Assembly: GCA_963797555.1 (NCBI GenBank) | Contig: CAWCPV010000003.1 | Coordinates: forward strand, 832,001 to 896,000 | Direction: 5' to 3' | Source of the DNA: an uncultured Gammaproteobacteria bacterium | Lineage (GTDB): Bacteria; Pseudomonadota; Gammaproteobacteria; CAWCPV01 | DNA: 64,000 nucleotides | Part shown: positions 1-64,000 of the stretch, one piece after another | Layout: each line of letters starts with the position of its first letter | How positions within the stretch are numbered: the stretch's first letter is position 1 | Notes under the pieces: model-generated | Seen by the model: the letters and a program-made list of their open reading frames with translations, nothing else | The model's database searches: none | Told to the model about the DNA's origin: nothing | Made by a program: the position numbers and the translations under genes

Positions 1-182
1 TGCAGTGACGCCATTATACGATTATACGCGCTGCGCTGCTGGCCGCAGGGCGTCCAGCCCTCTCGGGTCCCCGGCTGGCAAGCTTGCCCCCAGCCGGCTG
101 GCGCCCTCGCGCCCCGCACGCCGAACTATCCTTGCACGGAAACACGGAAAGGGAGAAGACCGAGTGACGTCACCGGGGCGAT

Positions 183-609
183 GTGATGACGATTCCAATA
201 CTGGCAACAGCATGCTCCGGTTTATTTGGCGGGGCTGCTCTGTACATCGCCGCCGTAGAGCATCCGCTCGGATCGAGGCAGGGACCGGTCGCCTTGACCC
301 AGTGGGCACCCGAGCTACAAACGGGCCGTTCTCACGCAGGCGCCGCTCGCCGCTCTCGGCATGATTTCCTCGGCCGCAGCTTGGTTCGAAAACTCCGGCG
401 TGGGGTGGCTAGTTTCAGCCATCGCGCTCGCCGCGATTATCGGGTTCACGTTACTGGGTATCTTCCCCACCAACAAACGCCTGTTAGATTCCAGCCTGGC
501 CGCGGATTTCCCGGAGGCGACGGAGCTCCTGGTCCGCTGGGTAAGACTACACGCCGCCAGAACTGCACTGGGTTTGGCGGCTCTCGCCGCCTGCCTGATT
601 TCCATCTGA
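183..609 (+). CDS. DUF1772/anthrone-oxygenase-like membrane protein, frameshifted in this sequence
   Basis: N-part ILATACSGLFGGAALYIAAVEHP (183 frame) joins via ...WAPSYKRA...QAPLAALG to the 361..609 ORF (GIFPTNKRLL...LLVRWVRLHAART); indels around 265-315. Confidence 0.6.
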
Positions 610-699
610 TGGGCATTGGTCCGAACCCTGCTATCGGTCCGCTCTGTGATCCTTCGGCCTCATGTGGTCCAGGTCGAGTCTGGGGTGATTCTCCTGCTC

Positions 700-1400
700 T
701 ACTACATCGGGCTTGCCCCGCGGGGCCATGGCGAAGATCGGAGACCCTTCATATCAGCCGCAACAACGGAAGGGACCGCGCCCAGACGCCACGCAGGAGC
801 TGCGTGAGGCACTTGTCGATGTTGAACTGCCGGAAGAAAAACCCTATCCCGAGCGGGTCGATGTTGGCGATGTCCGAGATCACTCCCTCGATGTCGTGCC
901 CCAGATCCCGCCCGACAGAGTCATTTCGCGCCAAGATCAGGCGCTCGTCGGGCTTCTGGATCCATATGCCGTCCAGGTCCAGGGTGTCGTCATGTGACCA
1001 GACGATGCCGCGCAGCGCCGTCGAGGTTCTTCTTGTTCGGAAGGGATGGCCGGGTACGAGGCCACCACACCGGTCGCGCGCGGGCGGCCGGCGACCTTGA
1101 CCATGCGCAGGGCTCCTTCGGTGGAGCTGGCGCTCGCTAGAGCGTACGTCGAGATCGCGCCGCCCGCGGCTTCGACGGCCTGCATGAAATAGCGGGCGCG
1201 TTCCGGGTAGGACATCCTGCCCAGCTCGACCCGACTCCGATGACGGCGCCATCGATGCCGTTCTCGATGACGTATTGCAGCAGGCGCGCCGTGCTCTAGC
1301 GGCTGATGGGATACTGCGCTCTCTGGTGAGTGGCAGCGCGGCTGTCGAGGGGCAATGGCCAGGTTGGCGAACACCTGGAATCCGGGCCGAGCAGGCATAC
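700..1400 (-). pseudogene. DapA/N-acetylneuraminate-lyase-like (class I aldolase) gene, multiply frameshifted
   Basis: Segments in different frames: LLQYVIENGIDGAVIGVGSS, MSYPERARYFMQAVEAAGG...ASASSTEGALRMVKVA, IEGVISDIANIDP; order and spacing resemble the DHDPS family; boundaries approximate. Confidence 0.4.
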
Positions 1401-1642
1401 ACGAGTCCTCCAGAACACAACAATCGGCCGCGACCGGAACGGCTTCGGGGTCACGGGCACGGGAAGCACCTCTAGGCCCGACCAGGCCCGATGGCGGCGG
1501 TTCACGTTCCCCGCATCCCAACCGCGATCGCGCGGTGTCAGTATGACTCCATACGCCGCGACCCTGCACCATCCAGCGGCGCTTTCCGCGGCCACGGGTG
1601 GCAGCGCGTTCGGGAGCCGAGACGGCTTGCCCGATGAATTGA

Positions 1643-2596
1643 CTACGTTCGCCAGTCCGAAGGCCGGTAAGGGCCGCTGCGACGTAGCACCGCATCCCTG
1701 ATGCCTGCCAGCATCAGGGCGAGGTTTTGGGCGCGGGGAGGAACGAGAAGGGAGAAATAAACGAATTTGAAGGCCAGACGGAAAATGTCGTGGAATTTCC
1801 AGGCCAGTGGGCAGTACGAACGGAAGTAGAGGGCGATCCGGTTGCGGGTGATGTAGTATTGGCGCAAGGGGCTGTGGAGGTAGATGGGGCCGAGCTGCTT
1901 CAGCCCGGGCAGAAAGGCAGTGGCATCGCCGAGTTGGTGCTGTAATTCCGCGGCACATACCCCGAAGAACAAATAGCCATGGGCCCGGGCGCGAAAGCAC
2001 CATTCCAGGTCGATATTGTCGATGAACAGTTCCTCTTCCGGCAATCCGACTTCCTCGTAGACCGCAAGCGGCGTCAGCATGCCGGAGGAGACGACAAAAT
2101 CGGTGTGGATGTAGGGCACCCCATTCGTGCAGGAGTACTTCTTGACCTTCCTGAAAGAAAAACGGGCGAAGGGAATCGCTACGTCCCCGCGTCTCGACAT
2201 GAGCCGCGGTCCGACCGCTGCGACCCTCGCACCGCGTTGCTGCAAGTCCTCGAGAGCGGACAACAATCGGAGAACCATGTCGCCTGCGGGGAGACTGTCG
2301 TCGTCCAAGAGGATGACGTGGCTTGCTCCCTGCTCTCTGGCCCACCGGATACCTTGGCTTTGGGCCGCGGCCAGTCCACGGTTTTCAGGGAAACAGAGGA
2401 GGGTGACAGCCGCATAGGTATCCGCGAATCCCTGCAGTTGCCCCAGGAGGTCGAGCCCCGAGCCGTTGTCGATGAGCAGCAGCCGGTCGAGCTGGGGCAG
2501 GCACGTCTGGACCAGGCGCAATAGGGATGTGGGGTCCGGATGATAGCTTACGATGACTCCCACGACCCGCCGATGTACCGCCACGCCGCCAGCCAT
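1643..2596 (-). CDS. GT2 rhamnosyltransferase (RfbF/RhlC-like)
   Basis: VIVSYHP, IDNGS, NRGLAAAQSQG, LLDDDS, SSGML, LFIDNIDLEWCFRA, HSPLRQYYITRN motifs. Confidence 0.85.
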   Translation of the reverse strand: MAGGVAVHRRVVGVIVSYHPDPTSLLRLVQTCLPQLDRLLLIDNGSGLDLLGQLQGFADTYAAVTLLCFPENRGLAAAQSQGIRWAREQGASHVILLDDDSLPAGDMVLRLLSALEDLQQRGARVAAVGPRLMSRRGDVAIPFARFSFRKVKKYSCTNGVPYIHTDFVVSSGMLTPLAVYEEVGLPEEELFIDNIDLEWCFRARAHGYLFFGVCAAELQHQLGDATAFLPGLKQLGPIYLHSPLRQYYITRNRIALYFRSYCPLAWKFHDIFRLAFKFVYFSLLVPPRAQNLALMLAGIRDAVLRRSGPYRPSDWRT

Positions 2597-2608
2597 GGGA
2601 AAGGCTCA

Positions 2609-2824
2609 GAGCTCGTGAAGAAATCGTCGCGAGCGGGCCGAGAACGAGGCGCAACGGGCGCACCGACGAGACAACTCGCAAACATAGGCGAGGGGCGGCC
2701 GAATGGCAGGATGGCCATTCGGCACGTCCGCGGGACGCCCCAAAGGGCTGGCGTACGGGGAGGTACGCCATGAACACCGCGCAACGCCGCTATCGGGACG
2801 CGCAGCAGATTTGTTCACGAGATC
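2609..2824. mobile_element. MITE-like element, copy A (17-bp terminal inverted repeats, TCA target duplication)
   Basis: Left end GAGCTCGTGAAGAAATC versus reverse-complemented right end GATCTCGTGAACAAATC; TCA at 2606-2608 and 2825-2827; internal hairpins; related copies near 28.3-28.5 kb and 48.0 kb. Confidence 0.7.
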
Positions 2825-3055
2825 TCACTCCCTGAGTATGTTCCCGGCGTGGGTTTGCACCCTTGACAGAGCCTGGATGAGACCGGGCACCCGGTGCAGT
2901 AAGAGAACGAAAAGCTCCTCCCACAGCCGGGGTCGGACGATGATGTGCTGCCGCCTTCTGGCGTTGATGACGCGCCAAGTCATCCAGACCTTGATGTGCT
3001 GGACGCCGTTGCAGCGAGCGAGATCTCCGTCTTTTTTGAAAAAGACTTGTTTCAT
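2825..3055 (-). CDS. small hypothetical protein (76 aa, MKQVFFKKDG...)
   Basis: ATG overlaps the stop of the upstream glycosyltransferase (ATGA at 3052-3055), typical of translational coupling. Confidence 0.4.
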   Translation of the reverse strand: MKQVFFKKDGDLARCNGVQHIKVWMTWRVINARRRQHIIVRPRLWEELFVLLLHRVPGLIQALSRVQTHAGNILRE

Positions 3056-6000
3056 GGACGCGCTCTGGTAACGTCCAAGTAACGCATCAGGGCGTTCAAA
3101 GCGGGTATGTCCAAGAGCCGGGCACTTCCGTACATCCAGTTGGAATTGCGCAGTCGCTGCTTGAGACTGCGGGGGATCAGCAGGCTTCGCCAACTGAGGC
3201 GATCCCGGTTGAGATCGAGCACATCGTCATGACCGAAGTCCTCCGAGTGCGTGATCTGCATCAGCAGATCGGCCTCCTCTTTGGTGGGGAAGGAAACGAG
3301 GCGCTCCACCAAGGTCATGATGTAGGGACGAATATCATCGAGAGTGTATCCGGTGAGTGCGAGTGCGCGCGAGAACTCCTTGCAGAAATCCAGCACTCCG
3401 GCATGAAAGCGCTCGATCTTCGGATTCAGTCGGAGCTCCTCGAGCCGATCGGGGGCTTCGTCCCCCTTCAGGATCGGGACCACTTCGCCGGTGTCCTCCT
3501 TTCTCTCGTAGCCCACGGCGCTGGCGTGAAGCGCTCGCGCCCCCTCCTCGAAGACTTCTTCAAAACGGGAAAACCCGTCCTCCAGCCGGTTGTTGCGGCG
3601 GACATCGTAGAGCAGACCCCAGATCGTATTCCGAGACGGGTCGAAGTCGTGCTTGATTCCATGCACCCAGCCCATGTAGATACCGAATACGTGCGGATAG
3701 TCCCGTTCCTCGGCGAACGCTTTCTCGAAGTATCTTTGACAAGATCCGTTCCATCCGATGTCCACCAGCCCGATTTTGGTGCCGTTGAAAAAGCCGTTCC
3801 GGGCGAGATAACCTCTGAGTAGCTCTCGCTGGCAGCGCACGTTGCGGACGACGATGGCCTGGAACTCGGGGTCCGCGATGAGAACGTCTGAACTGATCCG
3901 AGTCCCAGTCAGGGATAGGCTGATCGACACTCTCATAGCCATGCTTCCTCGCAAGCGCATCGAACTGCTCCGGCGGCAAGTCGAAGGTCCTGCAAAGCGA
4001 GTAGAGCCCTCTTTGCTTGGGATTGTGCAGAGGAGCGAGAACCATCTCGTAGTCAAGACCCTTGTACATGGCGGCAGGGGCCGCGGATTTTCGCGACACA
4101 TAAAGATACACGGTCTCAGGAATCGCGCTCTGCGCCAAGAGTCTGGGCGCGAGGATATGAAAGATCCGCAAAAACAGGTGACCTTCCCTGGCCAGGAAGA
4201 ACAGCCGAGGAATAGCGTGTGCCCGCGCCTTCTCGATGACTCCGAGGATAAAGGCAGAGTATACCGGTCCCAGGAATGAAAAGCCGAAATCGTAAAAGAA
4301 GTCCTGGCGCGGCGGCGTGCGGATCAACTGCAGCAGATGGCGTCCTCGCCAATAAGGGTTCTTCGCGGTGAGCCAGGCATAGCCGCGAAGCAGCAAGCGT
4401 CGACGATTGCTCTTGGTATCGTCCAGGTGAACCGCGCGGATACCCATCGCGGTCGGGGAAGCATGATCGGAATGGTGGTTATCCCCAACATGGACCATGG
4501 CGTGAGGCGTGATCCCCTCCGCCTCGAGCACGTGCCGGAACAGACGGCCGCTGTATTTGCCCTTGCCCGTCTCGGAGGAAACGTAGATGGCATCGAAATA
4601 GACGGCCAATCCCTTGTCGGCCAAGATCGCCTGTAGGTGCTCCCTGTCCAGATACATGTCGGAAACGGCGATAACCCGCTTGCCCTGGCCCTTGATCCAG
4701 GTCAGAAGCTTCGTGATCCCGGGCTTGGGGTACAGAACCGCCGTTTCCGCCCGCAGCTCCTCGGCGACGATGGCACCCGCGAGGGTATGATCCCGCCGGC
4801 CCAGCAGATCGATCGCCAGTCGGTCGGCCAGATCGGAAAAGAGGTATTCGTGGTCGAGCCCCTCGTTTACCCGGCGCTGCCTGAGGCTGCCCTCGATCCG
4901 ATGCCGAAGACCCAGGATCGTCGTTGACGTGATGTTCCTGGAATAGGCCGTGGCGAGGTGGTCGGACAGGCGGCGCGCCGCGAGCAGCTTGACATGATCG
5001 GGCGGATCGACTTCCCGCTCCAAGACTGTATCGAAGATGTCGAAGGAAATGACTTGCAGCGGCTCGATGCATTGGCCCAATACCTGCCTCAGCGTATCGA
5101 TGTCCTTGACCGAGGTGATGCCTGCAGTGCGTTTGGCCAGGTAACCATTCATGCGGCTCTTGAGCAGCCGGAAAGGGAAGGTGAGCGCCAAGCCGAGCGC
5201 CAGGCTGCGCGAGGCGAGGAGAACGGCGTGATCCCGCTGGAGGTGATCATGAGCCTGCTGCAGCGCGGTGTGGGAGCGCTCCAGAACGCCAAGCTGTTGC
5301 TGGGTCACGTCCAGACAGGCCGCGGTCTCGGCAGCGACGGCCTGGGTCCGTGCCAGATCCCCGTGCAGTCGTGCAGCGTCACTCTGCAGCCGTGCAGCGT
5401 CGCTCTGGAGTCGTGCAAGCTCCCCACGTAAGCGGCCGCACTCCTGATCCAGGCCGTCAATGATAGCCCACTTGCGTGCCCCATCAAGCTTTGTGATATA
5501 TCGTTTGATCTTGTCCAGATGCGCAAGGGGCTTGCCGAGGTCCGGACCATAAACCTCGTTGATTGCCGTCCTGAGGAAAAAGAACGTTTCGACGTTCGCC
5601 TTCAGTGGATTCCTCCGGATGGCATTGGACCCGTGCAGACGATAATCGAGGAGCTTGTCGCCCACCAGAAACCCGAATCTCGGACCGAGCCGCAGTGCCG
5701 CCCGGAAGGCATACTCGTAGTCGTGGATATACTGGTAGGGTCGCAGCTTGCCGAGGAGGCGAGCGCACTCCCGGGAGAAGAAGAAGTTGGAGGTCGTGAT
5801 GGCATAATTACCCGAGAGAAACGCGGTGGCGGGGCTGTTTGCCAGGGTAAATTCACGTTTCAGGTCCTCGTACCAGCCTAGCGACCAATGGGCAGGATCG
5901 TCGACCAGCGCTGAGTGCTCGTCGATCAGATTGATGTCGGACAAGAGGAACTGCTTGTCCTGCCGAGCAGCCTCCCCAATCAGCCGCTCGATTCTCCCGG

Positions 6001-6284
6001 GGTGGAAGCGGTCGTCGGAATTGATGATGGCGAGAAAGCTGCCCTTTGCCTCGGCAATGCCGCGGTTGATGGCATGGTGAGCACCACGGTTCGTCTGCTC
6101 GAAATAGCGGATACGCGCATCGGAAAAACCCTGGGCAATCTCGCCGGTTTTGTCGTGAGACCCGTCATTGACAACGACCAGCTCGAGGTCCTCGTAAGTC
6201 TGATCCAAAACGCTGGTGATTGCCTCGCTCACATACCGCTCATGTGCGGGCATCACCACGGAAACCAACGGCTCGGACGTTCAT
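3052..6284 (-). CDS. multidomain glycosyltransferase: GT2 + coiled coil + HAD phosphatase + phosphoribosyltransferase-like domain (ribofuranosyltransferase-like), frameshifted near 3880
   Basis: ORF 3560..6268 (VSVVMPA, VVNDGS, INSDD; SFDIFDT, VSDMY, HVGDN; LFFLAREG) continues in ORF 3052..4101 (GLVDIGWNGSCQ); probable start ATG near 6284 with an indel. Confidence 0.8.
5349..5418 (-). repeat. 21-bp imperfect tandem repeat encoding heptads ARLQSDA
   Basis: gtgcagcgtcactctgcagcc / gtgcagcgtcgctctggagtc; protein LARLQSDAARLQSDAARLHGDLAR. Confidence 0.8.
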
Positions 6285-6754
6285 GACCCTCGTTTCTGTT
6301 CGGACTCCAAACGGAAGATTTTTGCGCGTATCAGCATACCAGAAAACTGCAGACCGGGCCTAAGCGCTCGTGGCGGGTTTCGCCGCCCCCGAACATGAAG
6401 GATGCTGCGGCGCCATGGCCGATCCATCACCCAGCCATCTCCCGCAAGGGGACGATGGGGATTTTAGGGCGCCTTCGGCGCATTTTCACATTGACGACCG
6501 CGACATGTTCGCGATGTTCCTCGAGAGTGAGGTCTCGGGAGAGGAAGGGCCTCCACGTCGCAGGCGAAGCCCAGATGTCCAAGTCTCCTCGAGCCAGGTT
6601 AAAAGTGTGGCTGATCTTGGATCTTGAGTCAAGTTTGCGATCGGCGAGATTGGCTTCTTCGATGCGCCGGTACCACTGCGCTGCTGGCTTGGAGGAACGT
6701 GCGCGTGGCACGAGCGGGACTCGTGGGGAGGGAGAAGGTGAGCCGGAAAAAGCG

Positions 6755-8184
6755 GGTTCTTACCGGAATCGTGTGGGTAGATATGCTTACGCTGCGGCAG
6801 CCTCTGCCTGAGGTCTGACACAAGATCGTGTGTTGAACGGCGAGGCCGGCAAGTGGGCCAGGTTGCCCGCAATGAGGTAGGCGATGGTGATGAGCGAGCG
6901 CGTGGTGCGGTAGCCGCCAGTGTGGCCGATCAACCGGACAAAGTAGTTGTCGCCAACCGGTCAACGTAATTGTCGCTCTATACCCAGCTATACCAGCGCG
7001 TGAGCGCGGTCTCGGCCTGCTCGAGGGTGCTGGCCGTGGCGTAGATATCGCGCAGCGCCTCCTTGAGGCGCCAGGCGCGGGCGGTCTTGAGCCGGGCGCG
7101 GGAGAGCCAGTGAAAGTCGGTGAGCTGCTCCCAGGTCCAGTCGTGGGCGTCTTTGAGCCAGGTCCAGCGGGTGCCCCTGAGGGCGGGCTCGGTCTTGACC
7201 TCCTCGCGGCGCACTGTATCGACGGCCTGGTTGGCGAGCTGGATGACATGGAAGGCATCGAAGCTCACCGTGGCTTTAGGCAGATGCTTGGTCACCCCGG
7301 CGAGATAAGCGGCGGACAGGTCGATGCACACCTGCTCGATGGCCTGCGGGTCGCCCCCGTGCGCCTGGAGGTCGGCGGCAAAGGCCGCCACGGTGCTCTG
7401 GTCGCGGCCCTCGCAGGCGAACAGCAGGCGTTTGCCCGTGAGGTCATGGAACAGGCTGATGTAGTGCTGCCCACGCCGGGCGGCGGTCTCGTCCAGGCCC
7501 ACGGCGCGCACCGGGGAGTGGTCCTCCTGGGCGCGGGCCGCCTCCACGTAGTGCTCGAGCACCCCCCACAGGCGCTCATCGCCCACGCCCAGGTGCCGGG
7601 CGACGGTCGCCACCGGCATCGCCTGGCACAGCGTCACCACCAGTGCCTCCATCAGCGCCGTGAAGCCACTCTGTGCGCGCGCCCACGGCGGCTCGACCTG
7701 AGTCGTCTTGCCGCAGCTCTCACAGCGCACTCGCGGCAGATGCGCGTGCAGGTCTGCCCGTGACTTAAAGAAGCTCAGGTGCTGCCAGCTGCGCTTGCGG
7801 GTATCATGCACCGGCTGGCCTGGCGCTCCGCACGCCGGGCAGGCGAAGCGGCTCCCCTTGGCAAAGGCCACCTCGAGGTCGATGCGCCCAGCCTCGGGGT
7901 CAAAGCGTACGCCGGTGACTTCCCAAGGCGCCGTGAGACCCAGTGCCGTCGTGAATAGATGCGTTGGCTCCATGGCGCTCCCCCCTTGATGGCCTGTGGA
8001 TTTGTGGACGAGTCCTGCGGAGCGGCCCGCGTCCCAAGGACCGTGTGGACAACCTCCCGGTTGCCCACACTCGCGGGCCTCTCGCCCACAACCCCACAGG
8101 CCCAACCACAAGATGTTGTGATAGACGATTGCTCAGAACGGATGCTACTCGACCACCACGATCCACACAATTACCGAAAGAGCC
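6755..8184 (-). mobile_element. ISL3-family IS, copy 1 (internally deleted, transposase truncated)
   Basis: Ends GGCTCTTTCGGTAATTGTGTGG / GGTTCTTACCGGAATCGTGTGG; 8-bp direct repeat AAAAAGCG at 6747-6754 and 8185-8192; transposase (zinc finger CPAC..CESC, GLDET, IDLS, FDAFH) stops at 6978. Confidence 0.92.
6931..6982 (-). repeat. IS21-like terminal sequence (two 23-bp tandem units) inside ISL3 copy 1
   Basis: caaccggacaaagtagttgtcgc (6931-6953) and caaccggtcaacgtaattgtcgc (6954-6976); absent from ISL3 copies 2 and 3. Confidence 0.6.
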
Positions 8185-8344
8185 AAAAAGCGTGCTTGGG
8201 GTGAAAAAGAGCGCGGTGCGCAGCCCCTCTGAGGTCACGGTGTAACGATGGGGCGCGGAGCCCTTTGGATAAGCTTGTGCAGGCGCAAGCGTCTCAGGTC
8301 GTACGTCATTTTCCCAGGGGAGTAGTGGGCAGGGCTCTCGCCCA

Positions 8345-8400
8345 CCCGAGACAGCATGGCCAGCCACTGGGCGTCACCGAGGTCGGTCTTGCTAGTGAGA
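8345..8400 (-). pseudogene. IS110 transposase internal fragment
   Basis: KTDLGDAQWLAMLSRVG matches the IS110 KTDxxDA motif. Confidence 0.6.
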
Positions 8401-8419
8401 AAAGCTTGCGGTCGGGAGG

Positions 8420-8665
8420 AGCGGACGGGCCACCACTCGGACGACGGCTTCTGGTACGACTTCGGATACCAGTATGTGGGCATACTGTTCCTCGGTTTCG
8501 CGCAGTGGCTACTTTCATCGATCGCAAGAGCACGCGATGGAGAAGCTGTTCTTCCTGTCCCGCGACGGCTATATCGTCAAGCAGTGTTATGACCTTCTCG
8601 CCCAGACCATTTCGGGCGCACCGGTGTCCGAGTATATGTATGCCTCCCGGCGATTTGCGGCGTGC
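8420..8665 (+). pseudogene. fragment of a HAD/phosphoribosyltransferase polysaccharide gene (paralogue of the 3052..6284 C-terminal half)
   Basis: FWYDFGYQYVGILFLGFAQWL.../MEKLFFLSRDGYIVKQCYDLL...EYMYASRR aligns with FFYDFGFSFLGP...LFFLAREGHLF...VYLYVSRK. Confidence 0.6.
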
Positions 8666-8994
8666 CCAGGTGCGCTCTTCGCCGAATTTGTCCCCAACCA
8701 ATAAGGATTGAGGCGACCCGAAGGGTCGTTTCAATCCAGTGTTCAAGAAGCCCGGTGGTGGGCGTGGCTCTTTAACAGCAAGGGGATTGCTTCAGCGGCG
8801 TGTGGGCGGCGGGGTGCGTGAGCGTGAGGATGGTGCGCTCAGCGCATGGTGCAGCCGTGCGCAGAGGGGATTTTTGGGCCGTTTCTCTGGGGGGCAGGCG
8901 GTATCGGTGGTGATAAGCCGCCCCCAAGGGGCTATAGGGCAAAGCGAGGCCGTTCCGCGCGGAAACACCGAGCGGACTGGCCCGAGGCCGGGCG

Positions 8995-9350
8995 CGAGGG
9001 TGATACCCATCCGGCTGTTCGATTATCGCACAGGCAGTGACTTGCCTCTGATGCACATCGAGTCCAATGACACGCTTGAACAGCGATACCAGTTCCATGT
9101 CGTCTCCCATCGAAATACACTTCAAGAGGTGGGAGACGGCGCAGCCGGACCGAGTGAGCCTGAAGGCGGCAAGCCCCCGACGGCCTTTTTAGCGTGCACT
9201 CTCTCAAGGAAGCAATCCGGGGTACGAGTCGGTCCGGCGGGTCACGTTAGGCTGCGGGGTCGAGCCGCCAAAAACTTGCGCGACCTCTTCCCGCCGTCTC
9301 CCACCCCACAGCTTCTTTCATCCTCTGGGGTGGCGCCAGACGCAATGATT
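8995..9350 (-). mobile_element. IS110-family left end: about 250-bp non-coding leader plus the first ~33 codons of the transposase
   Basis: MELVSLFKRVIGLDVHQRQVTACAIIEQPDG (IS110 GLDVH motif) starting at 9098, preceded by non-coding DNA up to about 9350. Confidence 0.6.
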
Positions 9351-9596
9351 GTTAGGGCTAAGACCACCGCGAGATGGACCCCGCCGGGCTGCCCCCTTAG
9401 GCAAGCCACGGAGCTACACCCCGTGCTGGTCCGACGGCCGCGCGGCCGTACCCCGCGCGCCCTCCGAGTCGAGGCTCTCTGTTTTTTCCAACGGGCAACG
9501 CTGGCTGCAGAGCCGGCCCGTTGACCCACATGACGGCTGGCGGGCCGCGCCGTAGGAGGAGCGCCCGGAGCCCAGCCGCCAATCAATACGCGCGCG

Positions 9597-10007
9597 TCAT
9601 TCCTCTCTCAGGTGGAACAAGAGCGTGCTCCTGCTCCCAGGACCGACACGTACCGCCTTGCTCTGGCGGCTGACGCTCGTCGATGCTATCACCGTGTAGC
9701 TCCCGGCCGGCAGCCGAGCGAAGAGCCAGGGTCCCGCGGAGATTGTCTCCAGGACTGCCTTACCTGCGCGGTTCTGGATGACCACCTTCACGTCCACCAG
9801 ATAATGGCCGTCCGGGTTAGCAAACTCGAGCTTCAGGTTGGCACCCTGGGCCTCCGCTTGGAGAGCTTCCCGTGCGCCTTCGCCTACGCCGCCGCTCCAA
9901 ACCTGGGTCTCGTCGGAGCCTGTGGCGGCAGGCTGGGCATGCAGTAACGGAGCAGCGGCTATCGCTGCCGTATACAGGATCGCCATCATGTTGCGCTTGG
10001 TCGACAT
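9597..10007 (-). CDS. exported protein with carboxypeptidase-regulatory-like domain
   Basis: Signal peptide, SGGVG..R, GHYLVDVKVVI, GPWLFARLPAGSYTV; GAGGTG RBS before ATG 10007. Confidence 0.7.
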   Translation of the reverse strand: MSTKRNMMAILYTAAIAAAPLLHAQPAATGSDETQVWSGGVGEGAREALQAEAQGANLKLEFANPDGHYLVDVKVVIQNRAGKAVLETISAGPWLFARLPAGSYTVIASTSVSRQSKAVRVGPGSRSTLLFHLREE

Positions 10008-10100
10008 GGCCGAACACCTCCTTTGCAAGTCGAGGCAGCCGCGTGGCTGTCCGCAGTCCGGTTGACTGGAACGCATATCGGGTTCCGGCACCGCCCCCAG

Positions 10101-11382
10101 TCAACGCTTGGTTTTCCGGAGTCTGAACAGGGCATTCGCACCCTCGTCGCTGGTTAAATAAAGCGCGCCATCGGGTCCGATGGCCACCCCGGCCGGGCGT
10201 GCCCAGCGCTCGCCGTCATCGAGCTGAAAGCCGGTAATGAGGTCATCAACGCGCCGCGCTTGGCCTCGTTCGAAACGGACCGCCACGACCTTCGGTGGCC
10301 GTCGCGTGGCCGGATCCCCGAAGGAGCCGCCGGAAGGGCGGGTGCCCCAGGAGCCGTGTAAGGCCACGATAGCGTCGCCGGCCAGACTCGCATCCATGAC
10401 GCCCCGAGGAACGAAGGCCATGCCCAGGGGGGCGCTGCGCGCCGGGAACGTCGCGACCGGCAGAGTGACGTTCTCGTTCGGGTCGGGGCGGCGTGCGCCG
10501 TATGCAGTCATCCCGCCGCAGCCGTTCGCCGTCGTACTCGAACCACGGCATGCCGTGAAAGGAGTCCGGTGCGAGAAGGCTGAAGTACTCCGGCGGCAAG
10601 TCGTAACCCCAGTGGTCGGGGCCGTTGTTGGCGGCGTACAAGACGTGCGTGCCCGGTTGCCAGTCGAAGCCCACGGGGTTGCGCAGGCCCGAGGCATACG
10701 GCTGCCAGTGCGGGCTGCCGTTGCGCTCGTCCAGCACCATGACGCCGCCGCGGCGATCCTCGAGGGGATAGCCTCCCCCAAGGTACTGGTCGCTGCAGTT
10801 GCTTTGGATGCCCAAACTCAGGTATACGCGCCCATCCGGGCCCACGGCCACGCTGCGGCTGGCGTGGCCTCCGCCGCCGGGAAGACGGGCCAGCAGGGTG
10901 ACATCCTCGGGCGACAGGCGTGCCTGACCGGGCTGGTAAGGCGCCCGATACACTCCGTCGGTCCGCCCGATCAGGATCTCGCCGGGGCGAAGCGCCACGC
11001 TGTGCGGGTAGTCGCCGAGGCGCACCAAGACCTCGGGGTGGTCGTAGGGCGGTGGGAGGCGGTAGACGTTGCCGGAGTGCGACCCGATAAACAGGTCGCC
11101 GTTGCCTCCGAAGGTAAGGAACCGCGGGCCGTCCAGCTTGCTGGTCACGACCTCAAGGGCGTAGCCGGCCGGCACCCGCACAGCCCGCACTACGCCGTCC
11201 ACGCGCAGCGTCTGAACGCGGTACTCGAGGGCCTGCGTCGAGGCGGTCGAAGAGCTCGACAGCACCAACAGCGCGGCACTCAGCGGCGGCACTGAGCGGC
11301 GACTCGGAAGGGAACCGACACGGCGCACGAACCAGACCTCGTCTGCTACGGGTGACCTAACTTCGAGCTTAAGACCCCGCAC
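10101..11382 (-). CDS. PQQ-dependent sugar/sorbosone dehydrogenase family, frameshifted near 10480; start uncertain
   Basis: VPAGYALEV, GPRFL, YASGLRNPVGFDWQP, FHGMPW; C-part ARSAPLGMAF, ALHGSW, RPAGVAIGPDGALYLTSD in ORF 10101..10781. Confidence 0.8.
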
Positions 11383-11508
11383 CCGTCGGATGCAATGATC
11401 GATTTCCCGAATAACGCGCCGGAGCTAGACACGCGCCCGCGGTCCGGCGTACGGCCTGGAAAGAAGCTCCGGCCGAGGATTGGGGACGGCGCACGGCGCG
11501 GGACCCCA

Positions 11509-13338
11509 CTAGCGCGCTCCCAGCGGCTCCGCCTGCAAGTGAACGGTCAGCTCGGGCAGGTTGGTCTTCCCGAGCACCAGGGAGATCGGCTCGTCCAGCG
11601 TGGGGTCGCCGATCAACTGCACATCCGCCTCGAGACCCAGCGCTGGAATGATCACCGTGCCCCGCTGGCCGTGGCGGTCCACCAGGATTCCTTGGCCACG
11701 CCACCCCGGATTTCTGAGCAGGTGCACCAGCGTCCAGTGCAGGTTGGACTGCCGCTCCGCGCGGCGCGCGGCGGTCATGGCCGCGTCTGCGGCGCCCACG
11801 CGCTCCAGGACTTGGGGCTGGCTCAGCGTCGGCTCGCCGCGGAGGTAAGCCCGGATCTGCTGGTGGACGATCAGGTCCAGATATCGCCGCAACGGGCTCG
11901 TCGCCTGAGTGTAGACTTCCAGGCCGAGCCCGGCATGCGGCTCCGGCATGCTCTTGAGCTGCCGGCGCTTGAGCTTCCTGCGCGCCGCGAACATGGCGGC
12001 GAGGGTGCGCGGGTCGTCGCGGGTCTCCGGCTGAGGCTGCGTGGAGAAAGGCAGGGGGATGCCATGCTCCACGCCGAACCGGGCTGCGGCCAGGCCCCCC
12101 AATAGCATAGCCTCGCACACCAGCGTGCGGCTGCGCAGAGCCGGCAGCGGGCGGATGACGACCTCCCCTTCAAGCACCCGCACCGTGACCTCCGGGAACT
12201 CCAGCAGCAGCGCACCACCCGTTCGCCGCCGTTCCCGCAGCCTTTGCGCCAGCCGCCAGAGGCCACGGAACGGCTCCTCACAAATGCGCGCGTCGGCCTC
12301 GGCATAGGTGATGCGCGTGGCCCGCACCCGACTCCGTACGACCGTGAACTCGATGGGCTCGCCCTTTTCGCCCAGGACGATCCCGAAGGACAGCGCCGGC
12401 GAGACCTCCTGCAGCCCCATGCCCAGGCGCGCCATGATCCCCGAAGGAAGCATCGGCACTGTGCGCTCGGGCAGATAAAGCGTAGCGCCGCGGCCGCGGG
12501 CCTCCAGATCGGCGGCGCTGTCCGGCGGCACCAGGGCGGCTGCGTCCGCGACATGCACCCAGAGGCGTTCGCCGTCCAGGCTGAGGGCGTCGTCCGGGTC
12601 CAAGTTACCCTCGTCGTCGATAGCGAAGGCAGTGAGGTGCGTGAGGTCGGCCCTCTCTTCGTCAGGCAGCTCGCCCAGCTCCAGCGCCGGCGCTTCGCGC
12701 GGCATCTTCAGCCGGTCGGGGTGAGGGTTGACGCCCTCCGTCCAGTGGCCCACCCGGAGCAGCAAGGCATGGGCGGTTTCCGGCCGCTCGCGGCGGTCTA
12801 GGGCGCGCAACACGCGGCTGCGCTCGCTCTTTCCCAGGGCGAGCAATTCCACGTCCCGGAGCCTCGTCCGGTCTTCGGGTGCCGCCCGGCCGCCGCGGAG
12901 CCGCGCGAGGAAGTCGGCCCAGGCCTGCTCTTCGGCCGCCCTGGCCGCAAACTCCTGGCGCTGCCGCTGCACCTCCTCCACGGTACGGGTTTGTACCTCC
13001 GCCGGTTGCCCGTGGAAGTACCGTCCCTCAGCCACGATCTGCCATGCGGCCCAGGCGGTCGCGGGGGTATATTCGCCATAGGCCAGCTCGGCGAGATCGG
13101 AAAGCGTCGTCCGCGTGCCCGCCAGCAATTCCCATGCGCTCTCAACGTCCCCATCCCGGCTGGTCAGCTCCTGGAGATTGGAGAGCGGGCCCGGGTGCAG
13201 TAGCACCACGTCTTTCGGGCGCACCCGCTGGGTCTTGGCGGCCGCCAGCTCGATCTCCACCTTGTCGTCGGTTCGCAGAACGCGCGCGGGGCGGCTCTTG
13301 TACAGGACCAGGCTGTTGACGGGGAGTGTGTCCATCAT
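11509..13338 (-). CDS. ribonuclease II/R family (RNB domain) exoribonuclease
   Basis: AIDDEGNLDPDDAL, VHVADA, RGATLYLP, PHAGLGLEVYTQATSPLRRYLDL. Confidence 0.88.
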   Translation of the reverse strand: MMDTLPVNSLVLYKSRPARVLRTDDKVEIELAAAKTQRVRPKDVVLLHPGPLSNLQELTSRDGDVESAWELLAGTRTTLSDLAELAYGEYTPATAWAAWQIVAEGRYFHGQPAEVQTRTVEEVQRQRQEFAARAAEEQAWADFLARLRGGRAAPEDRTRLRDVELLALGKSERSRVLRALDRRERPETAHALLLRVGHWTEGVNPHPDRLKMPREAPALELGELPDEERADLTHLTAFAIDDEGNLDPDDALSLDGERLWVHVADAAALVPPDSAADLEARGRGATLYLPERTVPMLPSGIMARLGMGLQEVSPALSFGIVLGEKGEPIEFTVVRSRVRATRITYAEADARICEEPFRGLWRLAQRLRERRRTGGALLLEFPEVTVRVLEGEVVIRPLPALRSRTLVCEAMLLGGLAAARFGVEHGIPLPFSTQPQPETRDDPRTLAAMFAARRKLKRRQLKSMPEPHAGLGLEVYTQATSPLRRYLDLIVHQQIRAYLRGEPTLSQPQVLERVGAADAAMTAARRAERQSNLHWTLVHLLRNPGWRGQGILVDRHGQRGTVIIPALGLEADVQLIGDPTLDEPISLVLGKTNLPELTVHLQAEPLGAR

Positions 13339-13563
13339 CCTTCGCGGTGTCGGTCCGAGAAGCTCTGCGAGGCGCTGGCAGCACCCTGGGGCTCCAGGCA
13401 CCAATTGTCTCAGGAATGGGTCCGGTACGGCACTTTTCCGTGACGGCGCTCAGTTCGTCGTGGCCCCACACTAAAGCGCAGCGCAATGGGGGTCAAAGGA
13501 GTGAAGGGGAGTGTAACCCGAATGGCCACCGGGCATTTTCCGATGTTGCAGGCGACACTCTGT

Positions 13564-14580
13564 TCACGGAAGCGACTGGTCGTCGCCCGTGAAGTCCATC
13601 CGGCCCGGAAGAGAAAACCCACGTTTTGCGGGCCACGCACCCGCGCCGCTTCTCTCTTCCTTCGAGCGTATGGCAAAGTCCGGGTCCATCATCTCTACGA
13701 ACCTGCGGGCCTGCGGTGAGAGCTCTGTGTGCCTGCGCATCACCACACCGTAGCTTCGGGTGGGAAAATAATCGCGCAGCGGAATCGCGGCCAGCTTCTC
13801 GCTCCCCGTCAGACAGATGTTCGTCACAATGGAGACACCCAACCCCAGCTCCACGAACTTCTTGATCACTTCCCAGCCGCCCGCCTCGATCACCACGTGG
13901 TAATCAAGGCCATGCTGGCGGAACACCAGGTCCACGATGCGCCAGGTGCTCAGATGCCGCGGCGGCAAGATAAGCCCGCAGCGGCTCACCTCCTCGAGCG
14001 TGACGTGCTTCTTGCGCGCCAGGGGGTGATCCAAGGGGGTGATGAGCATGGGGTCATAGCTGAAGATCGGAAGATAGGCGACGTCTTCCGGTATTTCGAT
14101 CATCGACCCGACGGCAAAGTCCACCTCGCCCGAGCGCAGCAGCGCCAGGCCGTCTCGCCCCGTGACGTTGTGCAGATGCAGGCTGATGTGCGGATAACGG
14201 TCGCTGTAGCGTTTCACGTACTCCGGCAGGAGGTAGAGGATGGTCGATTCGCCCGCCGCGATATCCAGCGCACCGCCGCTCATCGCGCCCATGCGCTCCC
14301 GAAACACCGCCGGAAGGTTTTCCATGGCCTGCATCAAGGGGAGGGCGGTTTCGAGGAGGACCCGTCCGCTGTCGGTGAGGCAGATACGCGGGCCGTGGCG
14401 CTCGAAGAGCTGCGTGTCGAGGTCTTGCTCCAGAGTCTTGATGAGCTGGGAGACCGAGGGCTGACTCACGCACAACCGTTGGGCGGCTTTTGAGACGCTG
14501 CCCGTTTGTGCCGTTTGGCAGAACGCACGCAACTGGCGCAGGCGGTTGGGGGGGCAGGCATGGGAGGCACGGGGCAGCAT
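13564..14580 (-). CDS. LysR-family transcriptional regulator
   Basis: RLRQLRAF...GSVSKAAQRLCVSQPSVSQLIKTLEQDL HTH; substrate-binding domain ending GLGVSIV. Confidence 0.9.
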   Translation of the reverse strand: MLPRASHACPPNRLRQLRAFCQTAQTGSVSKAAQRLCVSQPSVSQLIKTLEQDLDTQLFERHGPRICLTDSGRVLLETALPLMQAMENLPAVFRERMGAMSGGALDIAAGESTILYLLPEYVKRYSDRYPHISLHLHNVTGRDGLALLRSGEVDFAVGSMIEIPEDVAYLPIFSYDPMLITPLDHPLARKKHVTLEEVSRCGLILPPRHLSTWRIVDLVFRQHGLDYHVVIEAGGWEVIKKFVELGLGVSIVTNICLTGSEKLAAIPLRDYFPTRSYGVVMRRHTELSPQARRFVEMMDPDFAIRSKEERSGAGAWPAKRGFSLPGRMDFTGDDQSLP

Positions 14581-14661
14581 CCGGTGCACCTCGTTTATAG
14601 GAAAATGATATAGCGGACTATTCGCTAAATAGCCTAGTCAAATACTCCGTCGTTTTCTACG

Positions 14662-14730
14662 GTGCGGCAGGCCAAGGCCGGCATCCAGGCGATCTACGTC
14701 CGGGCTGGCAGTCGGCGCGGTCACAGCCAT
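14662..14730 (+). pseudogene. aceA: isocitrate lyase relic
   Basis: VRQAKAGIQAIYV-(S)GWQ matches the ICL motif QQAKAGxxAIYLSGWQV with one indel; divergent from the LysR gene. Confidence 0.45.
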
Positions 14731-15209
14731 TCCAATGGCCGAACCACAACACCGCGTCCACAAACCACCGATGGTCCTGGCCACTGTGTCCTGGGTCACC
14801 GGGTTTCCGAAAGCAGGGCACGATCCTCTCGGTCGCCGCGCAGGAGAAACCTACGCGCGACGCACGGCGACGTTACGTATCGTCCGGCAGGGGATCGACG
14901 CCTCGAAGGCATATATGTAGCTCGACGCGCCGCACCGTAGCGGCGTAAGGTACGTCTCGGACGAGTGCCTGTCCGCGATGCCCAAGACTCGCCATGGCTC
15001 GCTAACTCGAATCTCTTGGTGAGCCGAATAACCTGCCCAGGCCCGACAACCGTGGACGAGTCAATCGGCGCGTCGTTCCTCCGCTGGTGGAGTTGAGAGC
15101 GAGGAGCGCTCGACACGAGCACTCGCGTGGGCGACCACATCGCCCGAGTCGGGGTCTTCCCTGGGGTCGACCCCCATGTCGGCCGTCGTCAAGATGAGCG
15201 AATGCCAAC

Positions 15210-15962
15210 ATGATCGAGCTGGACGGCGTCTCCAAGGCATACGGTGACGTACAGGCTCTGGCGCCGACCGATCTGGTTATTCCGCCTGGCCGGACGATGG
15301 TTTTCATCGGTCCGAGCGGGTGCGGCAAGTCGACGCTGCTTCGACTCATAATCGGCTTGGTCCGCCCAGGCGGTGGAACGGTCCGTTTCGGCGGCGCCGA
15401 GGTCACGCCCGAGAACGCCGTGGAGTTGCGACGACGCATGGGCTACGTGGTACAGCACGGCGGGCTGTTCCCGCATCTCACCGCACGCGGCAACGTCGGC
15501 CTGCTGGCTCGTTACCTGGGGTGGGACGAGCGGCGCATCGACCGGCGGGTGGCCGACCTCATCGCACTGACGCAATTCCCGCTGCGCGGGCTGGACCGCT
15601 ACCCAGCCGAACTGTCGGGAGGACAGCGGCAAAGGGTGAGCCTGATGCGTGCGCTCATGCTGGACCCGGACGTGTTGCTGTTGGATGAGCCACTGGGCGC
15701 GCTCGACCCGATGATCCGTTCGGAACTGCAAGCCGATCTCAAGACCATCTTTCAGCAGTTGGAGAAGACTGTCGTGCTGGTGACGCACGACATCGGGGAG
15801 GCTGGATTCTTCGGGGACCTGATTGTGCTGCTGCGGGAGGGCAGGATAGTCCAACGGGGCACATTGCGGGAGCTGGTCGATTCGCCCGCCGAGCCGTTCG
15901 TCTCGCGTTTCATCAACGCGCAACGCAGCCCGCTGGAAGCCCTGGGAAGCCGACTCCCTTGA
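15210..15962 (+). CDS. osmoprotectant ABC transporter ATP-binding protein
   Basis: Walker A GPSGCGKST, LSGGQRQRV, LLLDEPLGALD, VTHD. Confidence 0.9.
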   Translation: MIELDGVSKAYGDVQALAPTDLVIPPGRTMVFIGPSGCGKSTLLRLIIGLVRPGGGTVRFGGAEVTPENAVELRRRMGYVVQHGGLFPHLTARGNVGLLARYLGWDERRIDRRVADLIALTQFPLRGLDRYPAELSGGQRQRVSLMRALMLDPDVLLLDEPLGALDPMIRSELQADLKTIFQQLEKTVVLVTHDIGEAGFFGDLIVLLREGRIVQRGTLRELVDSPAEPFVSRFINAQRSPLEALGSRLP

Positions 15963-17464
15963 AATGGTCGCGCCTCTTCCTGATCCTGGTGCTGTCCGGC
16001 CGCGCGGGAGTCTCGCACGCGACAGCGGCGGCGGCCGAGGTGAGCATCGGCTCCAAGGTATTCACGGAGTCCGTCATCCTCGGCGAGATGGCGGCGCAGC
16101 TCGCACGCAGCACCGGCGCCCGGGTCGTTTACCGGCGGGGTCTCGGCGGCACGCAGGTGCTCTGGAATGCCCTGCTCGCGGGAGCGATCGATGTTTATCC
16201 GGAGTACACCGGTACCATCGTCCAGGAGCTACTGGGCCCTGGCGCACCGCTGGACCGTGTGGCTATTGCCAAGTCCCTTGCGGCGCGCGGCATTCTTATG
16301 ACCCGGTCGCTCGGTTTCAATAACACCTACGCCATCGGGATGAAAGAGGATGTGGCCGAGCGGCTGCACGTCCGCACCATCTCCGACCTGCGCAGTCATC
16401 CGGAGCTGAGTTTCGGCTTCAGCAACGAGTTCATGGACCGCGCCGACGGCTGGCCGGGGCTGCGCCAGCGCTATCGCTTGCCGCAAAGCGAGGTGCGCGG
16501 CCTGGATCATGATCTGGCCTACCGCGGCATTGCCAGCGGTGCGATCGACGCCACCGACCTCTACTCCACCGACGCGGAGATTCCGTATTACGGCTGGCGC
16601 GTCCTCAAGGACGACCTGAGCTATTTTCCCGATTACCAAGCGGTCCTGCTTTACCGCTCCGAGATCGAGAAACGCGCGCCGCGGGTGGTCGACGCGTTGA
16701 AACGGCTCGAGGGTCTCATTTCCGCGCAGGCGATGGCGAAAATGAACGCGCGCGTAAAGATCGACAAAGCCTCGGAGAGCCGTGTGGCTGCGGACTTTCT
16801 CAAGGACAAGCTCGGGCTCGAAGACGAGGTGCACGAGCCCGACTTGGCCGACCGGTTGACGAGCCACACCTTGCAACACCTCGGACTGGTCGCAGTCTCC
16901 CTTGGCGCTGCCATCCTTCTCTCCATACCCTTAGGCATCTTCGCCGCTCGGCGACCACGGCTCGGCCAGTGGATCCTGAGCACCGTCGGCATCATCCAGA
17001 CCATTCCCTCGCTCGCCCTGCTCGTTTTCATGATCCCGTTCCTGGGAATAGGGGCGCCGCCCGCCATCGTGGCGTTGTTCCTCTACAGCCTGCTTCCCAT
17101 CGTCAGAAGCACCTACACGGGACTGCACGATATTCCGATCGATATTCGCGAGTCCGCCGCGGCGCTCGGCTTACCGCCGGGCGCACGCCTGCGCCTGGTG
17201 GAGATCCCCATGGCCGCCCGAGCGATCCTGGCGGGCATCAAGACCTCCGCAGTGATCAACGTGGGCACCGCCACGCTGGGCGCGCTCATCGGCGCCGGCG
17301 GCTATGGTCAGCCGATTCTGACCGGTATCCGCCTGGATGACCTGGGTCTGATCATGGAGGGCGCCGTGCCCGCGGCCGTGCTCGCCCTGCTGGTGCAAGG
17401 TTCCTTCGATCTGCTCGAACGTGTGGTCGTGCCGAAGGGCCTGCGTCTGAAGCCACAGGCGTGA
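15959..17464 (+). CDS. glycine betaine/choline ABC transporter, fused substrate-binding and permease protein
   Basis: IGSKVFTESVILGE, DVYPEYTGT, LGFNNTYA, QTIPSLALL, EAA-like loop, GAGGYG. Confidence 0.9.
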   Translation: MKWSRLFLILVLSGRAGVSHATAAAAEVSIGSKVFTESVILGEMAAQLARSTGARVVYRRGLGGTQVLWNALLAGAIDVYPEYTGTIVQELLGPGAPLDRVAIAKSLAARGILMTRSLGFNNTYAIGMKEDVAERLHVRTISDLRSHPELSFGFSNEFMDRADGWPGLRQRYRLPQSEVRGLDHDLAYRGIASGAIDATDLYSTDAEIPYYGWRVLKDDLSYFPDYQAVLLYRSEIEKRAPRVVDALKRLEGLISAQAMAKMNARVKIDKASESRVAADFLKDKLGLEDEVHEPDLADRLTSHTLQHLGLVAVSLGAAILLSIPLGIFAARRPRLGQWILSTVGIIQTIPSLALLVFMIPFLGIGAPPAIVALFLYSLLPIVRSTYTGLHDIPIDIRESAAALGLPPGARLRLVEIPMAARAILAGIKTSAVINVGTATLGALIGAGGYGQPILTGIRLDDLGLIMEGAVPAAVLALLVQGSFDLLERVVVPKGLRLKPQA

Positions 17465-17715
17465 TGGCGCAACCCGTCACGTTTGGCGTTCCGTGGAAGC
17501 TGCTTGACAGCGCTTGGTGACGCCGGTCGGGGAGTTCTATATCCGCACCTCGGCGGATATCATGACCACCGACTCCGTCGATGTGGACCTGGGCGCTCCC
17601 TTCACCGAGGTCCAGGACCTGCCCGACAGCGTCCTGTGCTATCTTCTCCCCGGCCGCTACTGTGATTCTGACAGGCTGGGCGAGATCGCGCGGGACGCGC
17701 CGCCGGGTATGGCCA
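17464..17715 (+). pseudogene. transglutaminase-like gene fragment
   Basis: PVGEFYIRTSADIMT...EVQDLPDSVLCYLLPGRYCDSDRL lacks its own catalytic domain and runs in frame into the next gene. Confidence 0.5.
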
Positions 17716-17789
17716 TGCGGCCCGGATCGCGGACCTGGTTCGCAGATCGGTGCGAAACACACCTGGCCACACCCGCGGATGATGGAGCC

Positions 17790-18647
17790 ATGCGACGATT
17801 GCAGATATGGCATGAGACCCGGTACGACTTCGCCAGCCCCGTGCAGCTCCAGGACCACCAGATCATGCTGCGACCCCGGGAGCGCCATGACGTGCGCATC
17901 GAGTCCTCCCGGCTGCTCGTTACGCCGCAGCCCCAGATCTCCTGGCACCGCGACGCCCACGATAACTCGGTCGCCACCCTGAGCTTTTCCGGCCGCGCGC
18001 AGCAGTTGGTCATCACCAGCGAGATCGTCATTCAGCATTACGACGAGGCCCCCCTGGATTTCCTGGTGGCCGACCACGCCGTGTACTATCCCTTCACTTA
18101 CGCACCCGACGATGCCGTGGACCTGGGGCCCTACCTGAGTCCGGTCGAGGCGCCCGGCACTACCGTGTTGCGAGACTGGTTGGCCCGCTTCTGGCAGCCG
18201 GGGGACCGGGTGCAGACCTACGTGCTCTTGGAGAATCTCTGCCGGGGGATGGCCGAAGGTCTGGCCTATCGGGCGCGCGAAGAGCCTGGCGTGCAGCCGC
18301 CGTCCCGAACCCTTGCGCTGGGCGGTGGCTCCTGCCGGGACTTCGCAACCCTGTTCATCGAGCTTGCGCGCAGCCTCGGGCTGGCTGCCCGCTTCGTCAG
18401 CGGCTACTTGGTGACGCCGGTGGAGGACCGGGGCACCGGCGCGACCCACGCCTGGGCGGAAGTCTATCTCCCCGGTGCCGGGTGGAAGGGGTTCGACCCC
18501 ACCATCGGCAGAATCACCGGAAGCGACCATATCCCCGTGGCCCTGGCCCGGCGTCCCGACGCGGTACCGCCCGTGGCGGGCACCTTCGTGGGGCCAAGCA
18601 CGGCCTCCCCCGTACTCCAGGTGCGGGTGAAGGTGACGGCCCTCTGA
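17790..18647 (+). CDS. transglutaminase-family protein
   Basis: HETRYDF N-domain; GSCRDFA, ARFVSGY, THAWAEVYLPGAGWKGFDPT catalytic triad; GGAG RBS. Confidence 0.88.
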   Translation: MRRLQIWHETRYDFASPVQLQDHQIMLRPRERHDVRIESSRLLVTPQPQISWHRDAHDNSVATLSFSGRAQQLVITSEIVIQHYDEAPLDFLVADHAVYYPFTYAPDDAVDLGPYLSPVEAPGTTVLRDWLARFWQPGDRVQTYVLLENLCRGMAEGLAYRAREEPGVQPPSRTLALGGGSCRDFATLFIELARSLGLAARFVSGYLVTPVEDRGTGATHAWAEVYLPGAGWKGFDPTIGRITGSDHIPVALARRPDAVPPVAGTFVGPSTASPVLQVRVKVTAL

Positions 18648-18894
18648 AACAGGTCCGCACCCAGACGGCCCTGTCGGTCACGCGTAGAATTAAAGATCGC
18701 AAAGTGGCAGCTTGATCTGGCCACGAGTATGGACGGTGCCACATCCCATGAGCAGAGGGATGGCGCCGGTCCAGAGGGAAAAACGACGCCCAGCGCGGAG
18801 ACGCCGCCTGCCAGCAGCCAGCAAGCCCGCCGCCGGAAAGGCCGCCGGGCACGGAACCGGGGCGGAGACGGTCCACCAGCCCATGGTCCCATAG

Positions 18895-21204
18895 ATGAAC
18901 ACCCGGGATGATGTGGCCCGCCCCGCAGACGGTGAGGAGCTTCGTGCGATGCTTGTGACGTTGCGGCAGATCGTGACCGAAGTCGGCGCCGCGCCGACCC
19001 TGGACGATGCCCTGGCAATCATTGTCCGTCAGGTGAAGAACGCGGTGCGGGTGGATGCCTGCGCCGTGTATCTGGCGGATGAGGAGCAAGATGACTACGT
19101 CCTGGTGGCCGCTGATGGATTGAGCCCGGCATCGGTCGGCCGGGTCCGGGTCAGCCGGCGCGATGGCCTCCTGGGTCTTGTGGGGGAGCGCAAGGAGTTG
19201 ATAATCGTGACGGATGTCAGGGCCCACCCCGGCTACCGTCCGTTAACCGAGACCGGGGAAGAACGTTTCGGCAGCTTCCTCGGCATGCCGCTGATTCACT
19301 ACCACCGGGTGTTGGGTGTCCTGGTAGCCTGGAAACCGGCACACCACCCATACGCCAAGGAGGAGGTGAGCTTTTTTCTCAGCATCGCGGCGCAACTGGC
19401 CAAAGGCATCCACGAAGCCGCGGCTATGGACACGGTGGGCAGGCTGCTGCGGGGGGAGGCGCCGGGGGACGCTTTCGTCCAAGGCGTTCCCGCGGCCACT
19501 GGATTCGCTATCGGCAACGCGGTCTGGCTCGATCCGCACACCCGGCTGGAGTCGATACCGGACAGAGGGATCGGGGATGGCGCTGCCGAAGAGATGGCCT
19601 TCAGGGCCGCGGTGGCTGCCGCCCAGCAGGATCTGCGCTCCGGAGCCGAGCATCTGGCCGGGGGGCTGCCCGACGAGGTGCGGGCTTTGTTCGATGCCTA
19701 CGCCATGCTGCTCGGCAGTCACAGTCTGGTGTCGGACACCGTCGAACGGATCCGCGCCGGAAACTGGGCTCCCGGAGCGTGGCGGGAGACCATCGCCAGC
19801 CACGCGCGGGTCTTCGAGCAGATGGAGGACCCTTACCTGCGTGCACGCGCGGAAGATATCCGCGAGATCGGCCAACGTGTCCTGCTGCAGCTCCAGTCGG
19901 AAGTAGAGGCGTCCAGAGAGTACCCGCAGCGCTGCATCCTGGTGGGAGACGCCATCGGGGTGGCGGAAATCGCCGCAGCGCCCACGGGATGCCTCGCCGG
20001 CATTGTCAGCATGCGGGGCTCGCCCCTGTCCCACACCGCAGTGCTGGCACGCGCCCTGGGCATCCCCGCCGTCGTGAGCCTCGCGCCTTTGCCCAATGGC
20101 CGTTTGGAGGGCCGCGAAATGGCGGTCGATGGCCACCAGGGGCGCGTCTACATTCAGCCATCGCCCGCGCTCGTCCGAGCGTTCCAGCGACGCATCCGCG
20201 AAGAGAGCGCCCTTTCCGAGCGGCTCGGCTCGATCCGGGACCTGCCCGCCGAGACCCCCGACGGTGCGCGCATGCCCTTGTATGCCAATATCGGACTCGC
20301 CTCCGACAGCGCGGTGGCTGCGGCGAGCGGTGCCGAGGGCATTGGTCTGTACCGCACGGAATACGACTTTCTGTTGGGCGACGCCTTTCCGGTGGAGGAG
20401 GAGCAGTTCCAACGCTATCGCGGGGTGCTGGAATTCTTCGCTCCGCTGCCTGTCACGCTGCGCACCCTCGACATAGGCGGGGACAAGATCCTGTCCTATT
20501 TCCCTGCGGAGGAAGACAACCCGTTTCTCGGGTGTCGCGGCATACGCTTCTCGCTGGATCACCCGGAGATCTTCCTCATTCAGTTGCGGGCCATGCTCCG
20601 AGGCAACGCTGGCCTCGGCAACCTTCAGGTGCTGTTTCCCATGATAGGGAAAGTCGGTGAGATCGATGAGGCTCTGGGGCTGCTGGCCCGGGCGCATCGC
20701 GAGCTGGCGGAGGAGGGGCAGGACGCGGCGAGGCCGGGAGTGGGTGCGATGATCGAAGTGCCGGCTGCGGTCTTCCTGATCGGGCCGTTGGCCCAGCGGG
20801 TGGATTTTTTCTCGGTCGGGACCAACGATCTCACCCAGTACATGCTGGCGGTGGACCGGAACAATGCACTGGTGGTGACGCCCTACGACAGCCTGCACCC
20901 TGCCGTGCTCAACGCCATCCGCCAGGTCATCGAAACGGCGCACCTGCACGGCAAGCCGGTCAGCGTCTGTGGCGAAATGGCGGGCGACCCGGCGGGCGCT
21001 CTGCTGCTTCTGGGGATGGGGATCGATGCTCTCAGCATGAGCCCCGCGCTTCTCCCTCGCGTAAAACTGGCAATCCGCAGCTTCACCCGGCAACGGGCTC
21101 GCGTCCTCGCCGATACGGCACTCGGCATGGAGGATGGCTTCGCCGTCCATCGGCTGATGAATGGCGCGCTCGAAGAGACTGGGGGACACGGCGAGGCAAC
21201 ATGA
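18895..21204 (+). CDS. ptsP: GAF-containing PEP-protein phosphotransferase (enzyme I-Ntr)
   Basis: N-terminal GAF; SHTAVLARALGIPAV, GIGLYRTE, RTLDIGGDK, NPFLGCRGIR, SVGTNDLTQY, VCGEMAGDP. Confidence 0.9.
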   Translation: MNTRDDVARPADGEELRAMLVTLRQIVTEVGAAPTLDDALAIIVRQVKNAVRVDACAVYLADEEQDDYVLVAADGLSPASVGRVRVSRRDGLLGLVGERKELIIVTDVRAHPGYRPLTETGEERFGSFLGMPLIHYHRVLGVLVAWKPAHHPYAKEEVSFFLSIAAQLAKGIHEAAAMDTVGRLLRGEAPGDAFVQGVPAATGFAIGNAVWLDPHTRLESIPDRGIGDGAAEEMAFRAAVAAAQQDLRSGAEHLAGGLPDEVRALFDAYAMLLGSHSLVSDTVERIRAGNWAPGAWRETIASHARVFEQMEDPYLRARAEDIREIGQRVLLQLQSEVEASREYPQRCILVGDAIGVAEIAAAPTGCLAGIVSMRGSPLSHTAVLARALGIPAVVSLAPLPNGRLEGREMAVDGHQGRVYIQPSPALVRAFQRRIREESALSERLGSIRDLPAETPDGARMPLYANIGLASDSAVAAASGAEGIGLYRTEYDFLLGDAFPVEEEQFQRYRGVLEFFAPLPVTLRTLDIGGDKILSYFPAEEDNPFLGCRGIRFSLDHPEIFLIQLRAMLRGNAGLGNLQVLFPMIGKVGEIDEALGLLARAHRELAEEGQDAARPGVGAMIEVPAAVFLIGPLAQRVDFFSVGTNDLTQYMLAVDRNNALVVTPYDSLHPAVLNAIRQVIETAHLHGKPVSVCGEMAGDPAGALLLLGMGIDALSMSPALLPRVKLAIRSFTRQRARVLADTALGMEDGFAVHRLMNGALEETGGHGEAT

Positions 21205-21224
21205 CCCCATCCGGTCCGTCAGAC

Positions 21225-22097
21225 CTACTTCACGATCTTGCTGATAGGCAGCTCCAAGATGTCCTCTGCCCCCGCCGTCTTGAGCTCGGGAATCAGAACG
21301 TTGACGTTCGCCTTGTCGGCGACTGTCGTGACCTCGTAGTCCTCGGAGCCGTAAAGCTTATTCACGGTCGGCTTCTTCATGGCGGGGAGCGCGGCGATGA
21401 CCTGCTCGAGCCGGTCGTGAGCGACGTTCATCATGAGCAACACCCGACCGCGCGCCTCGATCACGCCCAGCAGCAGCGTGCGTATCTCCTCCATCTCCCG
21501 GCGTTTCTCGGGGTCGGCCCAGGACCTCCGGTTCGCGAGCAGGCGCGTGGTGGACGTAAGGAGCGTCGCGACGATGCGCAGGCCGTTGCGGCGCAGCGTG
21601 GTGCCCGTCTCGGTGAGGTCCACCAAGGCGTCCATCATGTCCGGCACCTTCGCCTCGGTCGCACCGTGGGAGAAGTGCACCTCCACCGGCACGCCGAGGT
21701 CCTCGAAGTAACGCCGCGTGATGTTCGGAAATTCCGTGGAGACGCGGCTGCCCGGGCGGATATCGCCCGCGCTCTGAATCGGCGAATCGTCCGGCACGGC
21801 CAGCACCAGCTTGACCACGCCGGTGCCGGTTTTGGAGTATGGCAGCTCCGCAATCTCGATGACGTCCGCGCCGGACTCGGTGATCCAGTCGTGGCCTGAG
21901 ATCCCGAGGTCGAAGTAGCCGTCCTGCACGAAGCTGGGGATCTCCTGAGGCCGCAGGATCTTCACCTTGCCGATGCGCGGATCTGCGATCGTCGGGCTGT
22001 ATTCGCGGCTGGACCTCTTGACCTCGAGGTCGGCCTGAGAGAACAGGAGCAGCGTCTGCTCCTCCAGGGAGCCTTTCGGTAGGGCAATCGATAGCAT
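21225..22097 (-). CDS. hisG: ATP phosphoribosyltransferase, long form
   Basis: IALPKGSL, RPQEIP, DLGISGHDW, SHGATEAK, DLTETGTTLRRNGL, C-terminal regulatory domain GAEDILELPISK. Confidence 0.93.
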   Translation of the reverse strand: MLSIALPKGSLEEQTLLLFSQADLEVKRSSREYSPTIADPRIGKVKILRPQEIPSFVQDGYFDLGISGHDWITESGADVIEIAELPYSKTGTGVVKLVLAVPDDSPIQSAGDIRPGSRVSTEFPNITRRYFEDLGVPVEVHFSHGATEAKVPDMMDALVDLTETGTTLRRNGLRIVATLLTSTTRLLANRRSWADPEKRREMEEIRTLLLGVIEARGRVLLMMNVAHDRLEQVIAALPAMKKPTVNKLYGSEDYEVTTVADKANVNVLIPELKTAGAEDILELPISKIVK

Positions 22098-22395
22098 CTT
22101 CTGATCCTCTAACGGGCGCTGTACGGGGCGCAACCTCAGTCTCGTGAGCGCCGACGACGGTACGAAAACATGGTTCATCCGGCAAATGGATCGTTCACCG
22201 GGGAGTGGGTTGAGGTTGAGGAGTCGTCGCCAGGGTGTGGATCCTCTGTCTGGGTTGGAGTCTGGACGGAGGAGGCACCGCCGAGGCCTTCCTCGAGCAG
22301 TGGACCACCCAGGCCAAGGATTGTGCCAGCCGTCCCTTCCGGCGCCTGGCCATGGGGACGGGCGCACTGGGTCGCTCCCAGTATCGCAGACGGAA

Positions 22396-23247
22396 TCAAG
22401 CCGCCGTTGCCCTGCGCTCCGCAGCCTCCACCGTTTGGGCGATCAGCGTCGCTATCGTCATCGGGCCGACCCCTCCAGGCACCGGCGTGTAGGCTGAGCA
22501 CTTGTCCACGACCGCCGAGAGATCGATATCGCCCACTCCCCCGGGATGGTACCCGGCGTCGATGACGACCGCTCCTTCCTTGATCCAGGCACCCTTGATG
22601 AACTGCGGCTTGCCGACGGCTCCCACGACCACGTCGGCTCGACCGATCAATCCCGCCAAATCCCGAGTCTTCGAGTGGCAGATCGTGACCGTCGCATTCG
22701 CGTTCAACAGCATCATCGCCATGGGCTTGCCCAGGATCGGGCTTCGTCCGACAACGACCGCGTGCCTTCCCGCCACGGAGATGCCGTAGTGAGCCACCAG
22801 GCGCATGATGCCGGCCGGCGTCGCCGCCCCATAGGCCGGCTCCATCATGGCCATGCGGCCGAATCCATGCGAGGTGACCCCATCCACGTCCTTATCCAGG
22901 CTGATGCGGTCGAAGCAGCGCCGCTCCTCGATATGCGAAGGGACCGGGTGCTGGAGCAGAATCCCGTGGACCTCAGGGTCCGCGTTGAGCCTGTCTATCT
23001 CTCTCAGCAACTCCTCGGTAGTGGTGGTCTCCGGCAGGAGTACCTTCGCGGACCGCATCCCCACTCGCTCGCACGCGCTGCCTTTCATGCGAACATAGGT
23101 TGCCGAGGCGGGATCTTCGCCCACGAGGATGGTTGCCAAGACGGGGGCCCGACCGCCGGATCTATCCTTGAGAGCCCGAACACGCTGCGCGAGATCTTGC
23201 TCCATCCGTCTCGCCAAGCTTTTTCCGTCGAGAGCCAATCCGCCCAT
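22396..23247 (-). CDS. folD: methylenetetrahydrofolate dehydrogenase/cyclohydrolase
   Basis: [43 protein letters not shown]. Confidence 0.95.
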
Positions 23248-23910
23248 CGAATCTCCTCGTCTCGGCGCCGAATCTAGCGAACGCACATCCCGGGGCCCAA
23301 TCGTTGACCAGCGCCCGGCTCCGGCCCGCCCGACACATTTTGGCACGCACCTCGCCGCCTCGTCCCCTTTCGCCGCGCATGATGAGGGTGGGAACTGGGA
23401 GAGGTCAATGCGCTCGGGGTGTCCAGAGGCGTTGCAACGACCCGGCTCTCGGCGAGCGGGCAATTGGCCGCCACGGGAAGAGGCCCTCGCCAACATTCAA
23501 GATGCCATTCAAACCGTATTCGGAACCGCTCGACAACGATGTGGGCCCAGGAATCCGTGTTTGGTAGCCGCCCTTCAACCTCCACCGCCCATTTCGTCGC
23601 ATCGCCGCCCGCCGTAACAAACCCACGTGTCATTTGCACGGCTTCGTCGCTTGGCCAGGCGCATCGCTCTCGCTGGCACGAATGTGCACACAGCGCGGTG
23701 CGATCTCCCCCGGACTGGCCTGACGGACTCGTGGACCGACCGGCGAAACGTCGCATCGGTGCGGCCTCCTCTACCACCTTCCCGCACGGGCGAAAACGCG
23801 CCCCAAGGGTTCTCTGGTCCGCCGACTGTGGCTCGAACTGGTTTTGCAGTCAATGGACAAGCCGACAGTTGGGGGACCGGGCCAGTCCAGATGGATTGGA
23901 ACGGTCCGCC

Positions 23911-24621
23911 CTACAGAACCTGAAGCGCGAGGTGGCGCATGAGCAGCAGCGACAGGGTGTTTAGGCCGGCGTGGGCGAGGATGGCTGGCCACAGCGTGCC
24001 CCAGCGCACCGTGAACGCGGCCAGGATGACTCCGATGAGCGCCGTCTGGGCCACACCAATCCACCCCTGGTACACGTGGCCCAGACCGAACAGCAGCGCC
24101 GAGAGCAACACCGGCGTCCAGGTGCCTCGCAAGGCCGCCCGGCAGCGGGTGAGCAGGAAACCGCGCGCCGCCAGCTCCTCATACACGCCTACGAAGAACA
24201 TCATGGCCGTGACGCCGGGGAACGGCACCCCTTGGCCCAACTGACGCGCGATGTGCTCGAGGAGCTGGAGATGCTCGTCGACCTCTCCGGGGTGCAAGGC
24301 GAAGACTGCCCCCGTGAGTACGAGGTTCGCAGCAAAACAGGTGGCCATGGCCAGCAGCGCCAACGCCAAGTCCTTGGAGCGCAACCCGCGCAGACCCACG
24401 TCGCTCCAGCGCTCGCCCCGCAGAGCTAGCAGGAGACGCAGGCCGGTGAGGATGACCGCGCCCTGGAGCAAGATGAGCAACGGGAACCGCAGGTCGCGAG
24501 CGAAGAACTGCACGAACACACCGAGGACCACAGCAGCGACACCCACCAAGGCCACGGCGAGCACGACGTTTAGCCAAGCCTGCGCTCTGGAGAGTCCCGA
24601 TGCCCCCGGCATGGCGGCCAT
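23911..24621 (-). CDS. CPBP/Abi-family intramembrane metalloprotease
   Basis: YEELAARG, LFGLGHVYQG, ILAHAGLN motifs; hydrophobic. Confidence 0.85.
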   Translation of the reverse strand: MAAMPGASGLSRAQAWLNVVLAVALVGVAAVVLGVFVQFFARDLRFPLLILLQGAVILTGLRLLLALRGERWSDVGLRGLRSKDLALALLAMATCFAANLVLTGAVFALHPGEVDEHLQLLEHIARQLGQGVPFPGVTAMMFFVGVYEELAARGFLLTRCRAALRGTWTPVLLSALLFGLGHVYQGWIGVAQTALIGVILAAFTVRWGTLWPAILAHAGLNTLSLLLMRHLALQVL

Positions 24622-24733
24622 GGTACACGACGCGACGGCCGCGACACACGCCCTGCCTTGCCTTCTCCTTCACCGCTCGGCAGGGTAGAATTCGGTGCTT
24701 AGCCGCCCCGGCTTCCCTGTACGGTCTCCTTCC

Positions 24734-26566
24734 TTGAAGTCACATCTCCAGCAGCTTCTGCGCGCCAGCATCCAGCAACTCAGGCACGCGGGAGCCCTGC
24801 CTGCCGACTTGGAGGTCACCGCGCAGGTACAACGCACCCGCGACCCGAAGCACGGCGACTTCGCGAGCAACGTGGCGATGGTCCTATCCGCTCCCGCGCG
24901 TCGTCCGCCCCGGGCAGTCGCCGAGCTGATCCTCGGGAATCTCCCCGCCTCACCGAGAGTCGCGCGCGCGGAGATCGCGGGCCCGGGTTTCATCAACTTT
25001 CATCTCGCCGCAGCCGCATTCCAGGAGTCGGTGGCAGAGGTGCTGGAGGCCAGAGACCGTTACGGTCGGAGCCGCCTGGGTCAGGGCCAGCGGGTATGCT
25101 TGGAGTTCGTGTCGGCCAACCCCACCGGGCCCCTGCACGTGGGGCACGGGCGAGGTGCCGCATACGGGGCCGCCCTGGCTGCGCTCTTGGAGGCAGCAGG
25201 CTTCACCGTGCACCGCGAGTACTACGTCAACGATGCCGGGCGCCAGATGGACATCCTGGCAGTGAGCGTGTGGCTGCGCTATCTGGAGCTTTGCGGGGAG
25301 ACACTGCCGTTCCCCGCCAACGGCTACCGCGGCGACTACGTCTACGACATCGCAGCCGGCCTGCACCGCGAGTTCGGCGGCTACCTGCAACGCTCAGCCG
25401 AGGACGTGCTCCAGAGGCTACCGTCCGACGCCGACGTCGGCGGCGACAAGGAGAAGTATATCGACGCCCTGATCGAACGAGCGAAGCGGCTGCTGGGCTG
25501 GGGGGTTCGCGCCACGGGCGACATGTCGGACGACCAACTGGCCGCCGCGACGGCGAGGCGGCTGCTGGACGAATCGGGTTACACCACGGTCTTCGACCGC
25601 GGGCTGGAGGTCATCCTCGACGACATCCGCCGCGACCTCGAGCAGTTCGGCGTGCAGTACGACCGGTGGTTCTCGGAGCACACCCTGGCTCGGAGCGAGG
25701 CCGTGCAGCGCGTCATCGGCCGGCTGCGGGACACCGCGTATGTGTACGAGCACGAGGGCGCCCTGTGGTTCAACGCCAGCGCCTTCGGGGACGAGAAGGA
25801 TCGGGTGCTGGTGCGTGAGAACGGCCAGCTCACCTACTTCGCCACCGACATCGCCTACCACGTTGACAAATGCGAGCGTGGCTTCGACCGCCTGATCAAC
25901 GTCTGGGGGGCGGACCATCACGGCTACATTGCGCGCCTGAAGGCGGCGCTCCAGGCGCTGGGGAAGGACCCCGAGACCCTGACCGTGCTGCTGGTGCAGT
26001 TCGCTATCCTGTATCGCGGCACCCAGCGCATGCAGATGTCCACTCGCAGGGGCGAGTTCATCACCCTGCGCGAGCTGCGCCAAGAGGTCGGCAAAGATGC
26101 GGCGCGCTTCTTCTACGTGATGCGCAAGAGCGACCAGCACCTGGACTTCGACTTGGACCTCGCCAAGTCCCAGAGCGCGGACAACCCCGTCTACTACATC
26201 CAGTATGCCCATGCACGCATCGCGGCCGTGCTCCGCCAGTTGCGCGAGCGCGGCCTGCGCTGGGACGGCGCAGACGCTCGGGCGCACCTCGCTCTCTTGG
26301 TAGAGCCCCACGAGCAGGCGCTGCTTCGCACCTTGTCGCGCTACCCCGAGGTCATCGAGGCGGCGGCGGCCAGCTACGAGCCGCATCAGATCGCACATTA
26401 TCTGCGGGAGCTCGCCAACGACTTCCACGCGTATTACAACGCCCACACCTTCATCGTGGAGAACGCCGCCTTGCGGGCGGCCCGCGTCGGCCTGGCGGTC
26501 GCCACCGGTCAGGTCATCAGGAACGGACTCGCTCTCTTGGGAGTGGCGGCACCGGAGAGCATGTGA
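24734..26566 (+). CDS. argS: arginine--tRNA ligase
   Basis: [62 protein letters not shown]. Confidence 0.97.
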
Positions 26567-27174
26567 AGACGGCCCGGGACTACAAGCACGTCGCTGCGCC
26601 ACGTCCCGCAAGGGCCACCCGCTTAGGCGGCGGGCGTCCCACAGCCCGCAAGAAACGGGGCTGGCTCTGGCTGCTCGGTGTCATCGCCGTGGGTGTCGCG
26701 GCCATCCCCGTCTACCACCGGCTGACGCACCCTGAACATGCTGCACGCCACGCAGCCAAGGAGCCCAACGCGTCCGCGCCCTCCAAGAAACCCGAGGACG
26801 CCTCCGCTCGACCGCGCTACCAGTTCTATGAACTTCTGCCGAAAATGGAAGTGGTGGTACCGGAATCCGAGCTACAGCGCCCGTCCGCCAGGGCCTCACC
26901 ACCGGCGACGAAGCCCCGCGCAGCGCAGGAGGGGCAGGCCCGCTATCTGTTGCAGGCCGGCTCTTTCACGAGCTACGCCCAAGCCGATCGTGTCAAGGCA
27001 CAGCTCGCCCTGATCGGGGTCGAAGCCACTATCCAGTCGGTCGCGGCCGGCGCCGCCGAGCACATGTACCGGGTTCGTATCGGGCCGTTCCATGATCTCG
27101 ACCGCGTCAGGGACGTGCGCACCCGGCTCAAACACCATGCCATAGAGGCGATCGTGCTCAAGGTGTCCGGGTGA
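26563..27174 (+). CDS. SPOR-domain cell division protein (FtsN-like)
   Basis: ARDY start, single [16 protein letters not shown]...YRVRIGPF; usual position after argS. Confidence 0.85.
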
Positions 27175-27218
27175 CGAGCGGCGGCCGGACCGCTGCCCCC
27201 AGCAGTGACGGGGCGACC

Positions 27219-28303
27219 ATGGTGTACCAGACCGACGACCTTCGCATCCGTGAGATCAAGGACGTGCTCCCTCCGGCCGAGGTGCACGCGGAGATCCCCA
27301 TCACCGAGGCTGCGGCGCGCACGGTTTACGACACCCGGCAAGCTATCCACCACATCCTCGCGGGGGACGACGATCGCCTGCTGGTGGTGGTCGGCCCTTG
27401 CTCCATCCACGACCCGGACGCTGCACGCGACTACGCGCAGCGCCTGAAGGGTGTGCGCGAGGCGCTCGAGGACGATCTCGTGGTAGTGATGCGCGTGTAT
27501 TTCGAGAAACCCCGCACCAGCGTCGGCTGGAAAGGCTTCATCAACGACCCGGACCTGGATGGCAGCTTCCAGATCAACAAGGGGCTCCGGCTCGCGCGCA
27601 GCCTGCTCCGCTATGTGAACGAGATCGGCATTCCCGCGGCCACCGAATACCTGGATCTGGTCACCCCCCAGTACGTGGCGGACCTTATCAGTTGGGGGGC
27701 TATCGGTGCAGGACCACGGAGAGTCAAGTGCACCGTGAGCTGGCCTCAGGCCTGTCCTGTCCCGTTGGCTTCAAGAACAGCACCGATGGAAGCTTCCGGG
27801 TCGCCATCGATGCGGTGCGTGCGGCCAGGCAGCCGCACCATTTCCTCTCTCTCACCAAGGCTGGGCACTCGGCCATCTTCTCCACCAGCGGCAACGAGGA
27901 TTGCCACATCATCCTGCGCGGCGGCCGCGAGCCCAACTACGACGCCGCCAGCGTAGGCCGGGCGGCGCGCGAGCTGGAGGGGGCCGGACGGGCGCCCCGC
28001 GTCATGATCGACTGCAGCCACGCCAACAGCCGCAAGCGCCCTGAAGGACAGATCGAGGTGGCCGCGGCAGTGAGCCGGCAGATCGCCGCGGGGGACCGGC
28101 GCGTTATCGGTGCCATGATCGAGAGCCATCTCAAGGCGGGCCGCCAGGACGTGCTGCCGGGCAAGCCGCTGGTTTACGGCCAGAGCATCACCGATGCCTG
28201 TCTCGGCTGGGAGGAGAGCGTGCCTCTGGTGAGGCAGCTAGCCGGCGCGGTGCGTCAGCGGCGCCGGGCAGCGAAGACGCCGATCGGGCCCTCGGGCTCG
28301 TAA
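27219..28303 (+). CDS. aroG: class I DAHP synthase (AroF/G/H type), frameshifted near 27710
   Basis: GPCSIHD, MRVYFEKPRT, WGAIGA|RTTESQVHRELASGLSCPVGFKN, DCSHANS, YGQSITDAC. Confidence 0.88.
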
Positions 28304-28538
28304 GTGCTGGCGACGAAACAGACGGGGGCGCGCCGCGCCTTTCGCCCCAGGATGCACCGCGTTCCACGCGGGCCCGGGCCAGCCCTGATTCGCGTTGGTA
28401 GAGAGCCTCGCGGCCCCATGCCGCGTCTGCCCGTCGCGGTCCGCAGAACGCCCCAACGGAGTGGCGTACGGGAGGTACGCCATGACCGCCGCGCACGGGC
28501 CGCTATCGGGACGTGCAGCAGATTTTATTCGCAAGCCC
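28294..28538. repeat. MITE-like element, copy B (degenerate left part)
   Basis: tggcgtacgggaggtacgccatga...gccgctatcgggacgtgcagcagattt shared with 2749-2812. Confidence 0.6.
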
Positions 28539-28560
28539 GCAGAGACGAAACACTGAATCA

Positions 28561-31500
28561 TCAGATCGGATCGTCCTTCTTACCTCCGGCGTGCGGCGTC
28601 CCTCTGATCGCCTTGATGCGGATGCCGCGCCGCCGGGGACCACGCTGGATGCCGGTGCGTCGTAAGGCGTCGGCGGCCGCGGCGGGCTGCTCCGGCTCCG
28701 CGGGCGCTGGCGCGGGGCTTCCCGTGGAACCCCCTTCTTGGTGGACAGCCTGGACTGCCAGGGGTTGCTGGGCCTCGCTGGCCGCGGCCGAGGGCTGCTG
28801 CGAAGCTTCGGGGACCTCGGGAGCAGCCGGCGCCGGCCGCTCTCCGACCGACGCTCGATGGCCCGAACGACCAAGCGCCAGAGGGCGGCGAGGAGCCGCG
28901 ACAGCATCCTCGAAAGCCTGATCACGAGGCCCAGCAAGACCCCGAGCATCAACTGCGCGCCGATCAAAGAACTCTCGGCGCAGGGCCACCAGCCGCCGCT
29001 TCTCCTCGGGCGCGGGGGCCGCTTGCGGGGCCGCGGCTGGGGCCGGCGCGGGTGGGGCGGCTTCAGCGGCAGGCAGGAAGGCGCGGCGCGCGCTGATGCA
29101 CCCGAGGGGAATTACGACCAGGGTCAGCAGGGTGGAGATCACCATGCCGAACATGATGGAGGCAGCCATGCCCTGGAAGATCGGGTCGGTGAGCATCACG
29201 CTCGACCCGAGCGCCGTAGTCGCCGCGGTAATGATGATGGGCCGAGTGCGAATCTCGGCGGCCCTGATGACCGCTGTCTCCACGTCCATGCCCTGCTCTT
29301 GCACCGCCACCTTGGCGAAATCCACCAACAGTATGGAGTTGCGTACGATGATGCCGGCCAGCGCGATGAAACCGATCATCGAGGTGGCGGTGAACTCGGC
29401 CCCGACGAGCCAGTGGCCCGGGATGATGCCGAGCATCGTGAGCGGGATGGGGACCATGATGATGGCGGGCAGCAGGAAGCTGCTGAACTCGCCGACGATG
29501 ATCATGTAGATGAAGAACAGGGCGACGCAGAAGGCGATCCCCAGCCCGGTAAAGGTCTCCACAGTCACGGTCCACTCCCCGGCCCAACTGAATGCCGACT
29601 GCCTGGAAGTCTCGGGGGCGCCGAAGTAGTGGCCGGAAGGCTTGACCCCGTCCGGGGCCACGTAGTCTTTGAGCTTGTCCGCCACACCGAACATGCCGTA
29701 TATCGGCGCCCCGAGGCGTCCTTGGACGTCGCCCACCACATACTCCACCGGGCGCAGGTCCTTATGGTAGATGATGGGGTCGATGGGCTCGCGCACGAAG
29801 CGGCCGAGCTCCGCCAGCGGTACGGTGCGCGACACCATGGCCTGGGAGATGACGGGAGCCTCCGCCACGGTGGGGATCGGCAGGTCCACGAGCCGGCCGA
29901 TCTGGGAGCGTTCCGCCAGCGGCACCTGAACCACGACGAAGATCGGCTCCAGGGGCTCGCCCTGTTTCACGTCGCCGAGCTTGTAGCCCCCCATTGCCAT
30001 CTCCACCGCGCGGTTGATGGTATCGGTGGAGATGCCGCGTCGCACCGCCTTCTCCGTGTCGACCTTGAAGTGCAGCACGTCGAAGGTGTCCAGCATGTAA
30101 TTGTCGGCATCCGCGATGTAAGGCACCTCCCGGAAGAACCCTGTCATGTCGCGGGCGACCTGGCGGCGTACCTCCGCGCTCGGACCGTACACCTCCGCGA
30201 CGACCGACTGCAGCACGGGCGGCCCGGGGGGCATCTCCACCACGCTGATGTTGCGCACCCCGAGCTGGCGCGCGACCGGCCACAATATCCTCCGGGCGTC
30301 CACCGCAATCTTGTGGTTTGACCGCTTGCGCTCGTGCTTGTCCAGGAGCTGCACCTCGATGTTGCCCTCCCATGGCTCCTCCCTCAGGTAATAGTGGCGG
30401 ACCATACCGTTGAAATCGAAGGGCGAGGCCGTGCCCACGTAGGTCTGCATCGCCGTGATCTCCGGGATCTTGGCGTACAGCGTCTCGGTCAGCACGCGGA
30501 CTACATTTGCGGTCACCGCCAGCGGCGTCCCGGAGGGCATATCGACCACCACGTTGAACACCGCCTTGTTGTCCAGCGGAAGAATCTTCACCACCACGGC
30601 CTGGGTGTAGAACATGGCGACCGCCAGGAACCAGCAGACGATGAGAGTGATGAGGAACGCCCAGCCGAGGGGGCGGCGGTGGATGAGGGGCTGCAGGATG
30701 CCGCTGTACAGGCGCTTCATGCGGGCGTGGAACCGCTTCTCCTTCACCTCCATGTCGGCCAGTTTGTGCAGCGGGGGGCTGAAGCGGGCCGCCACCCAGG
30801 GTGTGAAAACGAAGGCGGCGATCAGCGAGAAGGTCATAGCGGCGGAGCCCAGGATGGGAATCGGCCGCATGTAGGGGCCCATCATCCCGGGGACGAACGC
30901 CATGGGGATGAGGGCCGCTACGATGGTGAAGGTGGCCACGATGGTGGGGTTGCCGACTTCGCGCACCGCGTCCACCGCGGTGGCCGTGTCGGAGGTCCCG
31001 CCGGCGAGCCAGCGCCGGTAAGTGTTCTCCACCACGACGGTGGCGTCGTCCACCAGGATGCCGATCGAGAACACCAGCGCGAACAGGCTCACCCGGTTGA
31101 TGGTGAAGCCGAGGAACATGGCCGAGAAGACGGTGACCAGGATCACCACGGGGATGACGATGCAGACCACCATGGCCGGGCGGAACCCCATGGTCAACAG
31201 CATGATGATCGTCACCCCGAAGGTCGCCAGGTAGATGTCGCCGAGCAGCTCGTTGACCTTGTCGTTGGCGGTCTTGCCGTAGTTGCGGGTGACCGTCACC
31301 CGCACGTTGTCGGGGATCAACGAGCCCTTCAGCGAGTCCACCATCGCCAGGATGTCCCGGGCGACGGTGACGCCGTTGGTACCCTTCTTCTTGGCGATGG
31401 CCAGCGTGACGGCCGAAGCACCGTCCGCGCGCGGGGCATCCTTTCCGGCCGGACCCGTGTAATAGTTGACTAGGCGCGTGGTCTCCTCCGGCCCCTGGTA

Positions 31501-32428
31501 GACGTGCGCAACATCACCTACATAGACGGGGCGCTCGTTGCGTATGCCCACCACCAGCCGAGCCACCTCGTCGGCGCTGCGCAGGAAGGAGCCGGTGAAG
31601 ACGATAAAATGGTGGCTACCCAGCTCGATCTTCCCGGCTCGTTTCTCGCTGTTGGCGGTGCGGATGGTGTTGGCGAGCTCGTCCAGACTCATCTGGAAGC
31701 CAGCCAGCCGACGCGGCAGCGCCTCCACTCTGATCTGCTCGGACCGCCCACCCACTATGAAGCCCATGCCCGTATTCGGGACCTCCTCGATGCGCTGCAC
31801 AACATCAAGGGCCAGGGAGCGCAGGGCGGCATCGTCCACGTCCGGCGACCAGAAGGTCAGGGTGACGATCGGCACATCGTCGATGCTCTTCGGCTTCACC
31901 ATGGGCTCCGACACGCCCGGGGGAATCAGATCCAGGTTGGAGGCGAGCTTGTCGTACAGCTTGAGCAGCGAAGGGATCAGCTCCTCCCCCACCTTGTACT
32001 CCACCGTCACCATTCCGCGGTCCCGGTGGGCCGCGGAGTAAATGTGCTTGACGCCGGGTATCTCGCTCATGAGCCGCTCCAGGGGGGCGATGGCGAGGCT
32101 CGCCACCTGCCTCGCCGAGGCCCCCGGATAGCTCACGAAGATATCGATCATGGGTACTGAGATGTCCGGGTCTTCCTGGCGTGGGGTGAGGAGCAGGCCG
32201 AGGATGCCCATCGCGAGGCAGGCGAGCAGTAACAGCGGTGTGAGTGGGGAATTGATGAAGGCGCGGGCGGTGGGTGGAGCCGGCCACGCCCAGCGAATGG
32301 GTGGGTGCTTCCCCGCCCGGTGAGGGTCCCCGCGCAATCGGCTCGGCCGCCGGCTCGCGATCGCCGGGCGCCGGCTCCGGCGATGTGCCGGCGCGGCCTT
32401 CGGAAGCCCCCTGTCCAGGTTCCTCCAC
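28561..32428 (-). CDS. AcrB/AcrD/AcrF-family RND efflux transporter; probable true start near 32428 with a frameshift near 32275
   Basis: TPRQEDPDISVPMIDI, SIGILVDDATVVVEN, GIIVRNSILLVDF, RTRPIIIT; upstream SLGVAGS in ORF 31805..32428 joins ARAFINSPLTP. Confidence 0.9.
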
Positions 32429-32576
32429 TGATCCCCCGAAATCCCAACTCTGGTCGGTCGGGTGCGACTGCGGCAGCGCGGCTGCGGTCGCCGAGCACCC
32501 TGCCGGGTGTCAGATCACGCGCCGCCGGCGGGTACTCCCTAAATTTAAGTGACGGTGCAAAAACAAGTAAAACATT

Positions 32577-32948
32577 TTATGAAAATGATCCGCTGGGATC
32601 CACGACATAGTTCCACTGTCCGAGAACTTCATCGTGGCGAATAAATTAGTCTTTAATAGCGTGGAATGTATTGGAGCACTTCCGCCCCAGTTCGTAGGTT
32701 GTGTCGAGAATACGGGCGGTAACCCGCAAGCCAGTTTTGGTATGGGTACGCTCTACGGTTTCCAGTGCGGTCTGGGGTGAGTCCAGGATGACGCCGCGCC
32801 AGGATCGCTCGACGTGGCTGAACAAGCGGTGCTCAATGGGATTCCACTTGGAAGTATAAGGCGGGTAGTGCGCGATACGCAGGCGACGCCTCCGTCCAAC
32901 GTACCGTCTCGTCGGTCGGACTGCCGGCGCTGTGGGCTTCAAGAACAA
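32577..32948 (-). mobile_element. ISAzo13-family transposase C-terminal relic
   Basis: IAHYPPYTSKWNPIEHRLFSHVERSWRG, TKTGLRV, then past a stop HDEVLGQWNYVVDP. Confidence 0.75.
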
Positions 32949-33419
32949 TAGAGCCTCATGAATTCTTCGTGCGACGCTTCATAACCGGGAAACTCGTTCA
33001 TGGCGTTACCCACGGACTGGGCTAAGCAGACCTCATGTTTGCATCAATATTGTTCCCGTTCAAGCAACTATCGGCCCAGGTTCAGACTCTACACCACGAA
33101 AGCTGGATAACTTGTTAGTGAACCGTTCCTAAGCACAATTGTGCGAATGCACCATAGGCGCGCGCTCCACCGCCCAAACGCGGCGCGGCCAGGACAAACC
33201 CAGCGCCCGGTAGTAAGCGTGAGATTGTGATCGGCTACTCGATGCCTCGACCGATCGCAACTCGCTCCCCCATCGCCACGTGGACGCCACGACCAAATCC
33301 TCGACCACCGGGCGCCTCGCACGGGCTTTCCGCTGGGCTCTCGGCTCTCGTCGGGGAGAACGGCCACGGTCACCACCCTGACTCGCTCGGACCCCGCTCG
33401 GCCTGGGCCATGTCTCCCG

Positions 33420-33605
33420 CCTCGGCAGCAGGACGTTCACCCTACCTTTCCCGGCTGACCCTCCAGCGCGATGTCCCCCTCGTGCTCCTGCGTGATGTGC
33501 CGGGCGATGGCCAGCCCGTACCCGGACCCGCTCGCTCGGGCGGTGTAAAATGCCTCGAAGATCTGCTGACGCTGGTCACGGCTGATGCCACGGGCAGAGC
33601 CGAGC
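33420..33605 (-). pseudogene. sensor histidine kinase HATPase fragment
   Basis: GISRDQRQQIFEAFYTARASGSGYGLAIARHITQEHEGDI (G1/F/G2 boxes) with no intact ORF. Confidence 0.6.
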
Positions 33606-33684
33606 CGTATCCTGCATGGGAACCGTTGCCGCCAACCATGACCCGTGCAGGCGCTCGCCGCGCCAGCCGCGTCGAGACCGAACC

Positions 33685-35190
33685 ATGAGATCGAGCGCGA
33701 GAGAAAATCGCTCCGGCAGCGGGTCAGTGCACTCCCCGAACGAGTCGGCCCTGCTTGCAGCACTCAGCTCGGTGTTGCCGCCGGACTCCGTGCTGCACTC
33801 GGAAGAGGCGCTGCGCCCATACGAATGCGACGGGCTGTCCGCGTACCGAGAGACCCCGATGGTCGCGGTGCTGCCCCGCACCGTCGAGGAGGTGCAGGAG
33901 ATCGTGCGCCTCTGCCACCAGTACGGAGTTCCGGTCGTGGCACGGGGTGCGGGTACGGGCCTCTCAGGGGGCGCCCTCCCCCTGCGCAGGGGGGTCCTGC
34001 TCGGCCTCGCCCGCCTCAAGTCCATTCTCGATATCGATCCCGTCAATCGTACCGCCCGAGTGGAGACCGGTGTGCGCAATCTCGCGATCTCCGAGGCGGT
34101 CGCGGCGCATGGCCTGTTCTATCCTCCCGACCCCTCGTCCCAAATCGCGTGCACCATCGGCGGGAACGTGGCGGAGAACTCCGGAGGAGTGCACTGCCTG
34201 AAATACGGCCTCACGGTGCACAACGTGCTGAAGCTGCGGGTAGTAACGGCGGACGGTGAACTGGTCACCGTCGGTGCCGAGGCCCTCGATGCGCCCGGCT
34301 ACGACCTCCTCGCCCTGATGGCGGGGTCCGAAGGGATGCTGGGGATCGTGGTGGAGGTCACGGTGCGCCTTCTTCCGCTGCCCGAGGGCGCGCAGGTGGC
34401 GCTCGCCGGCTTCAACACCGTCGAGCAGGCCGCGGCTGCGGTGGCGGAGGTCATCGGCGCCGGCATCATCCCGGCGGGGCTGGAGATGATGGACCGCCTG
34501 GCCATCCGGGCCGCCGAAGACTTCGCGCACGCGGGCTACCCTACGGACGCCGAAGCCATCCTGCTTTGCGAAGTGGACGGCTCCAATGCGGAGGTGTCGG
34601 AGCAGATCCTTCTCATCGCGGACATCCTCACGCGTAGCGGCGCCACCGAAGTACGCACCGCGCGCGACGGGGCCGAACGGCTCCTGCTGTGGAAGGGCCG
34701 CAAGGCGGCCTTCCCGGCAGTCGGGCGGCTGTCTCCGGACTATTACTGCATGGACGGCACCATCCCGCGGAAGTGCCTACCCGAGGTGCTGCGGCGCATC
34801 TCGGACCTCTCAGCCGAGTACGGGCTGCCGGTGGCCAATGTGTTTCACGCCGGAGACGGGAACCTCCATCCACTCATCCTGTACGACGCCAATCGGCCAG
34901 GGGATCTCGCCCGAACCGAGGAACTGGGAGGGAAGATCCTGCAACTGTGCGTTCAGGTAGGCGGAACCATCACCGGCGAGCACGGCGTCGGCATCGAGAA
35001 GCTCGACCAGATGTGCATCCAGTTCGGGGAACCCGAGCTGGCGCAGTTCCACGCCGTCAAGGAGGCATTCGACCCCCTCGGGCTGCTCAATCCCGGCAAG
35101 GCGGTTCCGACGCTCCGCCGCTGTGCCGAGCTCGGCCGTATGCACGTGCACGGCGGCAAGCCAGCCTTTTCGGAGCTGGAGCGCTTCTAG
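33685..35190 (+). CDS. glcD: glycolate oxidase FAD-linked subunit
   Basis: YECDGLSAYR, ARGAGTGLSGGA, PDPSSQIACTIGGN, HAGDGNLHP, TGEHGVGIEK, LNPGK. Confidence 0.93.
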   Translation: MRSSARENRSGSGSVHSPNESALLAALSSVLPPDSVLHSEEALRPYECDGLSAYRETPMVAVLPRTVEEVQEIVRLCHQYGVPVVARGAGTGLSGGALPLRRGVLLGLARLKSILDIDPVNRTARVETGVRNLAISEAVAAHGLFYPPDPSSQIACTIGGNVAENSGGVHCLKYGLTVHNVLKLRVVTADGELVTVGAEALDAPGYDLLALMAGSEGMLGIVVEVTVRLLPLPEGAQVALAGFNTVEQAAAAVAEVIGAGIIPAGLEMMDRLAIRAAEDFAHAGYPTDAEAILLCEVDGSNAEVSEQILLIADILTRSGATEVRTARDGAERLLLWKGRKAAFPAVGRLSPDYYCMDGTIPRKCLPEVLRRISDLSAEYGLPVANVFHAGDGNLHPLILYDANRPGDLARTEELGGKILQLCVQVGGTITGEHGVGIEKLDQMCIQFGEPELAQFHAVKEAFDPLGLLNPGKAVPTLRRCAELGRMHVHGGKPAFSELERF

Positions 35191-35192
35191 CC

Positions 35193-35275
35193 GTGCGGCC
35201 CCAGTCGGAGCCCGCGGCGCGACAGAGTGCTCCGGGCCGCGGCCGAATGCCGTGCGCTCCCGGATCGGGGCACAA
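35193..35275 (+). pseudogene. glcE: glcE N-terminal relic
   Basis: Directly after glcD reads RDRVLRAAAECRAL-RIG, like the GlcE N-terminus, then degenerates. Confidence 0.4.
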
Positions 35276-35514
35276 CGACGGCGGCAGGCCGATGCCCAAC
35301 TGCTGCTGGTGAGAGAGGTTCTTGTCGGCCGCTCGGATGGTAGATGCCACGGAAAGTTCCACTGTTGAAGGTCAGGCTCCCCGGGCTGAAAGACAGCCGC
35401 GGCTCCTATCAAGGGAAAAAGCCCATGAGCGCGCGGCGCTTCCGTCGACCCGCATACCGGGAACGGCTGGTACCGCAACTGAACTGTTGCCACTCCAACC
35501 TTTTGCAGGCCATC

Positions 35515-35928
35515 TCATCGTGGAAAGGGCATATCCATCTTGTTGGTGTTCTGCAACGCCGCAATGAGCCACCCGTCCGGTCCTCGCATTAACACCATGC
35601 TCATGATGCCTTTCCGCGGTGGAATCGAGCTTCCATCCGGACTTCTCTGGCCGGTCATGTCCCACTCACAATGAGTGAGCGCAACGTCCGAATTCAACAG
35701 CTTGGCTCCGCTCAGGTTGAGATGCAGAACGCTGTCCCTGAACATCGTCGCGTGGGCGCGGACGTGACCTGCCTCGATCTCACTTCGGTCATGCCACCAC
35801 ATCCCAACGACGTTCACGAACTGGGCATCCGGGAGAAAACAAGCGGAGAACGCCTTCATGTCGTGCTCGTTCCAGGCGCCTTCAAGCCGCCCCACGATTT
35901 GACGAATTTCATCGGTGAATTCGGTCAT
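35515..35928 (-). CDS. SgcJ/EcaC-family NTF2-like protein
   Basis: AWNEHDMKAFSACFLPDAQFVNVVGMWW...GWLIAALQNT; AAGGAGGT RBS. Confidence 0.8.
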   Translation of the reverse strand: MTEFTDEIRQIVGRLEGAWNEHDMKAFSACFLPDAQFVNVVGMWWHDRSEIEAGHVRAHATMFRDSVLHLNLSGAKLLNSDVALTHCEWDMTGQRSPDGSSIPPRKGIMSMVLMRGPDGWLIAALQNTNKMDMPFPR

Positions 35929-35957
35929 GTCGCTACCTCCTTTTTGGTCCCTCACGA

Positions 35958-36047
35958 CCGCTCCAACGCCGCGCTCACCGGGAGAGCGAAGCGAGGGTAC
36001 CGACCCGCGCAGCGGCTCGCTGGCCTGCGTGGAGCCATAGTTCGCTG
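35958..36047 (-). other. degenerate integron attC-like site
   Basis: Minus strand GCGAAC-tatggctccacg...ggtaccctcgcttcgctctcccggtgagcgcggc-GTTGGAG, immediately followed by the RBS and ATG of the 35928 gene. Confidence 0.5.
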
Positions 36048-36456
36048 CTTACTCATTGCTTATCGTACCCGCGGACGCACCAGCTCCGAACAATTCTTAC
36101 TATGCAGGCCTGGCCACGTCGGATACAAACTCGGCACCCGTAGTCGTGGACAAGACAGAGAGAGTGCCGAAGGATGGAACCGGAGCCCGCCGTTGACCAC
36201 AGATTACCGCATCAAGGGTTCAGGCACGTACGGTTGCGGCCTGCCACCGGGTGTGGTAACGGCCTAGTGGCCCCACGACGGGTAGCGCAATACGGGCGCG
36301 ACCACGGCATGCGGCCGTGACGTGGCCCGGTAGCGGTCACACCATAGACCCTCGGCGGATGGTATGGGAAACTTCTGTTTCTGTATACCAACCCTGCAGC
36401 AGTCACCATCAAGCATAGGTCATGGTACCCTTTGGTTCTGGCTCGGCGGGGTTAGG

Positions 36457-37317
36457 ATGATCGAGCAGCTTCCGGGCAACTGGCTCGCTTTGCTGGGCAT
36501 CGTGTTCCTGTTGGGGCTGCGCCATGGCTTGGACGCGGACCACCTTGCCACGATCGATTCTTTGACCCGTTTCAACAGCGTGCATCGGCCGCGGCTAGCC
36601 CGTTGCTCGGGGTGTCTGTTTTCGCTCGGTCACGGTCTTGTGGTCACGCTGGTGGCTCTGAGCATCGGCCTGTGGGCGAAACGCTGGGCCGTCCCTTCCT
36701 GGCTGGATGCGTTTGGGACCTGCGTCTCCGTACTGTTTCTGGCTGCACTCGGGGTGCTCAACCTGCTGGCCGTCCTGCGTGCGCGCCAGGACCAGGTCGT
36801 GCGCAGTGTCGGGCTGCGGGGCCGGCTTTTCGCGCGGTTCAGTCACACCGGCCGGCCGGTTGCCATCGTGTTCGTCGGGGCGCTGTTCGCGCTGTCCTTC
36901 GATACCATGACTCAGGCATCGCTGTTTTCCCTCGCTGCGTACAGCATCGGGGGCGGCCTGTTCTCCGCAACGCTGGGTGTGACCTTCATGAGCGGCATGA
37001 TGGTCACCGACGGCGTGAACGGGCTATGGGTCTCGATCCTTCTCAGGCGGGCTGACCGGCGGGCACTGGTCGCTTCGCGGGTCCTCGGTCTCACCATTGC
37101 CAATCTGAGCTTGCTGGTGGCCCTCTTCGGCCTGGTCCGCTTTTATTCCGATGGGCTAGGCCGGTGGGAGGACGGCCGCGGACTATTCTTTGGCGTCGGC
37201 GTGATGGCAACCCTACTGCTGAGCTACGCGCTTGCGCTCTGGATGACGCGCCCCGCCGCAAGCGACACCCCAGCATCCGGACGTTCCGGAGGTCGCACTG
37301 ATCTTCCCCTAGTGTAG
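36457..37317 (+). CDS. HoxN/HupN/NixA (NiCoT) nickel/cobalt permease
   Basis: GLRHGLDADHLATID, FSLGHG, GALFALSFDT, GMMVTDGVNG. Confidence 0.88.
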   Translation: MIEQLPGNWLALLGIVFLLGLRHGLDADHLATIDSLTRFNSVHRPRLARCSGCLFSLGHGLVVTLVALSIGLWAKRWAVPSWLDAFGTCVSVLFLAALGVLNLLAVLRARQDQVVRSVGLRGRLFARFSHTGRPVAIVFVGALFALSFDTMTQASLFSLAAYSIGGGLFSATLGVTFMSGMMVTDGVNGLWVSILLRRADRRALVASRVLGLTIANLSLLVALFGLVRFYSDGLGRWEDGRGLFFGVGVMATLLLSYALALWMTRPAASDTPASGRSGGRTDLPLV

Positions 37318-37635
37318 TGTCTCGCAAATAGCTATGCACAGATCTGCTCCATCCGGTTTCGGGCCGCGACGATCTTGCGCAGGATGTCCTCGCCCTTGGC
37401 GTTCCAAACATAGCGCTTGGGGTGGGCGTTACGCTCAGCGAGAAAGGCGATGATAGCCTCGGGGAGCGCCTTGACGGAGCCAAAGCTGCCTTCGGCGAGA
37501 AAATCGCCCAGATCGCGGAAGAACCGCTCGACCAGATTCATCCAGGACGAAGAGGTGGGGGTGAAGTGCAGGTGCATGCGCGGGTGCTTCGCGAGCCACG
37601 CCTTGACCGCCTGATGCTTGTGGATGGCGTAATTG

Positions 37636-39150
37636 GGCTCTTTCGGTAATTGTGTGGATCGTGGTGGTCGAGTAGCATCCGTTCTGAGCAATCGTCTATC
37701 ACAACATCTTGTGGTTGGGCCTGTGGGGTTGTGGGCGAGAGGCCCGCGAGTGTGGGCAACCGGGAGGTTGTCCACACGGTCCTTGGGACGCGGGCCGCTC
37801 CGCAGGACTCGTCCACAAATCCACAGGCCATCAAGGGGGGAGCGCCATGGAGCCAACGCATCTATTCACGACGGCACTGGGTCTCACGGCGCCTTGGGAA
37901 GTCACCGGCGTACGCTTTGACCCCGAGGCTGGGCGCATCGACCTCGAGGTGGCCTTTGCCAAGGGGAGCCGCTTCGCCTGCCCGGCGTGCGGAGCGCCAG
38001 GCCAGCCGGTGCATGATACCCGCAAGCGCAGCTGGCAGCACCTGAGCTTCTTTAAGTCACGGGCAGACCTGCACGCGCATCTGCCGCGAGTGCGCTGTGA
38101 GAGCTGCGGCAAGACGACTCAGGTCGAGCCGCCGTGGGCGCGCGCACAGAGTGGCTTCACGGCGCTGATGGAGGCACTGGTGGTGACGCTGTGCCAGGCG
38201 ATGCCGGTGGCGACCGTCGCCCGGCACCTGGGCGTGGGCGATGAGCGCCTGTGGGGGGTGCTCGAGCACTACGTGGAGGCGGCCCGCGCCCAGGAGGACC
38301 ACTCCCCGGTGCGCGCCGTGGGCCTGGACGAGACCGCCGCCCGGCGTGGGCAGCACTACATCAGCCTGTTCCATGACCTCACGGGCAAACGCCTGCTGTT
38401 CGCCTGCGAGGGCCGCGACCGGAGCACCGTGGCGGCCTTTGCCGCCGACCTCCAGGCGCACGGGGGCGACCCGCAGGCCATCGAGCAGGTGTGCATCGAC
38501 CTGTCCGCCGCTTATCTCGCCGGGGTGACCAAGCATCTGCCTAAAGCCACGGTGAGCTTCGATGCCTTCCATGTCATCCAGCTCGCCAACCAGGCCGTCG
38601 ATACAGTGCGCCGCGAGGAGGTCAAGACCGAGCCCGCCCTCAGGGGCACCCGCTGGACCTGGCTCAAAGACGCCCACGACTGGACCTGGGAGCAGCTCAC
38701 CGACTTTCACTGGCTCTCCCGCGCCCGGCTCAAGACCGCCCGCGCCTGGCGCCTCAAGGAGGCGCTGCGCGATATCTACGCCACGGCCAGCACCCTCGAG
38801 CAGGCCGAGACCGCGCTCACGCGCTGGTATAGCTGGGCACGGCGTAGCCGCCTGCAACCCATGAAGCACCTCGCTGCCACTCTGAAAGACCACTGGGACG
38901 GTGTGCTCGCCGCGTTCGACTCCGGCCTCACCAACGGCCGCGCCGAGGGCATCAACTCCCTCATCCAGGCCGCCAAGGCCCGCGCCCGGGGCTACCGCAC
39001 CACGCACTCGCTCATCACCATCGCCTACCTCATCGCGGGCAACCTGGCCCACTTGCCGGCCTCGCCGTTCAACACACGATCTTGTGTCAGACCTCAGGCA
39101 GAGGCTGCCGCAGCGTAAGCATATCTACCCACACGATTCCGGTAAGAACC
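37636..39150 (+). mobile_element. ISL3-family IS, copy 2 (intact, 1515 bp)
   Basis: Terminal IRs; 8-bp direct repeat CGTAATTG at 37628-37635 and 39151-39158. Confidence 0.95.
37847..39118 (+). CDS. ISL3 transposase
   Basis: Zinc finger CPAC..CESC; GLDET, IDLS, FDAFH, TNGRAEGINS, ARGYR. Confidence 0.93.
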   Translation: MEPTHLFTTALGLTAPWEVTGVRFDPEAGRIDLEVAFAKGSRFACPACGAPGQPVHDTRKRSWQHLSFFKSRADLHAHLPRVRCESCGKTTQVEPPWARAQSGFTALMEALVVTLCQAMPVATVARHLGVGDERLWGVLEHYVEAARAQEDHSPVRAVGLDETAARRGQHYISLFHDLTGKRLLFACEGRDRSTVAAFAADLQAHGGDPQAIEQVCIDLSAAYLAGVTKHLPKATVSFDAFHVIQLANQAVDTVRREEVKTEPALRGTRWTWLKDAHDWTWEQLTDFHWLSRARLKTARAWRLKEALRDIYATASTLEQAETALTRWYSWARRSRLQPMKHLAATLKDHWDGVLAAFDSGLTNGRAEGINSLIQAAKARARGYRTTHSLITIAYLIAGNLAHLPASPFNTRSCVRPQAEAAAA

Positions 39151-40068
39151 CGTAATTGTCGAGGATAAGATGGAGGTCGAGGTCCTGGGGGGTTTCCCGG
39201 TCGATGCGGCGCAGAAACGCGAGCCACTCCTGATGGCGGTGCTTGCGCGCCAGGGCGGTGGTGAGCTTGCCCTCCAAGTAGTTGAGCGCCGCGAACAGGG
39301 TGAGCGTGCCGTGACGGATGTAGTCGTGGGTGCGCGTCCTGGGCAGCCCTGGCTGGGTGCGCTCCAGCGCCTGCATCTGGGTCTTCTCGTCGCAGCAGAG
39401 CACGACCGCCTTGTCCGGGGGCGCCAGATACAGCCCGATCACGTCCCAGAATTTCGCCTCAAAGTGCTTGTCCTTGGACAGCTTGAACTGGCGGTTCAGG
39501 TGCGGCTTGATGTCATTGGCCGCCCACAGCCGCTGCACACTCGCCTTCGAGATGCCCGCGGCGGCAGCCATGGTGCGGCAGCTCCAGCGCCCCAGATGCG
39601 CCGGCGGCTTACCGACCGTCTCCAGCACCCGCCCCACCTTCGCCTGCGAGAGCCTGGGCTTGCGCCCTCGTCCGGGCGCATCCGCCAGCCCCGCCAAGCC
39701 CCGCTGCCGATAGCGCCGGCACCACTGCCCGACGCTCGCCCGCGTGGTGCCCAGCTTCGCGGCGATGGCCTTCTGATCCAGTCCTTCAACAGCCAGCAGA
39801 ATGATTCTCGCGCGCTGCCGATCCCGAACTGCCACCGTGTGCGAACGCACTCGACGCTGCAGCTCTTGCGCCTCTTCTGGCAATACCTCCAGGGACATCC
39901 TCCTCATGGCTCCCGCCTCCCAGTGCCCGTACTTCCAGTATGGCACCAGTCCGGCATAAGTAAAGGCATTTGTGAGACACTGCACTAGTGTAGACTCGGC
40001 GAACCGGCACGGTCCCGTCAAAGTCCGTTGGTGGCCGACCAGGAAACCTCGGCACCGAGCGCGACATC

Positions 40069-40819
40069 TTGGAGCCGCACTGGCGCTGTTCTGCGGCACG
40101 GATGCGGGAGCACGAAATCGTGCTGTGCATCCAAGACATCACGGAGGTCGATTTCAACGGGCAGGACATCGCCGGCTTGGGGCCATTGAGTTATGAGGCC
40201 CAACGGGGCATGTACCTGCACCCGACGTATGCCGTGACGCTTTCGCGCGAGCCGTTGGGCGTGCTGGATGCGTGGATGTGGGCACGCGAGCCGAGGGATG
40301 CCGAAGGCCGTCGGGGAGGTGTTCTGGAAAGTGCCCGCTGGGTGGAAGGCTATAAGCGCGTCGCCGAGCTTGCCGCTGAGCCGCCTCGGACGCGTCTGGT
40401 GTAGGTGGCCGACCGGGAGGCCGACATCGTAGCCCTCATGGCCAAAGCGCGCGATCTGGCCCAACCGGCCGACGGGTTGATCCGCTCCCAGCACAACCGC
40501 GCGCTTGCCAAGGGCGGCAAGCTGTGGGAGGAGGTGACCCGAGGCGACCCCTCGGGGGATACGCTTCGCGATGGCCTCGCGGCACGGGCAGAAGGCGGGG
40601 GAAGTCCACTAACAGGTGTGGGCAACGCGCGTGGCGCTCTCCGACGGCAGGGGGGGTCGAATGCAGGCCACCTGCATCGTGGCCCGGGAAGTGGGCGCGC
40701 CAGCGGGTGTGAAGCCCATCGAATGGCGCCTGTCGACCAACCGCGAGGCCGGCAGCTTCGAGGCGGCGGCCAAGTTCATCGACGGGTACCGCGCCCGTTG
40801 GGAGATCGAGGTGTTATAG
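40069..40819 (+). pseudogene. IS4-family (IS50/Tn5-like) transposase relic
   Basis: VLCIQDITE, YLHPTYAV, ESARW, stop then VADREADI, IEWRLSTN, YRARWEIE. Confidence 0.8.
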
Positions 40820-41225
40820 CGCGGGGCGTGGGCCGGGGTCTGGAGGAGGTAACGCTGACCCTGAAGCTGACCACCCAGTTCTTGGAGAGGGTGCGGCGAG
40901 CAGAGGTGAGAAGAGCTCGGCAGCCGAGCCGCTCCAGAGCCGGTGGGCAACCGATGGCAAAAAAACGCGCCTTCTCCCCCTCCGGGATGCGCCGATGGGA
41001 CCGGCGGCCCCGGCGCTTGCTCTACCCCTGCCGAACCGATAGCCCCAGCATGTGGGCCGCATCGCCCTGTGATCCGCCTGCCCGCCACCCGCTGCACCAC
41101 CTCCAGTCGCTCCAACTCTCGCCGGCTCATCGCGATCACCCCCTCTCTCATACGTCCCCCCTTCGAGTGCCAAAAGGGGACATCTCTCCTTTGTTCAAAG
41201 GGGACATTACGACTTTGGCGCTACA
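40820..41225 (-). mobile_element. ISNCY-type element relic (left end plus deleted transposase)
   Basis: End TGTAGCGCCAAAGTCGTAATGTCCCC...AGATGTCCCC; MSRRELERLEVVQRV N-terminus; RTLSKNWVVSF-QGQRYLLQ internal motif. Confidence 0.65.
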
Positions 41226-41245
41226 CTCGCCCCTGTCTTCTGTCG

Positions 41246-41260
41246 TTGTGCAGTGCACAA
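41246..41260. promoter_or_regulatory. putative PhaR-binding palindrome upstream of the phasin gene
   Basis: Perfect palindrome TTGTGCA-G-TGCACAA containing TGCnnnGCA, about 60 bp before the phasin ATG; phaR lies in the same cluster. Confidence 0.55.
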
Positions 41261-41318
41261 TTACACGTGGTGGCATGAAGTTCATCGTGTCTCACGCAGA
41301 GACGAGGGGGTTACCGAC

Positions 41319-41687
41319 ATGAGCACCGAGGCGCTAGAGATGTGGGGACAGTTCGCCCAAGCAGGGAAAACTGCTGTGGAGTCCATGGCGCGCTTGCAGG
41401 AGGTCGGGGCACGCAGCATGGAGCGCATGGCGCAACATCAACTGGCTGCGGCGCAGGACATGTTCGAGCTCGGCCTCCGCCACTTGGAGGCCCTCACCGA
41501 AGCCAAAGGGCCGGAAGACCTATGGACTGCCCAGACTCGCTTCGCGACGCGGGTCGGCGAGAGGTGGGTGGCAAACGCAAGCAAGTTCGTGGATCTCTAT
41601 GTGGAGAACCAGAGCGAAGTGGGCAAGCTATTCACCGAGCATCTGAGCAACCTGACCTCAAAGACCACGGCCCAAGCTGCGAACTGA
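41319..41687 (+). CDS. phasin family protein
   Basis: Helical 122-aa protein (SMERMAQHQLAAA...EAKGPEDLWTAQ) upstream of phaA. Confidence 0.75.
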   Translation: MSTEALEMWGQFAQAGKTAVESMARLQEVGARSMERMAQHQLAAAQDMFELGLRHLEALTEAKGPEDLWTAQTRFATRVGERWVANASKFVDLYVENQSEVGKLFTEHLSNLTSKTTAQAAN

Positions 41688-41928
41688 ACCCAGCCGCGAC
41701 CTGAACCTAACCCATCGAGGGGGGTTCTTCCCTGTCTTCCGTCGCTCGTGGGCCTCGGGAATAAAACCTGAGGTCCGCCTTCCTCTGATCGACAAGCCAC
41801 CGCGCGCCCAGCCCAGGAGCGCCCTGGCGCCTCCCCCCAGAATCTGCTAACCTTCCGGTTCGCAATGGCCCAGGCGGCACCATCGCTGGCCGCCACATCC
41901 ATCTGGCCAACTGAACTGGAGTGTACCG

Positions 41929-43107
41929 ATGGAAGATGTGGTGATCGTCGCCGCGGCACGCACACCCGTTGGAAAGTTCGGCGGAGCGCTGGCAGGATTT
42001 CCGGCAGCCGCGCTGGGAGCGAAGGTGATCGGCGCCCTGCTGGAGCGCAGCGGAATGCAACCATCCCAGGTGGACGAGGTGATCTTGGGGCAGGTGCTGA
42101 CCGCGGGAGTCGGCCAGAATCCGGCGCGCCAGGCGGCGATCCAGGCCGGAGTGCCGGTGACCGTGCCGGCCATGACCATCAACAAAGTTTGCGGCAGCGG
42201 GCTAAAAGCGGTGCATCTAGCGACCCAGGCGATCCGCTGCGCAGACGCCGAGGTTATCATCGCGGGCGGCCAGGAGTGTATGAGCATTGCCCCCCACGTG
42301 TTGCCGAAGTCCCGTGAAGGCATGCGCATGGGCGAATGGCCTCTGGTGGATAGCATGATTACGGATGGGCTATGGGATGTCTTCAACGACTACCACATGG
42401 GATGCACCGCTGAGAACGTGGTCGACCAGTATGGCCTCACGCGAGCCGAGCAGGACGCGTTCGCAGCGGCCTCCCAGCACAAGACGGAAGAAGCTCAGAA
42501 GGCCGGGTATTTTCGGCGGGAGATCGTTCCGGTGCAGGTCCCACAGCGCAAAGGCGAGCCCATCGTGTTCGATACGGACGAATTCCCGCGGCACGGAACC
42601 ACGGTGGAGGTTCTCGCGACATTGCGTCCCGCCTTCAGGGATGACGGCACCGTCACCGCAGGCAACGCCTCCGGCATCAACGATGGAGCCGCCGCTGTGA
42701 TCGTCACTTCTGCCGCCCGGGCAAAGACGTTAGGACTCCGGCCCATGGCTCGCATCGTGGCCTACGCCAACGCAGGGGTGGATCCCGCCATCATGGGGAC
42801 GGGCCCCATCCCTGCCACGCGCCGCTGTTTGGAGAAGGCTGGCTGGACAGTAGGCGATTTGGACTTGATCGAAGCCAACGAGGCATTCGCCGCACAGGCC
42901 ATCACAGTGAACCGGGAACTCGGCCTGGACCCGGCAATTGTCAACGTGAGCGGGGGCGCCATCGCATTGGGGCATCCCATCGGAGCCTCGGGAGCCAGAA
43001 TCCTGGTCACCCTGCTCCATGGCATGGAACGTCTGGACGCCCATCGCGGGCTGGCCACCCTATGTATCGGCGGAGGCCAGGGGGTGGCGCTCGCGGTCGA
43101 GCGCTGA
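41929..43107 (+). CDS. phaA: acetyl-CoA acetyltransferase (beta-ketothiolase)
   Basis: [44 protein letters not shown]. Confidence 0.95.
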
Positions 43108-43234
43108 GTCGCGTCGAGTCGGTATAAATAAACGAACCGATGTTGACGGGCTGCGGCACCGATCCGGGCGCGTCTCGACACCGAAGCCTCCAAAACAGAA
43201 CACCGCAAAAGCTGAAACCCGAGGTAATTCGAAC

Positions 43235-43966
43235 ATGCCACACAAAACTGCGCTCGTCACCGGGGGCATCGGAGGTATCGGCACCGAAATCTGCAGACAC
43301 CTGGCGGCGGACGGCTCGAAGGTCGTAGCCACCTATATCGCCGCGGAGACCGATAAGGCGCGACAGTGGCGAGAGGCGCGCAAACAGGAAGGCCACGACA
43401 TGGCCATCTTCGAAGTGGATGTGGCAGATTTCGACTCCTGCGCTGCCGTGGTCGCCCAGGTCGGCCCGGTGGACATTTTGGTCAACAATGCCGGCATCAC
43501 GCGGGATGCCACGCTGCGCAAGATGACCCACGAGCAATGGCAGGCGGTCATCCGGACCAATCTCGACAGCGTGTTCAATATGACGAGACAGGTCATCGAC
43601 GGCATGATGGAGCGAGGGTTCGGGCGCATCGTAAACATCTCTTCCATCAACGGCCAAAGAGGCCAGTTTGGGCAAACCAACTATTCCGCTTCGAAGGCGG
43701 GAATTCACGGTTTCACCATGGCGCTGGCGCGCGAGGTCGCGCGCAAAGGCGTTACGGTCAACACGGTGTCGCCGGGCTACATCGGGACCGAGATGGTCAT
43801 GGCCATCGCCGAAGACGTCCGCAACCGGATCATTGCCGAGGTCCCCGTGGGGCGCCTGGGTCGCCCGGAGGAGATAGCCCGCGTCGTCGCGTTCCTCGCC
43901 GCCGACGAATCGGGCTTCATTACCGGTGCTGACTTCTCGGTCAACGGCGGGCACCACATGTACTGA
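43235..43966 (+). CDS. phaB: acetoacetyl-CoA reductase
   Basis: VTGGIGGIG, NNAGITRD, GQFGQTNYSASK, SPGYIGTEMV. Confidence 0.95.
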   Translation: MPHKTALVTGGIGGIGTEICRHLAADGSKVVATYIAAETDKARQWREARKQEGHDMAIFEVDVADFDSCAAVVAQVGPVDILVNNAGITRDATLRKMTHEQWQAVIRTNLDSVFNMTRQVIDGMMERGFGRIVNISSINGQRGQFGQTNYSASKAGIHGFTMALAREVARKGVTVNTVSPGYIGTEMVMAIAEDVRNRIIAEVPVGRLGRPEEIARVVAFLAADESGFITGADFSVNGGHHMY

Positions 43967-43969
43967 CAC

Positions 43970-44485
43970 GTGCAGCAACCGACACAACATCGGCAGGCGG
44001 ATCTGGGGGCGAAGGGGCAGTCCCGGATCATCAAGAAGTACCCGAACCGCCGCCTCTACGACACCGCGATCAGCAGCTACATCACGCTGGAGGATGTGAA
44101 GAAGCTGGTGCTGTCTGGTGTGGAGTTCCGGGTGATCGACAGCCGAACTGCGGATGACCTGACGCGCGCTATTCTCTTTCAGATCATTGCCGAGCAGGAA
44201 CAGGGGGGCACCCCGCTATTCAGCACGGCGTTCCTCGTGCAGCTCATCCGCCTATACGGGGATACATTGCAGGAGGCCATCCGTAGTTACTTCGAGTTCG
44301 TCTCGCAGATGCTGGTGGAACAGCACAACGTCGTCACGAACCAGGTGAGCGCACTGCTGGAGACGAACCCGATGTCGCTCATGGTCGAGATCGCCCAACG
44401 CAATCTCGCCCTCTGGACCAGTATGCAGGAGGCAACGTCGGCCGGTCGCGGCGAAACCGACAGTTCCACTCCTCACACCGGGTGA
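43970..44485 (+). CDS. phaR: PHA synthesis repressor
   Basis: RIIKKYPNRRLYDTAISSYITL, DLTRAILFQII, LIRLYG. Confidence 0.93.
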   Translation: MQQPTQHRQADLGAKGQSRIIKKYPNRRLYDTAISSYITLEDVKKLVLSGVEFRVIDSRTADDLTRAILFQIIAEQEQGGTPLFSTAFLVQLIRLYGDTLQEAIRSYFEFVSQMLVEQHNVVTNQVSALLETNPMSLMVEIAQRNLALWTSMQEATSAGRGETDSSTPHTG

Positions 44486-44868
44486 TCGCGCAACCGGCGT
44501 CGACGGCTAGGCCGTTCGGTGGAGACGCGGCACGGACACCAGCCCTGCCGTGCTCCCCCGCGGCAAGCGACAGGCACGCAGTTGCGAAGGCGGAGTCGGC
44601 CCACTCTCCTACGGGGCTGAAGCGGCGGCTTCGCGGCTCGTTCGCGTCGCCGGACCGACGCCCCGGGGTTTCGTGTTCTCACCTCAGCGCTAACCCCTGT
44701 TACCCATACCCCCGGCCCTCGCCAGCGCTGCAGTCCAGCGCGCGGCAGGCAGCATTGCCGTGTCGATGCGGAAAAGGCGGGCGGGCGCTGCCCCTGATGC
44801 CATGGGCGCAGCGAGCAGGCCCGACGGCTGTCCATCGACTCCGCGCTGGCGTCCGGGGAATGCCTGAG

Positions 44869-45282
44869 TCACTTCTCGAAGACCTGGGCAAGGTCAGCAA
44901 ATGCCTTGAACTCCAGTACGTTGCCGCTCGGGTCCTGGACGAACATGGTGGCCTGCTCGCCCGGCTGGCCGCTGAAGCGCACCGTCGGCTCCAAGACAAA
45001 GTTGGCACCCGCTCGTCGTAGCTTGTCCGCCAGGGCGTGCCACCGCTCCAAAGAGAGAATCACGCCAAAATGCGGAACGGGGATATCGTGGCCGTCGACG
45101 CGATTGGTGCATGAGGCACGAAGCGCACCCGGACAAAGATGAGCGACAATCTGATGACCGCACAGGTCGAAATCGACCCATGTGGCCTCGCTCCTGCCTT
45201 CGCCACAGTCCAGCACGCCAGCATAGAAGGAACGGGCCGTATCCAGATCATCGACCGGAAACGCCAAGTGAAAAGGTGTCAC
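44869..45282 (-). CDS. VOC/glyoxalase-family protein
   Basis: PFHLAFPVDDL, WVDFDLCGHQ, VPHFG, DPSGNVLEFKAF. Confidence 0.85.
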   Translation of the reverse strand: MTPFHLAFPVDDLDTARSFYAGVLDCGEGRSEATWVDFDLCGHQIVAHLCPGALRASCTNRVDGHDIPVPHFGVILSLERWHALADKLRRAGANFVLEPTVRFSGQPGEQATMFVQDPSGNVLEFKAFADLAQVFEK

Positions 45283-45508
45283 GGGCTTACCCTCCGCTAC
45301 CGAGAAGTCCTTCAGTGCCGCAGATCTCAGCGCTCCAGAGTCGCCTGTTCGGGCCGCGCGATGGGGCTGCCACCGCATCGCACCGACCAAGGCATCTCCT
45401 CACCCCTCTGTTCATCCTTGACGGATGAGTGAGAGCCATCGGAAGATTTCAACCCCATCTTTCATGACGGTACCGTCCGTGCAAGCTGACTCCGGCGATC
45501 CCAAGTCA

Positions 45509-46114
45509 ATGCGCCCTACTCTGCGAGAATTGAAGCCCCATAGCTTCATTTATCAAATCAAAGCCGCCCTACCTGGGGAGATATGCCGGGATATGATTCG
45601 GCGTTTCGAAGCGAAGCGTGACCAGCAGTATCCGGGCAGACTCGGGCAGCAAGCAAGGGAGGAAACTAGCATAAAGCGATCCACCGACCTGCGGATCAGC
45701 GGCCGATCAGATTGGAAGGATGTCGACCAAGCGCTTTTCCGCTCTCTGAGTCAAGGGCTGAGCGAGATCGCAGCCATGCATCCCTTTTTCGCCACAAACG
45801 CGTTCAGGGATACGGGATACAATATGCAGCGCACGGAGGCCGGCGAGTTTTATCACTGGCACGTCGATGGCGGGCCCGGCGAGTTCAGTCAACGACAGAT
45901 GGTGGCGCTATGGTATCTGAACCACGTGAAGGGCCCCGGTGGTGAAACCGAGTTCTTCTTTCAGAAGGTGAAGGTGAAGCCGGAGGAAGGGAAACTGATC
46001 CTGTTTCCCCCATTCTGGACTCACGTGCACCGCGGAGTAACCTTGGAAAATGGCGTTAAATACATCGCTACCACCTGGGTGTCATTCGCCTGCGGCGGTG
46101 ACGTGACGCCGTGA
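45509..46114 (+). CDS. 2OG-Fe(II) oxygenase (prolyl-hydroxylase-like)
   Basis: YHWHVD, WYLN, GGETEF, FPPFWTHVHRG, KYIATTW. Confidence 0.85.
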   Translation: MRPTLRELKPHSFIYQIKAALPGEICRDMIRRFEAKRDQQYPGRLGQQAREETSIKRSTDLRISGRSDWKDVDQALFRSLSQGLSEIAAMHPFFATNAFRDTGYNMQRTEAGEFYHWHVDGGPGEFSQRQMVALWYLNHVKGPGGETEFFFQKVKVKPEEGKLILFPPFWTHVHRGVTLENGVKYIATTWVSFACGGDVTP

Positions 46115-46168
46115 GAACAGGCGCACACGGCGAGGATCTGACGCCGCAACGGTGGGTCCCTATCGTAA

Positions 46169-46630
46169 TCAGGCACCCGCACGCGGAGAGCCCCTACGCA
46201 CTGCATGGCAGGCGATTCGCCGGACGATCGTGGGGAGCGGCAGGTCGGGGGGATTCCCGAAGGAGCGATACACCGCCTTTATGATCTCGTACACGTTGGT
46301 CACTGCCGTTGCACCGCCCGACTCGGGGACAACGGCGTGCTGAAGCCCTAACAGTCCCCCGCACTGCAGCTTCATCGCCTTGATATGGGGGAGGTGCTCC
46401 TCAGTTCCCGTCAGCTTCAGTGCAAACTTGGCGCCGCGCTGCAAACAAGCGGCAACCTCTAGGCACGCCCGCTGGGCCTCCGCCGAGGCGCATCCCACCA
46501 CGTCGCGTTCGGCGATGTTGATGCGCGTCGACCGCTCACAGCCGAAATGGCCGGTGAGAATGGCCTTCTCGAAAGGACAGCGCAGGCTACTCAGCGCCTG
46601 AGAGATCTCACGATATTCCCGTTCATCCAT
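46169..46630 (-). CDS. Cys-rich hypothetical protein (paralogue of 50726..51142)
   Basis: CPFEKAIL...C...C...C...LPHIKAMKLQCGGLLGLQ. Confidence 0.75.
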   Translation of the reverse strand: MDEREYREISQALSSLRCPFEKAILTGHFGCERSTRINIAERDVVGCASAEAQRACLEVAACLQRGAKFALKLTGTEEHLPHIKAMKLQCGGLLGLQHAVVPESGGATAVTNVYEIIKAVYRSFGNPPDLPLPTIVRRIACHAVRRGSPRAGA

Positions 46631-46670
46631 GGATAGTCAACCCAGGCCTTTGTGCGATCCTGGTTCCATG

Positions 46671-46889
46671 CTAGTCGTCTTCGGACGGACGCCGCTCGCG
46701 TCTTGCCGAAAGCAACCGCTCGGCGTCCTCGGGATTCTTGGCAAAGATAACCTTGATAGCGGTCGCGTCCGCCGGCCCCAATTCCGCCCGTATGGAGCGC
46801 GCCTTCTCTCTGGCGTCGCCGTATTTTTCGTAGGAACCGACTGGGGTCAACTCCCGCCTTGAGGATATCCTAAAAATGAAATACGGCAT
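46671..46889 (-). CDS. small hypothetical protein
   Basis: MPYFIFRI...IKVIFAKNPEDAERLL; AAGGAA RBS. Confidence 0.7.
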   Translation of the reverse strand: MPYFIFRISSRRELTPVGSYEKYGDAREKARSIRAELGPADATAIKVIFAKNPEDAERLLSARRERRPSEDD

Positions 46890-47115
46890 CCCGATTCCTT
46901 ATTTGTTCTACTGTGCCTCTCTATCGAGCAGAAGTCGCGATCCGGTTCGAGGAGACATTATACGATTATACGACCACTTCCTTAGAAGTGAAAATCCGCA
47001 CTGTTTCAAAGGCTTCTCTTGAGCGCCGGAGCGGCAGAGGAAGACGGCGACCCTCGCACCGGGTACACACGGCGCTTATAATGGTGACCATGTACACACT
47101 TGCGTCCGAGGAATC

Positions 47116-47427
47116 ATGGAAACACGTGCGGGACTGAGCAAGGAAGAACGTGTCCTGCGCATACTGAAGATGGTGTTGACGACCGTCATCAAGGAGACGG
47201 CCGTGCCTTCCGGCGCGGTGCATGTGCTCAGCGAGCGCACCATCGAGGACCTTAGACGCTCTTTAGCGCTAATCGCCGACCGGGAAAGGGAGTTGGCCCA
47301 GGCAGCCGGGCATGCGATGAATCTTCGCCCGAGATATGCCGACGACCCGAGACCCAGAGCGCCCGTAGTAATTCCCCTGCATCAGACCGGTCTGACGCGC
47401 AAGAAGAAACCGAGCGGCCAGCGGTGA
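47116..47427 (+). CDS. hypothetical protein
   Basis: GAGG RBS; LSKEERVLRILKMVLT...LSERTIEDLR...RPRYADD. Confidence 0.7.
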   Translation: METRAGLSKEERVLRILKMVLTTVIKETAVPSGAVHVLSERTIEDLRRSLALIADRERELAQAAGHAMNLRPRYADDPRPRAPVVIPLHQTGLTRKKKPSGQR

Positions 47428-47520
47428 CTCAGGTCGGGTTCCCAAGAGGCTGCGTGCCGTAACGTGGGAGCGTCCCCGCACTGGCCCTGCAGGCCGATTC
47501 AGACGGATGCGGAGGAAGAC

Positions 47521-47946
47521 ATGTCCGAAGAGCAGCAAATGAGCTTGGCGAGTGGCATCGCGGCGTTCGAGACGAAACAGTTCACACGCGCGATGCGGCT
47601 ACTGTCTCCGCTGGCCGAACTGGGAAATCCTGACGCGCAGTACCGGGTAGCGATCATGCGTCAGAATGGCCTGGGAGTCGCGCGCCACGCGGAGCAGGCC
47701 CTCAGGTGGATGCGGGCTGCAGCCGACCAAGGGCACGCCCTGGCCCAGCACGGGCTCGGGTTCATGTACCTCGAAGGCGACTGCGTCGAAGCGAACGGGC
47801 CCGAGGCTGCGAAGTGGTTCCGCTTGGCTGCAGAGCAAGGCCTTGCCGGGTCGCAGACGACCCTGGCCATGATGTACGAAGAAGGCCGCGGAGTCGGAAA
47901 GAACCCCGAAGAAGCTCGGAAGTGGCTGAAGAAAGCGGGGTTCTGA
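47521..47946 (+). CDS. Sel1-repeat protein
   Basis: GNPDAQY, AAADQGHALAQHGLGFMY, AAEQGLAGSQTTLAMMYEEGRGV. Confidence 0.88.
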   Translation: MSEEQQMSLASGIAAFETKQFTRAMRLLSPLAELGNPDAQYRVAIMRQNGLGVARHAEQALRWMRAAADQGHALAQHGLGFMYLEGDCVEANGPEAAKWFRLAAEQGLAGSQTTLAMMYEEGRGVGKNPEEARKWLKKAGF

Positions 47947-48041
47947 GCAGGCCGAAGCGCGCGTCGGCTGAACACGGCTCAGGACTCCCGATTGGCGTCC
48001 GCCGTTCTCCTCCGCCACCGACCGCCTCGCTGTGACATTCA

Positions 48042-48157
48042 GAGCTTGTGAAGCCATCCTCGCCAGCCGCCCGAGAGCAAGGTGCACAGCTCAGCGACTC
48101 AGCATATCAAGCACGTAGACAAGAAGCGAACACGCGCAGCAGATTTGCTCACGCATC
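48042..48157. repeat. MITE-like element, copy C (short, degenerate)
   Basis: gagcttgtgaagccatc...cgcgcagcagatttgctcacgcatc resembles both ends of copy A; preceded by TCA. Confidence 0.5.
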
Positions 48158-48363
48158 TTCGAGCACGTCTCTCACCATGTCCTGCGGTCTGCGGCCGTGC
48201 GGATTAATACCGTGAACTCGGGCAGAATAGGTTCCCGGTCGGAGGCGCCCATTCACCACCGTCCATCTCTGCCACCTGCCTGCAACCAGCCGCGTCCACG
48301 CGAGGACTACAGGCGCGGTGCACTCCTCTGCCCTGGAGATGACGACTCCGCAAGGGGCGCGCC

Positions 48364-49401
48364 GTGACCTACCGCGTCCGCGTGTTGCCGAGCGGGCATG
48401 AATTCCCCGTGGAGGGAGCAGTCTCTCTCCTGGATGCAGCGCTCAAGGCCGGTCTTGCACCGGACTATGGCTGCAACAACGGTACCTGCGGCCTCTGCAA
48501 GGCGAGGGTCGTCTCCGGCGAGGTACGGAACGTGCGTCCCCATGACTATGCCCTCACCGAGACGGAGAAAAGCCTGGGTTACGTGCTGATGTGCTCTAGC
48601 AGCGTGTCGACCGACTTGGTGATAGAGGCACCAGAGGCATGGGGTGTGCAAGACATTCCGCTGCAGCAGATCTTGACGCGCGTCAAGAGGACACAGGAGC
48701 TGGGGCAGTACGTGCGCGTCCTAGAGCTGCAGACCCCTCGAACCCAAAGACTGCGATTTTTGGCAGGGCAGTACGCGACCCTGACCGCGCCCGGGAGCGT
48801 TCGGGCGGACTACTCGATCGCCAGCTGCCCGTGCGACGGACGTAATCTGGAGTTCCACATCCCCAGGCAGCCCGGACACGCGTTCTCTGATTATGTTTTC
48901 GGAGCAGCGCGAGCACAGGACGTCGTCTCGATAGAGGGGCCCAAGGGTAGGTTCACCCTGCGGGACGAGGACATCAGACCTGTCATTTTCCTCGCATGTG
49001 ACACCGGCTTTGCGCCGATCAAGAGCCTCGTAGAACAGGCTATGGCGGTCGAGCTAACGGAGCCCATGCATTTCTACTGGCTCGCCACACCAGACACGGG
49101 ACATTACATGCACAACTTGTGTCGTTCGTGGCTGGACGCGCTCGACAACTTCCGCTATACGCCGCTCGCACTAGACGCCCCCGGGCACCGTTTTCCCGTG
49201 GTGGCTGGCCCCGGCCCCTCCGCGAAGCGCTCGACCCTCCCTCAGATGTTGCGGCGTGTTGCACGCGACCAACCCGAACTACGCGAATACGATGTCTACA
49301 TCGCCGGATCCGAAAACCTACTAAAGGCCGCGGAGCACTTCTTCACGGATCAGGGGCTTTCGCGCGATCGGCTATGCATGGAGCGAGTCCCTAGACAGTA
49401 G
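48364..49401 (+). CDS. 2Fe-2S ferredoxin / FAD-NAD(P)H oxidoreductase fusion
   Basis: GCNNGTCGLC...LMC; RFLAGQY; EGPKGRF; DTGFAPIKS. Confidence 0.88.
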   Translation: MTYRVRVLPSGHEFPVEGAVSLLDAALKAGLAPDYGCNNGTCGLCKARVVSGEVRNVRPHDYALTETEKSLGYVLMCSSSVSTDLVIEAPEAWGVQDIPLQQILTRVKRTQELGQYVRVLELQTPRTQRLRFLAGQYATLTAPGSVRADYSIASCPCDGRNLEFHIPRQPGHAFSDYVFGAARAQDVVSIEGPKGRFTLRDEDIRPVIFLACDTGFAPIKSLVEQAMAVELTEPMHFYWLATPDTGHYMHNLCRSWLDALDNFRYTPLALDAPGHRFPVVAGPGPSAKRSTLPQMLRRVARDQPELREYDVYIAGSENLLKAAEHFFTDQGLSRDRLCMERVPRQ

Positions 49402-49995
49402 GCTATCGAGTGCCCCGCCGGTGCACGGCACATTCCGCTGGCGACAGGAAACGCCGGGGTGCGAATCTCCGGCCGCAAGCTTCGAAGGCTGTCGCTTTGT
49501 CCGACCCCGCGGTCCCCAAGGGCTCCTGCGGTTTCAACAGGCGTTCCTGCACGTCCGGTAGCACTCTCTACTAGCACCGGACGAGGCTGCCCCTCACGCT
49601 GGCCTCTCGCAGGCACGCGCGGCGACACCGCCCCCGCCCGAAATGGCGGCTCACCCTACTCAGGCCCTTCCCCGAGACCACGGTGCTGCCGGCGTCGCTC
49701 GCCCTGACCGGCCGAGGCGCTGCACACCCAGCACGCTCTCGGGTCGAAGACTAGCCGGCCTAGGGCCTCTTCGGCGTTCAACGGCGCCGTGTCCAAGTGA
49801 GCCTGCGCCCCTTCGCTGGGGCAGTGCTGCGGCTGCACTCATCAAGGGAGCTGGACGGGACCGTGCCGTGGTCGCTTCAGGCCACGTCTGCGTGCAGACT
49901 GTAGTGTATACTCACTTTTTTTGGCAATCTTCAGCATCTGACCAGAATCGAGTCGCGCAGCATGACCCGTGCGGCCTTAGGAATGGAGGTGAAGG

Positions 49996-50361
49996 ATGTC
50001 GGATATCAATAAGTTCATCCTCGACCAAGAGGCAGTCGAGACCGATCCGCTAGGCAACCTGATCGATCTGGACGAATGGTCAGAGGGGCTGGCTGAAAAG
50101 CTGGCTACCCAGGAGGGGATCCGGATGACCGATGAACACTGGGAAGTGGTTCGTTTTCTGCGTGATAACTACCGCGACCATGGCGAAGCCCGTAGCGCTC
50201 GGAAGCTGCTGGACGCCCTGACCGAGAGGTTCGCGGCAAGGGGGGGCAAGAAGGGCCTGTATGTGCTATTTCCGGGGGGTCCCATCAGCCAGGGCTGTAA
50301 GATCGCTGGGCTTCCGTTGCCTGAGTACAGTAAGGACCCGTCCTTCGGTACCTCTAGCTGA
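49996..50361 (+). CDS. TusE/DsrC-fold protein lacking the C-terminal Cys (RspA-type)
   Basis: WSEGLA, MTDEHWEVVRFLR, LYVLFPGGP, GCKIAGLP; ends PSFGTSS. Confidence 0.85.
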   Translation: MSDINKFILDQEAVETDPLGNLIDLDEWSEGLAEKLATQEGIRMTDEHWEVVRFLRDNYRDHGEARSARKLLDALTERFAARGGKKGLYVLFPGGPISQGCKIAGLPLPEYSKDPSFGTSS

Positions 50362-50725
50362 CGGCGTTCCAAACCCACGACAGCAGGTGGCCATTGGGGG
50401 CGGGCGTCGCGGCGCGCTGACGCCCAGATGCCCTTCCCCTCGCAATAGAGGTGCCCGGAGATCGGGTAGAAACCCGTTTCGGAGGACGGTTTGGTTCACT
50501 GCGCCGAGGTGCGCGCGTAGGCATGTGGATACCAGTGTAGTCGGGCCAGCGAACCCCGCTGAGGCGCTGGATCCACTTGGTCGGCGGCGCGTCCGCGACC
50601 GCCTTCCGGACTTTCCCGCGCTCCGGTACGCCATGCGATCCGGGCCCCACGCACAACCCCGCGGCGGTGCAGTAAGGCACGGCATGGACCGCCAGTCCGG
50701 CTCACATGCCACCCGTGCTGGCTGG

Positions 50726-51142
50726 CTATCCGGAAGCCCTACGCCGAAGCCTGTAACTGACCATGTCCTGGACGAAACCCTGACAAAGGATGGCGTCAAC
50801 CGCCCCGCTCGAACCTGCCGCCTGCTCCACTAGCCCGGCTACATTGGCGACCGCACGCGCTGGGCTTGCTGCGCCCTCGAGCACCCGCTGTAGTCCCAGC
50901 AGACCGCCGAACTGGATCTTCACCTGCACGCTGTGAGGCATGGTCAGCGGGTCGTCCTCCACTCCAAACACTGGCAGCGCCACGGCCTTCATCTGCCGGA
51001 AAAGGGCCTCGCACCGACGGCGTGCGTCTTCGGAGACACAGGCCACATCGGGCCCGCTGCGGCGCGTCACGGGCGTTGCATACCGGCAGCCGAAGTCGTT
51101 GCCGATCAACGTCGCATTGAATGCACAGGTGTATTCCACCAT
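50726..51142 (-). CDS. Cys-rich hypothetical protein (paralogue of 46169..46630)
   Basis: CAFNATL...FGC...C...C...MPHSVQVKIQFGGLLGLQ. Confidence 0.75.
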   Translation of the reverse strand: MVEYTCAFNATLIGNDFGCRYATPVTRRSGPDVACVSEDARRRCEALFRQMKAVALPVFGVEDDPLTMPHSVQVKIQFGGLLGLQRVLEGAASPARAVANVAGLVEQAAGSSGAVDAILCQGFVQDMVSYRLRRRASG

Positions 51143-51186
51143 GGCCCGTGTCTAAACGCGGGCACCAGAACCAGTTCCGGATCGGG

Positions 51187-51387
51187 TCAAGGCGCCAACG
51201 GGTCGAAGAGCTTGCCGGCGGCGCCACTGTTCTGGATGAATGTGACACTGGAGGTGATGTGGTGCGGAGTGTAGAGCGTAGTTCTGAGCAGCCATCCCTT
51301 ACCGGGCGCCAGCGCCTGTTCCGTCATGGTGCGGATGTGGGTGGTGTCGTCGAAAGAATCTTCGACTATGTCGTACTCCAGCTTCAT
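51187..51387 (-). CDS. small hypothetical protein
   Basis: MKLEYDIVEDSFDDTTHIRTMTEQA...; AGGAGG RBS. Confidence 0.7.
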   Translation of the reverse strand: MKLEYDIVEDSFDDTTHIRTMTEQALAPGKGWLLRTTLYTPHHITSSVTFIQNSGAAGKLFDPLAP

Positions 51388-51704
51388 GGCGCAACGTCCT
51401 CCTGTATGTGTGTCGGCCCCATTATACACAGGCGCCGGGAGATCGCGCGCCGCCAGCACAGAATGGCGCCCGATCTCCCTGAAAACCCCCGGGGCGCCCT
51501 CAGCTCATCAGCGGCACGCGTCGGGGCGCGATGTCCAAGGTCATCGGTCTCGGACGCGTGTGCTCGCGCGGTTTCCGGTGCCCCTGCCACCGACAGAGCG
51601 CCAGGGACACCGTCACGCTAACAGTGTCCGGCGCGACTCGTTCCGGCCCGGCGATTAGCAGGAATCGAATTGTATGGTGGTCTACGCCCTCCAGCACCGC
51701 CGGA

Positions 51705-52061
51705 TCACAACAAGCGCACGGCCTCTTCAGCCGACAGACCGAGAACTTTGCGCACCGCATCCAATGCCTCTTGGGCGAACACGTCCAGATCTCCCCATCG
51801 GGTCGAGGTACCGACCACTTCGCATCCGCCGTGCATGATGAGCCGCATCGTATACCAACCCTCCTCGGAGCGCTGCATGCCGCTCGGCTCCGCCGTCAGG
51901 TAGAGGCCCGGCTGCGAATCGCCCTCCCGCACCACGGCCAAGATGTAACGGTAGTCGAGGCCATCACCGCTGTCGATCTCCCCCAGCACGACGATAGAGA
52001 AATCACTCAGTTGGTAACGGCGTTGGGGCACAGCCGTCCTGATTACCGGCCGGTTTTCCAT
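51705..52061 (-). CDS. hypothetical protein
   Basis: PVIRTAVPQRRYQL..VVLGEIDSGDG..YRYILA; GGAG RBS. Confidence 0.7.
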   Translation of the reverse strand: MENRPVIRTAVPQRRYQLSDFSIVVLGEIDSGDGLDYRYILAVVREGDSQPGLYLTAEPSGMQRSEEGWYTMRLIMHGGCEVVGTSTRWGDLDVFAQEALDAVRKVLGLSAEEAVRLL

Positions 52062-52173
52062 CCAATCTCTCCGCAGGACTGCACAGGCGGCATGCGACCG
52101 TGTTAAGGTTAAGAATACCAGAGTTAGATTCTCGGAATTAGCCCCGCTGCGCTGCCGCGAGGGAACGGGCACC

Positions 52174-53226
52174 ATGCATGAGTTGCCACAGATGACATCC
52201 ACCGTCCAGAGGAATTGTCACATCTCTGACGCTAGGTTTGCAGGGGACTATACCCTTTGCATCTACCTACTCAAGATGAGGGAGTACTACCGGTGGGAGA
52301 AGAGGTATCCCCTAGGTGCCGCCCTCCCCAAGGAGGGAGTGGGGAGCTGGCTCGCCGAACGGGAGGGGCTCTGGGAGCGCATCCGGGGTGAACCCCTGGA
52401 GCGCCTGTCGTGGAACGGCAAACGCCACGATCCCTTCGAAGCGGGGGCCATCAACCGGACACTGGTGCCCCAAGGGCTGGTCTACAGCGCCGGTTATGGC
52501 CGGTATGCCAAGCCTCATTTCTTCTTGGGGCGGCTGCAACGCGCCGAGCAGCGCCAGGGCTTCACTATTCTGATTTCCGACGAAGAGTATGCCAGGGATC
52601 TCGTTGCGCCACCGGCCATGACCCAAGGCGAGACCATTTTCGTGAGGCGCGACTCGGTGCGCCGCATGCTCTGGGAGAAGATTGAGGAGTGGCGCTGGCA
52701 GAAGCAGAACAGGGCCATGGAGAGAGCCATGGCCTATTACCAGCCGACTTCGGGTGACAGGCTAGAGCAGTCCCTGGACCGACTCACGGACAAGGAGCTG
52801 GAGCCCGTTATCCTCCATGAGTTGGGAGAGGCCATGCTGGAAGACGTGCTCGGCCGTACCTGGTCCGAGATGCTAGTGACTGTCGCACGCTCCAGAGCAG
52901 AGATCCTGGCACGCGCCATCCGCGATCTGCTGGCGGATTGTGTCTCCACCCTGCCGGGGCTGTTGGCGGCCGAACAGCCGGGAGCGATGCACTTCTACTT
53001 CGCCAACCTCCGCGGGATGCGCAGACAGCTGTTTCCTGATCTTGTGGCCGCATACGAGGTCTGGGCGGATCGCGCCGACCCGGGCGCCTTGAAGCGTACC
53101 GCGGAGGAAGGCAAAGAACGCTGGCTGGAGCAGGCGCGCACGATCCTCGATCTGTACCGCCAGCACGGGCCAGACTGCGCGGGGCCGATAGAGGCTCTGC
53201 AGCCGGCCTCCACCTCAGCGCAGTGA
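52174..53226 (+). CDS. Sfum_1244-like conserved protein
   Basis: VQRNCHISDA, YTLCIYLLKMREYYRWE, YSAGYG..KPHFFL, ILHELGE (HExxE). Confidence 0.7.
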   Translation: MHELPQMTSTVQRNCHISDARFAGDYTLCIYLLKMREYYRWEKRYPLGAALPKEGVGSWLAEREGLWERIRGEPLERLSWNGKRHDPFEAGAINRTLVPQGLVYSAGYGRYAKPHFFLGRLQRAEQRQGFTILISDEEYARDLVAPPAMTQGETIFVRRDSVRRMLWEKIEEWRWQKQNRAMERAMAYYQPTSGDRLEQSLDRLTDKELEPVILHELGEAMLEDVLGRTWSEMLVTVARSRAEILARAIRDLLADCVSTLPGLLAAEQPGAMHFYFANLRGMRRQLFPDLVAAYEVWADRADPGALKRTAEEGKERWLEQARTILDLYRQHGPDCAGPIEALQPASTSAQ

Positions 53227-53367
53227 GGGCTCCCGCCTTGGACGTTGGCCAAGGCCTGATGCAGATCAACAGCCCCAACATCGCGCGCAGCCTTTCGCTC
53301 CGCTAAACCGACGAGGGCGTGAGAGCGCAAGGCGTCTCTGGAGTGCTTACAGGCCGCCACGTCCGCG

Positions 53368-53847
53368 ATGCCAGAATCGCCGCATCCCGACCTACATCCC
53401 TCTGCCCGTGGGACGCTTTGCATCGTGGAGCCCCGGGGCGAAGAGGAGTTCTTGGCCTACTATGACCTGCGCTGGCGAATCCTGAGGAAGCCGTGGGGTC
53501 AACCGCAGGGAAGTGAGCGTGACGGGCTGGAGGAATACAGCATCCATCTCATGGTATGCACCGAGCATGGACAGCCGCTGGGGGTCGGGCGACTGCACTT
53601 CAACACCCCGGCCACAGCGCGGATCCGCTATATGGCCGTCGAAGGAGGTCACCGGGGCCACGGCATCGGCAGCTGGCTACTACGTGAGCTGGAGAACCGC
53701 GGGAAAGCGCAGGGTGCCCGGACAGTCGTGCTAGACGCCCGCGAATTCGCTGCCGGGTTCTATCGCAGGCACGGTTATCGGAACGTCGCCCGCGGACCGA
53801 CGTTGTTCGGTGTCATCCGTCACGTACGCATGGGTAAACACTTGTGA
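53368..53847 (+). CDS. GNAT N-acetyltransferase
   Basis: YYDLRWRILRKPW, ARIRYMAV, RGHGIG, GFYRRHGY. Confidence 0.85.
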   Translation: MPESPHPDLHPSARGTLCIVEPRGEEEFLAYYDLRWRILRKPWGQPQGSERDGLEEYSIHLMVCTEHGQPLGVGRLHFNTPATARIRYMAVEGGHRGHGIGSWLLRELENRGKAQGARTVVLDAREFAAGFYRRHGYRNVARGPTLFGVIRHVRMGKHL

Positions 53848-53895
53848 GCGACGCACACTCATCGTCGGTTTGTGGCTCTTGCCGCAGCGGGACCA

Positions 53896-54246
53896 TCAAG
53901 GCTCTGCGAGCCCGGAGGGGCCGTCACCCATGATGATCTCGGTGTTGAACATCTCGCCATGGGTGTCGATGTCCACCGCGCGGACCCCAGGCAACCGGCT
54001 AAGGATGTATCCAGCCATGAGCGCCGCCATCTTTTGGTCCCCGGTATGCATGGCCGTCAGTATCCTGTCCGCCGCAATCTGACAACGCTGGATCGGGCTC
54101 GGATGTTCTACATAGTCTCTACTCATCTGCCAACCTCTGTCCATGTCCCGGTCCATCATGGAGAAGAAATCCTCTGCCTCCTCCAACACCTCCCGTGGGA
54201 CTTGGATTGGATACGGCTCGCTATCGACGTAGACGTTCAGCATCAT
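53896..54246 (-). CDS. conserved hypothetical protein
   Basis: DFFSMMDRDMDRGWQMSR...RCQIAADRILTA...LMAGYIL. Confidence 0.7.
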   Translation of the reverse strand: MMLNVYVDSEPYPIQVPREVLEEAEDFFSMMDRDMDRGWQMSRDYVEHPSPIQRCQIAADRILTAMHTGDQKMAALMAGYILSRLPGVRAVDIDTHGEMFNTEIIMGDGPSGLAEP

Positions 54247-54390
54247 GCGCTGCTCCTGGAACAAGGGATCGAGCCGGGTTAGCGGATACACCATCGAATC
54301 ACGTCGCCGCTGGGACGCCGGCTACCGACTTGTGCTACCGCCCGCCGACTGACGACCCAGCAACCCCAAGCCGCATTGTGCCCCGGAACA

Positions 54391-54666
54391 TCAACCGAGC
54401 CGGTAGTGCTTGCGCACGGGGCTGGTAATCTTCCAGGTACAAACCAGCCCGGGCAGGAAGGTTACGAGGTCACCCTGCGCGATACGAACCGCCTTCCCCC
54501 CTTCGGGCGTCACAACCGCTTCGCCCTCCAAGAGATAGCACGTCTCTGTCTGCTCGTAGTGCCAGGGAAACTCGGACTGCTCCTTGGCCCATATCGGCCA
54601 GCCATCTACCCTGAGCACCTCCAGCTTCATGGGTGAGGGTTCGTGCTCAACCAGTATCCTATCCAT
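54391..54666 (-). CDS. cupin (DUF861/EutQ-like)
   Basis: WPIWAKE, FPWHYEQTETCYLLEG, GDLVTF, CTWKI, VRKHY. Confidence 0.85.
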   Translation of the reverse strand: MDRILVEHEPSPMKLEVLRVDGWPIWAKEQSEFPWHYEQTETCYLLEGEAVVTPEGGKAVRIAQGDLVTFLPGLVCTWKITSPVRKHYRLG

Positions 54667-55030
54667 AAGCTCACCTCGGTTTAACTCTTAATAGTACTGC
54701 GCGTAGGCGGAACGCCGCCGGCCTGGCCCGTTGCCCGCACTCGTTGCCTGAAGCCGCTCCAACAGACCGTTCAGCAAGCTTGCGCGAGATCGCCTGGGTA
54801 GCCCTCCTTCCCGTCCATCAAGCTTCATCTCGAGCGCCATCTTGACCGTATCAGCCGTTTAACGCGCCGTCAACGTCTCGACCCCATCGCGACGCTCAGG
54901 GCGCACCCCGGCAAACATATGGCCAGATACCGGATAGACAGCAAGGACACACTGGGAAACGCCTTCGCAAGCCGGTAACAGACATGGTGCCTGGCGTGAG
55001 TGCGAATGAGCCACGAGACGTCGGGTGGCC

Positions 55031-55061
55031 GGGTCGTAGTCGAAACTTTCGTCTACGACCC
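55031..55061. repeat. 31-nt near-perfect palindrome
   Basis: GGGTCGTAGTCGAAA-C-TTTCGTCTACGACCC. Confidence 0.7.
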
Positions 55062-55199
55062 ATACGTGGGGACAACGCGGTAGCTCGGAGCGAATCTGGT
55101 AGGCGAGGCAGCTAGCCGCTCATCCGGAACCCGATCGCGCGTCCCGACGAGAGGATCACCGTGAGATGGACGGCCCGGCGTTGAGCCAGTTTGGAACTT

Positions 55200-56333
55200 C
55201 TACGCAGCCATACCCCGCAGCACGGCATACTGCTCGAGGAGCGGCGCGGTAACGGGCTCGATTTTCCTGCGCATCAGAGCGCCGACTGCCGTGGTGCGGG
55301 CGAAAATCGACCGTACCAGTGGCTCACCCACCTGCGACAGGACTAACATGGCTCGGATCTCCTCACGTAGCTCCGGCACCGCTTCCAGCAAGTCGCGGAG
55401 CGCATCGGGGCAGCCGTCCGCCAATCCACTGGAGGACACGCGCTCAGCGAACTGCACGATAGCACCGATATCACTCTCGTCGGCTGCTGGCAGCCGCACT
55501 GCCGCCAAGTAGTCCCTAAGGGTCTCCAGGACCGCCACGACGACCTCTTGGTCAACCGGCCTGCGCAGCACAGTCTCGCTGACCGCCAGATAGGTCTGCC
55601 CGGGTCCCGAAAGCAGGCGCGATAGCTGAAGGGCGAATGGGTTTGCCGCTGCGATTAGGGGCTCCATCCGTTGGCGTTGGCGCTCCCAGTCCGGCCGCGC
55701 GGAATGCCGCTCCGGCAGATTGTCCGGTGACACTTGCAGAAACCCGATGGAGCAAGCGTTGGTTCGGCTGCTCGTGCTCCATATCCGCTGGCGTAGGTCT
55801 TCGTTAATCAAACCCTCTTGCAGCACGAGGCGTGTCGTCTCGATGAGCATCCCGGGATCTTCCTCGAAGGGCAGGTACTCCACCAGATACTCGGCCAACA
55901 CTCTCCCCATTTCCCCCTTCACCACGGCTGCCCGTTGTAGCATGTGTCGGGCGATCTCCGGCGTAGGCATCGCCCACCATGCTCTGCGGGCGAGATCATC
56001 TGTCAGTCCCGGAGCGCATGAGACCGCAACCACCGCCTCAGGCTCACCCAACATGAGCAGCTGATCGAGGCGCGTGCTATTCATCTGGCCCATGCGCGTC
56101 CAGCGCCGGAGGTACACAGGATATCCTCGGGGCGACCCCAGCACATGGGTCGAGAACATTTCGCGTACCAAGCGTAGGTAGGAATCCGCCCGACATGTCG
56201 GATTGAGGGAGACTTTCGCTTCCCCGACTTCGAGCAGACCATGAACGCACAGGGCATGCTCGTCGATGCGGACGGCCTGCGCATTGACCAGCAGGACGTT
56301 CAGACGCAGCATATCTTCACTCGACAGGCCCAT
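55200..56333 (-). CDS. dsrS: sulfur-oxidation protein DsrS
   Basis: LSSEDMLRLNVLL, HVLGSPRGYPVYLRRWTRMGQM, LLMLGEPEAVVAV, LARRAWW, LPFEED, LMRRKIEP. Confidence 0.85.
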   Translation of the reverse strand: MGLSSEDMLRLNVLLVNAQAVRIDEHALCVHGLLEVGEAKVSLNPTCRADSYLRLVREMFSTHVLGSPRGYPVYLRRWTRMGQMNSTRLDQLLMLGEPEAVVAVSCAPGLTDDLARRAWWAMPTPEIARHMLQRAAVVKGEMGRVLAEYLVEYLPFEEDPGMLIETTRLVLQEGLINEDLRQRIWSTSSRTNACSIGFLQVSPDNLPERHSARPDWERQRQRMEPLIAAANPFALQLSRLLSGPGQTYLAVSETVLRRPVDQEVVVAVLETLRDYLAAVRLPAADESDIGAIVQFAERVSSSGLADGCPDALRDLLEAVPELREEIRAMLVLSQVGEPLVRSIFARTTAVGALMRRKIEPVTAPLLEQYAVLRGMAA

Positions 56334-56593
56334 GTGCTGTAATCCTGAAAATGCGCCGCACGTGCCCCACAGCTCCCCCGCCTCGTTTGTGGGATCGCCA
56401 GAGGTAGAGGGAACCGGTCACAGCGCCGCGACCGTTTTCATGTTGCTGGGGTGGGGAATTTCGCCACAACCGTTCAGGCAGCACGGTGTTCGTTGTCCCC
56501 CGCACACGAGGACAGCCTCCCCGATGGGCGAAAGCGCATGCCTGCGAGGCAGGACTTCCCGACGCTATTTGGAAGCATGATAGGCTCATTTCG

Positions 56594-58110
56594 GGCTCTT
56601 TCGGTAATTGTGTGGATCGTGGTGGTCGAGTAGCATCCGTTCTGAGCAATCGTCTATCACAACATCTTGTGGTTGGGCCTGTGGGGTTGTGGGCGAGAGG
56701 CCCGCGAGTGTGGGCAACCGGGAGGTTGTCCACACGGTCCTTGGGACGCGGGCCGCTCCGCAGGACTCGTCCACAAATCCACAGGCCATCAAGGGGGGAG
56801 CGCCATGGAGCCAACGCATCTATTCACGACGGCACTGGGCCTCACGGCGCCTTGGGAAGTCACCGGCGTACGCTTTGACCCCGAGGCTGGGCGCATCGAC
56901 CTCGAGGTGGCCTTTGCCAAGGGGAGCCGCTTCGCCTGCCCGGCGTGCGGAGTGCCAGGCCAGCCGGTGCATGATACCCGCAAGCGCAGCTGGCAGCACC
57001 TGAGCTTCTTTAAGTCACGGGCAGACCTGCACGCGCATCTGCCGCGAGTGCGCTGTGAGAGCTGCGGCAAGACGACTCAGGTCGAGCCGCCGTGGGCGCG
57101 CGCACACAGTGGCTTCACCGCGCTGATGGAGGCACTGGTGGTGACGCTGTGCCAGGCGATGCCGGTGGCGACCGTCGCCCGGCACCTGGGCGTGGGCGAT
57201 GAGCGCCTGTGGGGGGTGCTCGAGCACTACGTGGAGGCGGCCCGCGCCCAGGAGGACCACTCCCCGGTGCGCGCCGTGGGCCTGGACGAGACCGCCGCCC
57301 GGCGTGGGCAGCACTACATCAGCCTGTTCCATGACCTCACGGGCAAACGCCTGCTGTTCGCCTGCGAGGGCCGCGACCAGAGCACCGTGGCGGCCTTTGC
57401 CGCCGACCTCCAGGCGCACGGGGGCGACCCGCAGGCCATCGAGCAGGTGTGCATCGACCTGTCCGCCGCTTATCTCGCCGGGGTGACCAAGCATCTGCCT
57501 AAAGCCACGGTGAGCTTCGATGCCTTCCATGTCATCCAGCTCGCCAACCAGGCCGTCGATACAGTGCGCCGCGAGGAGGTCAAGACCGAGCCCGCCCTCA
57601 GGGGCACCCGCTGGACCTGGCTCAAAGACGCCCACGACTGGACCTGGGAGCAGCTCACCGACTTCCACTGGCTCTCTCCCGCGCCCGGCTCAAGACCGCC
57701 CGTGCCTGGCGCCTCAAGGAGGCGCTGCGCGATATCTACGCCACGGCCAGCACCCTCGAGCAGGCCGAGAGCGCCCTCGGGCGCTGGTATAGCTGGGCAC
57801 GGCGTAGCCGCCTGCAGCCCATGAAACGCCTCGCCACTACCCTGAAAGAGCACTGGGACGGCGTGCTCGCCGCATTCCACTCCGGCCTCACCAACGGCCG
57901 CGCCGAGGGCATCAACTCCCTCATCCAGGCTGCCAAAGCCCGCGCCCGAGGCTACCGCACCACGCGCTCGCTCATCACCATCGCCTACCTCATCGCGGGC
58001 AACCTGGCCCACTTGCCGGCCTTGCCGTTCAACACACGATCTTGTGTCAGACCTCAGGCAGAGGCTGCCGCAGCGTAAGCATATCTACCCACACGATTCC
58101 GGTAAGAACC
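56594..58110 (+). mobile_element. ISL3-family IS, copy 3 (transposase frameshifted near 57676)
   Basis: Same termini as copy 2; 8-bp direct repeat TCATTTCG at 56586-56593 and 58111-58118. Confidence 0.95.
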
Positions 58111-58321
58111 TCATTTCGCCTGTTGACACAACCCGAGTCGCGAACATCTACCGCTGACGAGGTATCCCAGTGGGACATAGACCTCCTCCGGCATGAATTA
58201 CCCGTATTGTCTTTGTGACAACCACAGCCCCAGACGAGGCGGCTTGTTGGCTTGGCTCAGCTGTAATATCATTAGCAGCCGACGGCTCGATTCCCCGTGT
58301 TCTCAGTGAGGAGCTAGGCGT

Positions 58322-58519
58322 ATGAACAAGCATTATTACGAGATTGTCGACCGCTTGGAAAAGATGGGCACCAACCGGGAATATATCGTTGGCTGGATGA
58401 CTGGCTATCTGGGAAACCCCGCCAGGGAAGAACAACGCACCAACGACGCTTACACTGCAGGTTACGAGGACGGCAAGAACGACACGACCGATCGGGCCGG
58501 GGCATGGAAGAAGGCGTAA
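58322..58519 (+). CDS. Alvin_2107-like small sulfur-globule-oxidation protein
   Basis: YYEIVDRLEKMG..EYIVGWMTGYLGNPAREEQR..DAYTAGYEDG; GAGGAG RBS. Confidence 0.7.
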   Translation: MNKHYYEIVDRLEKMGTNREYIVGWMTGYLGNPAREEQRTNDAYTAGYEDGKNDTTDRAGAWKKA

Positions 58520-58634
58520 GCGCTCCCGCTCAGCCTCCGGGGCAACCCATCGAGGTGCGAAAACCAGAGCAGGAGAACCCTTCCTCTTGCTATCGTCTCC
58601 CTTCACTCCGAGTCGATTCGATCACAGTATGGGG

Positions 58635-59246
58635 TTACTGGTCTGGGTCGATGTTCATCGGCACATGACGGGGCGTGGTCCCGTATAGCGCGCCCACGGC
58701 CTGCCTGAGATTCTCTATGGCCTCAGGGCCGTCAATCTCGATAACCTGCTCCGCGATCCAACGATTCACCTGCTCCGACCCCATTAGTGCCTGGATCTTC
58801 TCCGCCAGATAGCGGAGCGCGCTGTAACTCGCCATCTCGGCATCAAATGGCATCTCGGCATAATCCTGCGAGCGTTCGTTGAGCAAAGCGATAAACGCCG
58901 TCCCGTAATTCGCCGGCCCTATCAGGTCGGTCTGGTTATCGTGGAGGTGTCTCGTAACGGCCCGCGCCACGGACGTTACGAAGCGCCCTCGGTCTTCGTC
59001 AACCATCTGGGGGGCGGTCAGGCGGTCCGATAGATGGACCAGGAATGCCAGATACTCGCTAACGACCCCAAGGCGCTGTCCGTCGGACTCGTAAACGTAG
59101 TCCTGCTCGTGCAAATTCTTCGCGCAGGTGACGGCGATACGCCAGATATTAGACGCCAGCACCACGGCGTTATCGTCCAAAGACCTGGTTCTGTCCTTGT
59201 CCCGCCACTTGGTTTTGAGCCGCATCCGCATAGCTGCTGTCTCCAT
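58635..59246 (-). CDS. conserved hypothetical protein
   Basis: RLKTKW...IWRIA...EYLAFLVHLSDR...LLNERSQDY...WIAEQVIEIDGP. Confidence 0.75.
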   Translation of the reverse strand: METAAMRMRLKTKWRDKDRTRSLDDNAVVLASNIWRIAVTCAKNLHEQDYVYESDGQRLGVVSEYLAFLVHLSDRLTAPQMVDEDRGRFVTSVARAVTRHLHDNQTDLIGPANYGTAFIALLNERSQDYAEMPFDAEMASYSALRYLAEKIQALMGSEQVNRWIAEQVIEIDGPEAIENLRQAVGALYGTTPRHVPMNIDPDQ

Positions 59247-59490
59247 TGAACTCCGACCCGGCTGAGGTCAGCGCCCATGGGCGCCCCGCGTATTGGGACC
59301 GGTCCGCCCGAATGCGTTGACCACGCACCTCTTGAATTCGCCACGATACAACTATTAAAAGGATCCGTCTGTGTCCCGTGCAACGTCTGCCCTTCGCTGT
59401 ATACCGCAAGCGCACTTTCGCCCATAATGTCCGTCGGGTCCCCGCGCACGACACCACCCGCGTCCCGAATTAGGGTGATCCAACCTGGTC

Positions 59491-60162
59491 ATGTTGCTAC
59501 GCATCCCTTCCGTCCTCTCTGCGCGCCAGATCGAGGCTGTTCGCAGCTTGCTGCACCGGGCCCATTTCGTGGACGGCAGACTGTCGGCGGGATCCGCCGC
59601 TGGCCGGGTCAAGCAGAACCAGGAACTGGACCAGAGCGCCCCCGAGCTGGACACCCTGAACAGCGTCGTCATGGGCAGCCTGGTGCGCCATTCGATCTAT
59701 CTCAGCGGAGCGCTACCGCAGCGTGTCGCCGTGCCCTATTACGCGCGTTATACGGCCGGCATGGCCTATGGGGACCATGTCGACGACCCGGTCATGGGCC
59801 CCGGGCCGCGCTACCGTTCGGATATCGCCATCACGGTGTTTCTGAGCGACCGGGAGGATTACGACGGCGGAGAACTCGTCGTCCGCACGCCCTTCGGGGA
59901 GCAAGAGATCAAGCTCCCCGCCGGCGACGCAGTGATGTACCCGGCATCTAGCCGGCATCGCGTCGCCGAGGTGACGCGCGGGGAGCGTTTGGTCGCACTG
60001 ACCTGGGTGCAAAGCCTGGTTCGGGATCCGGTAAGGCGGGAGCTCCTGTACGAGTTGGGACTGGCCAGAGACCGCCTCATGGAGGTATCGCCGGACGCCG
60101 AGGAGACGGCCCGAGTAAGCCACGCATACGCCAACCTCATCCGCATGTGGGCAGAGGTGTAA
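59491..60162 (+). CDS. PKHD-type Fe(II)-dependent hydroxylase (PiuC/YbiX family)
   Basis: FVDGRLSAG, KQNQEL, YGDHVDD, RSDIAITVFL, YDGGEL, HRVAEVTRGER, NLIRMWAE. Confidence 0.88.
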   Translation: MLLRIPSVLSARQIEAVRSLLHRAHFVDGRLSAGSAAGRVKQNQELDQSAPELDTLNSVVMGSLVRHSIYLSGALPQRVAVPYYARYTAGMAYGDHVDDPVMGPGPRYRSDIAITVFLSDREDYDGGELVVRTPFGEQEIKLPAGDAVMYPASSRHRVAEVTRGERLVALTWVQSLVRDPVRRELLYELGLARDRLMEVSPDAEETARVSHAYANLIRMWAEV

Positions 60163-60373
60163 AGGCTGCAGGCGCGGCTGGCGTCCGCGATGAGCCGACA
60201 CGTCAGCTAAGGGGCGCGTCCGGAAATGACTGTATCAACTGTCCGTTGGCAGGATGGTGTAATTCCACTCCCCGTGAAGGGAGTCCCGCTGGATGTTGAG
60301 GTTGGCCATCTCCCCATCCGACCCTAAGAGCTTCCCGGGCCGGCCATGAAAAGTTCAGCGTACGCGAAAGGCG

Positions 60374-60577
60374 TCAGCGTTTCGAACCGACCTGCTGGTG
60401 GGCAAGATCGACCACTCTCATGGCAAGATCCTGGTATTCCTTGCGGAAGTTCTCCAGCGGGTGTCCGGAATCCGGGGTGTAGTAATCCTTCGGATCCACC
60501 CCGTGGGCATGCTCGTATGCCATGAACTGCTTTTGCAGCTCCAGCATTCGACGAATCAGCTCCTGCTTCTCACTCAT
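60374..60577 (-). CDS. small hypothetical protein
   Basis: MSEKQELIRRMLELQKQFMAYEH..GVDPKDYY..GHPL; GGAGG RBS. Confidence 0.75.
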   Translation of the reverse strand: MSEKQELIRRMLELQKQFMAYEHAHGVDPKDYYTPDSGHPLENFRKEYQDLAMRVVDLAHQQVGSKR

Positions 60578-60657
60578 TGCACTGGCCTCCAAGACTGCCA
60601 TTATTTAAACAGTCTAACATACGGCGCTTGACTGTCTGCGCTTACTGCGCTTCGCCA

Positions 60658-60999
60658 TCAGTAACCGCCTTTGCGTCGGCTCTCCGGCAGACCGGCGATG
60701 CGCCCGGCCTGTTTGCTGGGGTCCAAGGGGAAAAGCTGGTAGAGCGAATTCGCGCTGACCTTCTGGTCACCCCATCTTTCCTGCATGCCCTTCACCATGC
60801 TTCGGGTGTTCGGCTGGCTCCCGGCATTGTTGAAATACTCGTCCCTCAAGTAATTGAGGACATCCCAATGGCGTTGGGTCAGCTCAATGCCCTCGCTGGC
60901 AGCGATCGCCTCAGCGACCCGCTCGTTCCAATCCTCTTGGTTGACCAAGAAACCGGGCGCAGTCATTTCAATGGTTCGCCCGTCGACTTCTAGTGCCAT
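60658..60999 (-). CDS. TusE/DsrC-fold protein with no cysteines (RspA-type)
   Basis: GFLVNQEDWNE, LTQRHWDVLNYLR, LYQLFPLDPSKQAGRIAGLPESRRKGGY. Confidence 0.85.
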   Translation of the reverse strand: MALEVDGRTIEMTAPGFLVNQEDWNERVAEAIAASEGIELTQRHWDVLNYLRDEYFNNAGSQPNTRSMVKGMQERWGDQKVSANSLYQLFPLDPSKQAGRIAGLPESRRKGGY

Positions 61000-61086
61000 A
61001 TATGTCGCTCCTTTAGCTCCTCTTCGAGGTCCACACATGCACCGACTCTTTGACCAGAGCCCACAACGTGACCAAAAACGTCCACT

Positions 61087-61777
61087 TCAGTCTCCGCTGA
61101 CCTGCTGGGCTGGTCCGACACCCTTGTGGGGAAGAAACAGGCCGCACCCAAGTTTGACGTCCAGGACCGAGGCCTCGCTGCTGCAGCCTGACGGATGCGT
61201 GGACTTCCAAATCGGCGACCATCAGACTACGGGTCAGGATGTCACTCCCGGGCGTCCTAATGACATGCGCTCGTCCACACACCAGCTTTCGAACGGGGAA
61301 GCCCTCCCCCTCTAGGAGGCCAGCCGCATGGGCGAGGAACTGCTGTTCGTCGGACTCCGGCGGCGCCGCCACATACCGTGCGAATAAGGTGGGTAGCGTG
61401 CTCAGGGGCCGCACCGAGGATTTCCCCACCTCCAGGGGGCAATCACCGACATCGAGCGTTGCGCCCACGAGCCTACGCGCCTGGCCCAGCCGTTCCTTGG
61501 GTAGGCGCAGTACCATCTTGGTGCGGCGAGAAAGGTGGAGCCGCTGGCCCGACGATTCGTCCGGCCGGTACCAGCCGTTACCAGATTCGGCCACATGGAT
61601 CTGGTGGATTCCCGCGTTGGGCTCGGTCCGCAACCAGGGGAGCACCGCCCATACCGCCTCGGCGAGCGCGTACGCGTGGTCCACCGGAAGAAGCCGGCCC
61701 GTGATCGCAAACGATAGGTCGACCACGTCGACTGGGACGACGTAGGGTTCCTGCGCCTCGTCTTGTTCCCAATAAAT
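61087..61777 (-). CDS. cas6: Cas6/Cmx6-like (type I-MYXAN) RAMP endoribonuclease, stand-alone; ATT at the expected start and +1 frameshift near 61157
   Basis: VVDLSFAITGRLLPVDHAYAL, GIHQIHVAESGNGW, LSRRTKMVLRLP, LFARYV, and G-rich loop LQQRGLGPGR-KLGCGLFLPHK after correcting one indel. Confidence 0.8.
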
Positions 61778-61778
61778 G

Positions 61779-62477
61779 TCAGTTCACCGGAAGCTTGACC
61801 CGGAGGGATTCCCGGTCGAACCACCATTCGTCCTGCACCAGCACGTCGACGACGTTGCGCAGTCGCGGCAGAAAGCGCTCGGGATCGTCCAACTGGAGTC
61901 GCTTGACCCACGCGTCGAACCCTTCCTGGGACAGGACTCGACTATGACGCTGGGCGACTCCCCCCAGCAGTTGATTGGCGAAGAAACGTAGGGTCGGTGC
62001 CTGCTCATCCGACGCGCGCAGATCCACCACATAAACGGCAGCAGCTGCGGCCACTGCAGCACCGTCAGAGTCGTCGGGCGTCTCGTCGACCACGTGCTCC
62101 AGCATGGCGAGGGTCAGCCCAGGATCCACAGGGTAGGTGACCGCCAACCAGATACCCTGACCAAGCGCACTCAGCGAGCCCGGTTGCTCGGCTCGAAACA
62201 GGATGTCGCAGGCCTCGACCGCTTGGTTCCACGCCTCGGCGGCGTGGCATGTCTCGAAAGCCTGACGAGCTACCTGCCAGGCATCTTCGCTCCGCTGCAA
62301 GGCCAGCAGGGTGCGCGCCATCTCGAGTCTCACGGCGACACCCTCCAACGGATGAGCGTCGGACAGCTCGCGCAGCCTCTCCCGTTGAGCGTCGAGGTGT
62401 GATTGCAGCGCATCCGCCGATGCGCTTTCCCCTAGCGCATGCGGCGGCGCGGCCTCGCCCAGTCCAAGATAGTTCAT
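61779..62477 (-). CDS. TPR-like helical hypothetical protein
   Basis: AWQVARQAF, AVEACDILF, ALGQGIWLAVTYPVDP, VVDETPDDSDGAAVAAA, WWFDR. Confidence 0.75.
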   Translation of the reverse strand: MNYLGLGEAAPPHALGESASADALQSHLDAQRERLRELSDAHPLEGVAVRLEMARTLLALQRSEDAWQVARQAFETCHAAEAWNQAVEACDILFRAEQPGSLSALGQGIWLAVTYPVDPGLTLAMLEHVVDETPDDSDGAAVAAAAAVYVVDLRASDEQAPTLRFFANQLLGGVAQRHSRVLSQEGFDAWVKRLQLDDPERFLPRLRNVVDVLVQDEWWFDRESLRVKLPVN

Positions 62478-62511
62478 CGATCGCTCCGGAGTCCAGAGCC
62501 ATGCCGGCCCC

Positions 62512-62703
62512 TTACTTGATAGCCGCGCTGAACGCTGCCTCCAACCGGTCTTCCCAATCCTCCGGGGTGTCGGGGAATGGGGGCTTGACATCCATGCGGA
62601 AGAATACCTCGCCGCCTCGGGCGGCCTCCTGGACTACTTTCACCAAGTCATCGAACGACTGCAGCGTATGCTGGGAGATCAGTATCTCGCTTAGCCAGAG
62701 CAT
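62512..62703 (-). CDS. small acidic protein (often annotated as a sulfur relay protein)
   Basis: MLWLSEILI...FFRMDVKPPFPDTPEDWEDRLEAAF; GGGGAG RBS. Confidence 0.7.
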   Translation of the reverse strand: MLWLSEILISQHTLQSFDDLVKVVQEAARGGEVFFRMDVKPPFPDTPEDWEDRLEAAFSAAIK

Positions 62704-62718
62704 CACGCTCCCCGGGGA

Positions 62719-63663
62719 CTAAGCAGCGACCGCGCAGCCAGTTGCATCGATGCGGTCGTAGTATCTGGCCCGGTAGACTAGGCGCTGTCGGCCGATTCCG
62801 GCGTCGTCAACGAACGCAGTCCGGCTATGCAGCACGTTGTTGCAGACGATACCCTGCCCCGGCTCAAGGCGATGCCGCAACAAGTACGGGGACTCCGCCA
62901 AGAGGCACTGGAGGAACTCCACCGCCGCTCCAGTAGTCCGGTCGGGCTTCCAGTGGATGTTACGCTTGCGGGCCGTGTAACGCATATGGAGGCTGCCCGT
63001 GCCCGCATCCACCGAGAACACCGGACCGGACTGGGCAGCGCGGATCTCGCAACCGTCCTCCATGTTCGGCGGGATGGTCATGGCGTCTGTCTGCATCAGC
63101 GCCGACACAAGACGCGGATCGTGGTCACGCATCAGCAGATAGGCCATCTCGTGGTCGAACAACGCATTCTCGCCGCCACTCGCGGCGTCCTGGGCGCACA
63201 GCAGGATAAAGGCACGGATCCGCTGCGGCGGCGGATTATAATAGCCGTCCGTATGCCAGCTAAGCGGACGATTAGTGTAGGGTATATATCCTTGGTGCCT
63301 GCCCTCGGACTTCACCTGCACAGAGGTCACGCTATCTTCATCAGCGCACAAATTGAAGTCTAAGCGCCGCAACCCAAGCTGCTCACCGACGCTGCGCACC
63401 GCCGACTTGTCCACCGGTTGCGGGCGCCGGCAGGCGAAGATAGCCGTATTTGTTTTGTGACAAGCTCGCAAGATCGCCTCCCGCTCCCCGCGGGTCAGGG
63501 AAAACAGATCCCGAACCTCGACTAACAGGTCATCGGCCGAACGCGGGTAGCCCGAAACTTTCCGGTCGCGCCATCTTTCGTATGCCGACTGAGCACTGAG
63601 ATCGAAAGGCCCAAGCCCATCCCAGCTTAGCCGAGATGCCAGGCCTGCCACCTGCACCTCCAC
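62719..63663 (-). CDS. TauD/TfdA-family 2OG-Fe(II) dioxygenase
   Basis: YIPYTNRPLSWHTDGYY, GGENAL, HMRYTAR, NNVLHSRTAF, YRARYYDR. Confidence 0.88.
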   Translation of the reverse strand: MEVQVAGLASRLSWDGLGPFDLSAQSAYERWRDRKVSGYPRSADDLLVEVRDLFSLTRGEREAILRACHKTNTAIFACRRPQPVDKSAVRSVGEQLGLRRLDFNLCADEDSVTSVQVKSEGRHQGYIPYTNRPLSWHTDGYYNPPPQRIRAFILLCAQDAASGGENALFDHEMAYLLMRDHDPRLVSALMQTDAMTIPPNMEDGCEIRAAQSGPVFSVDAGTGSLHMRYTARKRNIHWKPDRTTGAAVEFLQCLLAESPYLLRHRLEPGQGIVCNNVLHSRTAFVDDAGIGRQRLVYRARYYDRIDATGCAVAA

Positions 63664-64000
63664 GAGCGCGAAACACGTGCCACAGCATGCACCTCGACTC
63701 TACTTCATGCAGCCCGGCAGGCTGCAAAAGCTATCGTCAGCAATCCACCGGACAACGTCATGGTAACCAATAAATCATAATAAAGTTGGGCGCTTATGTA
63801 AACCGGGCGGAAACGCCAAAGAACTGGCGCATTTCTGGCACCGCCTGCCTCCGGAAACACGCGCATGCCGGCGGATGGCGCCGGCATCTGCAGCCGCCTG
63901 GCCGAGCGCCAAAACGCCGACGCCGGGACGTGGGCAGCACTCCGGGGAAAGTGCGGCAGGGGACCCTGGACAGCGGGGGCATGGCAGACGTGTTGAGCGC

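What the first reader, a model, noticed from the sequence alone, without database searches (positions are those of the whole stretch)
60374..63663. Stand-alone Cas6 embedded in a sulfur-metabolism operon: candidate repurposed CRISPR nuclease system
Seen: six co-oriented, closely spaced genes, namely TauD dioxygenase, a 63-aa acidic protein, a TPR-like protein, a Cas6/Cmx6-like RAMP (starting 1 bp after the TPR stop), a Cys-less DsrC-fold protein and a 67-aa protein. The window has no CRISPR repeats and no cas1/2/3/5/7/8. Known: Cas6 proteins bind and cleave stem-loop RNA via a G-rich loop and often a catalytic His, and DsrS and RspA-type proteins are implicated in regulating sulfur oxidation. 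Inference: a non-defence system in which Cas6 processes or binds structured mRNA or sRNA of sulfur genes, with TauD and the DsrC-like protein as sensory partners. I know of no functional description of this operon.
Basis: partly seen in the sequence, partly recalled or inferred. Interest (0 to 1): 0.9.

Follow-up and report, generated by a model that had tools for sequence, protein, structure and literature searches.

The report
Cas6-like gene tied to sulfur oxidation
A relative of the CRISPR RNA-cutting protein Cas6 sits in a gene cluster that accompanies the sulfur-oxidising Dsr pathway in many bacteria, independently of CRISPR, and nobody seems to have described what it does there.

Summary
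The six co-oriented genes are real. They are a TauD-family dioxygenase (named dsrQ in the literature), a 64-aa acidic protein, a helical-repeat protein, a Cas6/Cmx6-family protein, a Cys-less DsrC/TusE paralogue and a small protein.

The Cas6-like gene is not an orphan. In a 400-genome sample of the class, 121 genomes carry a close orthologue. Of these, 118 also carry dsrA, including 1.1-Mb genomes, and 63 have no Cas1.

- **Position:** the operon usually lies divergent from dsrAB. Cas6-like is followed by the DsrC-like gene in both gene orders seen.
- **Clade:** it is separate from genuine type I-MYXAN Cmx6, under purifying selection, and has a confirmed Cas6 fold.
- **Conserved features:** it keeps the His and the G-rich loop shared with true Cmx6, and adds its own invariant SGNGW insertion.
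- **The window's copy:** it starts at ATT and carries a one-base frameshift in an A-run. Close relatives lack the extra base, so this is an assembly error or a recent lesion.

No RNA target was found, so function is inferred. The most likely role is an RNA-binding accessory or regulatory factor of oxidative Dsr. I found no paper mentioning Cas6 in this context.

The parts
62719..63663 (-). dsrQ: TauD/TfdA-family Fe(II)/2-oxoglutarate dioxygenase, 314 aa
   Evidence: PF02668, E 1e-21. H137-x-D139...H279 and R294 are at least 95% conserved in 23 sequences. The name dsrQ comes from a passage in PMC7596348.
62512..62706 (-). 64-aa acidic protein (p64), no family
   Evidence: No Pfam or NCBIfam hit. 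pI 4.4. Found just upstream of the Cas6-like gene in 27 of 29 loci. Conserved D39 P42 D46-T47-P48 W51 E52.
61779..62477 (-). Optional helical-repeat protein (p270; 232 aa from ATG 62477, longest ORF reaches 62591)
   Evidence: Present in 14 of 29 loci. AF2 model pLDDT 90.7 with 11 helices. Only weak TPR-like matches.
61087..61777 (-). Cas6/Cmx6-family paralogue of the dsr type. ATT start at 61777-61775. One extra A in the run 61153-61155 shifts the frame. The as-assembled ORF runs on to 61013. The conserved frame stops at 61087-61089.
60658..60999 (-). Cys-less DsrC/TusE paralogue (RspA type), 113 aa from ATG 60999, ending RKGGY
   Evidence: PF04358, E 1.8e-34; TIGR03342 at 103.6 bits. The C-terminus ...GLPE(S/T)RRKGGY is found in 37 of 39 best hits. 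Invariant R109 K110 G111 G112 Y113.
60374..60601 (-). Small protein p75 (75 aa; 67 aa from the second ATG), no family
   Evidence: No family above threshold. Found downstream of the DsrC-like gene in 15 of 29 loci.
59491..60162 (+). PKHD-type (YbiX-like) Fe(II)/2OG hydroxylase, a conserved neighbour outside the finding
   Evidence: NF003975 at 238.7 bits. Cluster c27 recurs next to the operon in other genomes.
58322..58519 (+). Alvin_2107-family small protein, a conserved neighbour outside the finding
   Evidence: NF049856 at 91.3 bits, cut-off 60. Cluster c40 recurs in L043, L045, L047 and L061.

Best explanation
The locus is one copy of a widely conserved accessory operon of the oxidative (reverse) Dsr sulfur-oxidation pathway. 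Its order is dsrQ (an active-looking Fe/2OG dioxygenase), a small acidic protein, an optional helical-repeat protein, a Cas6/Cmx6-family paralogue, a Cys-less DsrC paralogue with an invariant RKGGY tail, and a small protein.

Shown:
- The Cas6-like protein belongs to a separate, CRISPR-independent clade.
- It travels with dsrA, is single-copy and is under purifying selection.
- It has a Cas6 fold and keeps the His and G-rich loop that it shares with genuine Cmx6.

Inferred:
- It still binds, and perhaps cuts, a structured RNA.
- It acts together with the adjacent DsrC paralogue as a post-transcriptional accessory or regulator of the Dsr system.
- The dioxygenase possibly makes the module oxygen-dependent.

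The RNA target is unknown. In this genome the operon has moved to the 3' end of the dsr cluster. Its Cas6-like gene carries an ATT start and a one-base frameshift, which is either an assembly error or a recent lesion.
For: Family and fold:
- PF09559 at 174.7 bits and TIGR02807 at 107.8 bits.
- AF2 model of the closest orthologue: pLDDT 93.3. TM 0.79 to the type I-B CAST Cas6 8fcu_B, followed by other Cas6 and Cse3 chains.
- PDB profile hit to 8fcj_B, E 6.6e-23.

Conserved order in the 29 best class hits (loci of +/-1.5 kb): TauD 25, p64 27, DsrC-like 27, p270 14, p75 15.

Position relative to dsr:
- Divergent from dsrAB-EFH-C-MK in at least 14 of 20 20-kb loci.
- The variant order dsrA<->Cas6-like, DsrC-like, c21, TauD occurs in 3 of 3 further genomes.

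Co-occurrence in one 400-genome class sample:

| | with dsrA | without dsrA |
|---|---|---|
| with Cas6-like | 118 | 3 |
| without Cas6-like | 7 | 272 |

. Carriers include the 1.1-Mb genomes G186 and G346.

Independence from CRISPR:
- 63 of 121 carriers have no Cas1 hit.
- G000 has its own processing enzymes elsewhere: Cas6e on C9, PF10040 Cas6 on C2 and C20, and a type I-G locus on C4. It has no Cmx8.

Separate clade: 44 dsr-type and 40 CRISPR-type sequences are split by one branch with SH-aLRT 100. A genuine I-MYXAN Cmx6 (L063, 187.7 bits, next to Cas3, Cmx8, Cas7, Cas5, Cas4/1 and Cas2) is only 25% identical.

Shared residues at 90% or more in both clades: H17, R73, Q181 and G184-G186-R189-G192-C193-G194-F196.

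dN/dS is 0.05-0.24 in 6 close pairs.

The two detached copies sit next to a SpoU RNA methyltransferase and RNase III. This is anecdotal.
Against: - No RNA partner was found. The Cas6-like to DsrC-like gaps vary in length (43-173 nt) and share no hairpin.
- The dsrA leader is not conserved.
- There is no Rfam hit at E <= 0.1 in L010, L055 or L061.
- The conserved palindrome upstream of dsrA behaves like a DNA operator. It is also present in 4 of 4 genomes without the Cas6-like gene, and absent from the two 1.1-Mb genomes that have the gene.
- Orthologues are not basic: median pI 6.9, range 5.5-9.4.
- The window's own copy has an ATT start and a frameshift that removes the G-rich loop from the assembled frame.
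- 7 dsrA-positive genomes showed no Cas6-like gene. Six of these are assemblies of 180-580 contigs and one has 110.
- Genomes in the sample are related, so the counts overstate independence.
Confidence: 0.55

Rival explanations
1. The Cas6 fold has been repurposed for a job that does not involve RNA. It could be a scaffold, chaperone or ligand- or metal-binding partner for the Cys-less DsrC paralogue, for DsrAB maturation, or for presenting a substrate to the DsrQ dioxygenase.
For: - Near-neutral pI, median 6.9.
- A clade-specific invariant insertion (N50 G51 W52).
- Extra conserved His and Cys residues (H41, H44, C193, H199) and a PHKGI tail absent from CRISPR-type Cmx6.
- No conserved RNA element was found.
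- The neighbourhood holds up to three Fe/2OG oxygenases and several small proteins, which suggests protein chemistry.
Against: The residues shared with genuine Cmx6 are the ones expected for RNA work: the His in the DH motif and the whole G-rich loop. No evidence for a protein partner was obtained.
Confidence: 0.28
2. It is a decaying orphan cas6 left over from a lost type I-MYXAN system and has no function of its own.
For: In this assembly the gene has an ATT start and a one-base frameshift. An ISL3 transposase lies nearby at 56667-57824. The operon has been moved away from dsrA.
Against: - 121 of 400 sampled genomes keep an intact single copy with dN/dS of 0.05-0.24.
- The frame after the shift still reads the conserved motif perfectly.
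- Close relatives lack the extra base.
- The clade is separate from Cmx6.
Confidence: 0.05
3. It moonlights as the crRNA-processing enzyme for a CRISPR array elsewhere in the genome.
For: The genome has at least six arrays, three of which share one repeat family ending in ATTGAGAC. The protein keeps Cas6 hallmarks.
Against: - 63 of 121 carriers have no Cas1.
- G000 encodes Cas6e, two PF10040 Cas6 proteins and a type I-G locus, but no Cmx8.
- The gene tracks dsrA, not cas genes.
Confidence: 0.03
4. The operon is chiefly a sulfonate-degrading unit. DsrQ releases sulfite from organosulfonates, as speculated in the literature, and the other genes are unrelated passengers.
For: The speculation is quoted in PMC7596348 and PMC9371685 (passages read). 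The catalytic triad is intact.
Against: - The best NCBIfam matches of DsrQ are trimethyl-ammonium-type hydroxylases, far below cut-off. None is TauD itself.
- The tight linkage of four to six genes across two gene orders argues for one shared function.
- No sulfonate transporter was seen beside the operon (only clustered ORFs were examined).
Confidence: 0.09

Closest known systems
Type I-MYXAN Cas6/Cmx6 (TIGR02807, PF09559)
   Same: Same Pfam family and fold. Shares D3, H17, R73, Q181 and the G-rich loop G-x-G-x-x-R-x-x-G-C-G-x-F. Scores above the NCBIfam cut-off.
   Different: - About 25% identity to a genuine Cmx6; 107.8 bits against 187.7.
- Separate clade.
- About 9-aa SGNGWxRP insertion, a C-terminal PHKGI tail and a 17-aa N-terminal extension.
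- No Cmx8, Cas7, Cas5 or Cas3 beside it. It lies beside dsr genes instead.
Cas6 of the type I-B CRISPR-associated transposon Cascade (PDB 8fcj / 8fcu chain B)
   Same: Best solved relative by sequence (E 6.6e-23) and by fold (TM 0.78-0.79). Shares the G-rich loop.
   Different: The solved protein lacks the SGNGW insertion and has N where the dsr type has H17 (alignment). It is part of a Cascade complex bound to crRNA.
dsrQ, the tauD-like gene divergent from dsrA (Lenk et al. 2012, known to me only through PMC7596348 and PMC9371685)
   Same: The first gene of this operon is that gene. The divergent arrangement with dsrA is seen in most genomes here.
   Different: The passages I read discuss only the TauD-like gene and a sulfonate role. 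They do not mention the downstream Cas6-like gene. In this window the operon is not next to dsrA: it lies about 14 kb downstream, after dsrR.
RspA-type DsrC/TusE proteins (Cys-less DsrC paralogues)
   Same: DsrC fold family (PF04358). Both redox Cys are missing. PMC9371685 calls the equivalently placed gene MHY1_00075 a probable regulatory sulfur-related protein.
   Different: This subgroup has its own invariant C-terminal arm GLPE(S/T)RRKGGY and a fixed position directly after the Cas6-like gene.
Alvin_2107 family (NF049856)
   Same: A member lies 1.9 kb from the operon (58322-58519) and recurs near it in other genomes.
   Different: It is a separate small gene outside the finding. Its link to sulfur-globule oxidation comes from the family's name, and the underlying study is only recalled, not read.

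Membership tests
Cas6/Cmx6 (PF09559, TIGR02807) | Profile match above the curated cut-off | tested here: met
   PF09559 at 174.7 bits (cut-off 26.7). TIGR02807 at 107.8 bits (cut-off 98.85).
Cas6/Cmx6 (PF09559, TIGR02807) | Cas6 double ferredoxin-like (RAMP) fold | tested here: met
   Model of orthologue L014 (63% identical): pLDDT 93.3. Foldseek TM 0.79 to 8fcu_B; 38 PDB matches at E <= 0.001, and the ones listed are Cas6/Cse3-family chains or Cascade complexes that contain them. The window's own protein was not folded because of its frameshift.
Cas6/Cmx6 (PF09559, TIGR02807) | C-terminal glycine-rich loop | tested here: met
   G184 G186 R189 G192 C193 G194 F196 are conserved in both clades. 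In the window the loop is read only in the frame reached by dropping one A.
Cas6/Cmx6 (PF09559, TIGR02807) | Conserved His near the start of helix 1 (candidate catalytic residue) | tested here: met
   H17 is invariant in 44 dsr-type sequences and at least 90% conserved in 120 CRISPR-type sequences. That it is catalytic is my inference.
Cas6/Cmx6 (PF09559, TIGR02807) | Encoded beside a CRISPR array and type I effector genes | tested here: not met
   No array or Cas1 in the window. No Cmx8 in the genome. 63 of 121 carriers have no Cas1. The neighbours are dsr genes.
Cas6/Cmx6 (PF09559, TIGR02807) | Cleaves pre-crRNA at repeat hairpins | not testable with these tools
   Needs biochemistry.
DsrC/TusE/RspA (PF04358) | Profile match | tested here: met
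   PF04358 at 118.8 bits; TIGR03342 at 103.6 bits.
DsrC proper (sulfur-carrying) | Two Cys in the C-terminal arm (CysB-X10-CysA) | tested here: not met
   The protein ends GLPESRRKGGY. There is no Cys in the last 15 residues in 36 of 39 best hits; L037 has one, and the two with two Cys (L057, L059) are true DsrC.
TauD/TfdA Fe(II)/2OG dioxygenases (PF02668) | Profile match plus the H-x-D...H triad and the 2OG-binding Arg | tested here: met
   78.6 bits. H137, D139, H279 and R294 are at least 95% conserved in 23 sequences.
dsrQ operon of oxidative Dsr clusters | Lies divergent from dsrA | tested here: not met
   In G000, dsrA is at C3:909959-911170 and the operon at C3:892374-895663, after dsrN, dsrR and an FAD oxidoreductase. 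The feature is met in at least 14 of 20 other loci.
TPR proteins | TPR profile match or TPR fold | tested here: inconclusive
   No Pfam hit. The model is an all-helical repeat. There are no Foldseek matches at E <= 0.001, and the best weak ones are TPR-like. Atlas look-alikes score 0.83-0.84.

The most novel reading that the evidence does not exclude
A Cas6 endoribonuclease was captured by the oxidative Dsr pathway. It now recognises a hairpin in dsr or related transcripts. Its action is gated by oxygen through DsrQ-catalysed hydroxylation of the invariant RKGGY arm of the Cys-less DsrC paralogue. This would be an RNA-level oxygen and sulfur switch built from a CRISPR part.
Probability: 0.1. 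Interest if true: 0.9.

Novelty: new variant of a known kind. Interest (0 to 1): 0.66.

Why it matters
Oxidative Dsr is a main route of sulfur oxidation in free-living and symbiotic bacteria, and its regulation and accessory factors are poorly understood.

A Cas6-family protein that tracks dsrA almost one to one, even in 1.1-Mb genomes, would be a clear case of a CRISPR component recruited for core energy metabolism.

It also has a practical side. The protein scores above NCBIfam's cut-off for 'type I-MYXAN Cas6/Cmx6', so annotation that applies that model would label it a CRISPR gene. Censuses that count such labels could then record CRISPR genes in sulfur oxidisers that have none.

The gene set is small and well defined. 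Deletion and CLIP experiments in a cultivable sulfur oxidiser could settle its role.

Tried and rejected
**RNA target near the operon.**
- Cas6-like to DsrC-like gaps: variable, with no shared hairpin.
- dsrA-dsrQ intergenic regions: these gave a palindrome, TATCCC-N4-GGGATA, in 51 of 55 dsrA upstream regions.
  - I rejected it as a Cas6-like target. Its mismatches are symmetric on both strands.
  - It sits just upstream of a -10-like TAGACTT.
  - It occurs in 4 of 4 genomes lacking the Cas6-like gene and is missing from the two 1.1-Mb genomes that have the gene.
- Rfam scan of L010, L055 and L061 at E <= 0.1: nothing.

**Complex prediction** of Cas6-like with the DsrC-like protein gave no verdict, score 0.00. 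This is not evidence either way.

**Sequencing runs.** No RNA holder was listed. Only metagenome contigs of relatives at about 96-97% identity could be laid. They cannot say whether the window's extra A is an assembly error.

**Phototroph idea.** I asked whether dsrA-positive genomes without the gene are anaerobic phototrophs. There was no PF00124 hit in 5 of 5 such genomes, nor in G000, so I dropped the idea.

**Phylum-wide sample.** It gave only 5 of 386 hits, all marked as the same class. The reach beyond the class was therefore not tested. The DsrC-like gene of Methylovirgula (PMC9371685) is spaced three locus tags from its TauD/DsrQ gene, which suggests the same operon, but I did not see its sequence.

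**Other limits.**
- The search for related loci with the single protein found only 2 loci.
- The family and order of G000 hold no other genome.
- The careful tree search did not finish. The tree reported is the quick one.
- I had recalled the 377-aa ORF at 55200-56333 as DsrS-like. It has no family hit, so that is not claimed.
- Literature searches for Cas6 together with DsrC, RspA, TusE, TauD, dsrAB, sulfite reductase or sulfur oxidation, and for Cmx6 or I-MYXAN, found no paper placing Cas6 in a dsr context. The three hits I opened concern ordinary CRISPR loci.
Transcriptome or proteome tables of sulfur oxidisers may hold expression data for these genes.
- Lenk et al. 2012 is not held.

**Unpublished genomes.** G307, G039 and G140 are among the 400 sampled. 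None is among the 121 carriers. They affect only the 'neither' and Cas1 counts.

Full report
**What is in the window.**

Six ORFs lie head to tail on the minus strand between 60374 and 63663.

| Gene | Evidence |
|---|---|
| TauD/TfdA dioxygenase | PF02668, E 1e-21 |
| 64-aa protein | No family; pI 4.4 |
| 232-270-aa protein | No family |
| Cas6-family protein | PF09559, E 2.8e-51; TIGR02807 cas6_cmx6 107.8 bits, cut-off 98.85 |
| DsrC/TusE-family protein | PF04358, E 1.8e-34; ends RRKGGY with no Cys in the C-terminal arm |
| 75-aa protein | No family |

The window is G000:C3:832001-896000. Extending the contig shows the following order on the same strand:

1. dsrL, J, O, P and N, then a dsrR-like IscA protein.
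2. An FAD disulfide oxidoreductase.
3. The six genes of the finding.
4. A PKHD-type hydroxylase on the other strand.
5. A conserved 203-aa gene.
6. An Alvin_2107-family gene (NF049856, 91.3 bits).
7. An ISL3 transposase.

dsrA lies at C3:909959-911170.

**Two peculiarities of the window's Cas6-like gene.**

*Frameshift.* An alignment with 43 orthologues shows that all of them end ...GLGxGRKxGCGLF(I/L)PHKGI... The window's frame instead reads ...GRQTWVRPVSS.... The neighbouring frame reads KLGCGLFLPHKGV... and stops at 61087-61089. The cause is one extra A in the run 61153-61155.

Contigs of close relatives from two metagenome runs leave out one letter at 61154 (depth 12 and 4.4, about 96-97% identical). 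The frame after the shift is still a perfect match to the motif. This is therefore an assembly error or a very recent lesion. It is not old decay.

*Start codon.* Called orthologues carry 17 more residues at the N-terminus, M-YWQE.... The window encodes IYWEQDE... at that place.

**It is a real Cas6 fold.**

- An AlphaFold model of the closest orthologue (63% identical, with a 44-row alignment) has pLDDT 93.3.
- It matches the Cas6 of a type I-B CRISPR-associated transposon Cascade with TM 0.79. A long list of Cas6 and Cse3 structures follows.
- The same protein is the only strong hit by sequence profile, E 6.6e-23.

**It is not a CRISPR gene.**

The family and order of G000 contain no other genome, so I sampled 400 genomes of the class.

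- 124 of 401 genomes, G000 included, have a match. Nearly all are single-copy, at 33-63% identity.
- Setting aside two weak hits, 121 genomes carry a close orthologue.
- The same sample searched for dsrA (TIGR02064, best E below 1e-30) gives 125 genomes: both 118, Cas6-like only 3, dsrA only 7, neither 272.
- In the three 'Cas6-like only' genomes the contig ends right at the TauD gene.
- Six of the seven 'dsrA only' genomes are assemblies of 180-580 contigs; the seventh has 110.
- Two carriers are 1.1-Mb genomes.
- Cas1 (PF01867, E <= 1e-5) is found in only 58 of the 121 carriers. 63 lack it, several closed genomes among them.

Kin are not independent, so these are descriptive counts and not statistics.

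G000 itself has at least six arrays. Each system has its own candidate processing enzyme:

- Type I-E with Cas6e on C9.
- Type I-G on C4.
- I-C-like repeats on C7.
- A truncated III-A locus on C17, with PF10040 Cas6 genes on C2 and C20.
- No Cmx8 anywhere.

**Gene order.**

In the 29 best loci (+/-1.5 kb only), the canonical position is occupied as follows:

| Gene | Loci of 29 |
|---|---|
| TauD | 25 |
| p64 | 27 |
| DsrC-like | 27 |
| Helical-repeat gene | 14 |
| p75 | 15 |

- In 20-kb loci the operon is divergent from dsrAB-EFH-C-MK in at least 14 of 20.
- Three more distant genomes have the order dsrA<->Cas6-like, DsrC-like, 203-aa gene, TauD. The Cas6-like to DsrC-like adjacency therefore survives rearrangement.
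- Two detached copies lie beside a SpoU RNA methyltransferase and RNase III. This is an anecdote.
- Further recurrent neighbours are a second and third Fe/2OG oxygenase, DUF6866, a GNAT and the Alvin_2107-family gene.

**Relation to genuine Cmx6.**

- Weak class hits led to a complete type I-MYXAN locus: Cmx6 at 187.7 bits, then Cas3, Cmx8, Cas7, Cas5, Cas4/1 and Cas2.
- Its Cmx6 is 25% identical to the window's protein.
- I collected 120 relatives of that Cmx6. A quick maximum-likelihood tree splits 44 dsr-type from 40 CRISPR-type proteins on one branch with SH-aLRT 100. The careful search did not finish, and the two sets came from different queries.
- Both clades share D3, H17, R73, Q181 and the whole G-rich loop.
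- The dsr type adds a roughly 9-aa insertion with invariant N-G-W, a PHKGI tail and the N-terminal extension.
- dN/dS in six close pairs is 0.05-0.24.
- A profile search of 1.84 billion cluster representatives finds 310 at E <= 1e-30.

**The partners.**

- DsrQ keeps H-x-D...H and the Arg, so it looks active.
- The DsrC paralogue has an arm as conserved as that of true DsrC but ending RKGGY. It cannot carry sulfur on Cys, but it probably still docks somewhere.
- The helical-repeat protein is optional. It is only loosely TPR-like.

**Function.**

Shown: this is a CRISPR-independent, selected, dsr-linked Cas6 paralogue that retains Cas6 hallmarks.

Inferred: it binds RNA. I could not find the RNA, and the protein is not basic. 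A non-RNA role for the fold therefore remains a serious rival. The complex prediction with the DsrC paralogue gave no verdict.

**Literature.**

- The tauD-like gene divergent from dsrA was named dsrQ by Lenk et al. 2012. I saw this only as cited in PMC7596348 (passage read).
- PMC9371685 lists TauD/DsrQ next to DsrAB and a Cys-less DsrC-like protein three locus tags away (passages read).
- None of my searches found Cas6 mentioned in this setting.

**Verdict.**

The non-defence reading is supported and the RNA mechanism is open. I rate this a new variant of a known kind and of considerable interest.

Noticed in passing
G000:C3:911482 (outside the window) and loci L043-L108: A palindrome, TATCCC-N4-GGGATA, lies 140-380 nt upstream of dsrA in 51 of 55 genomes. 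It is followed by CACCCC..AGGGT and a -10-like TAGACTT. It looks like a conserved operator of the dsrA promoter. It is also present in genomes without the Cas6-like gene.
   Followed up: partly
window 58322-58519 (+): A 65-aa gene matches NF049856, the 'Alvin_2107 family globule sulfur oxidation protein' (91.3 bits). It recurs near the operon in other genomes.
   Followed up: partly
window 59491-60162 (+); L055:15361-17001: The neighbourhood repeatedly holds further Fe/2OG oxygenases (YbiX-like PKHD hydroxylase, 2OG-FeII_Oxy_3) and a DUF6866 protein. Up to three oxygen-dependent enzymes therefore sit beside dsr genes.
   Followed up: no
loci L014-L042: The helical-repeat gene (14 loci) and the small p75 gene (15 loci) rarely occur together. 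Only L029 and L042 have both, as does the window.
   Followed up: no
window 56667-57824 (+); G000:C17:9201-10070: ISL3-family transposases lie close to the relocated operon. One also interrupts the type III-A CRISPR locus, whose Cas10/Csm1 matches only the C-terminal part of the model.
   Followed up: no
G000 contigs C2, C17, C20: Three CRISPR arrays share one repeat family. On C20 the array lies beside a Cas2-Cas1 fusion-like ORF and a group II intron-type reverse transcriptase.
   Followed up: partly
window 55200-56333 (-): A 377-aa ORF downstream of the cluster has no Pfam or NCBIfam hit. Its N-terminus reminded me of DsrS, but this was not tested.
   Followed up: partly
L012:5119-6645; L062:8884-10323: In two genomes the Cas6-like gene is detached from the operon. 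It lies next to a SpoU-family RNA methyltransferase in one and RNase III in the other.
   Followed up: no
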